Of a stretch of DNA of 64,000 nt, positions 1-64,000 are shown piece after piece (the stretch's first letter is position 1; every line of letters begins with the position of its first letter). The notes under the pieces were generated by a model, which saw only the letters and a list, made by a program, of their open reading frames with translations, made no database searches and was not told the origin of the DNA. A program made the translations under genes and the position numbers. The DNA is from Vulcanimicrobiota bacterium (GTDB lineage Bacteria; Vulcanimicrobiota; Vulcanimicrobiia; Vulcanimicrobiales; Vulcanimicrobiaceae): the NCBI GenBank assembly GCA_963820825.1, contig CAWGBN010000006.1, forward strand, positions 352,001 through 416,000. The letters run 5' to 3'.

Positions 1-751
1 CAAAGACGATGCCGGCGTCGTTGAGCGTATCGTTGAGCGAACCGGTCTTGTGCGCGATTTCGACGTCGGGAGGGAGCGGCTCGGGGAGAAGCGTGTTGAA
101 CTCGTCGGCCTTGAGAATCCCGATCATCTCGTTGGACGACCATTGATCGATCAGCTCGCCGCGCGCCATCAGCGCGAGCAGGTGCACGAGATCGGCGGGC
201 GAGGTGCGTAGCGTCTGACGGATCGCCCAGCCGTCGGTTCGAACGTCCGCGGCGAGGTGCGTGCGGTCGAGGCCGAGGTCGCGCATCTGCCGGTTGATGT
301 TGCGGCGGCCGACGAGGCGGATCAGCATATTCGTCGCGGTGTTGTCGCTGATGTCGATCATCTTGGCGAGCAGTTCCGAGACGGGATAGGTCATGCCGAC
401 CGGTGCGTCGCAGAGCTCGCCCGATCCGTAATCTTTATCGGAGGCTTCGAGCATAACGCGTCGCTGCAAGTCGAAACGGCCCGCTTCGAGTTGCGCAAAG
501 ACTTCGACCATGACGGGGAGCTTGATGGTCGAGGCCGCCGGCATGCTCGCCGCGGCGTTGAAGCCGGCGTTATATCCGGTGCTGATGTCGAAGACGTCGA
601 GGGCACTGGCCGCCGGCAGGTGGCGCGCGAGGCTACGCACTTCGCGATTGAGCCCCGCGAGCGGCGGGGGAAGATACGCCAGTACCGGTGCCGGCGAAAT
701 GATGCCAATCCAGAGAGCGAGCGCCGCGAGTGCCGCTGCAGGTCGCATCAT
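1..751 (-). CDS. Class A beta-lactamase-related serine hydrolase (3' end runs off window)
   Basis: Manual minus-strand translation: signal-like N-terminus, SxxK (AASTIKLP), SDN (DISDNTA) and KTG (HKTGSLNDTLNDAG) motifs; absent from ORF track because the stop is outside the window. Confidence 0.85.
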   Translation of the reverse strand, partial: MMRPAAALAALALWIGIISPAPVLAYLPPPLAGLNREVRSLARHLPAASALDVFDISTGYNAGFNAAASMPAASTIKLPVMVEVFAQLEAGRFDLQRRVMLEASDKDYGSGELCDAPVGMTYPVSELLAKMIDISDNTATNMLIRLVGRRNINRQMRDLGLDRTHLAADVRTDGWAIRQTLRTSPADLVHLLALMARGELIDQWSSNEMIGILKADEFNTLLPEPLPPDVEIAHKTGSLNDTLNDAGIVF

Positions 752-836
752 GGCCCGCCGATTTGATTGTCAAGCTCGACGCCTCCTGCCGAGAGCTCGC
801 ACGAGGCATGCCCGCCTGCACGGTGAAGGGCGAGGC

Positions 837-1940
837 ATGAGAGGCACTCGGCGCAATCCGTGGCGATGGCTGACCGAGGCGCGCGTCACGTACGCGCTGA
901 AGATCCTCATGCTCCTCGTCCTGACCTTCTATGCGGGCCAATTCATCGTCGAGATACTCGCGCGGCTTCATGCCGTCGTCTACATCCTGATCGCATCGGT
1001 CTTTCTCGCCTACCTCATCTATCCGGCCGTCGTCCGCCTGCGCCGGCGCATGCCGCTGGTGCTTGCGATCGTCTTGGTCTACGCCGGCATCGTCCTGGGC
1101 CTCGTCGTCGTCGCGCTCTTTGTCGTTCCGCACATCATGGACGACGTGCAGATGCTCGTTGCGCGCTACCCCGATCTCGTCGCGCGGTTCAACTCGCTCC
1201 TCTACAATCCCAATGACCGGTTCGTCGCGAGCCTTCCGCCGTGGCTACGCGCCGAGATCGCCCGCGTGCCGGCACAGATCGGGCAGTGGATTCAGCTTCG
1301 CGGATTGCAGACCGTCGGTCATCTCGTCGTCGTCCTGGCCGGGACCGTCGCGATCGTCGCCGTCTTCATCGTCGTGCCGGTCGTCACGGCCTATCTCTTG
1401 CTCGACTTGGAGAACCTCAAAGCGGCGCTCGCCGCCATCGTCCCCGCGGACCGCTGGCGCGCTACGATGAGCCTGCTCTCGGAGATCGACGGTGTGATCG
1501 GCGGCTTCATTCGCGGTCAACTGCTCGTGGCGCTCTTCGTCGGCATCGCGATCACGATCGCGTTGATGTTGTTGCGCGTGCCCTATCCCTATCTCTTCGG
1601 ATTGCTCGCCTTTTTCGGCGACCTGATTCCGTACGTCGGCGCGGTGCTCGCGTTCTTGCCCGCCTTCTCCTCGGCGCTCTTGACGAACGGCTGGGTCAAC
1701 GCACTGCTCGTTACCGTCGCCTTCGTCGCGATATTCGAAGCGGAGGGCCATCTCATCGCGCCGACGGTCGTCGGGCGTCAAGTGAAGCTGAGCGCATTCG
1801 TCGTCATCATCGCGCTGCTGATCGGGGGTGAGGTCGCCGGACTCTTCGGCTTGTTGATCGCCGTGCCGGTCGCCGGGGTCGTGCGCGTTCTGGCAACGCG
1901 GGTGGTCGAGGCGGCAAAATCGAAGTCCCCGCCGCTGTGA
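837..1940 (+). CDS. AI-2E family transporter
   Basis: Multi-TM protein with GGFIRGQLLVA, IPYVGA and P-x-x-x-G-x-x-x-x-L motifs; start moved to ATG 837. Confidence 0.9.
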   Translation: MRGTRRNPWRWLTEARVTYALKILMLLVLTFYAGQFIVEILARLHAVVYILIASVFLAYLIYPAVVRLRRRMPLVLAIVLVYAGIVLGLVVVALFVVPHIMDDVQMLVARYPDLVARFNSLLYNPNDRFVASLPPWLRAEIARVPAQIGQWIQLRGLQTVGHLVVVLAGTVAIVAVFIVVPVVTAYLLLDLENLKAALAAIVPADRWRATMSLLSEIDGVIGGFIRGQLLVALFVGIAITIALMLLRVPYPYLFGLLAFFGDLIPYVGAVLAFLPAFSSALLTNGWVNALLVTVAFVAIFEAEGHLIAPTVVGRQVKLSAFVVIIALLIGGEVAGLFGLLIAVPVAGVVRVLATRVVEAAKSKSPPL

Positions 1941-2824
1941 GCACCACCATTTCACCGCCGCGGCGCGTCGATATCGTCGGCGTACCGATGGACCTGGGCG
2001 CGAGCCGCCGGGGAGTCGACATGGGCCCCTCGGCGGTGCGATACGCGAAGCTGCACGACGCGCTCGGAAGGCTCGGGATTGCGACGATCGTCGATCGCGG
2101 CAATTTGCAGGTGCCGATTCGAGAATCGGCCGACGCACAGGATGCCTCGGCAAAGTACCTCGACGTGATCAGCGAGGTCTGCGGCGAGCTCGCCGGAGTC
2201 GTCGAAGAAGCGGTACGCGCCGGCGGTCTGCCGATCGTGCTCGGCGGCGATCATTCGATCGCCGTCGGAACGCTCGATGGTTTGACCCGAGCGCGCGGCG
2301 CGGCGCCGGGACTCGTGTGGATCGACGCGCACGCCGACATCAATAGCCCGGGGAGCTCGCGAACGGGAAACGTCCACGGCATGCCGCTCTACTTCGCATT
2401 GAAGAAGGGCTTTGCAATGGCCGAACATACGGTGCAGATCGGCCTGCGCGACGTCGACCCGGTCGAGAAGCAGCTGCTGCGCGAGTTCGGCGTGAAGACC
2501 TTTACCATGAGCGACGTCGACAAGCTGGGAATGGTTCACGTGCTGGAGCAGGCGCGCGCGATCGCCGGTGCGGACGGGCGGCCGATGCACGTTTCCTTCG
2601 ACATGGACGCGATCGATCCGAGCGAGGCGCCCGGAACGGGAACGCCGGTAAAGGGGGGCTTGAGTTATCGCGAAGCGCACCTCGTGATGGAGATGCTCTA
2701 CGACAGCGGCCAGCTCGGCTCGATCGAGATGGTCGAGATCAATCCGATCCTCGACCACCGCAATCAAACCGCGGCGCTCGCCGTCGGGTTGATCTGCTCG
2801 GCGTTAGGAAAATCTATTCTGTAG
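1937..2824 (+). CDS. rocF: Arginase
   Basis: GVDMGPSA, GGDHS, DAHAD, GNVHGMP, SFDMDAIDP and EINP ureohydrolase motifs. Confidence 0.92.
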   Translation: MSTTISPPRRVDIVGVPMDLGASRRGVDMGPSAVRYAKLHDALGRLGIATIVDRGNLQVPIRESADAQDASAKYLDVISEVCGELAGVVEEAVRAGGLPIVLGGDHSIAVGTLDGLTRARGAAPGLVWIDAHADINSPGSSRTGNVHGMPLYFALKKGFAMAEHTVQIGLRDVDPVEKQLLREFGVKTFTMSDVDKLGMVHVLEQARAIAGADGRPMHVSFDMDAIDPSEAPGTGTPVKGGLSYREAHLVMEMLYDSGQLGSIEMVEINPILDHRNQTAALAVGLICSALGKSIL

Positions 2825-3212
2825 CTTCGGGACGGAAACCGGCGTAGATCAAGTATCCGCCGAGCACGAGCCCGAAGACGAAATAGGCGTAGAAGAAGCG
2901 CGGAAATTGCAGCGCTTGGTAGAAGTCGAGCTGCGTTTGCGCCGGCAGCCAGACGAACGTTAGACCCTTGACGGTGGCGATCCATCCGTAGAGCGTGACG
3001 ATAACCGCGGCCGGACTTCCCGACCAGCGGTTGTGCGCGACGACGATCGCGAGTCCGACGAGCATCGTGAAGACGCCGGTGATCCACATGAGCGCCGGAT
3101 CGGCAAAGAACGCGTTCAACATGTCGATGGTCGGCTGCCGGTTGAAAACCATCCCGAGCTCCGCCAGAACGATCCAGAGTCCGAGGACCCTGGAAAAGTA
3201 TCGCGTCAGCAT
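2814..3212 (-). CDS. Hypothetical 4-TM membrane protein
   Basis: ORF from MLTRYFSR; four hydrophobic segments, HNRW motif. Confidence 0.7.
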   Translation of the reverse strand: MLTRYFSRVLGLWIVLAELGMVFNRQPTIDMLNAFFADPALMWITGVFTMLVGLAIVVAHNRWSGSPAAVIVTLYGWIATVKGLTFVWLPAQTQLDFYQALQFPRFFYAYFVFGLVLGGYLIYAGFRPEATE

Positions 3213-3231
3213 CGGGACGGTTTTAGCGATC

Positions 3232-3936
3232 TTATAACTTGATCGTCGCGCGCGCTTCGCACGAAACGCCGCCGCCGCAGACCGCCGGATCCCAGCTCGC
3301 ATCGGCGAGCAGAGAACGTATCCGGCTTTCGAGTTGCGGATCGAGCGGCGGCTGGAAGAGAATGCTCTCGGTGCGCCCGTCCTCACCGACGGTGACGACG
3401 AGCGTGACGTGCGTGCCGAGTGCGTCGAGCTGTTTGCGCACGTCCGGATCGAGCACGGGGTCCGGCTGCTGGGCGCCAAAGGGCAGATAACCACCGGTCT
3501 GCCGGGTTCCCACACTCGTAACGGCGCGAACCGCCGGTGAGGGCGTCACAACAGGGGACGGATCGTCGGAGGTTCCGGTTCCATCGCGCGGAGCCGCGCC
3601 GACGGCGGGGGCGGCCGGCGCATTCGTCGCGACGCGCGGCGCCGGCGACGCGTCGCGGTGCGCGACTTCGGGGACGAGGCGAAGGTGATCGGTAAAGCTC
3701 ACCGCCGTTCTGCGATTCTGGTGTGGCGCGACCGCGCGCGGCGGCGCATGCGGCGCGTGCGGCGGCGGGACGACCTCGACGTGCAGGATATGCGAAAAGC
3801 TCACCGTTTCAACCGGCGTTCCGGTAGAGGCAGTCCAAGCGAGCGCTGGGATCGCGATTGCGACCAGGAGGTGCAGCGAAACCGAGGCGAGGGATGCTCG
3901 CCCCATTCGTGTCCGTGCGTTCGCCATTGCACCCAT
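3232..3936 (-). CDS. Membrane-anchored Pro/Ala-rich protein with TonB C-terminal-like domain
   Basis: SVSLHLL N-terminal anchor, Pro-rich linker, C-terminal VTLVVTVGEDG...WDPAVCGG. Confidence 0.55.
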   Translation of the reverse strand: MGAMANARTRMGRASLASVSLHLLVAIAIPALAWTASTGTPVETVSFSHILHVEVVPPPHAPHAPPRAVAPHQNRRTAVSFTDHLRLVPEVAHRDASPAPRVATNAPAAPAVGAAPRDGTGTSDDPSPVVTPSPAVRAVTSVGTRQTGGYLPFGAQQPDPVLDPDVRKQLDALGTHVTLVVTVGEDGRTESILFQPPLDPQLESRIRSLLADASWDPAVCGGGVSCEARATIKL

Positions 3937-3956
3937 CGTCCTGCCCCTCTTCGATT

Positions 3957-4631
3957 TCAGCGCGCGGCCGACCCCGCCCGTGACGCTTCCGCGCCCCATG
4001 CGTCCCATCCGCGGGCGGCCTCGCGCGCGAAGAGTTCGATCCGCGGGCGGCGCCCGCAGAGCTCCTCGATGCACTGCCGGACGATCGGCGGCTTTCGGCT
4101 ATGCGCTGCGCGCGGCGCGAAGAGCACCTGCGCTTGGCGCAAATCGCGAATCGGGAAGGGCCGCCCGGTCGGCATCGTCGTGGCCGCGAGCACGAACTCC
4201 GTCGTCGGCTTGGTGAACGTCGGCGGGACGCCCTGCCCGCGAATCGGCTCGCCCTTGCTGTTGATCTTGACCCAAACGTAGGCGACGCCACGATAGTGGA
4301 GACCCCAGCTCTCGATCAGTTCGATCGCAAAGTTGAGGCGCGGACCGGTGCACCACAAGAAGAGTGCGGCGCGTTTGTTCATGATCGCTCGAACCGGAAG
4401 TTGCGCGAGCTCGCTCTGGCTCATCAAGGGATAATGCTTCGCGGCGGCCGCGTCCTTGATTTGGCTTCCGTAATAGAACCAGGGCGGATCGGCGTAGACG
4501 ATGTCGTACGTTTTGGTGGGAAACGGCGGAAGATGCTCGTGATGGCCGGCGGCGCTGCGGCGGGCCAACCGTGCGAGATGCTCGCGATTCTTCGGCGAGT
4601 ATCCCTCTAGACGAGTGCGTTTTGCGGCCAT
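3957..4631 (-). CDS. MT-A70 family N6-adenine methyltransferase
   Basis: YDIVYADPPW, HYPLM, ALFLW, WVK, HSRKP and IELFAR...GWDAWG motifs. Confidence 0.9.
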   Translation of the reverse strand: MAAKRTRLEGYSPKNREHLARLARRSAAGHHEHLPPFPTKTYDIVYADPPWFYYGSQIKDAAAAKHYPLMSQSELAQLPVRAIMNKRAALFLWCTGPRLNFAIELIESWGLHYRGVAYVWVKINSKGEPIRGQGVPPTFTKPTTEFVLAATTMPTGRPFPIRDLRQAQVLFAPRAAHSRKPPIVRQCIEELCGRRPRIELFAREAARGWDAWGAEASRAGSAAR

Positions 4632-4659
4632 GCTGCGATGAGCATATGGGACGCGGCGA

Positions 4660-5427
4660 CTACAGCCCTGCGGCGAACGATGACACGACCGCGCCGCAGA
4701 GCGTCGCCGCAAAGTTGACGCCGTCGTTCTCCAGCCAGCCCGCGCCGCGCCGCAGCGTCGTCTTCGCGCCGCAATCGTGGGCGAGCGTCTCGCACTCGCA
4801 CGCGCAGACCGGACACCACCGCACCGCCTGAAGGCTCGCGCCGAGGATCGAGTCGGCGATCGCTCCCGCGAAGCCGCCCAAGGCGACGCTCCAAAACGGC
4901 GCGATGCCGATGCCTGCGGCCACCGCCGCGACGCAGAGCGATCCCGCTGCGGTCGCCGCGATTCCGAGGAGCGTCACGCCGCCCGAGCGTCCGGGTGCGA
5001 GCGGACGCAGCGTGAGGATCGAGACCGGCGACGTGTGCGAGAGCATGCCGAGCTCGGTGCCCCACGTATCGGCCGATGCGGCGGCAAAGGCTCCGGCGAA
5101 TGCTGCGGCGAGCGGCGCACCGGAATAGACGCCGCCGAGCGCGCAGATCGCCGCGACGCCGCCGTTGGCGAGCACCTGCCAGGCGCTGCGCGCACCGGCG
5201 CGTTCGCGGGAGATCGCGCGTTTGCGCGCCGCGCCGACTCGCGAGAGCAGCGTCGAGGGCAGAAAGAAGGCAAAGAGTACGGCGGCGGCAGGCCATCCAC
5301 CGCGGCCGAAGACGACGGCGCCGACGGCGAACGCGGCAAGCGCGCCGCCGAACGAGAGCGCGCGCGTGCGATACGCGAGCACGGCGACGATCGCCGCGAA
5401 TGCGACGGCGATCGCTGCTTGGATCAT
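4660..5427 (-). CDS. DUF92 (TMEM19-like) membrane protein
   Basis: QVLANGG, ADTWGTELG, SGGVTLLG, DSILGASLQ and NDGVNF motifs; ATGA overlap with upstream gene. Confidence 0.88.
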   Translation of the reverse strand: MIQAAIAVAFAAIVAVLAYRTRALSFGGALAAFAVGAVVFGRGGWPAAAVLFAFFLPSTLLSRVGAARKRAISRERAGARSAWQVLANGGVAAICALGGVYSGAPLAAAFAGAFAAASADTWGTELGMLSHTSPVSILTLRPLAPGRSGGVTLLGIAATAAGSLCVAAVAAGIGIAPFWSVALGGFAGAIADSILGASLQAVRWCPVCACECETLAHDCGAKTTLRRGAGWLENDGVNFAATLCGAVVSSFAAGL

Positions 5428-6953
5428 CGCCGTCCAGCGAAGTAACGGTCGAGCGCGTCGAGAAGGCCGCCGGTGGTAAAGCGCTGCGCGACGACGTCGA
5501 CGCTCAACCCCGCATCGGCCGCCGCGCGCGCCGTGATCGGTCCGATGCAGGCGACGCATTTCCCGCACGCGAGCTCGGCCGCGGCCGTCTCGCCGCCGAG
5601 CAGCTCGCAGAAGCCACGCACCGTGCTTGCGCTGGTAAAGGTGAGCACGTCGGCAGAAGCGATCTTTCGCGCGAAATCGGGATCGCTCGGAACGACCGTC
5701 TTGTACGCCGGTGCGATCGTGACGCTCAAGCCCGCCTCTTCGAGCGTGCGCGGCAAGACGTCGCGCGCTTCTTGCGCGCGATAGATGAGGACGCGTGCTC
5801 CGGGACGCGAGCCGTCGATCACCGCGCGCGCAACCGCTTCGGCAACGAAGGTTTCGGGAACGGCGTCGGCTACGATTCCGTGCGCGCGCAACCGCTCCGC
5901 GGTGCGCTCGCCGATCGCCGCAACTTTGGCATCGCGCAGCGCGCGTGCGTCGGCGCTGCGTGCGGCAAGCCGGCCGAAGAAGGCGTCGACGCCGTTCTGC
6001 GAGGTAAAGACGACCCAATCGAACGAGCCCAAGGCGTCGATTGCATCCTCGCCCGGCTTCGAGTCGTCGGGGCGCGCGATGGCGATTGCCGGCGCGCGCA
6101 CCGGTTCGGCACCGCGCTCGAGGAGGGCGCGGGCAAAGCTCTCGGATTGTTCGCCGGCGCGCGTGATCGCGACGTGCTTGCCGAAGAGCGGCCGTGCGTC
6201 GAACCAGCGGAGCCGTTCGCGCAGGCGCGCGACCTCGCCGACGACGATGACTGCCGGCGCCCCGACGTTCGCGTGCTTGACGTCTTGCGCGATCGAAGCG
6301 AGCGTTCCGACCACGGTGCGCTGCGTCGGACGCGTGCCGTCGGAGACGACGGCGACGGGCGTCGTCCCGGCGAGTCCGTTGGCGACGAGCTGCTCGGCAA
6401 TCTCGCAGAGGTTTGCGGTTCCCATCAAGATCAGCAGCGTGCGCTTCGGATCGGCGAGCTTTGCCCAGTCGAGCGTCGAGGCGGCCTTGCTTGGATCTTC
6501 GTGACCGGTGAGCACCGTGAACGATGCAGCGTGCTCGCGGTGCGTCACCGGGATCCCGGCGTACGCGGGCGCTGCCAGCGCCGAGCTGATCCCGGGCACG
6601 ATCTCGAACGCGACTCCCGCGGCCTGCAGCGCTTCGGCCTCTTCGCCGCCGCGTCCGAAGACGAACGGGTCGCCACCTTTGAGGCGCACGACGAAGCGTC
6701 CCGCGCGCGCCTTCGCAATCGCCAGCGCTTCGATATCCGCTTGCGGCATCGCATGCTCGCCGGCGCGTTTGCCGACGTAGATGCGCTCGCATTGCGGCGG
6801 CGCGAGCGCAACGATCGCGTCGCTTGCCAGCGCGTCGTAGAGCAATACCTCGGCCTCGCGCAGTGTTTGTGCGGCCCGTAACGTCAGCAGGCCCGGATCG
6901 CCCGGGCCTGCACCGACGAGAGCGACTCGGCCTAGGCGGTTATTTTCCGGCAT
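5424..6953 (-). CDS. cobA: Uroporphyrinogen-III C-methyltransferase / uroporphyrinogen-III synthase fusion (CobA-HemD)
   Basis: VGAGPGDPGLLT, RLKGGDPFVFGRGGEE; C-terminal HemD domain (VFTSQNGV, FTSASTV, CIGPIT). Confidence 0.93.
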   Translation of the reverse strand: MPENNRLGRVALVGAGPGDPGLLTLRAAQTLREAEVLLYDALASDAIVALAPPQCERIYVGKRAGEHAMPQADIEALAIAKARAGRFVVRLKGGDPFVFGRGGEEAEALQAAGVAFEIVPGISSALAAPAYAGIPVTHREHAASFTVLTGHEDPSKAASTLDWAKLADPKRTLLILMGTANLCEIAEQLVANGLAGTTPVAVVSDGTRPTQRTVVGTLASIAQDVKHANVGAPAVIVVGEVARLRERLRWFDARPLFGKHVAITRAGEQSESFARALLERGAEPVRAPAIAIARPDDSKPGEDAIDALGSFDWVVFTSQNGVDAFFGRLAARSADARALRDAKVAAIGERTAERLRAHGIVADAVPETFVAEAVARAVIDGSRPGARVLIYRAQEARDVLPRTLEEAGLSVTIAPAYKTVVPSDPDFARKIASADVLTFTSASTVRGFCELLGGETAAAELACGKCVACIGPITARAAADAGLSVDVVAQRFTTGGLLDALDRYFAGRR

Positions 6954-8232
6954 CCGAGAGATTGAGCTCGAAGAGATCGTCGAGCACGCGCGCGCTCGAG
7001 AGCGCCTCGGCGTGATCGAGCGTCGCCTTCTCGCGAATCCGCAGGATCGCCGAGTGCAGCAGCTTGGAGACGATCGTCATCGTCATGCCGGTCACGAGCA
7101 TGCGCTCGCGTTCGTCGAGATCGGCGCAGCGCGCGAAGAGGCGCTCGAGCTCGGCAACGCGGATCGCCTCGGCCTTTTGCGTCAATCGCGCGATGACCGG
7201 AACCGCGACGCGCGCACGATACCAGTTCTCGAAGCGCTCGACGTATTCGGCGATGATCTCTTCGGCCGCAGGAATCGCTTCGCGCCGGAGATCGAGGCGC
7301 TCGTCGACGACCGATTTGAGCCCATCGATGTCGACCAGCGAGACGTTCGGAACCTCCGCGACCGTCGGATCGACGTCGCGCGGCACCGCAATGTCGACGA
7401 TGAAGAGCGCACGCTCCGGGCGTTGCGCCATCGCACGCCGTACCGTTGCTTCATCGAGCACGAAATCGGAGGAACCGGTCGATGCAACCACGACGTCGGC
7501 CTCGGCTATTGCGCTGGTAAGCTCCGGCAGCTCGACGGCCTCGCCGAAGCCGGCTTCGCTCACGAGGTCGCGCGAACGCGAGAGCGTGCGGTTGACGACG
7601 ATGACGCGCTGCGCGCCTTCCTGCCGCAGCCGCTTTACCGCGGCACGTCCCATCTTTCCGGCGCCGACGACGAGAATCGAGGTGCCTTCGAGCGTCGTGA
7701 GCCGGGCGCGCGCCGCCTCGACCGCAGCGGTCGCAAATGAGACCGACTCGCCGCCGATGCGCGTCTGCGCGCGCGCCGTCTTGCCGGCCGCGATCGCCTC
7801 GCGGAAGAGCCGGTGAAGCGTGCGCCCCAGCGACTTGGCGCGCGTCGCCGCGACGTAGGCATCCTTGACCTGTCCGAGGATCTCGGCTTCGCCGATCAGC
7901 ATCGAATCGAGGCCGGTGCAGACGCGGAAGAGATGCTCTACCGCCTGGCGCCCGAGCAGCGTGTAGAGATACGACTCGATGTCGTAGCCGGTCGTTCCGT
8001 GGCGGAAGTTTGAAAGAAACGATTTGATCTGGACGACGCCGTCCTCGTAATCGTCGAGCGCGGCGTAAATCTCCAAACGTCCGCAGGTCTGCAGCATGAC
8101 CGCTTCGCGCACCGCCTCGTAGTCGCGCAGGGCCACGAGCGCCTCGGCCATGCGCGAGGGCGGGAACGCGTGGCGTTCGCGCACTTCGACCGGCGCGGTA
8201 CGGTGCGAGAGCCCGATGCAGACGAGCGGCAT
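6940..8232 (-). CDS. hemA: Glutamyl-tRNA reductase
   Basis: GLSHRTAPVEVRE, TCGR (TCNR-like), GLDSMLIGEAEILGQVK, GAGKMG, DIAVPRDVD. Confidence 0.95.
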   Translation of the reverse strand: MPLVCIGLSHRTAPVEVRERHAFPPSRMAEALVALRDYEAVREAVMLQTCGRLEIYAALDDYEDGVVQIKSFLSNFRHGTTGYDIESYLYTLLGRQAVEHLFRVCTGLDSMLIGEAEILGQVKDAYVAATRAKSLGRTLHRLFREAIAAGKTARAQTRIGGESVSFATAAVEAARARLTTLEGTSILVVGAGKMGRAAVKRLRQEGAQRVIVVNRTLSRSRDLVSEAGFGEAVELPELTSAIAEADVVVASTGSSDFVLDEATVRRAMAQRPERALFIVDIAVPRDVDPTVAEVPNVSLVDIDGLKSVVDERLDLRREAIPAAEEIIAEYVERFENWYRARVAVPVIARLTQKAEAIRVAELERLFARCADLDERERMLVTGMTMTIVSKLLHSAILRIREKATLDHAEALSSARVLDDLFELNLSDAGK

Positions 8233-8237
8233 CGGCG

Positions 8238-8903
8238 TTACTCTAAACTCAGCCGGTGGGTGAGAATCGCCATCTCACCGGCGAGGTCGATGTTTCGCAC
8301 GATGACCGGTCCGCGTAAGTGGAGCGGCATCGGCGCGAAGTTGAGAATCGCGCGAATGCCGAGATCGGCGACGCGCTGCGCGCTCTGTTGAGCGGCTTCG
8401 GCGGGAACGGAGATCACGGCGATGTTGCAGCCCGTCTCGGGAAGTGTCTGCTCCATTTCGTCGGCGCTGCGGACGACGATGCCGTTCCAACGCTGACCGA
8501 TGACGTCGGGGGCGCGGTCGTAGATCGCGGCGACGTTGAAGCGCCGTTCGCGCGCGCTGATGAACGAGGCGAACGCACGCCCGAGATACCCAAAACCAAC
8601 GATCGCGATCCGCCAGTCATGCTCCAATCCTAAGACCCAGGCGAGCTGTTCGACAAGCGGATCGATCGCATAGCCCTGGCCGCGGCGGCCGAAGGGACCC
8701 AGCGCCGAGAGATCCTTGCGTATCTGCGTGCTGGCGATCGTATGCCCGAGCAGCGCGGCGAGTCCGTGCGAGGTGATCGTCCGCTTCCCGCTCGCGTGCG
8801 CCTGTCGAAGCGCCCGATGATACGCGTAGAGCCGGGGGATCGAGACCTCGACCAGGGGCTCGGCCGACTCCAGGCGGCTCGCTTGGAGCTTGGGATCGAT
8901 CAT
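8238..8903 (-). CDS. rex: Redox-sensing transcriptional repressor Rex
   Basis: RLYAYHRAL, TQIRKDLS, FGRRGQGY, GFGYLGRA Rossmann motif, ILNFAP. Confidence 0.9.
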   Translation of the reverse strand: MIDPKLQASRLESAEPLVEVSIPRLYAYHRALRQAHASGKRTITSHGLAALLGHTIASTQIRKDLSALGPFGRRGQGYAIDPLVEQLAWVLGLEHDWRIAIVGFGYLGRAFASFISARERRFNVAAIYDRAPDVIGQRWNGIVVRSADEMEQTLPETGCNIAVISVPAEAAQQSAQRVADLGIRAILNFAPMPLHLRGPVIVRNIDLAGEMAILTHRLSLE

Positions 8904-10198
8904 GCGGTCGCCACGAGGGCGCCGAGCGAGGCGTCGGCGGCCGCAACCGTCCACTCGACGTCGCGCGGCGTATGGGCAGCCGAAAGAAAGTTCGCTTCGA
9001 AGGGCGAGGGAGCGAGGTAGACACCGCGATCGAGCATGGCGCCAAAGTACTTCGCGAAGAGTGCCCGATCGGACTTTTGGGCGCTCTCTAGATCGCGTAC
9101 CGGCTCGGGAACGAAGAAGAGCGAGAACATCGCCCCGGCGCGAGCGACCTGATGCGAGATGCCGTGACGCTGCATCACGGCTGAGAGCCCGTCGCAGAGC
9201 GCGGCGGCCGTCGCGTCGAGACGCTCGTAGAGGGTCGCGTCGCCCGCGACGGCGGTCAGCACGGCGAGCCCGGCCGCCATTGCGATCGGGTTGCCCGAGA
9301 GCGTTCCGGCCTGGTAGACGGGTCCATCGGGAGAGAGGTAGGCCATGATGTCGGCGCGGCCGCCGAATGCGGCAACCGGCAAGCCGCCGCCGATGATCTT
9401 CCCCAGCGTCGTCAAGTCGGGAACGATGCCTTCGAGTGCCTGCGCGCCGCCGCGCGCGACGCGAAAACCGCTCATCACCTCGTCGAAGATCAGCAGCGCA
9501 CCCGATGCCGTGCAGAGCTCGCGCAGCTTCTGCAGATATCCGGGTTCCGGCAGCACGAGCCCCATGTTGCCGGGATACGGCTCGACTATCACCGCGGCGA
9601 TCGAGTCGCCGGCGGCGGCGAAGGTCTTCTGGGCGGCCTCGGTGTCGTTGAATGCTAGAAGGATCGTGTCGCGCGCGACGCCCTCGGTGACGCCGGGCGA
9701 GTTCGGCACTCCGTGCGTCAACGCGCCGGAACCGGCGGCGATCAAGAACGAATCGCCGTGACCGTGGTAACAGCCGGCGAACTTGACGATCTTGTCGCGG
9801 CGCGTGAAACCGCGAGCGAGACGAATCGCCGAAATCGTCGCTTCGGTGCCGCTCGAGACGAAGCGCAGCCGTTCGATCGAAGGCATCATCGAAACGATCG
9901 TCTCCGCAAGCTCGCTCTCGAGCTCGGTCGGCGTTCCGAATGAGGTTCCGCGCGCCGCGGCGTTGGTAATCGCGCGCGTTACCGCGGGATGCGCGTGACC
10001 GAGCAGCACGGCTCCCCACGACATCACGTAGTCGATGTACTCGTGACCGTCGAGATCGTAGAGCATCGCGCCCGAACCGCTCTTCATGAAGACCGGCGAG
10101 AGTCCGACCGCGCCGAGCGCGCGGACGGGCGAGTTGACGCCGCCGGCGATGACGCGCCGGGCCCGCGCAAAGGCGGTGATCGAGCGTTCCAGCTTCAC
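8900..10198 (-). CDS. hemL: Glutamate-1-semialdehyde 2,1-aminomutase
   Basis: GGVNSPVRA, SSGTEAT, GCYHGH, FDEVMSGFR, GKIIGGGLP, AGTLSGNP; GTG start 10198. Confidence 0.95.
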   Translation of the reverse strand: MKLERSITAFARARRVIAGGVNSPVRALGAVGLSPVFMKSGSGAMLYDLDGHEYIDYVMSWGAVLLGHAHPAVTRAITNAAARGTSFGTPTELESELAETIVSMMPSIERLRFVSSGTEATISAIRLARGFTRRDKIVKFAGCYHGHGDSFLIAAGSGALTHGVPNSPGVTEGVARDTILLAFNDTEAAQKTFAAAGDSIAAVIVEPYPGNMGLVLPEPGYLQKLRELCTASGALLIFDEVMSGFRVARGGAQALEGIVPDLTTLGKIIGGGLPVAAFGGRADIMAYLSPDGPVYQAGTLSGNPIAMAAGLAVLTAVAGDATLYERLDATAAALCDGLSAVMQRHGISHQVARAGAMFSLFFVPEPVRDLESAQKSDRALFAKYFGAMLDRGVYLAPSPFEANFLSAAHTPRDVEWTVAAADASLGALVATA

Positions 10199-10211
10199 GA
10201 TGAACCGGCTT

Positions 10212-10760
10212 TCATGGCAGATCCCCGATTTCGTTGACGTTGTGAAAACTCTGGGCGTCGCACGAAACGAAGCGCGCGGCCAGACGTTCGATGAGGTCTC
10301 GCATGGCGCCCTTGCCCCGCAACTCGAATCCCTCGCGCAGCGCCGCGGTGCGATCGTAGAGCGCCGCGAGCGGTTCGATCCCTCCGGCGTGCTCCGGCAC
10401 GACCGCTTCGTCGCCGGGCTGCCACGCAGCCGCGATGCGATCGAGCACGGCGGCCTCGAGATTCGGCTGATCGGCCGCGACGGCGAAGACACGCTCGGCC
10501 TCGATCGTGCAGCAGGCATCGAGAAATGCGGCGAGCGGGCCGCACCCGGGCCGCCGATCGACGATCATCGGCCCCTCGATCGCGGCATCGATGTCGCGCG
10601 GAAAGGAGCCCTTCGCCGCGACGTAGACCGGCCGCCCCGTTTCGCGAAGGCGGCGGAAGCAGCGCACGAGCATCGGCTCGCCGTCGATCGCGTGGGCGAG
10701 CTTGCCGGGGAAGCGCCGCGCTTCGCCGCCGGCGAGCAGGAGGATCGCGACGCTATCCAT
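10212..10760 (-). CDS. mobA: Molybdenum cofactor guanylyltransferase-like NTP transferase
   Basis: LLAGGEARRF..KL, GPLAA, AADQP, EPLAALY, FHNVN. Confidence 0.8.
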   Translation of the reverse strand: MDSVAILLLAGGEARRFPGKLAHAIDGEPMLVRCFRRLRETGRPVYVAAKGSFPRDIDAAIEGPMIVDRRPGCGPLAAFLDACCTIEAERVFAVAADQPNLEAAVLDRIAAAWQPGDEAVVPEHAGGIEPLAALYDRTAALREGFELRGKGAMRDLIERLAARFVSCDAQSFHNVNEIGDLP

Positions 10761-11722
10761 GGCGCCGCGCGTACTCGCGCGCAAAGTAGGTGATGACGAT
10801 ATCGGCGCCGGCCCGCACGAACGACGTCAAGAGCTCGTCGACGGCCCGCGCTTCGTCGAGCCACCCGTGTCGCCGCCGCTGCTTTGAGCATCGCATATTC
10901 ACCGCTTACGTTGAAGACCGCGAGCGGAACGTCGAATCGCTCGCGCGCGGCGCGCAACACGTCGAGGTATGGAAGCCCAGGCTTGACCATGACGATATCG
11001 GCGCCTTCGGCAATGTCGAGCGCGATCTCGCGCAGCGCCTCGCGCGCGTTGGGCGGATCCATCTGATAGCTGTGCCGGTCGCCGAATTGCGGCGTCGATC
11101 CCGCCGCTTCGCGGAACGGGCCGTAGAATGCCGAGGCGTACTTTGCGCTGTACGCCATGATCGCGACGTCCTTCGCGCCGTCGCGGTCCAGTGCGCCGCG
11201 AATCGCCGCGACGCGTCCGTCCATCATATCGGAGGGCGCGATGACGTCGGCCCCTGCCGCCGCGTAGGTGCGGGCGATCCGGCAGAGGAGCTCGACGGTC
11301 GCATCGTTTTCGACCGCGCCGTCTCCGTTCAGGATGCCGCAGTGACCGTGATCGGTGTACTCGCAGCAGCAGAGATCGGCGATGACGACCATCTCCGGCA
11401 CCGCCTCCTTGATCGCGCGAATCGTGCGTTGAACGATTCCTTCGGGATCGTAGCTGCTCGATGCCGCAGCGTCCTTGGCGGAGGGAATGCCGAAGAGCAG
11501 CACGCTCTTGATGCCGAGCGAAAAGAGCTCGCGTGCCGCGGCGACGGCGCCGTCGAGCTCGAGGCGTGCGATGCCGGGCATCGACTCGATCGGTCCCGCA
11601 TCCGCGGCGCGTTCGGCGACGAAGAGCGGCTGGACGAGCTGCTCGACGTGGATGCGGTGCTCGCGAACGAGCGCGCGCACGACCTCGGTGCGGCGCAGAC
11701 GCCGCGGACGTATTACGATCAG
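10753..11722 (-). CDS. hemB: Porphobilinogen synthase (one apparent frameshift near 10870; start codon uncertain)
   Basis: RPRRLR, CCCEYTDHGHCG, SDMMDGR, FYGPFREA, VMVKPG, NVSGEYAM; C-terminus GWLDEARAV...AGADIVITYFA continues in another frame to TAG at 10753. Confidence 0.9.
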
Positions 11723-13203
11723 TTTCCCACCCCCGAACTTACGGTAGCGGACTGCAAGCGCTCCGCGATTTCGGCGCCGAGCTCGCGTGCTTGCGCAAGC
11801 GTTGCGATCGCGCGTTCGAGCTTCGTGCGAACGAGCGCGCCGCGCTCCGGCGCGTAGGCCCCGTGCACGACCATCGTTTCGGTCTGGAACGACGCGTGGA
11901 TGCCGAGCGGCGCGCTGCACCCGGCGCGCATCGCAGCGAGCGCCGCGCGCTCGCAGGTGACGCAGAGCTCGCTCACCGGATCGCCGGCCGCATCGCGAAG
12001 CAGCGTCGCAAGGTGCTCGTCGTCGGCGCGCGTCTCTATCGCGAGCGCGCCTTGCCCGACGGCCGGAACCATGACTTCGATCGGGAACGGAACGACGTGC
12101 GTCGCGGTTGCGCCGAGGCGCTCAAGCCCGGCCATCGCCAGAACGATCGCGTCGTACTCGCCTGCGGCGAGCTTACGTAGACGCGTATCGACGTTGCCGC
12201 GCAGCGATTCGTAACGCAAGTCGGGACGCAGCGCTTCGAGCTGAACGCGGCGGCGAGGGCTCGACGTGCCGACGACCGCGCCGGCCGGAAGCGCCGCCAA
12301 GTCGGGATAGCGTTCGCTGCAGTAGACGTCACGCGGGTCGGCTCGCTGCGAAATCGCGGCAAGATGCATATCGGCGGGTAACGAGCCCGGAAGGTCCTTG
12401 CACGAGTGAACCGCATAATCGGCGCGCCGGTCGCGCAGTGCACTCTCGAGCTCTTTGACGAAGACGTTGACGGCTCCGATCTGCTCGATCGGAGTCACCC
12501 GGTCGCGATCGCCCGTCGTCGTTACGCCGAGCAGCCGCGTCGCGATGCAGCGTTCGGCCAGACGTGCGGCAATGCTGCGGCTCTGCGTCAGCGCCAGCGC
12601 GCTCTCGCGCGTCGCACAGATCAGCGTTGCCGGCGCTCGCGCGAGTTCCTCGATCGGGCGTTCGGCTAGCGCGCGCAGAATCGTCGCGCGCTCCGCCGGC
12701 GCAAAGGTCTCCAGGACGTACGTTCGCATGCGCGCGAGCGTTTCGAGCGCCTCGCCGTAGCGCTTACCGAGCGCATCGGCGAGGTCGCGCGCGACGCGTC
12801 GCGAAAAGGCCGGCGCATTCCCGCCGGACTCGACGCCGATGGTCAGCGCTCCGACGCGTTGCGTCGCGGGCATCGTAAAATCGCCGCGAGCGGGATTTCC
12901 GGCGTCGCAGACGAGCGCTTGCGCGGTGCGGGCGTCGGCGACGATGCGTGCATTGAGTTCGGAATCGTCGGTGGCTGCGACGACTAGCGTCGCGCCGGCC
13001 ACGTCGCTCGATTCGTACGCGCGCTGCGCGTACGAGCTGCCGTTCGTGCTTAAGAATGCGCGAAGCCGGTCGCCGATTCGTTCGGCAACGACGAAGATTG
13101 GGAATCCGGCGTCCGCGATCGATTCGGCTTTACGTGCCGCGACGTCGCCTCCGCCGACGATAACGGCTCGACGACCGTTCGGCCGGAGTGATATGGGGAG
13201 CAT
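11719..13203 (-). CDS. hemC: Precorrin-2 dehydrogenase (SirC/CysG N-terminal) fused to hydroxymethylbilane synthase
   Basis: N-terminal IVGGGDVAARK, VVAATDD, DFTMPA; C-terminal ATRESALA, VHSCKDLP, GTSSPRR, RGNVDTRL, GQGALA, GCSAP. Confidence 0.9.
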   Translation of the reverse strand: MLPISLRPNGRRAVIVGGGDVAARKAESIADAGFPIFVVAERIGDRLRAFLSTNGSSYAQRAYESSDVAGATLVVAATDDSELNARIVADARTAQALVCDAGNPARGDFTMPATQRVGALTIGVESGGNAPAFSRRVARDLADALGKRYGEALETLARMRTYVLETFAPAERATILRALAERPIEELARAPATLICATRESALALTQSRSIAARLAERCIATRLLGVTTTGDRDRVTPIEQIGAVNVFVKELESALRDRRADYAVHSCKDLPGSLPADMHLAAISQRADPRDVYCSERYPDLAALPAGAVVGTSSPRRRVQLEALRPDLRYESLRGNVDTRLRKLAAGEYDAIVLAMAGLERLGATATHVVPFPIEVMVPAVGQGALAIETRADDEHLATLLRDAAGDPVSELCVTCERAALAAMRAGCSAPLGIHASFQTETMVVHGAYAPERGALVRTKLERAIATLAQARELGAEIAERLQSATVSSGVGN

Positions 13204-13266
13204 ACGAACGCACAAAGAGTTCCGCGGCCGGCAGCTAAAAACCGCCTAGGTGACGGGCCGCGATTG

Positions 13267-14928
13267 ATGACGAGCACCGGGAGAGGAGCAGCCCGAGCGG
13301 CCTGGATTGGTGCATTCGTCGCGGCGCTCATTACGGTGCCCGGCCTCTGGGTCGGCACGCTCTGGGATAATAGCGAAACGGCGTATGGTGAGGTCGCGCG
13401 CGAGATACTGCTGACGCACGACTGGGTGGTCATGCATCTCAACGGCGTACCGTACTTCGTTCAGCCTCCGCTCTATTTCTGGCTCGCCGCGGCCTTTGCA
13501 TCGCTCTTTGGACCGAGTGCGTTCGCCTTACGCCTGCCCTCGGCGCTGGCGACGATCGCTCTGGGAGCCTTCACCGGCTACACGGTGGCGCGGCGCGCGG
13601 GAGTGCGCGCGGGCATCTACGCGGCGGTCGTACTCTCCACGTCGTTGATGCAGGCGGTGATCGGGCGCCTGGCAATCATGGATCCCTTGCTCGACCTGGC
13701 CGTTGCGATGACGATTCTCTGGTGGTTCGAGTCGCTCGAGACCGGCCGCTCCCGCTATGCGATCTACGGCTGGATCGCCGCCGCAGCCGGCTTCTTAGCC
13801 AAGGGCTTCGTCGCGCCCGTGATCGCGCTCTTAACCATCGTGCCGTTCTATCTCTGGAACTGCCGCTGCGAGCAGATGGCCAAACTGCCGGCGCGCGGAT
13901 GGATCGGCGGAGCGGCGATCTTCATTGCATTGATCGTTCCGTGGCCGCTCGCGCTCGTTCTGCATTTTCATCTCTTTCCGCTCGAGAAACTGATCGGCGA
14001 GTACACCATCGGCCGCTACACCGGCGTCATCGAGAATCAGGCGGGTCCGCTCTGGTATTACTTGCCCGTCATCATTTTGGGATTCTTTCCCTGGATCGCG
14101 TTTCTGCCGATGGCGATCGTCTACGCCGTTCGCCAACTGCGCGGCGACTCGCCGATGCCCGAGCCGGCGCCGCTCGTCCGCCTCGCCATCGTTTGGATCG
14201 TGATGCCGTTGCTCTTTTTCAGCTTCGCGCGGACGAAACTGCCGAACTACGTCGCGCTCGAGTTTCCGGCGCTCGCGGTGATCACCGCGCTCTACTTCGA
14301 CGCGGTCGCTCGCAAGGGCGGAACGCGCTCGGCGATCATCTCGGCGGCGACCGTTCCGTTCACCATCGGCGCGCTCGCACTGGCGATCGCGCTCTTCACC
14401 CGCAATAACCGGCTAACGGCCGAAGTCGCCGGGGCCGTGCCGCCGCTGCTCGCGATGGCTGCAGCGATCTTTGCCGGTTCGCTCTTGACCGCGCTGCTCG
14501 TCGCGCGGAAGCAGACGGCGCGCCTCGCGCCCTACGCGCTCGCGCTCGCGGCGATCGTTGCCACCGACGTGTTGGCGGTCGGCGTTCTTCCGCGCACCGA
14601 GGTCTTCAAGCCCATTCCGCGATTGGCCGCGCGCATCGAGCGCGGGCGCAAGAGCGGCGACGTGGTCGGAATACAAAACGTCTCGGGTGCAAACGCGCTG
14701 CTCTTCTACACGCGGCCAGTCGTTCGCGTTCTGGCATCCGCCGGCAATGGCGATCCGCAGAGTGACGGCGTCGATCCGCGTTCGTTCATATGCGACGCGC
14801 CGCGTGCGTGGGTGATCGTTCCGGCCGAGCGATCCGCGTTCGGCGAATCGTTCGGGCGCCGGCGGCGCGTCGTCGCGATCGACAAAAAGGCGGCCCTCGT
14901 CTTATACGACGGACCGCCCTGTCGCTGA
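13267..14928 (+). CDS. ArnT-like glycosyltransferase family 39
   Basis: DNSETAYGEVARE, QPPLYFW, RLPSAL, LAKG, PLWYY, TKLPNY; many TM segments. Confidence 0.85.
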   Translation: MTSTGRGAARAAWIGAFVAALITVPGLWVGTLWDNSETAYGEVAREILLTHDWVVMHLNGVPYFVQPPLYFWLAAAFASLFGPSAFALRLPSALATIALGAFTGYTVARRAGVRAGIYAAVVLSTSLMQAVIGRLAIMDPLLDLAVAMTILWWFESLETGRSRYAIYGWIAAAAGFLAKGFVAPVIALLTIVPFYLWNCRCEQMAKLPARGWIGGAAIFIALIVPWPLALVLHFHLFPLEKLIGEYTIGRYTGVIENQAGPLWYYLPVIILGFFPWIAFLPMAIVYAVRQLRGDSPMPEPAPLVRLAIVWIVMPLLFFSFARTKLPNYVALEFPALAVITALYFDAVARKGGTRSAIISAATVPFTIGALALAIALFTRNNRLTAEVAGAVPPLLAMAAAIFAGSLLTALLVARKQTARLAPYALALAAIVATDVLAVGVLPRTEVFKPIPRLAARIERGRKSGDVVGIQNVSGANALLFYTRPVVRVLASAGNGDPQSDGVDPRSFICDAPRAWVIVPAERSAFGESFGRRRRVVAIDKKAALVLYDGPPCR

Positions 14929-14951
14929 GCTAAATCAGCGCTTCCTGCAGA

Positions 14952-16436
14952 TCACGGTTTGTAGCCGGCGACTTGCGCTTCGGTAACGGCCGGGGCTTTG
15001 TTATTGCCCAGCGATCCGCGAATGTACGTGATGACGTCGGCGATCTGCTTGTTGGTCAGCGTGCCCTTCCAGGCCGGCATCTGACCGTTATACGTCGAGC
15101 CGCCGACCGAGATCGAGCCGTGCAAGCCGCTGAGCAGGATGCCGATGACCTTGTTCGGATCGCCCGTTACGACCGGATTGTTCGCAAGCGGCGGGAACGT
15201 GCCGGGAACGCCCTGTCCCTGCGCGCCGTGACAGCTCGAACAGTTCTGCGAAAAGACGGGTGCACCCGGACTGCTCGCTGCGGAAGTAGTAGTGCTCGAG
15301 ACGGTCGCCGCCTCGGCCGGCGCGGCGGCGAGCACGACCGACTCCGGCGGCGAGGCGGGTGCGGCGGCTTGTTTGGCCATCGTCGTGAGCTGTCCGAACG
15401 TTGTCAGCGCCACGATGCCGGCGATGACCAACGCCGCGATCCACAGGAGCCCGGCGCGGCCGGAGAAGCTACGGCTCTTGCTGCGATCGAGCCACGGCAG
15501 CAAGAGAATCACCACCAAGAAGACCGTCGGCCCGATGATCGTCGCGATCAACTCCGTTCCGATCACCAACGGCCCGAGATGGATCTCCGGCGGCACCAGC
15601 GCGAGCAGACCGAAGAGCGATAAGAAATACCAGGCCGGATACGGCACGAAAAACTTCGTCGGATTGGCCTTCTCGTCGAGATACGGCGGCGCGACGAACG
15701 AGAGGAAGCAGATGATGATGAAGACGATGAGCGAGAACGCACCGTCCATGAAGAACTGATCCGGCCAAAAGCGTCCGGGTTTGAGCGTGCGCGGATCTTC
15801 CACGACCGGACCGGCCGAGCCGTTGTGGCGGAAGATCGCCAAATGCGCGCCGACGAGTGCGACCAGGACCGCGGGCATCAACCAGACGTGCAGGCCGAAG
15901 AAGCGGTTGATCGTAGCCGTGCCCATGCTGCCGCCGCCCTGGGCGATGTGCTGCATCACCGGTCCGGCGATCGGCGCCAAACCGACGATGTTCAGCGAGA
16001 CTTGGGATGCAAAGTACGCATCCATATCCCACGGCAAGAGATACCCGGTGAGTCCGAGGACGAGCGTGACGAGCAGCAAGAGCACGCCGACGACCCACTG
16101 CAGCTCGCGCGGCGCCTTATACGCGCCGAAGATCAGCACTTGCAACAGATGCAGGAAGACGAGGGCGATCATCGCCGAGGAGCCCCAGTAATGCACCGAG
16201 ATGAGGAAGTGCGTGTAGGGGTTGAGATAGATCGCGCGGGTCGATTCCCACGCCGTCGCTGCCGAGGGCGCGTAGAAGAACGTCAGGAAGATGCCGGTGA
16301 CGATCTGCACGATCATCGCGAAGAGGGTCGCGCTGCCGAAGACGTACCAGTAGCTCGCTCCCCCCGGCACGTCTTCCGTGAGGAACTCCTGCGTCATCGA
16401 GATGAAGCCGGTTCGTTTTTCGATCCAATTCAACAT
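14952..16436 (-). CDS. Cytochrome b of a Rieske/cytb complex with subunit-IV region and fused C-terminal class I cytochrome c
   Basis: Heme b histidines (SVHYW...LHLL, GLHVW...AHLA), TGYLLPWD, Qo motif PAWY, C-terminal CSSCH...MPAW. Confidence 0.92.
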   Translation of the reverse strand: MLNWIEKRTGFISMTQEFLTEDVPGGASYWYVFGSATLFAMIVQIVTGIFLTFFYAPSAATAWESTRAIYLNPYTHFLISVHYWGSSAMIALVFLHLLQVLIFGAYKAPRELQWVVGVLLLLVTLVLGLTGYLLPWDMDAYFASQVSLNIVGLAPIAGPVMQHIAQGGGSMGTATINRFFGLHVWLMPAVLVALVGAHLAIFRHNGSAGPVVEDPRTLKPGRFWPDQFFMDGAFSLIVFIIICFLSFVAPPYLDEKANPTKFFVPYPAWYFLSLFGLLALVPPEIHLGPLVIGTELIATIIGPTVFLVVILLLPWLDRSKSRSFSGRAGLLWIAALVIAGIVALTTFGQLTTMAKQAAAPASPPESVVLAAAPAEAATVSSTTTSAASSPGAPVFSQNCSSCHGAQGQGVPGTFPPLANNPVVTGDPNKVIGILLSGLHGSISVGGSTYNGQMPAWKGTLTNKQIADVITYIRGSLGNNKAPAVTEAQVAGYKP

Positions 16437-16446
16437 CAGCTCTTAC

Positions 16447-17130
16447 CTATGCCTGATACGAGACGACGATGCGCGAGGGCGTGTTCGATTGGTAGACGAT
16501 CCACATAACGTCCGCTTTGCCGCTCTGTCCGCGCAGCGGCAGCGGATCGAGTCCGCGTGGAGCCGGCCCCGCGACGTGCGTTCCGTCGAAGGTATACTGC
16601 GAGCCGTGACAGGGGCACATGAATCGGTTCTGCGCATCGCTCCAGCTGTAGTAGCAGCCTAGATGCGGGCAGATCGGGCTAAAGATGACGAAGTTCATGT
16701 TCACGACGTCGTATGGAACGTCGGGCTTGCCGCCCGGCAGCGTGAAGAGGTCGGGTCGCGCGGCTACGAACTTCGCATTGTTGTCGACGCGAATGCCCCA
16801 GCAGTACTCCTCCGCCGATTGCTCGGGGAGGTATCCGTCGACGAACTTGAGGGTGAACGTCATCTTGACCGGCTTCGCGGTCGCCTTCTGCAGCGCGTCG
16901 AGTTCTTGCGCGTCGAGCGGCGACCAGCTTCCCGTCGAGGAGCTCTTGGGCGGGAGGAGTGAGCCGACGATCGGGATGGCAAGGCTGAGGCCGACGATGC
17001 CGCCGATTGCCAGCGTGGCATTCGCCATGAAGGTGCGGCGCGTGATTTCGTCCTCGGTCTGCGGAAGGTCGTGCGCGCTCACTATTTTACGAGCGGCGCC
17101 TTGCGAAGCGTCGCCATGCGATTCGGACAA
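16447..17130 (-). CDS. Rieske iron-sulfur subunit with Tat signal
   Basis: TRRTF twin-arginine motif, CPHLGC and CPCHGSQY, GPAPRGL; TTG start with GGGAG RBS. Confidence 0.92.
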   Translation of the reverse strand: MSESHGDASQGAARKIVSAHDLPQTEDEITRRTFMANATLAIGGIVGLSLAIPIVGSLLPPKSSSTGSWSPLDAQELDALQKATAKPVKMTFTLKFVDGYLPEQSAEEYCWGIRVDNNAKFVAARPDLFTLPGGKPDVPYDVVNMNFVIFSPICPHLGCYYSWSDAQNRFMCPCHGSQYTFDGTHVAGPAPRGLDPLPLRGQSGKADVMWIVYQSNTPSRIVVSYQA

Positions 17131-17181
17131 GATCGTTCTCCCAGGAAGCGTAGGCTACGGGTCGCAGCCTCATTTGCGGTT

Positions 17182-17187
17182 ATTGTA
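17182..17187 (-). promoter_or_regulatory. Putative sigma70 -10 box (TACAAT) for the Rieske-cytochrome b genes
   Basis: TACAAT about 50 nt upstream of the Rieske start, in an intergenic gap. Confidence 0.35.
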
Positions 17188-17287
17188 AGCCCGCCCCTTC
17201 CCGTCGGCCAGGACGAAACTCGGATGCGACCCCGCCGGCGCGGCCCGGCTTCGCAGGCCGTCGGGCGAGCGGCGGCGCGCACCGGTA

Positions 17288-18283
17288 TCACATCTTGTAG
17301 CTGTGCAGGCCCGAGATCCAGATATTGACGCCCAAGTAGCAGAAGATAATCGAGAGAAAGCCGATCACGCTTACCCAACTCGTGCGCAGCCCGCGCCACG
17401 AATGACGCGTGTGCAGGTGCATGTAGGCAAGGTAGATGATCCACGAAAAGAGCGCCGCCGTCTCCTTTGGATCCCACTGCCAGTAGGCGCCCCAGGCCTC
17501 TTTCGCCCACATCGCGCCGGTAATGATGCCCACCGAGATCAGCGGGAGCCCAATCGCCACGGCCCGGTAGGTGATGACGTCGAGCTGTGCGAGGGTGGGC
17601 AGTGAGAGGAGCCAGCGAGCGACGGGATTCCCCGTCGCGGCGGCTGCAGCCATTGCGGGCGTATCGCGTGCGATGCCTCGTCCAAAATCGATGCCGGCGG
17701 CATCGGCGGCCGCGCTCATCGCGTCGAAGATGCGCTCTCCGGCCAGAATCGTCGAGCCGGCCTCAGCCGAGGCCGCTGCCAGCACGCGCTTTCCGCTAAA
17801 GCTCTGCTCCGCGTAGTACTTCAGCAAATAGAGGCACGAAAAGACGAACGAGACGAGAAAAGCCGCGTACGAAGAGACGACGATCGGCACGTGGATCTTC
17901 GCCCAATAGGATTGCAGCGAGGGTACCGGCGGCATCGTTCCTTCGTACCAAGTGACGCCGTATGCCAAGAATATCGCGGCGAGCGCGAGCACGAATCCGC
18001 CGGCAAACCAGATGCGGTAGCGGAAGGCGAAGCCGACATAGATCGCAACCGACATCGCGGCAAAGAGCGAGAGCGAGCCGTAGAGGTTGAGCAGCGGCCA
18101 AACGTGCGTGATCTCCCACCGCGCGATGAGTTGTGCGAACTGCGCGGCACATCCGAGGATGGCTAGCGCCGCGCCGAGATTACGCGCCCAGACATCGCGC
18201 GAGAAAAAGTAGAGCAAGAGCGCCAGGGCACCCACGACATAGGCTCCCAGAGCTACGGCAATCAGCAGTTCGTCGAGCGGCAT
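17288..18283 (-). CDS. ccsA: Cytochrome c biogenesis system II heme-handling protein (CcsA/ResC)
   Basis: LQSYWAKIHV, WWD motif WAKEAWGAYWQWDPKET, SGLHSY. Confidence 0.93.
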   Translation of the reverse strand: MPLDELLIAVALGAYVVGALALLLYFFSRDVWARNLGAALAILGCAAQFAQLIARWEITHVWPLLNLYGSLSLFAAMSVAIYVGFAFRYRIWFAGGFVLALAAIFLAYGVTWYEGTMPPVPSLQSYWAKIHVPIVVSSYAAFLVSFVFSCLYLLKYYAEQSFSGKRVLAAASAEAGSTILAGERIFDAMSAAADAAGIDFGRGIARDTPAMAAAAATGNPVARWLLSLPTLAQLDVITYRAVAIGLPLISVGIITGAMWAKEAWGAYWQWDPKETAALFSWIIYLAYMHLHTRHSWRGLRTSWVSVIGFLSIIFCYLGVNIWISGLHSYKM

Positions 18284-18298
18284 TTCTTCGCTACCTCG

Positions 18299-19663
18299 TT
18301 AGGCCAGGCTTGGGCCGGGCTCGGTCCTTCGGCCTAACGCTAGCACAAGCCGCTCGAACTCGTTGGCGAAAACGTCATATCCCTTTACCGTCGTTGCCGC
18401 CGCACCGACCCGCGAGCGGCCGGGCGCGACCTCGTCTACCCGCACGTACAGACGAGCCGGCAGAAAGTAAAACGAGATCATCAGTCCCGCCAGCAGAACG
18501 AAGGCGCCGATTCCCACCAGCGGAACGCCGGGATCGTAGCGGTATTGGAAGCCGCTGTAGAGCACGTACCGCTTCGGAGTGACCCGCCAGCCGCCGCCCG
18601 GATCGATCGACGAGCCGAGCGGAACGAGCGCCTCGCCGAGTGAGTTCCCGCTATCCGACGCGCCGAGCAAGACGGCGGGATCGTTAACGCGCGGATCGGC
18701 CGTCGGCATTCCGCTTTGCTTATCGACGGTGGGAGCGAATCGTTCGTAAACGAGGGTACGCTGCGTTCCCGGAAGATCGAACGATTCGCCTTCGAGCAGG
18801 GTGCGGCTCGAAAGCTCGGCGTTGCGCTCGCCCTGCCGCGTGACGAGGAACTGCATTCCGAATCCGTAGCTGGCTTGGTAGTAGAGCGTGCCGTCGATGT
18901 CGATCGGGTGATTCACGCGAACGGTCAAATGCTTGGGAATGCCGTCTCTTCCGATCACCGTGACGTGCGAGACGTAATCGACGGGTTGATAGACCATCCC
19001 GCTCTTGGTCATGATCGGCGCGATCGTATAGGCGAAATCGTCGAGGTGAATCAACGCGTGGGTCTGCGGAATCTGCGCCGTGTGTCCGGTCAACAGCGCG
19101 GTCCCACCCGAGAAGCCACGCGCCCAGTACAGCGTCGTGCCGGCGGCGATGATGACGAAACCGGCGTGCGCGACGAGAACGCCGCGCCGCGCCCAGTTGT
19201 GTTTGTCGGCGAAGCTCCACTCCACGCCGCCGAAGATGCGCTCGCGCATCTGCCAGCCGCGCGCCGCAAGCGACTCCGATAAGCGCCGCCGCACGTCGGC
19301 GGCGTCGCCGTCGGTTTCGAAGACCGCGTGCAGCGGGATCTTCTCGACGCTGACCGGGCGCAACGGCGGTAGTCGGGCGGGAATGACGCGCTTGAACGTG
19401 CAGACCGCAAGCGATAGTAAGATCAACCCGACGATCCCAACGTACCACGGCGAGTGATAGATGTTATCGAAGTTGAGCCGAAGGATCGCTCGGGCGATCG
19501 GTGCCGCGTAGCTCTGGAAGTAAAGACTCGGATCCGCCCCCTGTTCGACGACGACGCCGACGAGCGTCAGCAGGCCCCAAACGACGAAGAGCGAGACGGC
19601 AAAGAGCACGTTACCGAACGTGCGCACGAACTCTGCGTATAGCGCGCGAACGGCGAGCGTCAC
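18299..19663 (-). CDS. resB: Cytochrome c biogenesis protein ResB/CcsB
   Basis: NIYHSPWY, LAVCT, VAHAGF, VRVNHP, YQASYG, YDPGVPLV; GTG start overlapping the tatC stop. Confidence 0.88.
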   Translation of the reverse strand: MTLAVRALYAEFVRTFGNVLFAVSLFVVWGLLTLVGVVVEQGADPSLYFQSYAAPIARAILRLNFDNIYHSPWYVGIVGLILLSLAVCTFKRVIPARLPPLRPVSVEKIPLHAVFETDGDAADVRRRLSESLAARGWQMRERIFGGVEWSFADKHNWARRGVLVAHAGFVIIAAGTTLYWARGFSGGTALLTGHTAQIPQTHALIHLDDFAYTIAPIMTKSGMVYQPVDYVSHVTVIGRDGIPKHLTVRVNHPIDIDGTLYYQASYGFGMQFLVTRQGERNAELSSRTLLEGESFDLPGTQRTLVYERFAPTVDKQSGMPTADPRVNDPAVLLGASDSGNSLGEALVPLGSSIDPGGGWRVTPKRYVLYSGFQYRYDPGVPLVGIGAFVLLAGLMISFYFLPARLYVRVDEVAPGRSRVGAAATTVKGYDVFANEFERLVLALGRRTEPGPSLA

Positions 19664-20376
19664 GCGGTCGTCCGAGCCAAGGACCAGCGGCGCTCCAGCG
19701 GCGCAATGATCCAGATCGAGATCTCGTAAAGCGCGTACATCGGCAGCGCGAGCAGCGCCATCGTCAGCGGATTGCCGTCGGGCGCGGCTAGGCCGCCCGC
19801 GATGAAGAAGCCGAAGAGCGCGTGGCGGCGGTAGCGCTTCAAGGAGCTCGCGTTGACGATTCCGAGCCGGGCCAAACCGATCAGCACGATCGGCGTTTGG
19901 AAGATGATCGCGAAGAGCGCGAGCAGAATCATCACGAAGTTGAGCGTCGACGCGACCCCGAAGGTTGGGGTGGCAACCGCATCGGTGATGTGCAGCAGGG
20001 CGGTGACGACGCGCGGGATCACGACGAAGTGCGCGAAGGCCAGTCCAACCGCAGCGAGCAGCAGCGACGGAACGATAAACGAGTAGACCATTCTTCGCGT
20101 GCGCGGGTGAATCGCAGGCACGACGAAGAGCCAGAGCTGCTGCATGAGCACCGGCAATCCGATGACAATTCCGCCGATGACCGAGAACTTGAACTCGGTG
20201 AAGATGACGTCGGCGGGACCGAACGCGTGCAGCTCGATGCCGTGGAAGTACTCGTTCATCATCCAGCGGATGACGAACTGCGACGGCCAGAAGAGAACGA
20301 CGGCGATAACCCCGACGGTCGCCATCGAGATCAGGAGACGGTTGCGGAGCTCCCGCAGGTGCTCCGTAAAGGGCAT
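19660..20376 (-). CDS. tatC: Twin-arginine translocase subunit TatC
   Basis: MPFTEHLRELRNRL, QLWLFVVPA, FQTP, APDGNPLTM...LYE. Confidence 0.93.
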   Translation of the reverse strand: MPFTEHLRELRNRLLISMATVGVIAVVLFWPSQFVIRWMMNEYFHGIELHAFGPADVIFTEFKFSVIGGIVIGLPVLMQQLWLFVVPAIHPRTRRMVYSFIVPSLLLAAVGLAFAHFVVIPRVVTALLHITDAVATPTFGVASTLNFVMILLALFAIIFQTPIVLIGLARLGIVNASSLKRYRRHALFGFFIAGGLAAPDGNPLTMALLALPMYALYEISIWIIAPLERRWSLARTTA

Positions 20377-20400
20377 CTCCTTTTGATCCCATTGCGCGTC

Positions 20401-20438
20401 CCCTTCGACTCGCGCTGCGCGCTCGCTCAGGATGACAC
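20401..20438. repeat. REP-like palindromic element, long form
   Basis: CCCTTCGACTC-GCGCTGCGCGC-TCGCTCAGGATGACAC; arms match the copies at 46200-46253 and 44315-44340. Confidence 0.7.
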
Positions 20439-20449
20439 GACTCCTAGTG

Positions 20450-20752
20450 CTACGAGCTTTGGGTTCCGTGGCCGGGCGTCGGCGGCGGGACGGATTCGCC
20501 CGAGATCGATCCGGCCTCTACGTTATTCATGATGTCGGCGCGCTGCGAGGCGGCGCGTTGACGCGCTTCCTCGCGCGCTCTCTCGGCCGCTTCGTCCGCC
20601 TCGGCTTGCCCGACGAGGAACTCTTTTTTTGCCTGCCCGGCGCTGCGCGCCAGTTTGGGCAGTTTGTCCGCTCCGAAGAGCAGCGCGCCGACGACGAGGA
20701 TTCCGATGATGATCGGGGCGTCGATGAGTGCGAGAAGCGGATGAATGTTCAT
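20450..20752 (-). CDS. tatA: Twin-arginine translocase TatA/E subunit
   Basis: TM helix followed by LLFGADKLPKLARSAGQAKKEF. Confidence 0.9.
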   Translation of the reverse strand: MNIHPLLALIDAPIIIGILVVGALLFGADKLPKLARSAGQAKKEFLVGQAEADEAAERAREEARQRAASQRADIMNNVEAGSISGESVPPPTPGHGTQSS

Positions 20753-21711
20753 GATTCGAGGGCCTCCGTGAGTTTCAGTAGTGCGCTCTTCGCCGTGCCC
20801 GGCGCAATCGGCTTCAAAGCGCTCTTGGCCCGCTCGACGAAACGGGCGATCTGCTCGCGCGTCGCGGCCAAGCCGCCCGCGCGCTCGATCCCGTCGACGA
20901 TGGCGGGGATCGCCTCGTTCGATCCGCCGTCGTAGAAGCGGCGAACCTCCGCGCGAAAGGTGCCGTTGCCCGAGGCGAGCGCCGCGATCAATGGAATCGT
21001 AATCTTGCGCTCGGTGAGATCGTTACCGGCCGGTTTGCCGAGCGAGCGTTCGTCGGCGGTCATGTCGAGCAGATCGTCCTTCATTTGAAACGCGATCCCG
21101 AACGATTCGCCGAACTCGTGCAAGGCCGCGACTTCCTCCGGCGAGCCCCCGCCCATGATCGCGCCGCATTGCGCCGAGGCCGCAAAGAGCGAGGCCGTCT
21201 TCTTCCGCGCGATCTCGACGTAGGCTTCGAACGGCAGGTCGAGGTTGCCGAGCGCTTGGAGCTGGAGCACTTCGCCGTCGCAGATATCGGCGAGCGTTGC
21301 CGAGAGCACGTTCGGAATGGGGTGCGGATAGTTCGACGTGACGTTCTTGAAGATCCACGCGAAGAGGTAGTCGCCGGCGAGGACGCTGACCCGATTGCCG
21401 TAATCGACCGCGGTCGCGTTCACGCCGCGCCGCGTGCTCGCGTTGTCGACGACGTCGTCGTGAACGAGCGTCGCCACGTGAATGAGCTCCATGTACGCGG
21501 CGAGATGGAGATGCTCGACCGCATTCCCGCCGCAGGATTCGGCGGCGAGCAGCGTGATGCGCGGGCGCAGCCGTTTTCCGCCGGCGGCCAGCATCCGTTT
21601 GATAGCCTCGGTGATGATCGGATTATCGGTCGAGAAAGTGGCCCGGAAGAACTCCTCGACGAGCGCGTGGAGATCGGTGCCCGTCGCGCGCGGAGAATCG
21701 GTGGTGCTCAC
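20749..21711 (-). CDS. Polyprenyl diphosphate synthase (HepT/IspB-like)
   Basis: GGKRLRP, VHDDVVD, RRG, KKTASLF, FQMKDDLLD. Confidence 0.92.
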   Translation of the reverse strand: MSTTDSPRATGTDLHALVEEFFRATFSTDNPIITEAIKRMLAAGGKRLRPRITLLAAESCGGNAVEHLHLAAYMELIHVATLVHDDVVDNASTRRGVNATAVDYGNRVSVLAGDYLFAWIFKNVTSNYPHPIPNVLSATLADICDGEVLQLQALGNLDLPFEAYVEIARKKTASLFAASAQCGAIMGGGSPEEVAALHEFGESFGIAFQMKDDLLDMTADERSLGKPAGNDLTERKITIPLIAALASGNGTFRAEVRRFYDGGSNEAIPAIVDGIERAGGLAATREQIARFVERAKSALKPIAPGTAKSALLKLTEALES

Positions 21712-22436
21712 GCCTTCGTTCCGAAGTGAATGGCGATCGCTCCGCCCATCAGCGGCACGTAACCGGCGCGCTCGAAGCCGGCTCGCGTGAAGGCGTCGCG
21801 CAGCTCGGGTGCCTTCGGATGGTGCGTCAGCGAGTTTGGCAAGTAACTATACGCGCTGCGCGATCCGCCGACGATTCCACCGACGAACGGAACGATGCCA
21901 TAGAAGTAGAGATCGAAGAGGCGTTTGAAGGTGCGATTCGGCGCCTTCGTTACGTCGAGGCTTACGAATCGAGCGCCCGGCTCGAGCACGCGCAGAATCT
22001 CACGCAGCGTCGCATCGATGTCGACGACGTTGCGCAATGAGAAGCCCATCGTCGCTCCGTCGAAGCTATTATCTTCGAACGGCATCGCCATGACGTCGCC
22101 CTCGACGAAACGAGCGCCGTGCCGGCCGGCGCGCTCGGAGCGCTCGCGGGCGCGCTCGAGCATCGGACGGCAAAAGTCGATGCCGGTCACCTCGAGCTTC
22201 GAGTCGCTGCGAAGCAGGCCGAAGACGAGGTCGCCCGTCCCGCAGCAGCAGTCGAGTACTCGGCCTCCGCGCGGCGGAGCGAGCAGACGGATCGCTCGCC
22301 GCCGCCAGCGCTCGTCGAGCCCCATCGTCAGCAGGCGATTGGCCAGATCGTAGCGCGGAGCGATGCGCGCGAACATCTCGCGCACGAAGGCGCCTTTCTC
22401 GCCGCCGGCGCGGCTGGGCATGGGAGCCGAAGTCAT
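21708..22436 (-). CDS. menG: Demethylmenaquinone/ubiquinone methyltransferase (MenG/UbiE)
   Basis: VREMFARIAPRYDLANR, LDCCCGTGD, GFSLRNV, YSYLPNS. Confidence 0.88.
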   Translation of the reverse strand: MTSAPMPSRAGGEKGAFVREMFARIAPRYDLANRLLTMGLDERWRRRAIRLLAPPRGGRVLDCCCGTGDLVFGLLRSDSKLEVTGIDFCRPMLERARERSERAGRHGARFVEGDVMAMPFEDNSFDGATMGFSLRNVVDIDATLREILRVLEPGARFVSLDVTKAPNRTFKRLFDLYFYGIVPFVGGIVGGSRSAYSYLPNSLTHHPKAPELRDAFTRAGFERAGYVPLMGGAIAIHFGTKA

Positions 22437-22516
22437 GGTGCTCGCCTGGCTTCCAAATCGCCCGCCGCATTCCCCTGGGAAACGCTCGCGCTCTAGTCGT
22501 CGCCTGCCTCGTCGTG

Positions 22517-23335
22517 ATGGCAAGCGCGATGCTCGCGCTTACCACGACCGATGCGATGATCGCTCGGCTAACCGGCGCCGAAAACGTTGCGGTCGAGGCG
22601 TACACGCTTCGCGGCTCGATCGTGCGAGCGCTCGAGGATGCCGCACGTCAAGGGACGCATGTTGCGGTCGAGCTCGAAGGATGCCCCTACCACGACCGCA
22701 GCGGCGCGCTGCGCGACCACAACGCGAAGGTCGTTGCCGAACTGCGCGAAGCGGGTGCCGTCGCGTCGCTTCACAACGGGCTTCACGCCAAAGCGATCGC
22801 CGTCGACGGTGCCCTCTACTTAGACGAAAGGAACTGGAATCGCGACGACGTCGTCCTGCGCGACGACGAGCGCGCCGAATGGGCGTCGATACCCTCGACC
22901 AAGGCGACGGCGCTCGCACAGGAAGCGCGCCTTCTCGCCCACGCCCGCGCAGACGACGGCGTCATCGTGGAGAGCGAGTCGTTCGGAACCGGTAATGCGG
23001 TCTATGCCGCGTTGAAGTCGCTCGGCTGTGCCGGGGCGGCTCCGCGGCTGCTCGTCGCCGAGCGCGACTTGCGCGGCGCACCGCGCGAGCGCGCAGCGCT
23101 CGAAACGCTCGCTCGCAGCGGCGTTCAAGTTCGCCTCTGTGCCGATTCGACGAAGGCCGCGGTTTCCGGCGGCAACGTCTGGCTCGGATCGGCGAACGCC
23201 ACCTACTGCGAGGGGCGCTGGAACATGACCGATTGGGGCGTTTGCACCGGCGATCGTGCGATCGCGGGCGCGGTCCGCGCGCGGATCGAAGCGCAGTGGC
23301 TCGGCGCGAAAGCGTTCAGATGCGCAAAAGCGTAG
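22517..23335 (+). CDS. Phospholipase D/nuclease-superfamily protein
   Basis: LHAKAIAVDG (HxKxxxxD) and a degenerate second motif STKAAVSG..WLGSAN. Confidence 0.65.
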   Translation: MASAMLALTTTDAMIARLTGAENVAVEAYTLRGSIVRALEDAARQGTHVAVELEGCPYHDRSGALRDHNAKVVAELREAGAVASLHNGLHAKAIAVDGALYLDERNWNRDDVVLRDDERAEWASIPSTKATALAQEARLLAHARADDGVIVESESFGTGNAVYAALKSLGCAGAAPRLLVAERDLRGAPRERAALETLARSGVQVRLCADSTKAAVSGGNVWLGSANATYCEGRWNMTDWGVCTGDRAIAGAVRARIEAQWLGAKAFRCAKA

Positions 23336-24077
23336 CCGCGTTCGCATCGGTCGTTGCGACCAGCTCGTCGAGCGGCATCCCCAGCACCTCACTCAGTCTT
23401 GCAGCCGTATGCGTGACGAATGCCGGCTCGTTGCGTTTACCGCGCATCGGTACCGGCGCGAGATAGGGGCAGTCGGTCTCGAGCACGAGATGCTCTGCGC
23501 CCACCGCGGCGACCGCTTCGCGGAGCGCGTGCGCGTTGGGAAAGGTGAGTACGCCGCCGATTCCGAGAACGAGGCCGAACTCGTCGACGAAGGCGCGCGC
23601 CTCCTTTGACGTTCCGGTAAAGCAATGCACGACGCCGCGCATCCCCGCCGCCCATTCGTCGCGTAGGATTGCGCAGAAGTCGTCGACCGCGTCGCGCTGG
23701 TGGAAGACGACCGGCAAGCCGGTCTCGCGCGCCAGGCGAATCTGCGCGCGCAACACCTCGGCCTGGCGGTCGCGCGGGCTATGGTCGTAGTAGTAGTCGA
23801 GCCCGGTCTCGCCGATCGCGACGACGCCCGGAAGCTCGAGCAATTCGCGTAGGCCGCCGGCGATGTCGAGTGGCGCGTTCTTCGCTTCGTGCGGGTGGAT
23901 GCCGACCGCGGCGGCGAGTCCGTAGCGTTGGGCAACCGCGATCGCCTCGCGGCTATCTTCGATATTTTCGCCGATCGTGACCATCGCCGAAATGCCGGCC
24001 TCGCGCGCGCGGGCGATCACCTCGTCGCGATCGGCGTCGAACTTTCGATCGTGAACGTGAGAGTGCGTGTCGATCAC
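23316..24077 (-). CDS. tatD: TatD family hydrolase
   Basis: IDTHSH, VGIHPH, IGETGLDY, HCFTG, ETDCPYLAP..RGKRNEP. Confidence 0.92.
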   Translation of the reverse strand: MIDTHSHVHDRKFDADRDEVIARAREAGISAMVTIGENIEDSREAIAVAQRYGLAAAVGIHPHEAKNAPLDIAGGLRELLELPGVVAIGETGLDYYYDHSPRDRQAEVLRAQIRLARETGLPVVFHQRDAVDDFCAILRDEWAAGMRGVVHCFTGTSKEARAFVDEFGLVLGIGGVLTFPNAHALREAVAAVGAEHLVLETDCPYLAPVPMRGKRNEPAFVTHTAARLSEVLGMPLDELVATTDANAATLLRI

Positions 24078-25600
24078 GGCGCGGAGAGGTCGAGTTCGAT
24101 CTTGGGAAAGAGTGGCGCGGCGAGTTCCGTTTGGGTGATCGGCGGAAGTCCTCCCCAGACGCGCAGCGACGACGACCAATCCTCATCGATGCGGCCTGGC
24201 GCGCCGAGCTGCTGCCACATCTCGCTCATCCGTTCCGGCATCACCGGATGGAGCAGAATCGCCAGCCAGCGCAGACCCTCGCAGAGATCGTAGAGCACCG
24301 CGTCGAGTTCGTCGCTCCGCCCGGCTTTGTGGAGTTCCCACGGCCTGCGTTCGTCGATCGTCTGATTGAGCGCGGTGACGAGTTCCCAAATTGCTTCGAG
24401 CGCATCGCGAAAGCGCAGATCGAGGATGCGCTCGCGCGCGACGACGGGAAGGGGCGCGAAGCGGCGCGCAAGCTCGCTTTCGGCGTTGCGTCCGTCGGGG
24501 ACGATGCCGTCGCGGTACCGCTTGAGCATCGAAAGGGTGCGCTGCAAGAGATTGCCGAGATCGTTGGCGAGATCGCTGTTGCGGCGCTGCGCGATCTTCT
24601 CTTCCGAGTACGAGAAGTCGCTCCCGAACGGCGCCTCACGCAAGAGGAAGTAGCGAACGGCGTCGGGGCCGTAGCTCTGCGCGAGTGCGAATGCGTCGGT
24701 CGCGTTGCCGAGGCTCTTGCCCATCTTCTGCCCATCGACCGTGATCCAGCCGTGTGCGAAGACCAGCTCCGGCGGTTCCTCGCCGAGTGCCCAGAGAATT
24801 GCAGGCCAGATGATCGTGTGAAAGCGCGCGATCTCCTTGCCGACGAGCTGCGTCTGCGCCGGCCAGTACTTGCGGAATCGCGCTTCGTCCTCGCTCCACC
24901 CGATCGCGGTGATGTAGTTGAGCAGGGCGTCGAGCCAAACGTAGATGACGCCGCCGCCCGGAATCGGTATACCCCAATCGAAGCTCGTGCGCGAGACGGA
25001 GAGATCCTCGAGGCCCTCGCGCAGGATCGACATCATCTCATTGTAGACGCTCCGCGGCTGCACCCATTGCGGCCGGCGTTCGAAGTGTTCGATCAGCCGG
25101 TCGCGGTAGGCCGAGAGGCGGAAGAACCAATCCTCTTCGGATATCCATTGCACTTCGCGCCCGCAGGTGGGGCAGCGGCCGTCGACAAGCTTCGATTCGA
25201 GCCAAAACGTCTCGTCGCTGACGCAGTACCAGCCTTCGTACTTGCCGAGATAGACGTCGCCGCGCTCGCGCAGCCGCTCGAAGACCCGCTGCACCTTCTC
25301 CACGTGGCGCGGTTCCGTCGTACGAATGAAATCGTCGTACGCCACGTGATACGCGGCAAAGAGCGACTTCCAGCGGGGGACCAGCTCGTCGCACCACTCT
25401 TGCGGCGTCTTGCCGGCAGCGGCGGCGGCGTTGGCGACTTTTTGACCGTGCTCGTCGGTTCCGGTTAGAAAGAAGGTTGGACGAAACGTGCGCGCGGTGC
25501 GCGCGAGCACGTCGGCGACGATCGTCGTATAGGCGTGGCCGATATGCGGATTGCCGCTAATATAGTAGATCGGCGTCGTGACGTAATAGGCGCGCTCCAT
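24074..25600 (-). CDS. metG: Methionyl-tRNA synthetase (short form)
   Basis: TTPIYY...PHIGHAY, TGTDEHGQK, YVWLDAL, KMGKS. Confidence 0.95.
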   Translation of the reverse strand: MERAYYVTTPIYYISGNPHIGHAYTTIVADVLARTARTFRPTFFLTGTDEHGQKVANAAAAAGKTPQEWCDELVPRWKSLFAAYHVAYDDFIRTTEPRHVEKVQRVFERLRERGDVYLGKYEGWYCVSDETFWLESKLVDGRCPTCGREVQWISEEDWFFRLSAYRDRLIEHFERRPQWVQPRSVYNEMMSILREGLEDLSVSRTSFDWGIPIPGGGVIYVWLDALLNYITAIGWSEDEARFRKYWPAQTQLVGKEIARFHTIIWPAILWALGEEPPELVFAHGWITVDGQKMGKSLGNATDAFALAQSYGPDAVRYFLLREAPFGSDFSYSEEKIAQRRNSDLANDLGNLLQRTLSMLKRYRDGIVPDGRNAESELARRFAPLPVVARERILDLRFRDALEAIWELVTALNQTIDERRPWELHKAGRSDELDAVLYDLCEGLRWLAILLHPVMPERMSEMWQQLGAPGRIDEDWSSSLRVWGGLPPITQTELAAPLFPKIELDLSAP

Positions 25601-25605
25601 TTGAT

Positions 25606-26457
25606 CTACCGTTCTTTAATCGAGGTTTTCCGGCGCGCCTTCCGTGCCGTCGCGCGGGCGTAGAGCTCGTTGCGTTCGCCCAGCCCACGCGCGGCGAGCA
25701 GTTTTGCAATCTCACCGACCCGGCGCCCCTCCTCCAGCATCGTATCGATCGCATCGGTCGTCGCCGCGGCCGGGGTCGCCGGCTCGGCTACGACCGCATA
25801 GGGTGCGACCGCAAATGAGACCTCGCCGCGCACGGGCTCGGCGAGCCGGTCGATCACCTGCTGCGGCGTTCCCGACAACTGCTGCTCGTGGCGCTTCGTG
25901 TACTCGCGGACGAGGAAGAGCTGCGAATCGGGCGCGACGGCGGCGAGATCGGCGAGCGTCGCGCGGATGCGCTGCGGCGATTCGTACCAGATCGTGGTCG
26001 TCTCGGCGCGCAGCGCGCGAGCGAAGCATTCGCGCCGCGCCGGCCGCGTTCGCGGTGGAAAGCCTTCGAACGTAAATCGCCGCAGCGGAAACCCGGAAAG
26101 CAGCGCGACCCCAGTTGCCGCGCTCGGTCCGGGGAGAACCTCGACGGCGACGCCCTCGGCGCGGGCGGCGGCGATCAGCTCGCTTCCGGGATCGGAGATG
26201 CCGGGCATGCCGGCATCGCACGTTACCGCCACCAGCCCATCGCGGGCTCGCGCCAGGATCGCCGGCGTCGCCCGGCGGGCGTTCGATTCGCGATAGCTCC
26301 AGATCTCGCGCCCGGCGATGCCGAGCCCGCCGAGCAACTTTCGCGCGACCCGCGTATCTTCGGCGACGATCAGCTCGGCGTCGCGAAGCGCATCCAAGGC
26401 GCGCAGCGTTACGTCGCGCAGGTTGCCCAGCGGCGTCGCTACGAAGACCAGCGGCAT
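25606..26457 (-). CDS. rsmI: 16S rRNA C1402 2'-O-methyltransferase
   Basis: VATPLGNLRD, AEDTR, DAGMPGISDPG, PGPSA, FEGF, YESP. Confidence 0.92.
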   Translation of the reverse strand: MPLVFVATPLGNLRDVTLRALDALRDAELIVAEDTRVARKLLGGLGIAGREIWSYRESNARRATPAILARARDGLVAVTCDAGMPGISDPGSELIAAARAEGVAVEVLPGPSAATGVALLSGFPLRRFTFEGFPPRTRPARRECFARALRAETTTIWYESPQRIRATLADLAAVAPDSQLFLVREYTKRHEQQLSGTPQQVIDRLAEPVRGEVSFAVAPYAVVAEPATPAAATTDAIDTMLEEGRRVGEIAKLLAARGLGERNELYARATARKARRKTSIKER

Positions 26458-26728
26458 GGCACGCAGCTTCGACGTCGAGCACATACCTCCGGGGGCAAAG
26501 CTCGAGCTTTTCATCTCACCGAGCTGTCCGTACTGCCGGCGCGCGATGGCGTACTACGACGCCAAAGGCACCGCATATACGCAATACGACGCGCAGAACG
26601 ATCGCGGCGCGCGCGAGCGAATGTTCGCCTTTAGCGGCGGCGACCCGACGGTCCCGGCAATAATCGTCGACGGCGTCTACGTTCAATCGGGATGGGGTTC
26701 GCCGCCGCAGGGTTGAACGGTTCACTAA
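26456..26728 (+). CDS. Glutaredoxin-like protein, probable selenoprotein (UGA at 26714-26716 read as Sec; otherwise ends at 26716)
   Basis: SPSCPYC and TVPAI motifs; C-terminus GWGSPPQG-TGA-T-V-H-TAA. Confidence 0.75.
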
Positions 26729-26744
26729 CGTGCCGGTCGGCGCG
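26729..26744 (+). promoter_or_regulatory. Putative bacterial SECIS hairpin
   Basis: CGTGCC-GGTC-GGCGCG stem-loop starting 12 nt after the in-frame UGA; apical loop begins with G. Confidence 0.55.
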
Positions 26745-26763
26745 ACGGAGTGAATACCACCGC

Positions 26764-26792
26764 AAGCAGCGAAGAGGCTCCTCGTTGCTTTT
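26764..26792 (+). terminator. Possible intrinsic terminator after the glutaredoxin gene
   Basis: AAGCAGCGA...TCGTTGCTT hairpin ending in TTTT. Confidence 0.35.
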
Positions 26793-26809
26793 CAAGCGGA
26801 GGTTCGAGA

Positions 26810-27115
26810 ATGGATCGTAGTTCGGCTGCCGCGGCGAGCGCTATCGCCGCGTTCGCCTTCGTTTACATCATCGTGATTTGCGCGCTCGTTGCGTTCACGA
26901 TTTGGGTCTATTGGCGAATCTTCGCCAAAGCGGGTTACAACGGTGCGCTCTCGCTGCTCAACTTCATACCGGGAGTCGGTCCGCTGATCTGCGTGATCAT
27001 CTTGGCGTTCGGGCGCTGGCCGATCGAAGACCAGCTCGCCGCGCTGCAAGGCGGGGCGGTGCCGCCGCCCGCGCCGCCGGCGGCTCCCCCGGGCACCTCC
27101 GTTATGACCACGTAG
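26810..27115 (+). CDS. Small membrane protein with Pro-rich tail
   Basis: GGAGG RBS; YWRIFAKAG...LLNFIP...LAFGRWP, two TM segments. Confidence 0.75.
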   Translation: MDRSSAAAASAIAAFAFVYIIVICALVAFTIWVYWRIFAKAGYNGALSLLNFIPGVGPLICVIILAFGRWPIEDQLAALQGGAVPPPAPPAAPPGTSVMTT

Positions 27116-27118
27116 GAG

Positions 27119-28562
27119 TCAGCGCTTCCAGACTTCGGCGATCCACGCTTCGACGTCGCCGGTCTGCGACGGCAGGCTCGCGGAGAGATTCTCCGGGCCC
27201 GCTTTCGTAACGGCGATGTCGTCTTCGATGCGCACGCCGATGCCGCGGAATGCCTCGGGTACGGTCCCGTCGTCGGGCTGGAAGTAGCAACCCGGCTCGA
27301 CGGTTAGCACCATCCCTTCGCGCAGCTTTGCCGTAACGGTACTCTTGCGTGCGCGCCCGCGCGCAATCGTGCACGTCGAGCCCGAGCATGTGGCTGACGC
27401 CGTGAAGCGTGTAGCGGCGATGGAGCAGCCGGTCCGGGTCGATCGCTTCCTCGAGCGACGTCTTGAGAATACCCAACCCGATCAGCCCTTCGGCGAGCAC
27501 GCGCGTCGCGCGCCGGTGCGGTTCGAGGAAGTCGTTGCCGACGACGGCCGCTTCGATCCCGGCCTGCTGCGCCTCCCAGACCAGCTCGTAGATCGTGCGC
27601 TGTTCGGGAGAGAAGCGACCCGAGACCGGCAGTGTTCGCGTGATGTCCGCGGTGTAGAGCGAGTCGCACTCGACGCCTGCATCGAGCAGCAGGAGCTCGC
27701 CTTGGCGTAACGCGCCGTCGTTATGCGTCCAGTGCAGCGTGCAGGCGTGTTCGCCCGCGGCCGCGATGGTGAGATAGCCGACGTCGTTGGCTTCGATGCG
27801 AGCGCGTCCCCAGAAGGCCGCCTCGATTTCGCGTTCGCTCTTGCCGGTGCGCATCGCGCGGATCGCGTCTTCGAAGGCGCGCTTCGAGATCGCGCACGCT
27901 TTGCGAAGCTCGTCGAGCTCGTAGTCGTCTTTGATCAGCCGCATCTCCGAGAGATGCTCGGCGAGCTCGGCGTCGCCGTCGCCCTCCTCAAAACGGCGAT
28001 CGACGTCGTCGTCGTGACTGCGCAACACGCGGACCGGATACTTCGCGTCGCGCAGCTCCTGCAGATACTCCGGAATCGCTTGGATTGCGCGGCAATCGTC
28101 GATACCGTAATAATCGCGGCTCTCCTCGACGCCGCGGTGCCGGCCAACCCATAACTCGCCGTAGACGCGGTCGGTAAAGAACTCGGACGTTCCGCGATTA
28201 TGCGCCGCAACGAAGAGCACGGGGCGATGACCCGCACCCTGCGGCTCGAGCACCAGCACCGAGGCCGGCTCGCCGTTGCCGGCGAGATACGCAAAATCGC
28301 TCGACGCACGAAAACGGAAGGACGTGTCGTTGGCGCGCACCCGCTCGCGGCCGGCCGGGATGACCAGATACGTTCCGGGATAGGCCCTGCTCAGCGCATC
28401 TCGCCGCTGCGCGAACCGCTCGGCTTCCGGATGCGCCCTTCGGGCAGCGGGGCGATCGATCCAGTCGCGCGCCATGAACTCGACGAGCGGCCGCGGCGGC
28501 ACGAAGTCGTAGCTGGTCCTCGACGGGTCCTGCGGTATGGGGGCGTTTCGTTCGGCAGACAT
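27119..28562 (-). CDS. pepP: Xaa-Pro aminopeptidase (apparent +1 frameshift at ~27328)
   Basis: FRASSDFAYL, LLDAGVE, ADITRT, HMLGLDVHD; GMVLTVEPG...GVRIEDD lies in the adjacent frame after an extra A in GGCAAAGCTG. Confidence 0.88.
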
Positions 28563-28597
28563 GGTTTGCGCAAGATTCGCTGAAGCGACGACGGGTC

Positions 28598-28969
28598 ATG
28601 CCGGAGAACCCGCTTCGCGCCACCGACACGCTTGCCAACGAACGCACCTACCTGGCGTATATCCGGACGGCCCTTGCTTTTATCGCCTTCGGTTTCGTCA
28701 TCGCGCGTTTCTCGCTCTTTGCCCGCGAGTTTTCGATTTTGATCCACAGCGCCAATCCCGAGCCGGGGCTTTCGGTGACGTTCGGAACGGCGATGGCCCT
28801 ATTCGGCATCATCGTGGCGCTGCTCGGGGCATGGCGCTACGCGCGCACCGACCGCGGACTGCGCGAAGGTCGAATCGTGACGCTGCCGGGGCTAACCGGC
28901 TACATCATCTCGCTCTTCGTCGTTGCGATCGGCGCCGTCGTCGCATTCGCACTCATCTCGTATCGCTGA
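28598..28969 (+). CDS. DUF202 / YidH family membrane protein
   Basis: LANERTYLAYIRT motif and three TM segments. Confidence 0.9.
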   Translation: MPENPLRATDTLANERTYLAYIRTALAFIAFGFVIARFSLFAREFSILIHSANPEPGLSVTFGTAMALFGIIVALLGAWRYARTDRGLREGRIVTLPGLTGYIISLFVVAIGAVVAFALISYR

Positions 28970-28974
28970 CGCCG

Positions 28975-29116
28975 TGACGCCCGCGTGACCTAAAGCCTCA
29001 GAGACGCTCGTCGCTCCGCCTCCGGCTCCGCTCCTGCTGCACTGCCTCCTCGCTTCGCCCTCCATGGCTTCGCTCGTCGGTCAGAGCCTCTTCGTCGTTA
29101 GGTCATGCGGCCGTCA
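28975..29116. repeat. ~140-bp element with 19-bp imperfect terminal inverted repeats between convergent genes
   Basis: TGACGCCCGCGTGACCTAA ... TTAGGTCATGCGGCCGTCA (17/19 complementary); pyrimidine-rich interior with short repeated motifs. Confidence 0.55.
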
Positions 29117-29995
29117 GTCTGCAAGCATCTCTAGACTGAAATCGAGCGCCGGAGCGCTGTGCGTGAGCCAGCCGACGCTGATGACGTCGACGCCGGTGCG
29201 CGCGATCTCCACGACGTTGGCTTGCGTCACGCCGCCGCTCGCTTCGATGACCACGCGTTTGTCGACGATACGGACCGCTTCGGCGAGTTGTGCCGGCGTC
29301 ATGTTGTCGAGCAGGACGGCGTCGATCGGCGCGGCGAGCGCTTCGCGCAGCTGATCGAGGTTATCGACTTCGATTTCGATCTTGATCGTGTGGCCGACTC
29401 GCGCTCGCGTGCCGTCGATCGCGGCGCGGGCGGAGCCCGCGATGACGAGGTGGTTGTCTTTGATGAGCACCGCATCGTCGAGGCCGAAGCGGTGATTGCT
29501 TCCGCCGCCGCAGGCGACCGCATAGCGCTCGAGCGCGCGCAACCCGGGCGTCGTCTTGCGTGTGTCGGCGATCTTGGCGTGCGTTCCGGCGACGAGGTCG
29601 ACCAGCGTGCGCGTTGCCGTTGCGATGCCCGAGAGACGGCAGAGCAGATTGAGCGCGGTCCGTTCGCCGGTGAGAATCGCGCGAGCGCGCGCTTCGATTT
29701 CGGCGACCACGCTGCCGGGCTCGACACGTTCGCCTTCGCCGACGCGCGTTTCGACCGATGTTTCGGGGTCGAGCATTCGAAAGGCGATCAGCGCGAATGG
29801 TAATCCCGCGACGATTCCGCTTTGGCGTGCGACGATGCGGGCCGTCGCTTGTCGTTGCGGGTCGACGATCGCGTCGGTCGTGAGATCGCCGCCGTGGCCG
29901 ATGTCTTCGAGCAGTGCCGCTCGAACGACCGACTCGGCGACGAGCTCAGGCGACGCTGCGTAACCGCGTGAAGGAACGCTTCGCGAAGGCTTCAT
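29114..29995 (-). CDS. nadC: Nicotinate-nucleotide diphosphorylase (carboxylating)
   Basis: EDIGHGGDLTT, ERTALN, DTRKTTPG, NHRFGL, IKDNH, LLDN, EASGG; start uncertain. Confidence 0.93.
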   Translation of the reverse strand: MKPSRSVPSRGYAASPELVAESVVRAALLEDIGHGGDLTTDAIVDPQRQATARIVARQSGIVAGLPFALIAFRMLDPETSVETRVGEGERVEPGSVVAEIEARARAILTGERTALNLLCRLSGIATATRTLVDLVAGTHAKIADTRKTTPGLRALERYAVACGGGSNHRFGLDDAVLIKDNHLVIAGSARAAIDGTRARVGHTIKIEIEVDNLDQLREALAAPIDAVLLDNMTPAQLAEAVRIVDKRVVIEASGGVTQANVVEIARTGVDVISVGWLTHSAPALDFSLEMLAD

Positions 29996-31483
29996 CGCTC
30001 TGCGGATAATCGGTACGGAAGTGGCTGCCGCGGCTCTCGCGGCGCGCGAGCGCGGCGTCGGTAATCAAGCGGCCGACGACGAGCAGGTTGCGCAGGCCGG
30101 GATGCTCGCCGAACTCGGCGATGAGGCCTTCGATTCGCGCAAGCGCTTCGAGCAACGACGCTTCGTTGCGAACCAGACCGACGTTGGAGTACATGACATT
30201 GCGCACGTCGCTGAGCGCTTGGGCCGCGGTGGTGCTTGTGCGGTGCGCGCGGGGAAGCGCCGGCACGTTCATCGAGCCCTCGACGTCGCTCACGGGCGGC
30301 GCGTTGGCAATGTCGCTGGCGACGCGCGAACCGTAGACGAGCGCTTCGAGTAGGGAGTTGCTGGCGAGCCGGTTCGCACCGTGTACGCCGGTTGCGCTCG
30401 TCTCGCCGCAGGCCCAGAGCCGTTCGAGCGTCGTCCGTCCCCACTCGTCGACGGCGATTCCGCCCATGAGGTAATGCGCGGCGGGAGCGACGGGAATGTT
30501 CTGCACGCGCGGATCGATGCCGGCCGCCATGCAGAATCCAAAGACGGTCGGAAAGGCTGCGGGAAACGTCGCGCCGATCGCCGTTCGCGCATCGAGGCCG
30601 ACGCTGCGGCCGCGCTGGAGTTGCTCGAAGATCGCGCGCGCGACGACGTCGCGCGGCGCAAGCTCGGCGTCGGGATGAAGCGCGAGCATGAAGCGCTCGC
30701 CGAGATCGTTGACCAGCGTCGCGCCCTCACCGCGCACGGCCTCGGTGACCAACGGCATCGGGTCGCGTCCGATCGCCAGCGCCGTCGGATGAAACTGCAC
30801 GAACTCCATGTCGGCGAGCAGCGCGCCGGCGCGCGCGGCCATCGCGATGCCGTCGCCGGTCGCCTCCATCGGATTGGTCGTGTAACGGTAGAGCCGCCCG
30901 ATGCCGCCGGTCGCGAGCACGACGGCGCCGGCGCGGAATGCGACGATCGCATTGCTCGCGTTGCCGCGAGCGTAGACGCCGCCGACGCGCTCGCCGTCGA
31001 CGATCAGATCGGTCGCGGTCACCTCTTCGACGATCTCGATCGACGGGTGCACGCGCACCGCTTCGATCAGCGTTTTGAGAATTTCGTGCCCGGTCGCGTC
31101 GCCGCCGGCTTTGACGATGCGGCGGCGCTGGTGCGCCGCCTCGCGTCCCAGCGCGAGTTCGCCGGCCTCGGTGCGGTCGAACGCGCGCACCGAGCTCGAG
31201 CAGCTCTTCGACGCGCGCCGGAGCGTCGCGGGTGAGAATTTCGCACGATCTTGCGATCGCTGATGCCCGCGCCCGCGCGCTGGGTATCGATTGCGTGCAA
31301 TCGCGGCGAATCGTCCTTGCCGATTGCCGCGGCGATGCCGCCCTGGGCCCAATCGGTTGCCGCGCCCTTGCCCAGCCGCGTCTTGCAGAGCACCGTCACC
31401 TTCGCGGGTGCGAGTTTGAGCGCCGCGATCAATCCGGCGATGCCGGCGCCGACGACGATCGCGTCGCTGCGGTGGGTCTCCAT
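29946..31483 (-). CDS. nadB: L-aspartate oxidase (two apparent frameshifts at ~31243 and ~31182)
   Basis: GAGIAGL, WAQGGIAAA, REAAH, EFVQFHPT, TEAVRGEG, AHYLMGG, HGANRLASNSLLE, ESRGSH; position between nadA and nadC. Confidence 0.9.
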
Positions 31484-31491
31484 CGATTGCG

Positions 31492-32517
31492 TCAGTCTCG
31501 TGCCGAGCGGCTGTATTCGAGCATGCGATCGACGGCGCGACGCGCGCGAGCGGCAATCTCCGGCGCGACGGTTACCTCGTACTCCATCGCTTCGAGGCAG
31601 TGGAGCACCTTGGGCAGCGTGTTGCGCTTCATGTGCGGACAGAGATTGCAGGGCCGGACGAACTCGACGTTCGGATATCGCCCCGAGACGTTGTCGGCCA
31701 TCGAACATTCGGTCATCAGCAGAACGCGCGCCCGCGGCTTTCCGGAGACGGTACCGACGTACTCGGTCATGCCTTGCGTCGAGCCGACGTAATCGGCTTC
31801 GGCAAGCACGTCGGGCGGACACTCCGGATGCGCGAGCACCACCAGCGACGGATCGCCTTCGCGGAAGCGGCGCACGTCGTTGCCGGTAAAGCGCTCGTGC
31901 ACTTCGCAGTGACCCTTCCAGGCGATGATCTCGACGTTCGTCTTCGAGGCGACGTATTTCGCCAGGTATTCGTCGGGCAAGAAGATGACCCGCGGCGCGC
32001 CGAGCGCCTCCACGATCTGCAGGGCGTTGCCGCTGGTGACGCAGACGTCGGACTCGGCCTTGACCTCCGCCGACGTGTTCACGTAGGTGACGATCGGCGT
32101 CCCGGGATACCGCTGCCGAAGCAGGCGGACGTCATCGGCGGCGATCGACTCGGCAAGCGAACACCCGGCCCGCAGGTCGGGGACCAGGACGGTCTTGGAT
32201 GGGTTGACGAGCTTCGCGGTTTCGGCCATGAAGTGCACGCCGCAGAGCACGATAACGTCGGCGTCGGTCTGTGCCGCCTGCATCGCCAAAGCGAGCGAGT
32301 CCCCGACGATATCGGCGACCGTGTAGAAGATCTCGGGTACCTGGTAGTTATGCGCCAGGATGACGGCGTTTCGCTCGCGTTTGAGGCGGTTGATCGCCGC
32401 CACGTAGGGAGCGTGCAGCGGCCACTCGACCCGGGGAATCACGTGGCCGACGCGGTTGAAGATCGGTTCGGTCTCAGCCGCGACGCTCTCGGTGTAGGGT
32501 AATTCGATGACGCCCAT
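31492..32517 (-). CDS. nadA: Quinolinate synthase
   Basis: [31 protein letters not shown]-x-VH, AHPEC, CPHMK. Confidence 0.95.
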
Positions 32518-32625
32518 GTGCCTGAAGGGGATTGCGGGCCTCGGCGCCGCTTCTCCCCTTTATTAATACCCGTTGCGCCGGCACGCGTTTGCGCCAAAGA
32601 CCCCGGAGCCCGGGCGGGGCCGAGC

Positions 32626-32651
32626 GTTTAGGGGCGGCGACCGCGCGGGTA
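32626..32651 (+). promoter_or_regulatory. Putative SigF/SigB-type stress promoter (GTTT-N17-GGGTA)
   Basis: GTTT 32626-32629 and GGGTA 32647-32651, upstream of the small ORF at 32698. Confidence 0.4.
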
Positions 32652-32697
32652 CGAGGCGCTTAGGAGCAGAGTCCCAACGAAGGAGGAACCCATTTCA

Positions 32698-32856
32698 ATG
32701 AATCGATGGTTTATTGGCGTCGTTCTCGCCGGAGCGTGCATCGCGGGCGCGGCGACGACCCTCGCTGCGAATGCGCAACCGGTCATGACGCCCTCGCCGA
32801 TGATGTCGCCGATGTCGTCGCCGTCCCCGACGCCTGCCTCGACGATGCGGCCATAA
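32698..32856 (+). CDS. Small secreted Met/Pro/Ser-rich protein (52 aa)
   Basis: AAGGAGG RBS; MNRWFIGVVLAGACIAGAATTLAANA signal-like peptide followed by QPVMTPSPMMSPMSSPSPTPASTMRP. Confidence 0.7.
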   Translation: MNRWFIGVVLAGACIAGAATTLAANAQPVMTPSPMMSPMSSPSPTPASTMRP

Positions 32857-32947
32857 GGTTGCGCGCGGCTTGCGGCACGTCGTGTCGATAAGCCTGTGAG
32901 TAACCAAAATTTCTTGTGGAGGCGTTGTGGACTCGAGGTTAAGCGTA

Positions 32948-32977
32948 TTGAAAACCGATTATCGGTTTTGTTAGCAT
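32948..32977 (+). promoter_or_regulatory. Sigma70-type promoter overlapped by two palindromes
   Basis: -35 TTGAAA (32948-32953), 18-nt spacer, extended -10 TGtTAGCAT (32969-32977). Confidence 0.55.
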
Positions 32978-32983
32978 GCTAAC

Positions 32984-33150
32984 ACTTCGCCCAATGACGG
33001 AGTGCGGAACGTATCGAACCGCGGACGGCAGCACGTAGACGATCTGTCGCCACAAGCGACAAAATCCGAGTGAGGTCGTTCTAACACCGGATCGAAACGT
33101 CGGTGGGAGGCTGCAACGGCTTCAAACAGGCGAGAATGAACCGGCGGTAC
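32984..33150 (+). ncRNA. Unrecognised multi-stem structured RNA (candidate riboswitch or sRNA)
   Basis: Seven nested helices found by hand, with G-U pairs on the + strand; lies between a promoter and a terminator. Confidence 0.5.
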
Positions 33151-33152
33151 AC

Positions 33153-33190
33153 CAAAGCCCGCAGCGTAGGTGCTGCGGGCTTTGTATGTA
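33153..33190 (+). terminator. Intrinsic terminator / attenuator upstream of the OPT gene
   Basis: CAAAGCCCGCAGCG-TAGG-TGCTGCGGGCTTTG 14-bp stem, then TATGTA. Confidence 0.75.
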
Positions 33191-33202
33191 AGAAACCGCT
33201 CT

Positions 33203-35161
33203 ATGGAAAGCCGAGCGGAGCTTACCCTTCGCGGGTTCGTTCTCGGTGCCGCGATCACGCTCGTCTTTACCGCGGCGAACGTCTACCTCGGGCTCAAGGT
33301 TGGGCTGACCTTCGCGTCGTCTATTCCGGCGGCGGTCATCTCCATGGCCGTCCTGCGGGCGTTCCGCAACGCGACGATCTACGAGAACAACATCGTGCAG
33401 ACCATCGCCTCGGCGGCCGGGACTCTTTCGGCAATCATCTTCGTTCTGCCGGGGCTGGTGATGATCGGCTGGTGGAGCGGATTTCCGTTCCTGCAGTCCT
33501 TCGCGATCTGTGCGATCGGCGGAACGCTCGGCGTGATGTATAGCGTGCCGCTGCGGCGCGCGCTCGTGACGGGCTCCGACCTTCCCTATCCCGAGGGCGT
33601 CGCGGCCGCCGAAGTGCTGAAGGTCGGCACCGGCGCGGGTTCGTCGACGGAGCGCAATCGAGCCGGGCTCCTGGCGTTGCTGGCCGGCACGATCGCCTCG
33701 GCCGCGTTTGCCGCAATCGTCGCAACGCGCCTCTTCATCGGCGAGCTCGCCGGCTATTTTCGAGCCGGCGCGGCGACGACCGGCGCCGGCTTCTCGCTAT
33801 CGCTCGCGCTCGTCGGCGCGGGACAACTCATCGGCATCACGGTCGGCACGGCGATCTTCGTCGGTCTCGTCATCGCATGGGGCATCGCAACGCCGCTTCT
33901 AACCGCGCTCCATCCGATGGCGGGCGACGCCGCCGGCGTTGCAACCGCGGTCTGGTCGCATCAGGTGCGCTTCATCGGCGCCGGCGCGATCGGCGTCGCG
34001 GCGCTCTGGTCGCTCGGACGGCTCGTGCGTCCGGTCGTGATGGGTGTCGCCTCGGCGCTCGCCGCGTCGCGCCGCCGTCGTGAATCTGCGGTAGAGCTGC
34101 CGCGAACGGAGCGCGATCTGCCGATCGGCATCGTCGCGCTCATCAGCATCGCCTGCCTCGTTCCGCTCGCGGTGCTCTTCTGGCTGTTCCTCGCAGGCGG
34201 ACGGCTCGCGCCGATCGCGGGAGCGTTGACCGTGGCGGGCGTTGCGTACGTCGTAGTCGCCGGTTTCTTCGTCGCGGCCGCGTGCGGATATATGGCGGGA
34301 CTCATCGGTTCGTCGAACAGCCCCGTCTCGGGCTTGGCGATTCTCTCGGTGATCGGCGCCGCGCTTCTCGTGCTGGCGATCGGAAGCGGACTCACGCACG
34401 TCGCCGCGCTGCCGATGATCGCCTATGCGCTCGTCGTTACCGCGGTGCTGCTCTGCGTCGCGACGATCTCGAACGACAACCTGCAAGATCTCAAGACCGG
34501 ACAGCTCGTCGATGCGACGCCGTGGCGGCAGCAAGTCGCGCTCGTCGCGGGCGTGGCGGTCGGTGCCGTCGTTATTCCGCCGATACTCGATCTCCTCAAC
34601 CGCGCCTACGGCTTCGCCGGCGCGGTCGTCGCCCATAGCGCCGTTGCGCAGCCGCTGCCCGCGCCGCAAGCGACCTTGATTTCCGCACTCGCCAAAGGCG
34701 TGATCGGCGGCGAGCTCGACTGGCGGCTGATCGGGGCCGGTGCGATCGTCGGCGCAATCATCGTCGCGATCGACGAGTTGCTTCGCACGCGCAAGCTGGC
34801 GCTGCCGCCGCTCGCCGTCGGCCTCGGCATCTATCTGCCGATCTCGACGACCGCGCCGGTCGTGCTCGGCGCGGTCCTCGGTTGGTGGTACAACCGCTGG
34901 GCGGCTCGCCAGCGGGATGCCGACCGCGCGAAACAGCTCGGCGTACTCATCGCCTCGGGCTTGATCGTCGGCGAGAGCCTCTTCGGCGTGCTGCTCGCGG
35001 CCTTGATCGTCTTTAGCGGAAAGGCCGAACCGCTCGGTATCGTCGGCGATGCGTTCACGCCGACGGCGACGGTGCTCGGCGCGCTCGCGTTCGTCATCGC
35101 GATCGGCGTGCTCTTTCAAACGGCGCGCTCGCTGATCCGCAAGACGCCGCAGTCCGCCTAG
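33203..35161 (+). CDS. OPT family oligopeptide transporter
   Basis: ELTLRG, NVYLGLKVG, ENNIVQTIASA, LPYPEG, GSSNSPVSG, NDNLQDLKTG, LPAPQA. Confidence 0.95.
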   Translation: MESRAELTLRGFVLGAAITLVFTAANVYLGLKVGLTFASSIPAAVISMAVLRAFRNATIYENNIVQTIASAAGTLSAIIFVLPGLVMIGWWSGFPFLQSFAICAIGGTLGVMYSVPLRRALVTGSDLPYPEGVAAAEVLKVGTGAGSSTERNRAGLLALLAGTIASAAFAAIVATRLFIGELAGYFRAGAATTGAGFSLSLALVGAGQLIGITVGTAIFVGLVIAWGIATPLLTALHPMAGDAAGVATAVWSHQVRFIGAGAIGVAALWSLGRLVRPVVMGVASALAASRRRRESAVELPRTERDLPIGIVALISIACLVPLAVLFWLFLAGGRLAPIAGALTVAGVAYVVVAGFFVAAACGYMAGLIGSSNSPVSGLAILSVIGAALLVLAIGSGLTHVAALPMIAYALVVTAVLLCVATISNDNLQDLKTGQLVDATPWRQQVALVAGVAVGAVVIPPILDLLNRAYGFAGAVVAHSAVAQPLPAPQATLISALAKGVIGGELDWRLIGAGAIVGAIIVAIDELLRTRKLALPPLAVGLGIYLPISTTAPVVLGAVLGWWYNRWAARQRDADRAKQLGVLIASGLIVGESLFGVLLAALIVFSGKAEPLGIVGDAFTPTATVLGALAFVIAIGVLFQTARSLIRKTPQSA

Positions 35162-35179
35162 ACCGCGGCCCGATCGGCG

Positions 35180-36574
35180 TCAATCATCGTCGAGCGGCTC
35201 GTCGGATGGCTTCTGATGCATGAAATACGACTTGCCGTGCTCGGATTGAATCGGTGAAAACGGAATCGGCTGCTGCGAGTAGTTGAAGCAGTCGATGAGG
35301 CTGTTGGCGTGGCGGTCCCCGTTCCCTAAGTAGCCGAGGTTCCAGTTCCGTTCGATATATTTGAGAATGCTGCGGAACTCGTATTGAGTCGACGAGATAT
35401 GTCCGGCTTTCGCGTAGGGCGAGACGATGATTGCCGGCACGCGGAAACCCAAGCTGCCGAATCCGTGCTGGGGTGGGTTGAGATTATCGTAGATGCCTCC
35501 CCAGTCGTCCCACGTGACGACGATCGCCGTTGAGTTCCAGTACGAGCTCTCGCCAATCGCGTTGACGATGCTCGCAACCCAGGACGGCCCGTCGTCCTTG
35601 TCGGCGCCCGGATGGTCCGAATTGTCGGCATCGGGTATGACCCACGAGACCGCGGGCAGCGAGCCGCTCGCAACGTCGTTGAAGATGTTCGTCTCCGGCG
35701 AGGAGATATTCGTCTTCCACTCCGGTCCGTAGCGCACCGGATAGATCATGTCGAAGGCATTAAAGAGCCGGCCGTTGACGCTGCAGCACGACGGCGGAAC
35801 GTAGTACTTCCACGAGAGGCCTTTGGCGTCGAGCAGATCGCGAATCGTCGGATAGTTCAGGGTAAAGTCGTTGGAGCACGGGAACGGTCCCTTGCCGAGC
35901 CGGAGCACGTCGTTCCGAGTAATCACGGCCGTGCGCGTGTTCGGCGGAGCGTCGCATCCCCAGTGGCACTTGTGCCCCGCACATCCCGGGAAGTTCACGA
36001 GCGCTTCGTTTGGCGCGATCGTCGTCCCGCCGGTGATGAGGTCCTGATGGCCGGAGAAGCCGCCGCTGCCCTGCGTGGCAAACATATGCTCGGCTAGTGC
36101 ATACTCCTTGGCCATATCCCAGTACGGCTTGATCTGCACCGGGTCGACGTACTGATACGGATACATGCACGCATGCGTATGGTCCTCGTGTACGATCCTA
36201 TCGAATCCGTCCATCTTTCCGCCGTCGCGCGCGGTTCGGAACGCCGAATAGTAGTGGTTGAAGCGCGTCGGGTCGATCAGTCCGGTCTCTCGCAGCCGTA
36301 CCGTCTCCGTCTTGGCGATGTGACACTTTGCATCTTTGGCCGCCCTGCCCGTCGTTACGCCGTCCGCGCCGGGAAACGTCGCGAAGAGGTTGTTGAACGT
36401 GCGGTTCTCTTGAACGATCAGCACGACGTGAGCAATAGGGGAGCTCGATGCAGTGGAGTCGAGAGCCGGCGTCGCGGGTAGCGAGCCGCGCAGTATGCCG
36501 TTGCCTCCGCAGCCGGTCAGCAATGCAACGGCGATACTCGCAATTGCGCCATGGGTACTGCCGAGGCTCCTCAC
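35180..36574 (-). CDS. Phospholipase C / phosphoesterase family lipoprotein
   Basis: Lipobox LTGC, HVVLIVQENRTFNNLF, SDHP, TWDDWGG, GFRVPAIIVSPY. Confidence 0.88.
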   Translation of the reverse strand: MRSLGSTHGAIASIAVALLTGCGGNGILRGSLPATPALDSTASSSPIAHVVLIVQENRTFNNLFATFPGADGVTTGRAAKDAKCHIAKTETVRLRETGLIDPTRFNHYYSAFRTARDGGKMDGFDRIVHEDHTHACMYPYQYVDPVQIKPYWDMAKEYALAEHMFATQGSGGFSGHQDLITGGTTIAPNEALVNFPGCAGHKCHWGCDAPPNTRTAVITRNDVLRLGKGPFPCSNDFTLNYPTIRDLLDAKGLSWKYYVPPSCCSVNGRLFNAFDMIYPVRYGPEWKTNISSPETNIFNDVASGSLPAVSWVIPDADNSDHPGADKDDGPSWVASIVNAIGESSYWNSTAIVVTWDDWGGIYDNLNPPQHGFGSLGFRVPAIIVSPYAKAGHISSTQYEFRSILKYIERNWNLGYLGNGDRHANSLIDCFNYSQQPIPFSPIQSEHGKSYFMHQKPSDEPLDDD

Positions 36575-36718
36575 ATCCGTATCCTTTCCGAGAGGTTACA
36601 GGGTCACCACGGTACTCGGCTGCCGTAGCCGGGCTAAGGATTCTGCGGCTCAAGGTTTCGGCGCCAACCGCCCTACTCTTCGCAGTCACAGGCCCCGGCG
36701 AGTAAGCGTTGGGTCTGC

Positions 36719-37459
36719 ATGAAGACGGCGTTGTACGGGCGTTTCGTCTTTGGCGCATCGGCGGTGCTCTTCGGCGTCATCGCGCTCATGTGGCACGACC
36801 CCGACACGTGGCAAAGCGTCAGCAGGCTCTGGCGACTGCCCTTCGGTTCGATCCTCGGCGAATGCCTGATGGTCGCCCTGATCGTGGGCGGAATCGGCGT
36901 GCTCTATCCGCGTACCGCGCGTACGGCGTCGATCGTGCTCGGCGTGGTCTATGCGATCTTCTCGCTTTCCTGCATTCCCGGGGTCGTCGCCGCGCCGACG
37001 ACCTACGTGCAGTATGGGAGCTTCTTCGAGCAGTTCTCCTTATTGTGCGGAGCGATTGCGGTGTACGCCGCGACGGAGCCGAATGCGGCACGAGCGGCAG
37101 CGACCGGGCGGCTGGCGCGCATCGGGCTTGGGCTCTGCGCGGTTTCATTCACGCTCGCGCAGATATTCTATCTGCATTTCACCGCGACGCTGGTTCCGGT
37201 ATGGATCCCGCCGAATCAAACCTTTTGGGCGATCCTGACGACCGTTGCATTTGGGCTGGCCGCGATCGCCATTCTCATCAACCGTCAGGCGCGGCTCGCG
37301 ATTCGTCTGATGACCCTGATGCTCGCGCTCTTCGGCATCATCGTTTGGGTGCCGCTGGTGATCGCGCATCCCGAATCGCACTCGAATTGGTCCGAGTTCG
37401 CGCTAAACTTCCTGATCGCGGGGGCCGCCTGGATGGTGGCCGAGTTGCGGTCCCTCTGA
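36719..37459 (+). CDS. DoxX-like duplicated membrane protein
   Basis: About eight TM segments in two similar halves; LVPVWIPP..FWA and NWSEFA motifs. Confidence 0.65.
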   Translation: MKTALYGRFVFGASAVLFGVIALMWHDPDTWQSVSRLWRLPFGSILGECLMVALIVGGIGVLYPRTARTASIVLGVVYAIFSLSCIPGVVAAPTTYVQYGSFFEQFSLLCGAIAVYAATEPNAARAAATGRLARIGLGLCAVSFTLAQIFYLHFTATLVPVWIPPNQTFWAILTTVAFGLAAIAILINRQARLAIRLMTLMLALFGIIVWVPLVIAHPESHSNWSEFALNFLIAGAAWMVAELRSL

Positions 37460-37460
37460 A

Positions 37461-37934
37461 TCAATAAACGAGGCGCAACGATTGCGGCGCCTCGTGCTCG
37501 CTGATCTCCAGCAGCGTTACCGGCGTGCCTTTGTATTGCGTGTGCACGAGGCGCGCGACGAACGCGACGTCGGTTCCGGCAATGCGAAAGCGGGCCCAAC
37601 GAAGTCCATCGCACGGACGCGTGACCTCGTCTTCCTTGACGATGGTCGGCGAATACTTCGCGGCGTGGCCGATCTGAAAGAGACACGTACCGGGCCGAGT
37701 GCCGGGACGATCGTACATCAAGACGCTTCGCAAATCGGATTGCGTATTGCCGTCGGGGAACTTGAGGGCCGACGTCATTCGCACGATCGCCGTCTGGGGT
37801 CCGACGATCGTGGTGAGGCTGCCATCGGGATCGCCGAGCGCGACGGCCTTCTGAAAGTCCTGCGCCGAATGCGGCGCTTCCGTGCTGCACGCCGCCAGCA
37901 CGAGCGCGACGAAGATGGTATGAATGCGACGCAT
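37461..37934 (-). CDS. Hypothetical lipoprotein
   Basis: MRRIHTIFVALVLAAC lipobox. Confidence 0.65.
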   Translation of the reverse strand: MRRIHTIFVALVLAACSTEAPHSAQDFQKAVALGDPDGSLTTIVGPQTAIVRMTSALKFPDGNTQSDLRSVLMYDRPGTRPGTCLFQIGHAAKYSPTIVKEDEVTRPCDGLRWARFRIAGTDVAFVARLVHTQYKGTPVTLLEISEHEAPQSLRLVY

Positions 37935-38014
37935 GTCGTCGGACGTACGGTTGCAATCTGGCAATAACCTTGTACGCGAGCTATTGCCCGGGCGCGAAAG
38001 CTGGAGAAGAGTCG

Positions 38015-40324
38015 CTATTGCTGGTACATACTCGATACGGTCTCGCTGCGTCCATCGGAGATAATAGTAACGGCCGCGTTTTCGTCGGTGCGGTAGATCG
38101 TTGCGCCGGCGCGTTCGAGCGTAACGACGGTGGAGGGCGCCGGATGGCCGAACATATTGTGGCGCCCGACCGAGATGACCGCGTATCGCGGCTGCACGGC
38201 AGCGATAAACGCCGGCGTCGACGAGTAAGAAGAACCGTGATGGCCGACTTTGAGCACCGTGCAATGCAGATCGATCCCCTCCGCTAAGAAGCGCTCTTCT
38301 GCTGCGGCTCCGGCATCGCCGGTAAAGAACATGCAGAACGCGCCGTAGCGCAGCGTAAAGGCGAGGGAGTTTTCGTTGATGTCGTTGCGCGAGTTGCTGA
38401 TGAAGGGCAGCGACGGCCCGAGGAAGCGCAGTGCAATGCCGTCGTCCGTCTGCCAACTCGTGCCGGCGCGCGGATAGACGACCGGAACGGTCTCGCTCCG
38501 CGCCGTCGCAAGCGCATCCTGATAGGCATGTCCGGCATACCGTTGGCCGCCGTCGGCGAACGCGGCAACGCGCAGCCGTCGCAGCACCGGCGCGACGCCG
38601 CCCGCATGATCGCCGTGCGGATGGGAGAGAATGACGGCATCGAGCGAATGGATGCCGTGACGCAGCAGAAACGGCACGACGGTGCGCTCGCCGACCGCCT
38701 CGGCGACCGAACCGCCGGACTGAACGTTTCGTTCGAGACGGCCGCCCGCGTCGACGAGCACCGCGTGACCCCGCGGCGTCTGCACGACGATCGCATCGGC
38801 TTGCCCGACGTCGAGCACCGTAATTCGAAGGCGAGCGTCGAACGGTCGCGGCGGCCACAGCACGTACGACGTCGCAAGCGCGATAGCGGTGATCGCGAGC
38901 GTCGAAGCCCCGCGCCGCCAGAGCAGCGGAGCCGCGAGTAGCGCGGCGTCGTAGGCCGCCACGCACCACGGTGGCGGCGGGGTCATCGGAATCGCCGCGC
39001 CGGGCAGCGCGCTTATTGCGCGAACGACGGCGAGCATCCAGGCCAGCAGCCATGAGTTGAGATTGGCAAGGCCGGCGGCGAGCGGAGCGCACCATGCGAG
39101 CGCGAGCTGTGCGGCGCCGAGCGCCATCGTAGCCGCGACGCAGGGCACGACGGCGAAGTTCGCCGCAATCGCATACGGCGTGAACTGCAGAAAGACCGCG
39201 GCTCCCAACGGCCAGACGCCGATCTGCGTCGCGAGCGACAACACCAGCGCCTCGCGAATGCGATCGGGCAGGGCGAGACGCGCTTCGATCCAGCGTTCGA
39301 TCGGCGCGGCGCAGGCAAAGATCGCGCCGACGCACGAGAACGAGAGCGCGAACGAGGCGGTAGCAACGCTCATCGGCCGAGCGAAGCAGAGAACGAGCGC
39401 CGCGATCGCGAGCGCGTTCCACGAAAACGTTGCGCGACCGCACGCGCGCGCGGCAAGTGCCGCGGTCGCCATCGTTGCGGCGCGCATCGCCGGCAACTGC
39501 GCGCCGCTCCACCAAACGAAGAGCCACATCAACGCGACGGCTGCGAGGCAAGTCGCCCAACGCGGCAGCGCAAGCGCGGTGAGCAGCAACGCGCAGAGCG
39601 CGGCAACGGCGCCGAGATGCAGCCCCGCCGTTACCAAGACGTGCACCGTTCCGGTCTCTTGAAACTCCGCACGTAAGTCGGGCGGAAGGGCGGAGCGTTC
39701 GCCCCAAAGCTCACCGGCGAGCACCGACGCGGCCGGTTCGCCAAGTCCGTCGCGAAGCTGCGCCTGCGCCCAGGCGTGTGCGCGTGCGAGCGCGACGCGC
39801 GCGTCCCACGCACTCGTATCGCTCGCGCGTAGGATGCTCGCGGCGTCGAGCCGTCCGTCGAGGCCGCGCTCGCGCTCGATCTCCCGTTCGCTCGGCTCGT
39901 CGGGATTGCGCGCGTCGTCGAAGGGCTCGAGCCGCCCACGTACGACGACGCGCGTTCCGGCGGCTGGCGGCGCCGCGCGCACGCGCGCGAGCACGTGCAG
40001 CCCGTTATCGAGGGCGAGGGTAAGCGTCGCCGATCCGTCGTCCGCGCTCGAAGCGTCGAGCATCGTTGCGTCATACCGCGCGGTGCGCTCTTCGACGACG
40101 TTGCGGTTGAAGCGTTCGTGCAGCGCGGCATTCGCGGCCGCCGCGATCAGGACGACCGTCAAGGTCGGGACGAGCGGTGCGGGTAAGCGGCGCGAGAGGA
40201 CCCCGGCGCAGATCGCGCCGGCGACGAGGGCGGTGACGAGGCGCAGGTCGGGTCCGAGCGGCATTGTGGCCAGCGTTCCGAGTACTGCCGCGACCGCGCA
40301 GAGAAGAAGCGTGAACGAGGGCAT
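38015..40324 (-). CDS. comEC: DNA internalization competence protein ComEC/Rec2
   Basis: OB-like region, GTVHVLVTAGLH, ALSF, LDVGQAD, SHPHGDHAGG, KVGHHGS, FGHP. Confidence 0.93.
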   Translation of the reverse strand: MPSFTLLLCAVAAVLGTLATMPLGPDLRLVTALVAGAICAGVLSRRLPAPLVPTLTVVLIAAAANAALHERFNRNVVEERTARYDATMLDASSADDGSATLTLALDNGLHVLARVRAAPPAAGTRVVVRGRLEPFDDARNPDEPSEREIERERGLDGRLDAASILRASDTSAWDARVALARAHAWAQAQLRDGLGEPAASVLAGELWGERSALPPDLRAEFQETGTVHVLVTAGLHLGAVAALCALLLTALALPRWATCLAAVALMWLFVWWSGAQLPAMRAATMATAALAARACGRATFSWNALAIAALVLCFARPMSVATASFALSFSCVGAIFACAAPIERWIEARLALPDRIREALVLSLATQIGVWPLGAAVFLQFTPYAIAANFAVVPCVAATMALGAAQLALAWCAPLAAGLANLNSWLLAWMLAVVRAISALPGAAIPMTPPPPWCVAAYDAALLAAPLLWRRGASTLAITAIALATSYVLWPPRPFDARLRITVLDVGQADAIVVQTPRGHAVLVDAGGRLERNVQSGGSVAEAVGERTVVPFLLRHGIHSLDAVILSHPHGDHAGGVAPVLRRLRVAAFADGGQRYAGHAYQDALATARSETVPVVYPRAGTSWQTDDGIALRFLGPSLPFISNSRNDINENSLAFTLRYGAFCMFFTGDAGAAAEERFLAEGIDLHCTVLKVGHHGSSYSSTPAFIAAVQPRYAVISVGRHNMFGHPAPSTVVTLERAGATIYRTDENAAVTIISDGRSETVSSMYQQ

Positions 40325-40386
40325 TGCCGTTCTCCTGCGACGAGCCGGCACGCCGTCCAGAGTCGACGTTGCCGGAAAGGATCGCA

Positions 40387-41322
40387 GTGCGCATTATCAT
40401 TACCGGAGGTGCCGGGTTCATCGGATCGCACGTGGCCGACGCATACGCCGCCGCAGGCCACGAGCTGCTCGTAATCGACTCCTTATGGGAGCATGGCGGC
40501 GGGCGGCGCGCGAACGTGCGCAACGGCGTCTCGCTGGTTCATATGGATATCCGCGACGAGGCGATCGGCCGAATCTTCGCCGACTTCAAACCCGAGATTG
40601 TCAGCCATCACGCCGCGCAGCACTCGGTCGCAATCTCCTCGCGCGATCCGATCTACGACGCGCAAGTCAACGTCGTCGGATTGCTCAACGTGCTCGAGCA
40701 CGCGAGCCGCAACGGCGCGCGAAAGATCGTCTTCGCGTCGAGCGGTGCGACGTACGGCACGCCGGAGCGATTTCCGATTACCGAGGCGACGTCGCAGCGC
40801 CCGACCTCGCCATACGGCATCACCAAGATGGTCGCCGAGCACTACCTGCGCTTCTACCGCGAGAATCGGGAGCTCGACTTCACCGCGCTGCGCTACGGTA
40901 ACGTCTATGGGCCGCGCCAGGATCCCAACGGCGAGGCCGGCGTCATCTCGATTTTCATCGGAAAGTTTCTCTCGCGCGAGCCCGTTCGCATCGATTGGGA
41001 CGGCGAGCAAACGCGCGATTACGTCTTCGTCTCGGACGTTGCGAACGCCAACCTCGCCGCGCTCGAACGGGGTTCGGGTGGGGCCTACGTGATCGGCACC
41101 GGCCGCAAGACCAGCGTGAACGAGATCTATCGCGCGCTGGTCGGCATCGCCGGATACGAGGTGCCGGTCGTCCGCGCGCCACAACGCCCCGGCGATGCCC
41201 GCGAGGCGCAATTCGATTCGTCGCTGGCAAAGGCCGAGTTGGGCTGGTCGCCGGCGACGTCGCTGACCGACGGGATCGCCGCAACCTACGAATACTTCGA
41301 GCGGCTTCCGCCCGGGTTCTAA
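40387..41322 (+). CDS. NAD-dependent epimerase/dehydratase (UDP-glucose 4-epimerase-like)
   Basis: TGGAGFIGSH, YGITK, RYGNVYGPRQ, GEQTRDYV. Confidence 0.92.
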   Translation: MRIIITGGAGFIGSHVADAYAAAGHELLVIDSLWEHGGGRRANVRNGVSLVHMDIRDEAIGRIFADFKPEIVSHHAAQHSVAISSRDPIYDAQVNVVGLLNVLEHASRNGARKIVFASSGATYGTPERFPITEATSQRPTSPYGITKMVAEHYLRFYRENRELDFTALRYGNVYGPRQDPNGEAGVISIFIGKFLSREPVRIDWDGEQTRDYVFVSDVANANLAALERGSGGAYVIGTGRKTSVNEIYRALVGIAGYEVPVVRAPQRPGDAREAQFDSSLAKAELGWSPATSLTDGIAATYEYFERLPPGF

Positions 41323-41331
41323 TCATCCCCG

Positions 41332-43017
41332 ATGGAGCGCTTTGCGGCGACCGCCCAAGCGATCGCGTCGCACTCCGCCAAGCTCGAAAAGATTGCGCGT
41401 GCTCGCCGAGTATCTCCACGGGCTCGACGACGCAGATCTCCTTGCGGCTACGCGCTTCTTCACCGGCACGCCCTTTGCGGCGCGCGATCACCGCACGCTC
41501 TGCGTCGGTGGCAGGACGATCGTCGAGGTCGCGCGCCGCGTCTGGGGATTCGACGACGAGCGGCTCGGCGCGAGCTATCGCGCGACCGGCGACCTCGGCG
41601 CCGCGCTCGGGCACGCTCGCGCGTCTGCCGCGCGACGCGATGCTCTTCGCCGATCGTCTAACGCCGGCGTCGCTGACGCGCTCTTCGGCGAGATCGCCGC
41701 GGCCTCGGGCAAACGCGCGAGCAAACGTCGCGAAGCGGTGCTGCGAACGGATCTTGCGCGCGTGCGACGATCCGCTCGTCGCGACGTACGTGGTGAAGAT
41801 CGTCACCGGCGATCTGCGGGTCGGATTGCGCGAAGGCCTCGTGCTCGATGCGATCGCCAAGGCGTTCGATGCCGGTGCCGGCGCCGTGCGCCGCGGCGTC
41901 GATGGTCGGCCGGCGACGTCGGAGCGGTCGCACTCGCCGCCGCACGGCTCGCTCGACGAGCTTCGCGTCGCCTACGACACGCCGATCGGATTCATGCTCG
42001 CGACGCCGATCGCATACGGCGATGCGTACAAGGAGCTTGCCGGTGCGCGTGGCACTTCGAGGACAAGTACGACGGCATTCGCGCGCAGGCGCACGTGCGC
42101 CGGCGGTACGGTGCGGCTCTTTTCGCGCCGGCTCAACGACGTGACGGACTCGTATCCGGAGATCGTCGCGACGCGCTCGCCGCCGCGCGGGGCGACGCGA
42201 TCTTCGACGGCGAGATCGTCGCCATGCGCGACGGCCGGGCCTTGCCGTTTCGTTCCTTCAAGCGCGGCTCCAACGGAAGGATGCTCGACGAATCGCTGCT
42301 GCAGCGACGTCCCGATCGCATACGTCGTCTTCGACGTGCTCGCCGCCGGCGACGAGCTCTTGCTCGACGAGCCGCTGGCCGTGCGTCGCGAGCGTCTCGC
42401 CGATCTCGTCGTGCCGAGCGCGCACCTCGTGCTCGCGCCGTTTGAAACGCAAGATCGAAAGCGCCGCCGCCGACGTGAACGCGCGCTTCGAGTCGGCGCG
42501 TGCGCGCGGCAACGAAGGCCTCGTGCTCAAGCGCGCCGACGCGCCGTACGCACCGGGGCGGCGCGGCAAGTGGTGGCTCAAGCTCAAACGCGAGCTCTCG
42601 ACGCTCGACGTGGTCGTCGTCGCCGTCGAATGGGGGCACGGCAAGCGTGCCAACGTGCTCTCCGACTATACGTTCGCGGTGCGCGGTGACGACGACCGTT
42701 TGGAGACGATCGGAAAAGCCTACTCGGGCTTAACCGATGCGGAGATCGCGCAGCTGACGCAATGGTTCTTAGCGCACCGATTGCCGGTGAGCGAGCAACG
42801 CGAAAAGGCGCGTGCGTGGGAGCTGCCCGTCGAGCCGAGGATGGTGCTCGAGGTCGCATTCGACGTTATCCAAGAGAGCGATCTGCACGAGAGCGGCTTC
42901 TCACTGCGCTTTCCGCGGATCGTGCGCGTTCGCGACGATAAGCCGCCCGAAGAGATCGATACGACCGATCGCGTCCGGGAGATTTATCGCGAGATGCTCG
43001 AACGCGAAAAGGGATGA
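41332..43017 (+). CDS. ATP-dependent DNA ligase, split by many frameshifts (probable sequencing errors)
   Basis: Motifs spread across frames: TGDLG, GDLRVGL, EDKYDGIRAQ, DGEIV, FDVL, EGLVLK, WLKLK, LRFPRI. Confidence 0.85.
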
Positions 43018-43041
43018 GCGGCTACGGCGACCCGTGTACGT

Positions 43042-43455
43042 TTAGCTCGGTTTGATAACGCTGCAGACGAGGACTCGTGCTGCCGTGCTGCGGACGATCA
43101 AGACGTAGGTGCCGCCGGTCAGCGGGGCGATCGGAACGGAGACGTGCGCGCGCGCACCCTTCTTTCCGTCGAAGCTCGCGATCGCGTTCGGATCGCGCGG
43201 TCGAAAGCACGTCCCGTGCGCCAAGAAGAGATCGTAGATCCCCTGGGAAAACGGCCGCTCAATCGAAAGGATGATCTCACTGCCTCCGGTCGGTCGACAG
43301 CGGCCATCGCAGTGGGTCGATTCGAAGACGTCGGCGCGTGCGACGACCGTCGTGCCGGCTTTAAGGACAACCTCGGTCCGCTGCGCCCAGGGTCCCGCGC
43401 ATCCGGAGACCAGCGCGACGACGACGAGCGCAATACGGATTCGCGCTACTTCCAA
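43042..43455 (-). CDS. Hypothetical lipoprotein
   Basis: RIRIALVVVALVSGC lipobox; several Cys/His residues. Confidence 0.55.
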   Translation of the reverse strand: MEVARIRIALVVVALVSGCAGPWAQRTEVVLKAGTTVVARADVFESTHCDGRCRPTGGSEIILSIERPFSQGIYDLFLAHGTCFRPRDPNAIASFDGKKGARAHVSVPIAPLTGGTYVLIVRSTAARVLVCSVIKPS

Positions 43456-44411
43456 CTAATGACGATCAGACCGTCGCCGGTAGCGTTCTTCCACCCGCTC
43501 CAAGTACGCGACTTGGTCGCGCTCGGCTCGACGTACGAGGATCCGCCGCCGCCGCCGGCGGCACTGAGCCCCTGCGAGGGCCAGCCGCCGGAACCGCCGC
43601 CGCCGCCCCCGCCGAAGAATCCGCCGCCACCGCCGCCGCCGCCGCCGTTGCAGCCGCTATAACCGGCGGCCTCGCCTCCGACGCCGCCGTGATGCAGGGC
43701 CCCACGCTTTCCTGGATCGCCGTTGTCGCTTGGGTAAATGCCGGCGCCGCCTTTACCGCCCGCACCTCCAGCGGTCTGCGTGCCGCCGGAACCGCCGCCG
43801 CCCGAAGCGCTGCCGCCGGTGCCGCCGGCGTCTCCGCCGCCTTTGCCTCCGGCACCGGGCGAGAAACCGCTGCCGCTATCGGAGCCGATGCCTCCCGACC
43901 CCCCGCCGCCGGCCGCGACGAGGATGCGATCGTTGAGCCGGTCTCCGCCGACCCGCAGATCGGACGATCCGCCGCCGCCGCGTCCGTCGCTTCTGCGGCA
44001 ATACCCCGAGTCTGGAGCTACTCCGCCGCCGCCGTTCGCACCGCCGTTGAAGCCGCCCATCGAACCCGAGCCGGCGCCTCCGACGAAGACCAAGACTTTT
44101 TCGCCCGCAGCTACCGGCAGAATCGCGTAGACGCGGCCGCCGTTGCCGCCGTCGGCACCGCGGACGTAGAGCCGTTTCGAACTCGCCCCCGCGCCGCCGC
44201 GCGCCACGACCGTGATGCTCGTCACGCCGGCCGGCACTTTGAACGTCTGCTCTTTGCCGGTGTAAGAGAACGTGTGGGCTCCGGAGGTCGAGCTAGGCGC
44301 GCCGACTGTCGGTATGTCGCCCTGAGCCTGTCGAAGGGCGCCGCATCCCGCGAGCATCGCGACGGCGGTGAAAAAACCGAGGTGATAGCGTCCAAGAGTT
44401 GCAACGTTCAT
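43446..44411 (-). CDS. Glycine-rich-domain lipoprotein
   Basis: MLAGC lipobox, YTGKEQTFKVPAGV, RILVAAGGGG, long GGG tracts, GGGGSSY, GDGLIVISW. Confidence 0.8.
   Translation of the reverse strand: MNVATLGRYHLGFFTAVAMLAGCGALRQAQGDIPTVGAPSSTSGAHTFSYTGKEQTFKVPAGVTSITVVARGGAGASSKRLYVRGADGGNGGRVYAILPVAAGEKVLVFVGGAGSGSMGGFNGGANGGGGVAPDSGYCRRSDGRGGGGSSDLRVGGDRLNDRILVAAGGGGSGGIGSDSGSGFSPGAGGKGGGDAGGTGGSASGGGGSGGTQTAGGAGGKGGAGIYPSDNGDPGKRGALHHGGVGGEAAGYSGCNGGGGGGGGGFFGGGGGGGSGGWPSQGLSAAGGGGGSSYVEPSATKSRTWSGWKNATGDGLIVISWK
44315..44340. repeat. REP-like palindromic element, short form, in frame in a lipoprotein
   Basis: TGTCGCCCTGAGCCTGTCGAAGGGCG; encodes ALRQAQGD on the minus strand. Confidence 0.65.
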
Positions 44412-44444
44412 TTTTGCTCCAATCTCGTTGCGAACGCGATTGCT

Positions 44445-45680
44445 CTACTTAGTATACACGTCCGGGGTGTGGACGTGCTCGGGGCGGACGCCCATGCCGA
44501 TGAGTCGCGCGGGAAGTCGGCGCAGCCTTGGAAACTCGTCAAGCAGGCGCAGCAGTAGCGGCGGAGCGTTAACTTGGGCGCCGTGCAGCACCGGATCGAT
44601 CGCTTTGTCCTGGATAAAGACCTGGAACGCCTGCGTGACCTTCGTCGGAAACATCCGGCGATCTTGAACGCGCTGCAAGTCCGACTCCTTGGGGATCTTA
44701 CCATCGCGTAGCGGTTGCGCTAAAATGTTTGCAGTCGCGACCGCATCTTGAATCGCCAGATTGATGCCGATGCCGCCGATCGGCGACATCGCGTGGGCGG
44801 AGTCGCCGATGCAGAGCAGACCTGGCCGATGCCAGCGTTCGAGCCGGTCGACGCGCACTTCGAGCATCGAGATCTTCGACCAATCGTCGAGCAGTGCGAC
44901 GCGGTCGGCGAGCACCGGCACCATTTCGACGAGTGCGCGTTGCAGTACGCCGATTCCGGCGGCCTTCAGATCCTCGAAGCCGCCCTTGCGGATAATGTAG
45001 GCGCATTGCCAGTAATCGCCGCGATCGAGCATGACGAGTAAGTGACCGGTGGCGACGGTCCCCAACTGCCGAACGGGATCGTCGGCATGTTTGGGGAGGC
45101 GCATCCAGAGCACGTCCATCGGTGCACCGAGGTCGTCGATGGCCAACCCCGCCAAGTCTCGAATCGTCGAATGACGGCCGTCGGCGCCGACAACGAGCTT
45201 CGCAGCGATTGCGATTTCGCCGTTCGGTGTCTTTGCGCGCACGCCGGTGACGCGCCCATCGCTTTCGATCAAGCCGTCGCCGTCCGTTTCCATCATGAGA
45301 TGAAAGGACGGATAACGACGGCCGCGTTCGACAAGGAAGTTCAAGAAGTCCCACTGCGGCATGAGCGCGACGAACTTGCAATGCGTCGGGAGATGGCTCA
45401 GATCGGCGACCTGCACCGTCTCGCCGGCGATGTTCGCGCTGACGGTGCGAATCTCGTTATGCGCAAGGGCGAGGAAATCGTCGAGCCAACCCAGCTCGTA
45501 GAGCAATTGCAGCGTCGAGGGATGGACCGTATCGCCGCGGAAGTCGCGGAAGAAATCTCGATGCTTCTCCAGCACGGTGACGTCGACACCGGCGCGCGCG
45601 AGCAGGACGCCGAGCATCACGCCGCAGGGTCCGCCGCCGACGATGCAGACGCCGGTGGTAACGTTTGGTGCGGCGTTCAT
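44445..45680 (-). CDS. FAD-dependent oxidoreductase (UbiH-like monooxygenase fold)
   Basis: IVGGGPCG, RDFRGD, GADGRHS, IGDSAHAMSPIGGIGINLAIQDA. Confidence 0.9.
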   Translation of the reverse strand: MNAAPNVTTGVCIVGGGPCGVMLGVLLARAGVDVTVLEKHRDFFRDFRGDTVHPSTLQLLYELGWLDDFLALAHNEIRTVSANIAGETVQVADLSHLPTHCKFVALMPQWDFLNFLVERGRRYPSFHLMMETDGDGLIESDGRVTGVRAKTPNGEIAIAAKLVVGADGRHSTIRDLAGLAIDDLGAPMDVLWMRLPKHADDPVRQLGTVATGHLLVMLDRGDYWQCAYIIRKGGFEDLKAAGIGVLQRALVEMVPVLADRVALLDDWSKISMLEVRVDRLERWHRPGLLCIGDSAHAMSPIGGIGINLAIQDAVATANILAQPLRDGKIPKESDLQRVQDRRMFPTKVTQAFQVFIQDKAIDPVLHGAQVNAPPLLLRLLDEFPRLRRLPARLIGMGVRPEHVHTPDVYTK

Positions 45681-48187
45681 GCCGCCACCACGTTGAGCAG
45701 CTTATCGGCCACGAAGATTCGCTTCCGAATCTCCTTGCCGTCGAGATGCGCGCGCACGTTCGGGTCGGCCATCGCCAGTTCCATCGCCGCTTCCTCGCCG
45801 ATTCCGGCCGGAGCCGCGATCCGCGCTCGCACCTTGCCGTTGACTTGCACCACTAAGGTAATCTCCTCGACCGCAAGCGCACGTTCGTCCGGCTCCGGAT
45901 ATCGTTCGAGATGAACCGACGTCGCGTGGCCGTATCTTTCCCAAAGTTCCTCTGCGATATGCGGAGCGAACGGAGCGATGAGGACCGGCAGCACGCTTGC
46001 GGCATAGATGAGTGCCGGCGACGGGGGCGCTGCGGCCGCCGCAGTCATCAGATTCACCAACTCGTCGAGCTTTGCGATCGTGGTGTTGTAGTGGAAGCGG
46101 CGTGAGAGCGTTTCGTCCGTTGCCGATTTGGCAACCACATGCACGGCGCGCAGCAGCGCTTTCTCTTCCGCGGTGCCGGCGTCGGGCAGCGTCCTTTCGC
46201 CCTTCGACTCCGCGCCCTTCGACGAGCTCAGGGCGCTTCGCTCAGGACGACACAAAGCTAACGGTTCGCAGGCGCGCCAGATGCGGTTGAGCAGTCGCAC
46301 GCGTCCGCTGATCCCGTCGTCGGTCCAGTTACTCGTCTCTTCGGGCGGCGTTACGTAGAGCAGGAAGAGGCGCATCGCGTCGACGCCGTTGCGCTCGGCC
46401 GTCTCGTCGATGCCGACGACGTTGCCGCGCGATTTCGACATCTTCTCGCCGTCGCGCAGCAGCAGACCCTGATGGAAGAGCCGTTGGAACGGCTCGTCGG
46501 GTCCGCTCACCCAGCCCTGGTCGTGAAAGAACTTGTAGAAGAAGCGCGAGTAGAGCAGATGGAGCACGGCGTGCTCGGCGCCGCCGATATACTGATCGAC
46601 ATTCATCCAATGCGCCGCGCGCTGCGGATCCCACGGGGCCGCGTCGTTGTGCGGATCGAGATAGCGCAAGAAGTACCACGAAGATTCGAAGAAGGTGTCC
46701 ATCGTATCGGTCTCGCGTCGCGCGGGGCCGCCGCATTTGGGACAAGTGGTCTCGACGAACTCCGCAATCGCGGCGAGCGAGGAGCTCTGACCCGCGACGT
46801 GCTCGCGCGGCGGGAGCATAATCGGCAGCTCTTGCTCGGGCACGGCGACTTCGCCGCAGGCGGAGCAGTGCACGATCGGAATCGGCGTGCCCCAATAACG
46901 CTGACGCGAGATCAGCCAATCGCGCAGCTTGTAGTTCACGCTCTTCGCGCCGATTCCGAGCGCGACGAGACGATCGGCGATCGCATCGCGCGCCCGCGCG
47001 CTCGACATTTCGCTGTACTCTTCGCTCGCAATCAATCGGCCGTCCTCGACGTATGGCGATCCGAGCGGCACGACGACGGCTTCGTTCGGCGGGACGATGA
47101 CCTGCGCGACCGCAAGCCCGTGGCGCTTCGCGAAATCGAAATCGCGCTCGTCGTGTGCCGGAACCCCCATGACCGCACCGCCGCCGTACTCGGCGAGCAC
47201 GTAGTTCGTCAGCCAGATCGGGACGCGCTCGCGCGTCAGCGGATGGATCGCGTGCGCGCCGGTAAAGATTCCCGTCTTCTCCATCAAGCTCGTTCGCTCG
47301 AGCTCCGATTTCGACTTCAAACTCGCCGCGAACGCGTCGATCGCTGCGGAATGCTCGGCCGAAACGGTGCCCTTGATGGCGTCGACGATTCGGTGCTCGG
47401 GCGCAACGGCGAGAAAGGTGACGCCGTAGAGCGTATCGAGGCGCGTCGTAAAGACCTCGATCGACGCCTCGAGTCCTTCGACCGCGAAAGCGACGGTTGC
47501 GCCATCGCTGCGCCCGATCCAATTGCGCTGCATCGTTCGCGTGCGCTCCGGCCAGCCGCCGAGCTTTTCGAGGTCGGCCAACAAGCGATCGGCGTAATCG
47601 GTGATGCGTAAGAACCACTGCGAGAGGTTGCGCCGCTCCACGAAGTGCGCGCAGCGCCAGCAGCGCCCGTCGACGACTTGCTCGTTTGCAAGCACGGTTC
47701 GATCGTGCGGGCACCAGTTGACCGGCGCCTCGCGTTTGTACGCGAGTCCGTGACGGAAGAGCGTAAGAAAGAGCCATTGATTCCAGCGGTAGTACTCCGG
47801 CTCGCACGTAGCGATCTCGCGCGACCAGTCGTAACTGGTGCCCATCAGACGAATCTGCCGGCGCATGTTGAGGATGTTCTCGGCGGTCCACGCGGCCGGA
47901 TCGATACCCCGATCGATTGCCGCGTTCTCAGCCGGCAGGCCGAACGCGTCCCAGCCCATCGGATGGAGGACGTTGTAGCCGAGCATTCGCATCATCCGCG
48001 CGACCGCGTCGCCGAGGGTGTAGTTCTTCGCATGGCCGACGTGCAGATCGCCCGACGGATACGGAAGCATCTCCATGGCATAGTACTTGGGCTCGTCGCT
48101 CTCGTCGGGCGCGCGATAGAGGCGCTCGCTCTCCCAGCGGCGTTGCCATTTCTGCTCGATCGGCGCGAACTCGTACATGACGAGCAT
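45677..48187 (-). CDS. leuS: Leucyl-tRNA synthetase
   Basis: PYPSGDLHVGH, GWDAFGLPAENAA, SRQRYWG, YIGGAEHA, KMSKS, VQVNGKVR; start at 48187 or 48178. Confidence 0.96.
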   Translation of the reverse strand: MLVMYEFAPIEQKWQRRWESERLYRAPDESDEPKYYAMEMLPYPSGDLHVGHAKNYTLGDAVARMMRMLGYNVLHPMGWDAFGLPAENAAIDRGIDPAAWTAENILNMRRQIRLMGTSYDWSREIATCEPEYYRWNQWLFLTLFRHGLAYKREAPVNWCPHDRTVLANEQVVDGRCWRCAHFVERRNLSQWFLRITDYADRLLADLEKLGGWPERTRTMQRNWIGRSDGATVAFAVEGLEASIEVFTTRLDTLYGVTFLAVAPEHRIVDAIKGTVSAEHSAAIDAFAASLKSKSELERTSLMEKTGIFTGAHAIHPLTRERVPIWLTNYVLAEYGGGAVMGVPAHDERDFDFAKRHGLAVAQVIVPPNEAVVVPLGSPYVEDGRLIASEEYSEMSSARARDAIADRLVALGIGAKSVNYKLRDWLISRQRYWGTPIPIVHCSACGEVAVPEQELPIMLPPREHVAGQSSSLAAIAEFVETTCPKCGGPARRETDTMDTFFESSWYFLRYLDPHNDAAPWDPQRAAHWMNVDQYIGGAEHAVLHLLYSRFFYKFFHDQGWVSGPDEPFQRLFHQGLLLRDGEKMSKSRGNVVGIDETAERNGVDAMRLFLLYVTPPEETSNWTDDGISGRVRLLNRIWRACEPLALCRPERSALSSSKGAESKGERTLPDAGTAEEKALLRAVHVVAKSATDETLSRRFHYNTTIAKLDELVNLMTAAAAAPPSPALIYAASVLPVLIAPFAPHIAEELWERYGHATSVHLERYPEPDERALAVEEITLVVQVNGKVRARIAAPAGIGEEAAMELAMADPNVRAHLDGKEIRKRIFVADKLLNVVAA
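46200..46253. repeat. Nested REP-like element inserted in frame in leuS
   Basis: CCCTTCGACTCC[GCGCCCTTCGACGAGCTCAGGGCGC]TTCGCTCAGGACGACAC; encodes CRPERSALSSSKGAESKG. Confidence 0.75.
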
Positions 48188-48252
48188 CGTACACGCTCGG
48201 CGCATCTCGCCGCTACCCTTTCGGCCGGCACCCCCGCGCGTGATAGAACCGC

Positions 48253-48879
48253 ATGCTCCAGAGATATGTGCTCGTTGCGGCCGCCGCGGGGCTCGCCGCC
48301 TTTCTCCTCTGGCATCCCGCGCGCCGGCCGATCGTCGAGCAGGCCGCCGCGAGCGCATCCCCGCTGCCCGCTCTCTCCGATCTCTCCGCGCCGGGCTCGC
48401 ACCGCCGGCACGGGTGGCGCGATGCGGGCGGCGACGACGTGGTCGTCTACGTCGCCGGGGCGGTGAAGCGGCCCGGGCTCTACCACCTCCGTTCGGGCGA
48501 CCGCAACGATCGGGCGGTCGCGCTCGCCGGCGGCTTCGGCACCGCGGCCGACGCGACCGCGGTCAATCTCGCGCAGCGCGCAAACGACGGCGATGAGGTC
48601 TACGTCCCCGCAATCGGCGAAGCGCCGCGATCGCATTCGAGCGCCCGGCGTACGCGCCGCCACTCGGCACGTCCGCCGCCGGCCGAGGCCGTTGACGTCA
48701 ATCGTTCCGATGCGCAGATGCTTGCAGCGGTCCCCGGAATCGGTCGCGCCATCGCGCAGCGAATCGTCGAGTTGCGCGAACGGGAAGGGAGCTTTGCGTC
48801 GCTCGACGAGCTGCTCGACGTCGCCGGAATGACGCAGACGCGGCTCGAACGCGCTCGCCCCTACCTCCGCCAACCGTAA
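48253..48879 (+). CDS. comEA: ComEA family DNA-binding protein
   Basis: TM anchor, SLBB domain (VYVAGAVKRPGLY, VNLA), HhH motif VPGIGRAIAQRIV. Confidence 0.9.
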   Translation: MLQRYVLVAAAAGLAAFLLWHPARRPIVEQAAASASPLPALSDLSAPGSHRRHGWRDAGGDDVVVYVAGAVKRPGLYHLRSGDRNDRAVALAGGFGTAADATAVNLAQRANDGDEVYVPAIGEAPRSHSSARRTRRHSARPPPAEAVDVNRSDAQMLAAVPGIGRAIAQRIVELREREGSFASLDELLDVAGMTQTRLERARPYLRQP

Positions 48880-48889
48880 GCGACGACAG

Positions 48890-50734
48890 GTGAGCCCAGC
48901 GCTCAAAGCGCATTGGGCTAAGCCTGTGTATTCAACGGCGCTTCCGGCGAAGGAGACGCTGCCGAGCTTAATTCGGCGGGCGCTCGCAGAGCCGTGCGAT
49001 GAAGTGCTCCTCGAGCGCGTCAACCGGACGTGGACGCCGATTTCGAACGGCCGATTGCTGGAGCGCGTCGAGAACGTTGCCTGTGCGATTCGCGATGCGG
49101 GTTTGAGCGCGGGCGACCGCGTTGCGCTGATCGCGCATAACTGCGTCGATTGGATCGTCTGCGATTTTGCGACGTTCTTTGCCGGTTGCGTCGTCGTTCC
49201 GATCTATCCGACGCAAGCGCTCGATCACACCAGATACATCCTCGAACACTCCGGTGCCCGACTGCTCTTCGTCGATACCGCTGCCACTGCGGCGCGCGTT
49301 GCCGAATCGGGTGCGACGCTGCCGCGTATCGTCGTCTTCGAATCGGCAGCCTCCGACGGATTCGCGGCATTCGAAACGCGCGGTGCAGAGATCCGCGCGG
49401 CGCATCCGGAGCTCCCCGGCGCCTACGAAGCGACGCTTCTGCCCGACGACTTGGCGGTGCTGATCTACACGTCGGGAACGACGGGATCGCCCAAGGGTGT
49501 GATGCTCTCGCACGACAACCTCGGCTTCGACGCCCAGGTATCGCTCACGTGCGGATTCGAGGGAATCGAATCCGGTCGCGACGTCCTCTCGGTGCTGCCG
49601 TACTCGCACATCTACGAGCACACGATCATCTACATCTACCTCGTCGCTCGCGTGCGATATTTTATCTGCCACGATCCCGCGGAGCTGCTCGACGATTTAC
49701 GCGACGTACGGCCGACCGAGATGACCTCGGTGCCGCGCATCTTCGATCGCGTTCTGAGCGGCATTCGCGGTCAAGCGCAGGCGGCCGGCGGCCTCAAGGC
49801 ACGGCTCGTTCCTTGGGCGCTCGGAGTAGCGCGAGACTACGCCGCGGCGAAGACCTTCGGCGGCAAGGTTCCGCTCGGGCTGCGCGTGCGCTACCGAATC
49901 GCCGGCGCGCTCGTCCTCTCGAAGATCCGCCACATGCTCGGTCTCGACCGCGTGCGATTCCTCACCAGCGGTAGCGCACCGCTCCATATCGACACCGCGA
50001 TGACCTTCCTTGGACTCGGGGTCCCGATCATGCAGGGGTACGGTCTCACCGAGACCTCGCCGGTGGTTTCGGTCAGCCGTCTCTCCGACAATGAGTACGG
50101 CGCGGTCGGGCGCCCGATCGACGGCGTCGACGTGCACATCGCCCAGGATGGCGAGGTCTTGGTTCGCGGACGCAACGTGATGCAGGGATACTACCGCGAC
50201 CCGCAAGCGACGGCCGCGGCGATCGTCGACGGCTGGCTCCATACCGGCGACGTCGGCGAGATCGATGCATCGGGCTTCCTGCGCATTACCGATCGAAAGA
50301 ACGAGATTTTCAAGACCGGGACGGGTAAATGGGTCTCGCCGGCGCGGATCGAGGCGAACGTCAAGCGCTCGATGTTCGTCACCAATGCGATGGTGCTGGG
50401 CAGCGGCCGCCCGTTTCCGATTGCGCTGATTTCGCCGAACTGGCCGCTCGTGCGCCTCGAGCTGCCGGCGCTGCCCAAGGAGGCGACGGCCGATCAACTC
50501 GCCGGCCGGGAGGACGTTCATGCATTTCTCTCGCGCGAGGTTCACCGCCAGACGCACGGGCTGGCAACCTACGAGCAGATCCGGCGGGTGATCGTCGTTC
50601 CTGCGGATTTCACCGTCGATGGTGGGGAGCTCTCGCCGTCCATGAAGGTTAAGCGCCGCGTCGTAGAAGCGCGGTACGCTCCTCAAATAGAAGAAGCGTA
50701 CGGGGGCGAAGCGCCGGTGCACGCCGCGCTCTAG
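48890..50734 (+). CDS. Long-chain fatty acid-CoA ligase
   Basis: IYTSGTTGSPKG, QGYGLTE, GWLHTGD, TDRK, ELSPSMKVKR. Confidence 0.92.
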   Translation: MSPALKAHWAKPVYSTALPAKETLPSLIRRALAEPCDEVLLERVNRTWTPISNGRLLERVENVACAIRDAGLSAGDRVALIAHNCVDWIVCDFATFFAGCVVVPIYPTQALDHTRYILEHSGARLLFVDTAATAARVAESGATLPRIVVFESAASDGFAAFETRGAEIRAAHPELPGAYEATLLPDDLAVLIYTSGTTGSPKGVMLSHDNLGFDAQVSLTCGFEGIESGRDVLSVLPYSHIYEHTIIYIYLVARVRYFICHDPAELLDDLRDVRPTEMTSVPRIFDRVLSGIRGQAQAAGGLKARLVPWALGVARDYAAAKTFGGKVPLGLRVRYRIAGALVLSKIRHMLGLDRVRFLTSGSAPLHIDTAMTFLGLGVPIMQGYGLTETSPVVSVSRLSDNEYGAVGRPIDGVDVHIAQDGEVLVRGRNVMQGYYRDPQATAAAIVDGWLHTGDVGEIDASGFLRITDRKNEIFKTGTGKWVSPARIEANVKRSMFVTNAMVLGSGRPFPIALISPNWPLVRLELPALPKEATADQLAGREDVHAFLSREVHRQTHGLATYEQIRRVIVVPADFTVDGGELSPSMKVKRRVVEARYAPQIEEAYGGEAPVHAAL

Positions 50735-50742
50735 ACTCCGAG

Positions 50743-51111
50743 ATGCGTCGTATCGATGAGTTCGTCCGCGGCCCGGTCAAGAGTAAGACGCTCTTCCCGG
50801 CATTGATCCTCCACTTCATCGAGCGCCACCCCGACCACGGCTACGGCTTGATGCAGCGCATTGCGGACGTTTGCGGCGACCTGGTGGCCGTGAACACCAA
50901 CAAGATCTATCCGCTGCTGCGACGCCTCGAGGAGCGCGGCTTCCTCACCGCGACCTGGGAACATCCGAGCAAGCGTTCGCGGCGCGTCTACGCAATCACC
51001 GACCAGGGGCGCGAGCGTCTCGAACGGATCAAAGGGCTGATGCTGCCGTATCTCGATTCGATCTCCGGCGCGATCGAACGGCTGAAGTCGGAGCTCTACG
51101 GGCAGCTTTGA
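50743..51111 (+). CDS. PadR family transcriptional regulator
   Basis: HGYGL, IYPLLRRLEERG, RRVYAITDQG. Confidence 0.88.
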   Translation: MRRIDEFVRGPVKSKTLFPALILHFIERHPDHGYGLMQRIADVCGDLVAVNTNKIYPLLRRLEERGFLTATWEHPSKRSRRVYAITDQGRERLERIKGLMLPYLDSISGAIERLKSELYGQL

Positions 51112-51196
51112 CGAAACTTTGATGACGCCGGTTCGCGCCGAGAGCAGGAGCGGCGCGCCGGGCCGCAATAATCGCGTCGCGTCGGAGGTTTATCTA

Positions 51197-52717
51197 TTGC
51201 CGTTGAAAGCGTTGCGCCTTCTGCTGGCCGCCGTGCTCGTACTGGGGATCCCCAACCGAGTCGCTGCGAAGCCTCCGGCAATTCCGGCGCTCACGCCCGA
51301 TGCCGTTACTCACCACACGATCGTTCTCGGCGGCCGAACGCTGGCGTACACGGCGCGGGCCGGAACGATCACCCTGCGTAACGGTCAAGACCAACCGACC
51401 GCGCGGGTCTTCTATACGGCCTATACGCTCGACCGCGCGGATCCGTCGAAGCGCGCGGTGACCTTCCTGTATAACGGCGGTCCGGGAAGCTCGACGATGT
51501 GGCTGCGCATGGGTTCGTTCGGCCCGGTGCGCGTCGCCACGCGCGACGGCGGAATCAGCGGTCCTCCGCCGTATCGGATCGTCTCGAATCAGTACTCGCT
51601 GCTCGACCGCACCGATCTCGTCTTCATCGATATGCCGGGAAGCGGCTACGGGCGACTCATCGGCGCCGGAACGCGCAAGGATTTTTGGGGCGTCGACGAG
51701 GACGTCGCCGCCTTCGCACAGTTCATCCAGCGCTACATCACCAACTTCAACCGCTGGAACTCGCCCCGTTTTCTCTTCGGCGAGTCGTACGGAACGACGC
51801 GCTCGTCGGTGCTGACGAAGTATCTCCAAGACGAAGGCATCTCGCTCAACGGCGTCGTGCTGCTCTCGTCGTTCTTGAACTCGAATATCGACTACAACGA
51901 CGGTGCGCCGATCGGCGGCGGCGATTGGGCCTACGTGCTCTACCTGCCGACCGAAACGGCGACCGCGTGGTATCACGGCGCGCTGCGCGGAGGTCCGCCG
52001 CTCTCCTCGCTCTTACCCGAAGTCGAGAACTTCGCGCTCAACGAGTACGTCGATGCCCTGGCGCAGGGGGCGCGGCTCGCGCCCGACCGCTACAACGACG
52101 TCGTTGCGAAGCTGCACCGCTACACGGGGCTATCCGAGCAGTATATCCGCAACTCGAACCTGCGCATCCAGTACGACCGGTTCGAGAACGAGTTGCTGCG
52201 CCAGCGCGGGATCACCGTCGGCCGAATCGATGCACGTTTTTCGACCTACGTGCTCGACCGGCCCGAGGTCTCGCCCGATTGGGACGCGACCGACGCCGCG
52301 ATCGATTCGGCCTTCGTCTCGACCTCCAACTACTATCTGCGGCAGATGCTCAAATACAATACGCCGCTGCTCTATCGCGGCGAGATTTACGATCTCATCT
52401 ACGCCGACGGCGAGACCTGGGATTTCAAGCATGGGAACAACGTCCAGATCCTCAACGTAACGCCCGACCTCGCGCAGGCAATGACCTATAATCCGCGGCT
52501 CAAGATCTTCTCGGCGGGCGGATACTTCGATTTTGCGACGCCGTTCTTCGCGACGGTCTACGCGCTCGACCACCTCTACCTCGCGCCCGCAGTACAGCGC
52601 AACATCACGTGGGGGCTCTATCAATCCGGACACATGGTCTATCTCCATCCGGCGGCGCTGGCCCAGTTCCACGCCGACCTCGAGCGTTGGTACGTACGGG
52701 TGCTTTCAAATGCGTGA
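51197..52717 (+). CDS. Secreted serine carboxypeptidase (peptidase S10), copy 1
   Basis: NGGPGSS, GESYG, GYFDFATP, SGHMVY; TTG start after GGAGG. Confidence 0.9.
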   Translation: MPLKALRLLLAAVLVLGIPNRVAAKPPAIPALTPDAVTHHTIVLGGRTLAYTARAGTITLRNGQDQPTARVFYTAYTLDRADPSKRAVTFLYNGGPGSSTMWLRMGSFGPVRVATRDGGISGPPPYRIVSNQYSLLDRTDLVFIDMPGSGYGRLIGAGTRKDFWGVDEDVAAFAQFIQRYITNFNRWNSPRFLFGESYGTTRSSVLTKYLQDEGISLNGVVLLSSFLNSNIDYNDGAPIGGGDWAYVLYLPTETATAWYHGALRGGPPLSSLLPEVENFALNEYVDALAQGARLAPDRYNDVVAKLHRYTGLSEQYIRNSNLRIQYDRFENELLRQRGITVGRIDARFSTYVLDRPEVSPDWDATDAAIDSAFVSTSNYYLRQMLKYNTPLLYRGEIYDLIYADGETWDFKHGNNVQILNVTPDLAQAMTYNPRLKIFSAGGYFDFATPFFATVYALDHLYLAPAVQRNITWGLYQSGHMVYLHPAALAQFHADLERWYVRVLSNA

Positions 52718-54215
52718 GCTGATCTGTGCGTTTGCCGCCGCCATGCTCCTCGCCGCGGCGCCGGCGCCCGCGCCGAAAGCGACGCCGGGACCGATGGCCG
52801 CCGACGCGGTCACCGAGCACTCGATCACCTTGGGCGGCAAACCCTATCCGTACGCCGCGCGAGCCGGAACGATTGCGCTCGAAAACAATAAGGGTGACGC
52901 GACGTGCCGGATGTTCTACACGGCCTTCACCGTCGAGGGTGCCGATCCGCGTACGCGCCCGGTGACGTTTCTCTACAACGGCGGTCCGGGAAGCTCGACG
53001 ATTTGGCTGCGCATGGGCTCGTTCGGTCCGATGCGCGTTGAGGTCGGCGACGGCGTGCCGACGGCGAATGCGCCCTTCAATCTCGTTCCGAACCAGTACT
53101 CGCTGCTCGATCGCACCGATCTCGTCTTCGTCGATGCGCCCGACACCGGTTTCAGCCGGATTACCCCCGACGGCAAGCCCGACGAATTCTTCGGCGCCGA
53201 CGCCGACGTCAAAGCGTTCGCGCAGTTCGTCTCGCGCTATATCACGACGTTCGGCCGGTGGAACTCACCGAAGTTCCTCTTCGGCGAATCGTACGGGACG
53301 CCGCGCTCGGCGATGCTCGTCAATACGCTGGAGCACCAGGGCATCGGCATCAACGGCGTCGTCTTACTCTCGTCGGTCCTCGATTTCTCACTCGATTGGG
53401 ACGTGAACTTCACGCCGACCGCGATCGGCGGCGGCGACTGGGCCTTCCCGCTCTACCTGCCCACCGAAGCGGCGTCGGCGTGGTACCATCACGCACTTCC
53501 CGGGCCGCAGACGACGCTTTCGGCGTTGCTGCCGCAAGTGGAAGACTTCGCGATGCACGAGTATCTCAACGCACTTGCGCAAGGTGCGAAGCTCCCCCCG
53601 AGTACCTACGACGACGTCGTCTCCAAGCTGCACCAGTACACCGGACTCTCGACGAACTACATCAGGCTCTCGAACCTGCGGATTCCCTACGGGCGCTATA
53701 CCACCGAGCTATTCCGCGACAGCGGCGTCATGCTCGGCCGCTACGACGCGCGCTTTACGTCGTACAATCTCGACCGGATCAACGATCAATCGGACTTCGA
53801 CCCGGTCGACTCGGCGATCGACGCGGCCTTCGTCGGCAGCGGCAACTTCTATCTGCGACAGATGTTGGGATATCAGACGACGCTGATCTACCGCCCGACC
53901 GTCAACGTCTTTCGCCAGTGGGATTGGAAACACAATGGCAACTTGCCGACCAATACCGCGCAGGATCTCGCGGGCGCGATGGCCTTCAATCCTCACCTGC
54001 AAGTCTTTTCAGGGAACGGATACTACGATTTCGCGACGCCGTTTTGGGCGACGGTCTACACGCTCAACCACCTGAATCTCCCGCCCGAGCTGCAGAAGAA
54101 CATCTCCTACGGCTTCTACGAATCCGGGCACATGGTCTATCTGCACCCGCCGGCGCTCGCGCAGTTCCACGACGATCTCGAGAACTGGTACGCGCGGACG
54201 CTCGGCGAGCGCTAG
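52710..54215 (+). CDS. Secreted serine carboxypeptidase (peptidase S10), copy 2
   Basis: Signal peptide, NGGPGSS, GESYG, GYYDFATP, SGHMVY. Confidence 0.9.
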   Translation: MRELICAFAAAMLLAAAPAPAPKATPGPMAADAVTEHSITLGGKPYPYAARAGTIALENNKGDATCRMFYTAFTVEGADPRTRPVTFLYNGGPGSSTIWLRMGSFGPMRVEVGDGVPTANAPFNLVPNQYSLLDRTDLVFVDAPDTGFSRITPDGKPDEFFGADADVKAFAQFVSRYITTFGRWNSPKFLFGESYGTPRSAMLVNTLEHQGIGINGVVLLSSVLDFSLDWDVNFTPTAIGGGDWAFPLYLPTEAASAWYHHALPGPQTTLSALLPQVEDFAMHEYLNALAQGAKLPPSTYDDVVSKLHQYTGLSTNYIRLSNLRIPYGRYTTELFRDSGVMLGRYDARFTSYNLDRINDQSDFDPVDSAIDAAFVGSGNFYLRQMLGYQTTLIYRPTVNVFRQWDWKHNGNLPTNTAQDLAGAMAFNPHLQVFSGNGYYDFATPFWATVYTLNHLNLPPELQKNISYGFYESGHMVYLHPPALAQFHDDLENWYARTLGER

Positions 54216-54218
54216 GCC

Positions 54219-57200
54219 TTACTTCGCCGGTATCTCCGACTTCGCGGCCGTCTGCCGGTAGATCGCCTCGAGCTTGGTGTACGCCGTGCGCATGTCCGGA
54301 GTCGGGGCGGCGTCCGCGCTCTCTACGGCACTCTCGAGGTAATCGAGCGACGTCTCCAGATAGAGAAAGCTGGTGAAGTCGCGCGAGTACGCGCCGACGG
54401 AATCGTCGGGATTATCGGGCGGCTCTTCGCCGATTACGTCGCGGCGATAGGCTTGTGCGCGGCCGGCCGGGAGGCGTTTGACGAACTGCTGGGCCTTCGT
54501 ACGCGCGGCCGCGACCTCGTCGCGGAGCGCCTGGACGAGTCGCGCGAGCTGGTACTGAGCGAGTAAATCGGCGTTCGAAGCGGCGATGCGCGGGTCTTTC
54601 ATCACGCGCGCCGTGCGCGTCAGGCTCTTGCCGTTGACGCTCAGGCGTACGGTGTAGACTCCGGGCGGCACGAGCACGCCGGCGGCGTTCTTTTCGTGGA
54701 AATCCCAGATGAAACGATGCGCGCCGGCCTCCGCGACCGGCACGGGGTGCTGCTCGATCCAGTGCGTCGTGAACGGAACGTTCTTCGGATCGGCCGTCTT
54801 CAACGGGTGTGCGCTCGACCATCTGCGCACCACGAGGCCGTCACCGGCAAGAATGTCAATGGCGACGGGCGTGTTCGGCGCGTCGGGCAGATAGTAGTCG
54901 ATATATAAGCCCTCCGGCGCGTTATCGACTTGCGGCTCGTCGAGCGGAAGCGGCGTCCCTTCTTGATTGCCGGGGCGCACGCGATAGGCGGTCGCCGGGG
55001 CGAAGAGATACGCGCCCCCCGAAGCCGCGGCTTCGGGCATCTGTCGCAGCGGCGTCACGTCGTCCAGCACCCAAAACGCGCGGCCGTGCGTCGCGACGAC
55101 GAGGTCGTTACCGTGCACCGCGATATCGCGTATCGACGTAACCGGTAAATTTAGCTGCAGCGGCTGCCAGTCGGCCCCGTCGTCGAAGGAGACGTAAACC
55201 CCGCGCTCGGTTCCTGCGTAGAGCAGGCCGCGCCGTTTAGGATCTTCACGCACGACGTTGACGAACGATCCGTTGGGAATGCCGCTCGCGATCGCCGTCC
55301 AACTCGCGCCGCCGTCGGTAGTGCGGTAGATATAGGGTGCGTAATCGTCGAGCCGGTGGCGATCGATCGCCGCGTACGCCGTTGCCGTATCGAAGTGCGA
55401 GGCTTCAATCGTCCCGACTTTGCTCCACGACGTCAACGTCGCCGGCGTAACGTTATGCCAGGTACGGCAATCGTCACGGGTCACCCAGACGTAGCCATCG
55501 TCGGTTCCGGCCCAAATAAGATTCGCTCGCAGCGGCGACGGAGCGATCGTATAGACGACGCCGTGCCGAGCGATCCCGTTGTTGTCGCGCAGCGTCGGCG
55601 AATCGAGGTTCGAGGGCGTACCTTCGTGTGCGCGCGAGAGATCGGGACTGACGATCTTCCACGTCTCGCCCCCGTCACGCGAGCGAAAGACGCTTTGGTG
55701 ACCGAAGTAGAGCGAGGTGCGATCGACCGGCGAGAATGCCAACGGCAACGTCCACGTGTTGCGCCAGATGGTGCCGGGGTGGGTGATGATCGGGTCGACG
55801 TTCTGTTCCCATCCGGTTACGGGGATTTCGCGGGTTACGGTCGGTCCGCCCTGACCGCTGGAGTCCCCGTAGACCAAACCCGGATGTCGCGGGTCGGGCG
55901 CGAGGTTCCCATTCTCGCCGCCGACGTCTACGGGGCGAAAATCCTGTTGTGAAATCGTTCCGTACTTACTTTGGGTGGTTGCGATCGCGGCGCCCGAGTC
56001 TTGCTGCGCGCCGTATGCGGAGAACGGGAATGCGTCGTCGGTCGCGACGTGATAGAACTGCGCCGTCGGCTGGTTGTACCAGGAACTCCACGTCCTCGCC
56101 GCGTCGACGGTGACGATCACCCCTTGGTCGCTGCCGAGAATCATGCGATTCGAATCGCCGGGGTCGATCCAGAGCGTGTGGAAATCGTCGCCCGTCGGAT
56201 CGCCGAGAGCTGCATCGAAGCTCTTACCGGCGTTCGCCGACCGGTACGTCGCCGTGTTCATCACGTAGACGACGTCGGGATTATGCGGATCGGCGGTGAT
56301 GCCGCTGAAGTACCAACCGCGCTGCCAGATCCGCTCTTCGGAATCGGTGTGGGTCCAGGTCGCTCCCGCATCGTCGGAACGATAGACGCCGCCGAGTCCC
56401 ACGGTGCTGTCGACCTGCGCGTAGATCCGATGCGGCGCCGCGGCTGAGATCGAGAGGCCGATTCGTCCGACGTGCGCCGGCAAGCCGTTCGTGAGCTGCG
56501 TCCATGTTGCGCCGCCGTCGGTCGATTTGTAGAGACCGCTACCCGGCCCGTTTGACGGCGGATAGACGTTCCACGGCGGGCGGCGCGTCTGCCAGAGCGC
56601 GGCATAGATGACGTTGGGATCGTCGGGTGCCATCGCGAGCGAGATCGCCCCGGTGTTCGCGTCTTTGTAGAGCACTTTTTTCCAGGTTACGCCGCCGTCG
56701 ATCGACTTGAAGACGCCGCGTTCGGCGTTCGGTCCGTATGGATGTCCGAGCGCGGCAACGTAGACGATGCCGGCGTTATGCGGATCGACGACGATCGCGC
56801 CGATTTGCTTACTGTCGTTCAATCCGAGATGCGTCCAGCTTCTGCCGCCGTTGGTCGATTTATACACTCCGTTGCCGTAGGCGATGTCGGAACGCATGTC
56901 CGCCTCGCCGGTTCCGAGGTAAATCGTCTGCGGGCTGCTCGGAGCGATCGCGATCGCGCCGATCGATCCGATATCTTGATCGTCGAAGATCGGGTTCCAG
57001 GTGCGTCCGGCATTGAGCGTCTCCCAGACGCCGCCGTCTACCGCGCCGAAATAAAAGTGGTTCGGTTCACCCGGTACGCCGGTGACCGCGAGCGCACGGC
57101 CGCCGCGAAAGGGCCCGATTAGCCGCCAGTGGAGCGAGGTGAAGTATGCTGAGGGAATTCGCCCAGCGGTACTCGCGCTCGCGGTGAGCGCCGGGCTTGT

Positions 57201-57239
57201 AAGAATGACCGCGATGCAGAAGGCAGAGAGGCGTCGCAT
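54219..57239 (-). CDS. Secreted BNR/Asp-box (VPS10/sortilin-like) beta-propeller protein
   Basis: WRLIGPFRGGR and many SxDxGxTW repeats; ATHGRAFW. Confidence 0.88.
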   Translation of the reverse strand: MRRLSAFCIAVILTSPALTASASTAGRIPSAYFTSLHWRLIGPFRGGRALAVTGVPGEPNHFYFGAVDGGVWETLNAGRTWNPIFDDQDIGSIGAIAIAPSSPQTIYLGTGEADMRSDIAYGNGVYKSTNGGRSWTHLGLNDSKQIGAIVVDPHNAGIVYVAALGHPYGPNAERGVFKSIDGGVTWKKVLYKDANTGAISLAMAPDDPNVIYAALWQTRRPPWNVYPPSNGPGSGLYKSTDGGATWTQLTNGLPAHVGRIGLSISAAAPHRIYAQVDSTVGLGGVYRSDDAGATWTHTDSEERIWQRGWYFSGITADPHNPDVVYVMNTATYRSANAGKSFDAALGDPTGDDFHTLWIDPGDSNRMILGSDQGVIVTVDAARTWSSWYNQPTAQFYHVATDDAFPFSAYGAQQDSGAAIATTQSKYGTISQQDFRPVDVGGENGNLAPDPRHPGLVYGDSSGQGGPTVTREIPVTGWEQNVDPIITHPGTIWRNTWTLPLAFSPVDRTSLYFGHQSVFRSRDGGETWKIVSPDLSRAHEGTPSNLDSPTLRDNNGIARHGVVYTIAPSPLRANLIWAGTDDGYVWVTRDDCRTWHNVTPATLTSWSKVGTIEASHFDTATAYAAIDRHRLDDYAPYIYRTTDGGASWTAIASGIPNGSFVNVVREDPKRRGLLYAGTERGVYVSFDDGADWQPLQLNLPVTSIRDIAVHGNDLVVATHGRAFWVLDDVTPLRQMPEAAASGGAYLFAPATAYRVRPGNQEGTPLPLDEPQVDNAPEGLYIDYYLPDAPNTPVAIDILAGDGLVVRRWSSAHPLKTADPKNVPFTTHWIEQHPVPVAEAGAHRFIWDFHEKNAAGVLVPPGVYTVRLSVNGKSLTRTARVMKDPRIAASNADLLAQYQLARLVQALRDEVAAARTKAQQFVKRLPAGRAQAYRRDVIGEEPPDNPDDSVGAYSRDFTSFLYLETSLDYLESAVESADAAPTPDMRTAYTKLEAIYRQTAAKSEIPAK

Positions 57240-57245
57240 AGACGC

Positions 57246-58262
57246 CTACCATCCGCCGCCGCTGTCGCCGCCTCCCCCGCCGAGGTCTCCGCCGCCGGCG
57301 TCACCGCCGAAGCCGCCGCCACTCCAGCCGCCGCCGCTCGCGCCCCCGAGGTCGGCTTGACCGGCGTCGCTCTGCCAGCCGCCGGAATCGGTGGGCGCAC
57401 CCCAGCCGCCGCCGGTGTCGCCCGGAATCTGTCCCGCTTGCGTGGGCGCGATCCCGCCGCCACCGCCGCGAAAGAGTTCGTTGCCTAGCCACGCGCCGCC
57501 GAGTCCGCCGAGCAATCCGCTCCAAAAACTTCCTCCGCCGCCGTAGCCGTAACCGTAGCCGGGGCCGCCGTACCCCGGTCCGTATCCGCCGCCGGGTGGG
57601 GCTCCGGGCGGCGGCGCGCCGGGCGCACCGCCGTAGTAGCGCGGCGCCGCAAGCGCGCGTAGGATCGAGCGGATGATTAAGAACGCGACGACCGCAATGA
57701 TAACCCACCAAAACATCGAGATGTGAACTCCTCCGGAGGATGGTCGCGCCGGCGCAAGCGCCGCGCCGGCCGGCGCGCGCTGCGGTGACGCGCCGAGGTG
57801 CGCGCGGTAAATGTTCAGTATGGCGTCGACCGCGCCGGTAATGCCGGCATCGTAATTTTCGCTGCGGAACTGGCTCTCCATCGCCGTGCGAATCGAGCGA
57901 AGCACGTCGGGCGTGAACCAGCCGGCCTGCGCCCCCGCGCGATCGGGGACGATGATGTCGCGCCGGTCGTCGCGAGCGATGAAGACTAGGACCCCGTTCA
58001 CACTCTGCTGCGAGAAGGCCGAGCCCGCGGCGCTCTGCAACGTGGCGCCGCCCAGCGATGGCGTCGTGAGCACCACGATCTCCTTGCCGGTCTGCGCGTT
58101 GAAGTTGGAGATGCGTGTGTTGAGCTGCGCGACCGTCGTCGCCGAAAACATCCCGGCTTGGTCCTGCACGAAGTCGCGCGCCTCGGCCGGTAGGGCCGCT
58201 GCGCCGAGCAACGCGGCCAGGACTCCCCCGGCGGCTGCGGTCCGCGCCGAAATAGCCTTCAT
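57246..58262 (-). CDS. TPM domain protein with Gly-rich C-terminal tail
   Basis: FVQDQAGMFS, TGKEIVV, FRSENYDAGI, TM helix, GGGDSGGGW end. Confidence 0.85.
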   Translation of the reverse strand: MKAISARTAAAGGVLAALLGAAALPAEARDFVQDQAGMFSATTVAQLNTRISNFNAQTGKEIVVLTTPSLGGATLQSAAGSAFSQQSVNGVLVFIARDDRRDIIVPDRAGAQAGWFTPDVLRSIRTAMESQFRSENYDAGITGAVDAILNIYRAHLGASPQRAPAGAALAPARPSSGGVHISMFWWVIIAVVAFLIIRSILRALAAPRYYGGAPGAPPPGAPPGGGYGPGYGGPGYGYGYGGGGSFWSGLLGGLGGAWLGNELFRGGGGGIAPTQAGQIPGDTGGGWGAPTDSGGWQSDAGQADLGGASGGGWSGGGFGGDAGGGDLGGGGGDSGGGW

Positions 58263-58301
58263 GCCGGGTCTTACCATAGCACGAAGGCGAAGTTTCGGCT
58301 T

Positions 58302-59624
58302 ATGAAAGCGGGATCGTTGAGCTTTATCGAGGTCCTGGCGACCTCGATTGCGTTGATCGGGCCGAGCATGACGCCGATTTTGATCGCACCGTACATGTAT
58401 GCGCTCGCCGGAAACGGCACGTGGCTGGCCTATGTCTTCGGCAGCATCATGCTGATTTTCGTCGCCGTCTGCATCAACCAGTTCGCGCGCCGCTCGAGCG
58501 CGGCCGGTTCGATGTACGGCTACGTGGCCGACCATCTCGGGCCCGTGGCCGGAGCGGTCGGCGGCTGGACGCTGCTCTGGGCGTACGGATTCGTCGCCAC
58601 GGCGGTGCTCGGCGCGATGGCACTCTTCGTGCAAGGGCTGCTCTCGGATGCGGGAATGCACGCGCCGGCGCTCCTCATCGTGGTGGTGCTTGCGGCAATC
58701 GCGTGGCAGGCGGCGTATCGCGGCGTGCAAGTCTCGGCGATCCTCATGCTGGTGCTCGAGCTGGTATCGGTCAGCGTTATCTGCGTTCTCGTTGCAATCG
58801 TTCTGCATACGCACGGTCCGTCGCTCGACCTCAATCAACTTCACGTTAGAGGCGGTTTTCCGGGCGGCATCGGCTTCGCCGTCGCGTTTGCGGTCTTCAG
58901 CTTCGTCGGCTTCGAAAGCGCAACGGCCTTCGGCGCCGAGGCCAAGCGCCCGCTGGTGACGATCCCGCGGGCCGTGATCGGGAGCGTCATCTTCGCCGCG
59001 GCGTTTTTCGTGATTGCGACCTATGCGGAGATCGTCGGCCTTTCGCATCTCGGCAAGCCGCTCGACAAAGAACAGTTTCCGCTACAGACGCTGGTGCAAG
59101 GGTACGGGCTCGGCTATCTCGCGATCCCGATCACCATCGGTGCGATCTGCAGTGCATTCTCGGTCTGCCTCGCGTGCATTACGACGGCCGGCCGCATCGT
59201 CTACGCCATGGCCGGTGCGGGGCTCTTTCCCGCAACCTTCGCGCGGATCGAACCGAAGCACGACACGCCCAACGTCGCAGTGACCGTCGTCACCGCGACG
59301 TCGCTCGCGATTGCATCCGTCGCGCTCGCCTGCGGCGTCGCACCGATCGACGTCTTCAACGACTGCGGCACGCTCAGCACCTTCGGGTTCTTGGTCATCT
59401 ACATGCTGATCGCGATCGGGGTCGTTGCGTTCTGCAGAGAGCTGGGCGAGCTGCGTCCGATCGATATCGCGGTCTCGAGCGTCGCGGCGCTCCTGCTCCT
59501 GCTCGCGGCCGTCACGCTCTACTACCCGGTTCCGGCACCGCCGCAACGCTGGTTCGGCTACGTCTTCGTGCTCTTTCTCTGCGCCGGCTGGGGCTGGTTC
59601 CGTTTCAGGAGGGCCAGCGGCTGA
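58302..59624 (+). CDS. APC family amino acid permease
   Basis: About 12 TM segments; AGSMYGY, FSFVGFESA, EAKRP..TIPRA. Confidence 0.9.
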   Translation: MKAGSLSFIEVLATSIALIGPSMTPILIAPYMYALAGNGTWLAYVFGSIMLIFVAVCINQFARRSSAAGSMYGYVADHLGPVAGAVGGWTLLWAYGFVATAVLGAMALFVQGLLSDAGMHAPALLIVVVLAAIAWQAAYRGVQVSAILMLVLELVSVSVICVLVAIVLHTHGPSLDLNQLHVRGGFPGGIGFAVAFAVFSFVGFESATAFGAEAKRPLVTIPRAVIGSVIFAAAFFVIATYAEIVGLSHLGKPLDKEQFPLQTLVQGYGLGYLAIPITIGAICSAFSVCLACITTAGRIVYAMAGAGLFPATFARIEPKHDTPNVAVTVVTATSLAIASVALACGVAPIDVFNDCGTLSTFGFLVIYMLIAIGVVAFCRELGELRPIDIAVSSVAALLLLLAAVTLYYPVPAPPQRWFGYVFVLFLCAGWGWFRFRRASG

Positions 59625-60990
59625 TCGCGACGCGCTGCTGCGTATAGAACGCGACGGCATCTTTGCCGTGGCAGCGCAGATCGCCGAAGATCGAGTCCTT
59701 CACCCCGCCGAACGGAAAGAACGCCATCGGCGCCGCGATGCCGACGTTGATGCCGACCATTCCGACCTCGATCCGCGATGCAAAGGTGCGCGCACTGCCG
59801 CCGTCGCGAGTGAAGATCGACGACGCATTGCCGTAACGCGAGCGATTGGCGACGCCGATCGCCTCGTCGAGCGACGTAACGCGAACGATCGCCAAGACCG
59901 GACCGAAGATCTCCTCGCGCGCGAGCTCGCTCTCCGGATCGACGCGATCGAAGATAATCGGCGCCGCGAACGAGCCGCTCTCGGGAACCGGGCGCGAATC
60001 GAGCAAGACCTCGACGCCCGACTCTCGCGCGCGCTTCACGTAACCGTCGATGCGCGCGAGCGCTTCGTCGCTCACCACCGGACCCATCTCGACCCCCTCC
60101 TCGGCACCGCGTCCGAGGCGTAGCTTCGTAGCGGCATCGACGAGCATCGGTGCGAACTTGTCGCCCGCCTCACCGACGGCGACGACCACCGAGCCGGCTA
60201 AACAGCGCTGTCCCGCGCCGCCGAACGCGGCACCGATCACCGCGTCGCACGTGAAGGCGTCGACTGCATCCGGCATCACGACGATATAATTCTTGGCGCC
60301 GCCGAGGGCTTGAACGCGTTTGTGATGCGCGACCGCGCGCGCCTGGACGAGTCGCGCGGCTTGCGAAGATCCGACGAACGAGACCGCAGCGACGTCGGGG
60401 TGCTCGATCAGCGCCTCTGCGGTTTCATTCGCGCCGTGCACGACGGCGAAGATCCCGTCGGGAAACTTGCACTCCTGCGCAACCGTGAAGAGCAGTTCGG
60501 AAGTAAGAGGCGTCTGCGGCGAGGGTTTGAGGACGAACGTATTGCCCGCGGCGATTGCAATCGGAAACATCCAGAGCGGGATCATCGCCGGAAAGTTAAA
60601 GGGCGTGATTCCCACGCAAACGCCCAGCGGATACCGCACCGAGACCGAGTCGATCCCCCGCGCGATGCCGGGGAGCGAATCGCCCATCATCAGCGAGGGC
60701 ATCCCGCAGGCGAACTCGACCGCCTCGATCCCGCGCCGAACCTCGGCCCGCGCGTCGGAGAGAATCTTACCGTTCTCGCGCGAGACGGAGAGTGCGAGAT
60801 CGTCGCGCCGCCGTTCGAGCGCGTCGGCGTAGCGGAAGAGGAGCCGCGCGCGTTCGACGACCGGAATCTCACGCCACGCGGTAAAGGCCTCGCGGGCACG
60901 GCTGACGGCGCGGTTCGCTTCGCCGCGGCTCGCGACGGGAAGCTCGCCGAGGAGCTCGCGCGTCGCCTTATCGTGGACTTGCAGCCGCAT
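59605..60990 (-). CDS. mmsA: CoA-acylating (methyl)malonate-semialdehyde dehydrogenase
   Basis: ITPFNFPAMIPLWMFP, SFVGS, GGAKN, GQRCLA, EEIFGP, FPFGG. Confidence 0.9.
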   Translation of the reverse strand: MRLQVHDKATRELLGELPVASRGEANRAVSRAREAFTAWREIPVVERARLLFRYADALERRRDDLALSVSRENGKILSDARAEVRRGIEAVEFACGMPSLMMGDSLPGIARGIDSVSVRYPLGVCVGITPFNFPAMIPLWMFPIAIAAGNTFVLKPSPQTPLTSELLFTVAQECKFPDGIFAVVHGANETAEALIEHPDVAAVSFVGSSQAARLVQARAVAHHKRVQALGGAKNYIVVMPDAVDAFTCDAVIGAAFGGAGQRCLAGSVVVAVGEAGDKFAPMLVDAATKLRLGRGAEEGVEMGPVVSDEALARIDGYVKRARESGVEVLLDSRPVPESGSFAAPIIFDRVDPESELAREEIFGPVLAIVRVTSLDEAIGVANRSRYGNASSIFTRDGGSARTFASRIEVGMVGINVGIAAPMAFFPFGGVKDSIFGDLRCHGKDAVAFYTQQRVAISRWPS

Positions 60991-62324
60991 CAGCGCTCGC
61001 TTTCGAGACGCCGCAGCGCTTGGTCGAGGATTTCGAAGGCTTCGTCGAGTTCGCCGGGCGTTACCACGAGCGGCGGCGCGACGATCGCGACGTTGTAGCG
61101 TCCGAGAACGTAGAGTCCGTGCTCGAGCAGATCGTTGAAGAAGCGCTGCAGCGAGGCCGAGCCCTGCCACGGAACCAAGGGCGCACGCGTCTGCCGGTCG
61201 CTCACGAGCTCGAGGCCGAAGAATGCGCCGACGCCGCGCACCTCGCCGACGATCTGATGACGCCGCTGCAGATCGTCGAAGCGCGTGCGCAGCTCGTCCT
61301 CGAGTTCGGCGGCGCGTTCGAAGAGATGCTCGTCGCGATAGGCGCGCAGCGCCGCGACGCCGGCGGCCATCGCGAGCGGGTGACCGCTGAAGGTGTGGCC
61401 GCTTGGGAGCGCGTGGTCGTCGAAGTGCGCCGCGAGCGATTCGCGCACCGCGACGCCGCCGAGCGGAACGTACGCCGACGTGACGCCTTTGGCAAAGGTG
61501 ATGATGTCGGGCGTAACGCCGAAGCGTTGCGCCGCGAAGGCCGCGCCGGTGCGGCCGAATCCGGTCATCACCTCGTCGAAGATCAGCAGAATGCCGTGGC
61601 GGTCGCAGAGCTCGGCAACGCGCTCGAGGTATCCCTGCGGATAGAGAATGACGCCGTTTGAGCCGACGACCGGTTCGATCAGCAGCGCCGCGACGTTTGC
61701 GCCGCCCTCGTAGTTGACGATCGTCTCGAGATGATCGATCGCGCGCTCGACCTCTTCGTGCGGATCGCGCGTATGAAAGGGACTGCGGTACGGAAACGGC
61801 GCGAAGAAGCGGACGATGCCGGGAATGCCCGGTTCGTTCGGCCAGCGGCGGTTCTCGCCGGTGAGCGTTCCGGCACCGGGTGCGGAGCCGTGGAAGGAAC
61901 GATACGCGGTGAGTACTTTATGCCGTCCGCGCAGCGCGCGCGCAAACTTGATCGCATCCTCGTTCGCCTCGCCGCCGCCGGTGGTGAAGAAGACGCGCCC
62001 GCCTTCCGCCCACGGAGCGATCGCAATAATCGCCGCGGCCAGCTCGGCGCGCCGGTCGTTCGCGAAGGTCGGAGCTACGTAGGCAATCCGGTGAGCCTGC
62101 TCGGCAATCGCCGAAGCGACCGCCGGATGGCCGTGGCCGAGATTCACTGCGACGAGGCCGGCCGAGAAGTCGAGGTAGCGCTTGCCGTTATCGTCGTAGA
62201 GCGAGGAACCCTCGCCGCGGACGATCACGGGCGGATTCCGTCCGCCCTGGCTCACCCACGGCGTCAGGACGTAGCGCGAATGCGCCGCGCTCGTCGGGCC
62301 CTCAATCGTCTTCATCACGCTCAT
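60990..62324 (-). CDS. Class III PLP aminotransferase (omega-amino acid type)
   Basis: YLDFSAGL, RSFHG, FDEVMTGFGRTG, TFAKG, GHTFSGHP. Confidence 0.9.
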   Translation of the reverse strand: MSVMKTIEGPTSAAHSRYVLTPWVSQGGRNPPVIVRGEGSSLYDDNGKRYLDFSAGLVAVNLGHGHPAVASAIAEQAHRIAYVAPTFANDRRAELAAAIIAIAPWAEGGRVFFTTGGGEANEDAIKFARALRGRHKVLTAYRSFHGSAPGAGTLTGENRRWPNEPGIPGIVRFFAPFPYRSPFHTRDPHEEVERAIDHLETIVNYEGGANVAALLIEPVVGSNGVILYPQGYLERVAELCDRHGILLIFDEVMTGFGRTGAAFAAQRFGVTPDIITFAKGVTSAYVPLGGVAVRESLAAHFDDHALPSGHTFSGHPLAMAAGVAALRAYRDEHLFERAAELEDELRTRFDDLQRRHQIVGEVRGVGAFFGLELVSDRQTRAPLVPWQGSASLQRFFNDLLEHGLYVLGRYNVAIVAPPLVVTPGELDEAFEILDQALRRLESER

Positions 62325-62330
62325 CGAAAC

Positions 62331-62471
62331 TCAGAGTTTGCCAAAGACCACGATTAAACCGCCTGCTACGCTTAATGCGAAGAAGACGATGAAGATCCAG
62401 ACCGCGAGGCGCTTCCAAAAGTCGCGCCGCGCGCGCGAAGCTCGCGTTTGATGCGATGGCCGCCGCTTCAT
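62331..62471 (-). CDS. Small single-TM protein (46 aa)
   Basis: MKRRPSHQ...basic N-terminus plus one TM helix; ATGA overlap with the rsfS stop. Confidence 0.55.
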   Translation of the reverse strand: MKRRPSHQTRASRARRDFWKRLAVWIFIVFFALSVAGGLIVVFGKL

Positions 62472-62821
62472 GCGCCTTGCTCCTTCGACTCGGCGCGAAG
62501 CGCCTCGCTCACGACGACGGACGACCAGAGCCGCTCGAGATTGTAGAACGTGCGCTGTTCGGGCGTGAAGACGTGGACGATCACGTTTCCGAGGTCGATC
62601 AGAATCCACGAACCGTCGGCATACCCCTCGACGCGCGAGGGGGTGTAGCCGTTGGCTCGCACCGCCTCGACGATCGCATCGGCGATCGCGCGCGTCTGAA
62701 TCTTCGAGCGTCCGGTGACGATTGCGAAAAAATCGGCAAGAATCGTCTTCTCGCCGACGTCGAGCGCAGTGAATGCTTCGCCTTTTTTATCGAGCGCGCT
62801 CTCGCGCACGATGTCGATCAA
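62468..62821 (-). CDS. rsfS: Ribosome silencing factor
   Basis: ALDKKG, ADFFAIVTG, WILIDLGNVIVHVF, FYNLERLW; TTG start overlapping the yqeK stop. Confidence 0.92.
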   Translation of the reverse strand: MIDIVRESALDKKGEAFTALDVGEKTILADFFAIVTGRSKIQTRAIADAIVEAVRANGYTPSRVEGYADGSWILIDLGNVIVHVFTPEQRTFYNLERLWSSVVVSEALRAESKEQGA

Positions 62822-63360
62822 CTCGCCGATGCTCGTGCCTCCGCTGCGACGCGCTTGCGCGCGTGATGTTCCGCCGCTAGGCGCATCGTCTCTCGGGTCG
62901 CGCCGGCGAGATCGTGCAACGCAAGCTCCCACAGCTCGCTCCGTTCGGCAAAGCGGCGATTCGGTTCGAGCGAATCGGCAAGATAGACGACGCAGTCGAG
63001 CGGCGACATCACCGGTGCGCCCGTCGTATGCTTCTCGATCGCGGAGAGCACTTCACCGTCGTCTACCCCAAAGTGCTCGCTCGCAAGCGCCGCCCCCAGC
63101 CGGGCATGCAGCATCATCGGGTGTTCGAGTTCGGCCTCGCCGATCGCAAAACCGCGCGCCGAGCTCTCGGCGAGAAGCCGTTCCGGTGAGTAGAGCCGGG
63201 CGAGATCGTGGAGCATCCCCGCGAGGCGTGCTTTGCGCGTGTCGAGGCCGTGACGGCGGGCGAGGGTCTCGGCGCATCGCGCAACGCGAACGCTGTGGGC
63301 GTACCGATGCTGCTGTCCGATGCGTTCGCGAACGCGGCGCTTGAGTTCCGTAAAGGTCAC
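62818..63360 (-). CDS. yqeK: HD-domain Ap4A hydrolase YqeK
   Basis: RYAHSVRV, GMLHDLAR, LHARLGA, HTTG, YLADSLEPNR. Confidence 0.9.
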   Translation of the reverse strand: MTFTELKRRVRERIGQQHRYAHSVRVARCAETLARRHGLDTRKARLAGMLHDLARLYSPERLLAESSARGFAIGEAELEHPMMLHARLGAALASEHFGVDDGEVLSAIEKHTTGAPVMSPLDCVVYLADSLEPNRRFAERSELWELALHDLAGATRETMRLAAEHHARKRVAAEARASAS

Positions 63361-63908
63361 TCGCGAGCCGCGCCGTCTTCTATGCGGGCGCGCAGCACCC
63401 GAAGCCGGTTGCGGTAGAGCTCGCTGCGCAGGCTTCCGGCCCACATGATGAGCGCGCTCTCGTTGTCGTCGCTATAGTATCCGGTTCGCATCGTTACCGT
63501 GGTAAAACCATACTTGCGATAGAGCCGTTGCGCGACCGTGTTGCTCTCCCGCACCTCGAGGGTCATCCATGCCGCCCCGCGTTCGATCGCCTCGTCGATC
63601 AGCGCGAGCAGCAGCACTTCGCCGAAGCGGCGGGTGCGAAACTCCGGGTCGATCGCGAGCGTCGTCACGTGCGAGTCCTCGAGAATTACCCAAATGCCGC
63701 CGTACCCGACGATCTTGTCGTCGAGGCTTCCGACGAAATAATGGGCGAGCTTGTTCGTGTTGAGCTCGTTGTAGAACGCGTCCGAAGGCCAGACGGTCGA
63801 GAACGAGGCGCGTTCGATCCGCGTTACCGCTGGTATATCCGGCGTCGCCATCGGGCGAATCGAGAACCGGCTGGGGTGTCGCGCCGGCCGGTCGAGTTCC
63901 ATCTTCAT
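63357..63908 (-). CDS. rimI: Ribosomal protein S18 alanine N-acetyltransferase
   Basis: IERASF..W, HVTTLAI, TLEVRESN..AQRLY.KYGF, YYSDDNESALIMW. Confidence 0.92.
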   Translation of the reverse strand: MKMELDRPARHPSRFSIRPMATPDIPAVTRIERASFSTVWPSDAFYNELNTNKLAHYFVGSLDDKIVGYGGIWVILEDSHVTTLAIDPEFRTRRFGEVLLLALIDEAIERGAAWMTLEVRESNTVAQRLYRKYGFTTVTMRTGYYSDDNESALIMWAGSLRSELYRNRLRVLRARIEDGAARE

Positions 63909-63917
63909 GCGCGAACG

Positions 63918-64000
63918 TTACAATTTCGGCGGTTTGGCGGCGGGAAGCTCGCCGTAATCGGCGCGCACCGCGTGCGGACTCGCCGGCGGCGTGCGCGAGA
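63918..64000 (-). CDS. C-terminus of upstream gene, probably TsaB (partial)
   Basis: Reads ...SPHAVRADYGELPAAKPPKL*; assignment relies on the usual tsaB-rimI gene order. Confidence 0.4.
   Translation of the reverse strand, partial: SRTPPASPHAVRADYGELPAAKPPKL

Follow-up and report, generated by a model that had tools for sequence, protein, structure and literature searches.

In a 64,000-nt stretch of the genome of a Vulcanimicrobiota bacterium, to which we refer as the window, we identify a real, conserved promoter-RNA-terminator unit that has been duplicated as a unit, and which likely encodes a stand-alone RNA gene of ~200 nt rather than a riboswitch for the OPT-family transporter gene that follows it. 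Our preferred reading, to which we assign a probability of about one half, is that this ~200-nt RNA is controlled by DnaA through three upstream boxes and acts in trans, by its pseudoknotted shape, on a protein, with a WYL-WCX regulator encoded beside many copies as the leading candidate. The RNA family and its arrangement are new, and the broad type is that of a stand-alone bacterial noncoding RNA.

The RNA unit and its conserved fold

All parts of the unit are found on the + strand. Three phased DnaA-box-like direct repeats (32895-32903, 32915-32923 and 32926-32934, the first two separated by an A/T tract) are followed by a sigma-70-type promoter at 32948..32977, where our analysis confirms the -35 TTGAAA, the N18 spacer and the extended -10 (TG-n-TAGCAT) that an initial annotation of this DNA had described. 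The predicted noncoding RNA spans 32984..33190 (~205 nt, with both the 5′ and the 3′ end predicted), and closes with a 3′ hairpin and weak U tail (33153..33190) that is likely an intrinsic terminator. This hairpin (33153-84) and the start of the OPT gene at 33203 also proved to be as first described. The OPT gene itself (33203..35161; PF03169, TIGR00733) adjoins the OPT-type paralogue of the RNA only.

The promoter consensus matched once in 1.2 kb, against 0.2 matches expected in shuffles, and all 79 of the 79 family members checked carry an extended -10 motif, with TTG, TA and T invariant across 63 aligned promoters. A scripted search found the 3′ hairpin in all but one of 102 members; this terminator hairpin is 97% paired, and four of its pairs show double changes. 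The RNA in the window has a folding energy of -88.9 kcal/mol (z -3.81), with 0 of 200 shuffles as stable. Only 43 of 102 members have an ATG in their first 40 nt, on which ground a conserved leader peptide was rejected, and the arms of the RNA tolerate indels of any length. The element has, i.e., its own promoter and terminator, a covarying structure and no conserved open reading frame, as a stand-alone noncoding RNA gene does, and the RNA is very probably transcribed.

In the fold that we propose, four hairpins or arms stand side by side. P1 is the 5′ hairpin (32984..33003, ACUUCG/CGGAGU), with a loop whose length varies within the family; P2 (33004..33022) is a hairpin whose loop carries the 5′ strand of a pseudoknot (33011-33016); P3 (33023..33081) is a long irregular arm that is shortened in some members, e.g., L066 and L081; and P4 (33087..33144) is an arm with an outer stem (33087-90/33141-44), a conserved stem containing a purine-A mismatch (33098-104/33126-32) and an apical hairpin (33107-23). 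The 3′ strand of the pseudoknot (33145..33150) follows P4 and pairs with 33011-33016. In an alignment of 64 sequences this fold is paired in 94.1% of cells and shows 194 double-sided changes, compared to 54.8 in shuffles, of which 0 of 500 reach the observed number; relatedness of the sequences inflates these counts of double changes, and slid controls drop to 31-42% paired. The model alignments omit L068, L082, L100, L114 and near-duplicates. P2 is 98% paired, with one pair changed on both sides in 22 sequences; all six base pairs of P3a show double-sided change; and for P4 the figures are 99% and 96% paired. The outer stem of P4 is 95.5% paired within the genus, and its covariation across genera was judged by eye only.

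The pseudoknot between the P2 loop and the bases preceding the terminator can form at least five pairs in 77 of 92 distinct members (a count that excludes L085), compared to 39% of random windows. In 15 divergent members picked by hand, at least five Watson-Crick pairs were found in 12 of the members' own combinations and in 29 of 210 swapped ones, and the letters of the two strands are wholly different in distant members while the pairing is retained. In 15 of the 92 distinct members, mostly from the OPT-type clade, the pseudoknot has just 2-4 pairs, and that of the copy in the window is modest (six pairs including one G-U, with a Watson-Crick run of three). Covariation supports P2, P3, P4 and the pseudoknot, and the extensive compensatory change, which includes G-U pairs, indicates that selection acts on the RNA fold. 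Conserved letters sit in stems rather than in single strands, with few invariant unpaired bases; core letters vary in distant members; and the long arms end in GNRA-type loops in many members.

This fold differs from the multi-junction RNA that had been drawn by hand from the window sequence. The helices of that RNA are complementary in this genome, but they are not the conserved fold, being paired in 64.4% of cells across 64 members versus 94.1%; homologues, i.e., bear out a conserved, covarying RNA but not those particular helices. The copy in the window forms the pairs of the revised fold with probabilities of 0.98-1.0, and gives 0.0 for the helices at 32986-91/33129-34, 32999-33003/33119-23 and 33028-32/33110-14 and for the hairpin at 33085-105. 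Hairpins at 33004-22 and 33045-61 are present as drawn. The strands of a further helix, 33036-44/33074-83, have complementary letters and fall within the revised P3 arm. The two AUCGAA loops characterize the genus; one is a strand of the pseudoknot, with letters that differ in other genera. Within the genus the first two of the hand-drawn helices are 96-98% pairable with zero double-sided changes, so that these alternative pairings are possible there by sequence. Neither the pseudoknot (33011-16/33145-50) nor the three DnaA-box-like motifs (32895-32934) had featured in the initial annotation.

Distribution, neighboring genes and comparison with known RNAs

The names of proteins in relatives put this genome in Candidatus Cybelea, within Vulcanimicrobiales. 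By BLAST, 32 of 36 congeners contain the region, and none of 24 more distant genomes gave a match. Using a first model (29 congeners), we identified the RNA in 74 of 115 genomes of its own family, often in two copies, and in 0 of 3 genomes of family f2 and 0 of 32 of family f3. The second copy in this genome (C2:228802-228967) has 105 identical positions over ~170. A second model found the RNA in every one of 25 congeners, usually twice, and in 51 of 71 family genomes. The DNA adjoining the WYL gene yielded more diverged members, family f2 included, and a third model, comprising the promoter and the first two hairpins, matched in 66 of 71 family genomes and in the single f2 genome searched (1 of 1), a count that includes a few short matches to the boxes only. 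In genus g12 (Vulcanimicrobium-type genomes), we observe tandem arrays of three to four units, some of them shortened, with each unit having its own boxes and promoter; for example, genome G061 contains a three-unit array, and its WYL protein is annotated as one from Vulcanimicrobium alpinum. We found no full-length member in the 32 f3 genomes or in the other families of the phylum sampled. Weak second-model matches in f3 and f20 and five other weak matches were dropped, as they have no promoter, and short third-model matches outside the order proved to be boxes only. A pattern scan of all genome contigs, aimed beyond the phylum, gave no real member among the 80 loci scored, with chance and rpsB matches dominating the matches listed; in viral contigs, two pattern scans yielded no member of full length (one with 80 of 120 loci scored, the other with 6 of 6); and plasmid and phage collections gave no match.

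The gene downstream of the RNA is variable. Among 85 loci in 69 genomes, 56 lie beside a WYL-WCX gene (mostly convergent), 10 beside OPT and 19 beside other genes, in a sample that under-counts OPT loci of congeners and includes some loci first found via WYL. This variation, which the initial annotation had itself named as favoring a trans sRNA, speaks against the proposal, made from the window alone, of an OFF riboswitch for the OPT gene, and together with the RNA's own promoter it supports the fallback offered with that proposal, a stand-alone sRNA absent from Rfam. In a tree of 64 RNAs, 23 WYL-linked and two otherwise linked copies form a WYL-linked clade (support 0.96), and 30 OPT-linked copies group, with weak support, with nine otherwise linked ones. 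The paralogues differ in loops and arms. These genome comparisons suggest that the RNA family spans Vulcanimicrobiales, usually as two paralogues, one opposite the 3′ end of the WYL-WCX gene and the other before OPT or unrelated genes.

Searching Rfam 15 gave 0 matches in the window at the gathering threshold, as the initial annotation had anticipated, with matches at E<=10 being terminator-level only, and gave none on the RNA genes in seven further loci. Known RNAs of comparable type were considered individually. The RNA is a string of hairpins rather than the rod with a central bubble that characterizes 6S RNA, and it has no RF00013 match; another locus of the genome holds a distinct 6S candidate (34.5 bits, below the cut-off). 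SRP RNA, tmRNA and RNase P RNA were rejected as identities, since 5 of 5, 5 of 5 (including this genome) and 4 of 5 relatives, respectively, have them elsewhere in the genome; in G000, which is 85% complete, neither SRP (small model) nor RNase P was found. A bacterial Y RNA was set aside on finding no PF05731 match in G000 (an incomplete genome) and no tRNA call at the locus, and a T-box on finding no UGGN bulge and no Rfam match. The glmS, pistol, HDV and hairpin ribozymes and the bridge and omega RNAs were rejected on their general features, with no Rfam match and no recombinase or nuclease seen beside the loci. The raiA motif, or ModT (RF03072), resembles this RNA in being ~200 nt, highly structured and pseudoknotted, but it has a closing P1 formed from both the 5′ and 3′ ends and two pseudoknots (PMC12968392), whereas here the 5′ hairpin is local, there is one pseudoknot and RF03072 does not match. 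A search of full-text literature found no description of the RNA; its scope took in few subscription journals and stopped short of the supplementary tables of motif screens.

The upstream boxes and the WYL-WCX gene

Upstream of the RNA we find a motif that is conserved in position across the family. A TGTGGATAA-like motif (at most two mismatches) occurs within 160 nt upstream, on a single strand, in 101 of 102 members; these motifs cluster at about -90, -70 and -60, number 2.5 per region compared to 0.2 in shuffles, and have a spacing fixed to ~1 base across members. Box 1 fits TTWTNCACA, the DnaA-box consensus (PMC13438810), with 0-1 mismatch in 89 of 102 members, and boxes 2 and 3 are degenerate. 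TTWTNCACA-type boxes thus stand at a conserved position, as at a DnaA-regulated promoter, and they stop 13 nt upstream of the -35, a placement that would allow activation. In this genome the tandem motif also precedes dnaA, and it occurs next to genes whose translations, as judged by eye, resemble those of dnaB and ftsA. Using a box matrix trained with only the window copy of the two RNA genes, these two genes rank at the top of this genome (52.3 and 51.2), followed by minC (19.1), and of 20 secondary box matches taken from 20 places in other genomes, 15 directly precede minC.

DnaA is probably the factor that binds these boxes, although a different regulator that recognizes direct TGTGGA repeats could do so; sites of the MraZ or PafBC type were set aside given that box 1 fits the DnaA consensus and that the motif precedes dnaA. 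DnaA activates or represses depending on its own nucleotide state (PMC13438810), and with DnaA as the factor, output of the RNA would follow the state of DnaA as in nrdAB and gidA. The nrdAB and gidAB-parAB promoters likewise have arrays of TTWTNCACA boxes upstream of the -35, with boxes of high- and low-affinity type (PMC13438810), but here the boxes are predicted and the controlled product is a noncoding RNA. In the sister family f3 we also observed this box array in inverted orientation, where it precedes another, unlike RNA of ~250 nt that is conserved (six genomes) and has no Rfam match.

The WYL gene beside the other paralogue encodes a protein with a wHTH-WYL-WCX architecture, whose best solved matches are DriD and PafBC. 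When 23 metagenome loci were chosen by their WYL protein alone, 19 were found to have the RNA immediately downstream, encoded on the other strand; of the four others, three have <100 nt of downstream DNA and one has 563 nt. An orthologue of the WYL gene is present in 18 of 19 f1, 3 of 3 f2 and 0 of 8 f3 genomes, a range that matches that of the RNA and that is equally well explained by kinship. The linkage of WYL and RNA may be plain inherited synteny; several genomes (e.g., G062, G067, G069, G101 and G123) have the WYL gene with no detected RNA, and the OPT-type clade flourishes at loci away from the WYL gene.

The WYL domain adopts an Sm fold and has been proposed to bind RNA (PMC6789036). 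DriD and PafBC share with the protein studied here the wHTH-WYL-WCX architecture, with an Sm-fold WYL domain that binds single-stranded nucleic acid, but the portions of the two sources concerned report no dedicated cognate noncoding RNA (PMC9186387, PMC6789036). A second difference lies in the pocket. Arg207 is important in DriD, where its loss impairs activation (PMC9186387), and in 36 of 37 rows of our alignment, with one row unread, the equivalent residue is Ala or Val, so that the ligand of this WYL protein may differ from plain ssDNA. The equivalents of DriD Tyr168, Arg178, Tyr192 and Arg204 appear to be kept. We put the WYL-WCX protein forward as a tentative candidate partner of the RNA, in the knowledge that the odds favor some other arrangement.

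Proposed action of the RNA and its rivals

In the mechanism that we propose, DnaA bound to the phased boxes would set transcription of the ~200-nt RNA in step with minC-minD; the RNA would fold into a compact pseudoknot from which two long variable arms extend, with a hairpin shielding either end, and would act through its shape on a protein. Since pairing is kept as the letters change, and no pairing with the start regions of minC or WYL or with other sites of the genome stands out, the RNA likely acts by shape on a protein, and we lean towards protein binding over base-pairing or catalysis.

The rival closest to this proposal is a DnaA-controlled, stand-alone RNA that regulates mRNAs by base-pairing, as does CcnA of Caulobacter crescentus, a 182-nt RNA with DnaA boxes that pairs with mRNAs (PMC8959179). 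The two RNAs are alike in being stand-alone, of similar size and tied to a cell-cycle regulator, with weak DnaA boxes at the CcnA gene (PMC8959179), and this likeness in size and in a cell-cycle-type promoter favors the rival, as does the fact that paralogues with different loops and arms could divide targets between them. CcnA, however, lies in the origin, is activated by CtrA and pairs with the ctrA and gcrA mRNAs (PMC8959179), whereas the RNA described here lies away from dnaA, is multi-copy and pseudoknotted, has no sequence or model match to CcnA, and shows no pairing with the two targets tested. Specifically, pairing with the start regions of minC (13 genomes, mean z -0.02) and of WYL (16 loci, mean z +0.43) was not above shuffles, by which antisense action on these two candidates was rejected; the best complement in its own genome is no better than E 0.45, and the conserved letters are in stems, not in single strands. 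We consider base-pairing unlikely. An RNA for which both WYL and OPT are only neighbors, and which serves in abundance as scaffold or sponge for a different protein or for the machinery of replication or division, or self-assembles like raiA, ROOL and GOLLD, is a slightly better prospect although still an unlikely one. That the unit moves and multiplies as a module, that many members have long arms with GNRA-type loops, and that some genomes have WYL and no detected RNA all fit such a role; the tight linkage to WYL across two families argues against it, and no other partner was identified.

Two further readings seem to us far less probable than these. The locus could function at the level of DNA, as a site for DnaA titration or a datA/DARS-like site cleared by transcription, given that the strongest box arrays of the genome are found here and that tandem arrays multiply the boxes, but the extensive compensatory change with G-U pairs points to a selected RNA fold. 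A compact pseudoknotted core, such as the one predicted here, is typical of ribozymes. The cores of known ribozymes have invariant letters, however, whereas the core letters of this RNA are not invariant in distant members and no ribozyme family matches. The DNA-level and ribozyme readings together are improbable. At least as improbable is that the OPT-linked copy senses a ligand and switches transcription off, perhaps as a secondary cis role of one paralogue. Like transcriptional riboswitches and T-box leaders, this paralogue, and it alone, places a structured 5′ RNA and a terminator before a transporter: all 30 of 30 congener loci have OPT 3′ of the RNA, the terminator has a weak U tail, and the OPT start is 18 nt past the hairpin. 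Unlike them, the family has no Rfam match, variable and mostly convergent neighbors and no supported antiterminator. As most WYL-linked copies face convergent genes, a riboswitch cannot act there, and there are few invariant unpaired bases to form a ligand pocket. The antiterminator once proposed for the window would be ~18 kcal/mol costlier than the minimum-energy fold, which is our revised fold (-68.5 versus -86.3 kcal/mol, with -74.3 kcal/mol for the hand-drawn OFF fold), and in 30 congeners it is matched by 210 of 500 shuffles; its inner half is 95% pairable within the genus, a point in its favor, with no double-sided change. A separate motif, AAGG-N-GCGCAA, which we infer to be an alternative-sigma promoter, lies between the terminator and the OPT start in 24 of 30 congener loci, and would give OPT a promoter of its own there. 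It is missing from the window and five other loci, which means that OPT may here be transcribed by read-through. Overall, we regard the OPT gene as a mere neighbor of the RNA.

New structured RNA families that span an order and have readable control logic are rare. The presence of the same predicted DnaA-box array at the RNA and at minC suggests that a noncoding RNA is connected with the initiation of replication and the control of the division site. Few WYL regulators have an established natural ligand, and here an atypical WYL protein is coupled with a dedicated RNA. Its size puts the RNA within reach of probing and cryo-EM, and Vulcanimicrobium alpinum is reported as cultivated (PMC9758169). 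Because the sister family places a different ~250-nt RNA behind the same array, a wider pattern of noncoding RNA genes driven by DnaA boxes may exist. As a more speculative extension, which we consider unlikely, the family could represent a new cell-cycle RNA class, in which DnaA would co-activate minC-minD and a pseudoknotted RNA, the latter serving as dedicated ligand for a WYL-WCX factor whose nucleic-acid pocket has been remodelled. If this were true, replication status would reach transcription via a purpose-built RNA rather than damage-derived ssDNA, and tandem arrays of the unit would tune its dose.

Genes flanking the RNA in the window

The NAD synthesis cluster of the window (29114-32517, minus strand), in which nadA and nadC were assigned by Pfam and a nadB-like frame lies between them, is oriented divergently from the RNA element, and our Rfam search of the window gave no match to an NAD riboswitch. 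The nadB-like ORF (29946-31556) seems to start out of frame with its own N-terminal motif. Directly upstream of the three DnaA-box-like motifs is a 52-aa ORF (32698-32856, plus strand), with a signal-peptide-like N-terminal start and a tail rich in Pro, Ser and Met, which matched no Pfam family. On the OPT transporter side, L003, L005 and 22 other congener loci contain a bipartite motif, AAGG-N12/17-G(C/G)GCAA, located between the terminator and the OPT start and 10-16 nt upstream of that start, and this is probably an alternative-sigma promoter; the motif is absent between the terminator and OPT in the window.

The WYL gene and its neighbor

The order's WYL-WCX proteins (e.g., L102:966-1946) show the sequence R-x-F-A-x-D in the beta4-beta5 loop and lack two arginines that DriD has there; this holds for 36 of 37 rows. 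Many genomes encode a His-rich, secreted-looking protein of ~170 aa that adjoins the RNA as well as the WYL gene (e.g., G000:C2:228179-228652, minus strand; L423:5500-6012); it matched no Pfam family, and its Atlas look-alikes are unnamed clusters. Near a contig end (L435, G124:C6), two identical RNA units with partial WYL copies occur in inverted orientation, probably an assembly artefact.

A second RNA, and predicted DnaA boxes at other loci

Family f3 contains a distinct ~250-nt RNA (L491-L494, L496 and L497; e.g., G045:C89 near 8740-9050), with its own promoter (TTG..TATACT) and terminator, preceded by an inverted DnaA-box array and followed at most of these loci by an MFS-like gene. This second, so far undescribed RNA has no match in Rfam and forms a hairpin string with a possible loop pairing; in the sister order it may fill the role of the window's RNA.

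In another family of the phylum, perfect TGTGGATAA boxes are repeated in tandem over a long, AT-rich stretch of L434 (G183:C65), an array that resembles an origin or a DnaA-box cluster.

The three-box geometry of the RNA promoter is also present at the minC-minD promoter (G000:C6 near 151265, minus strand), at minC-minD promoters order-wide (L433, L442-L460) and before minC-minD in one f3 genome (L495). Division-site control is predicted to have a conserved DnaA input via these boxes.
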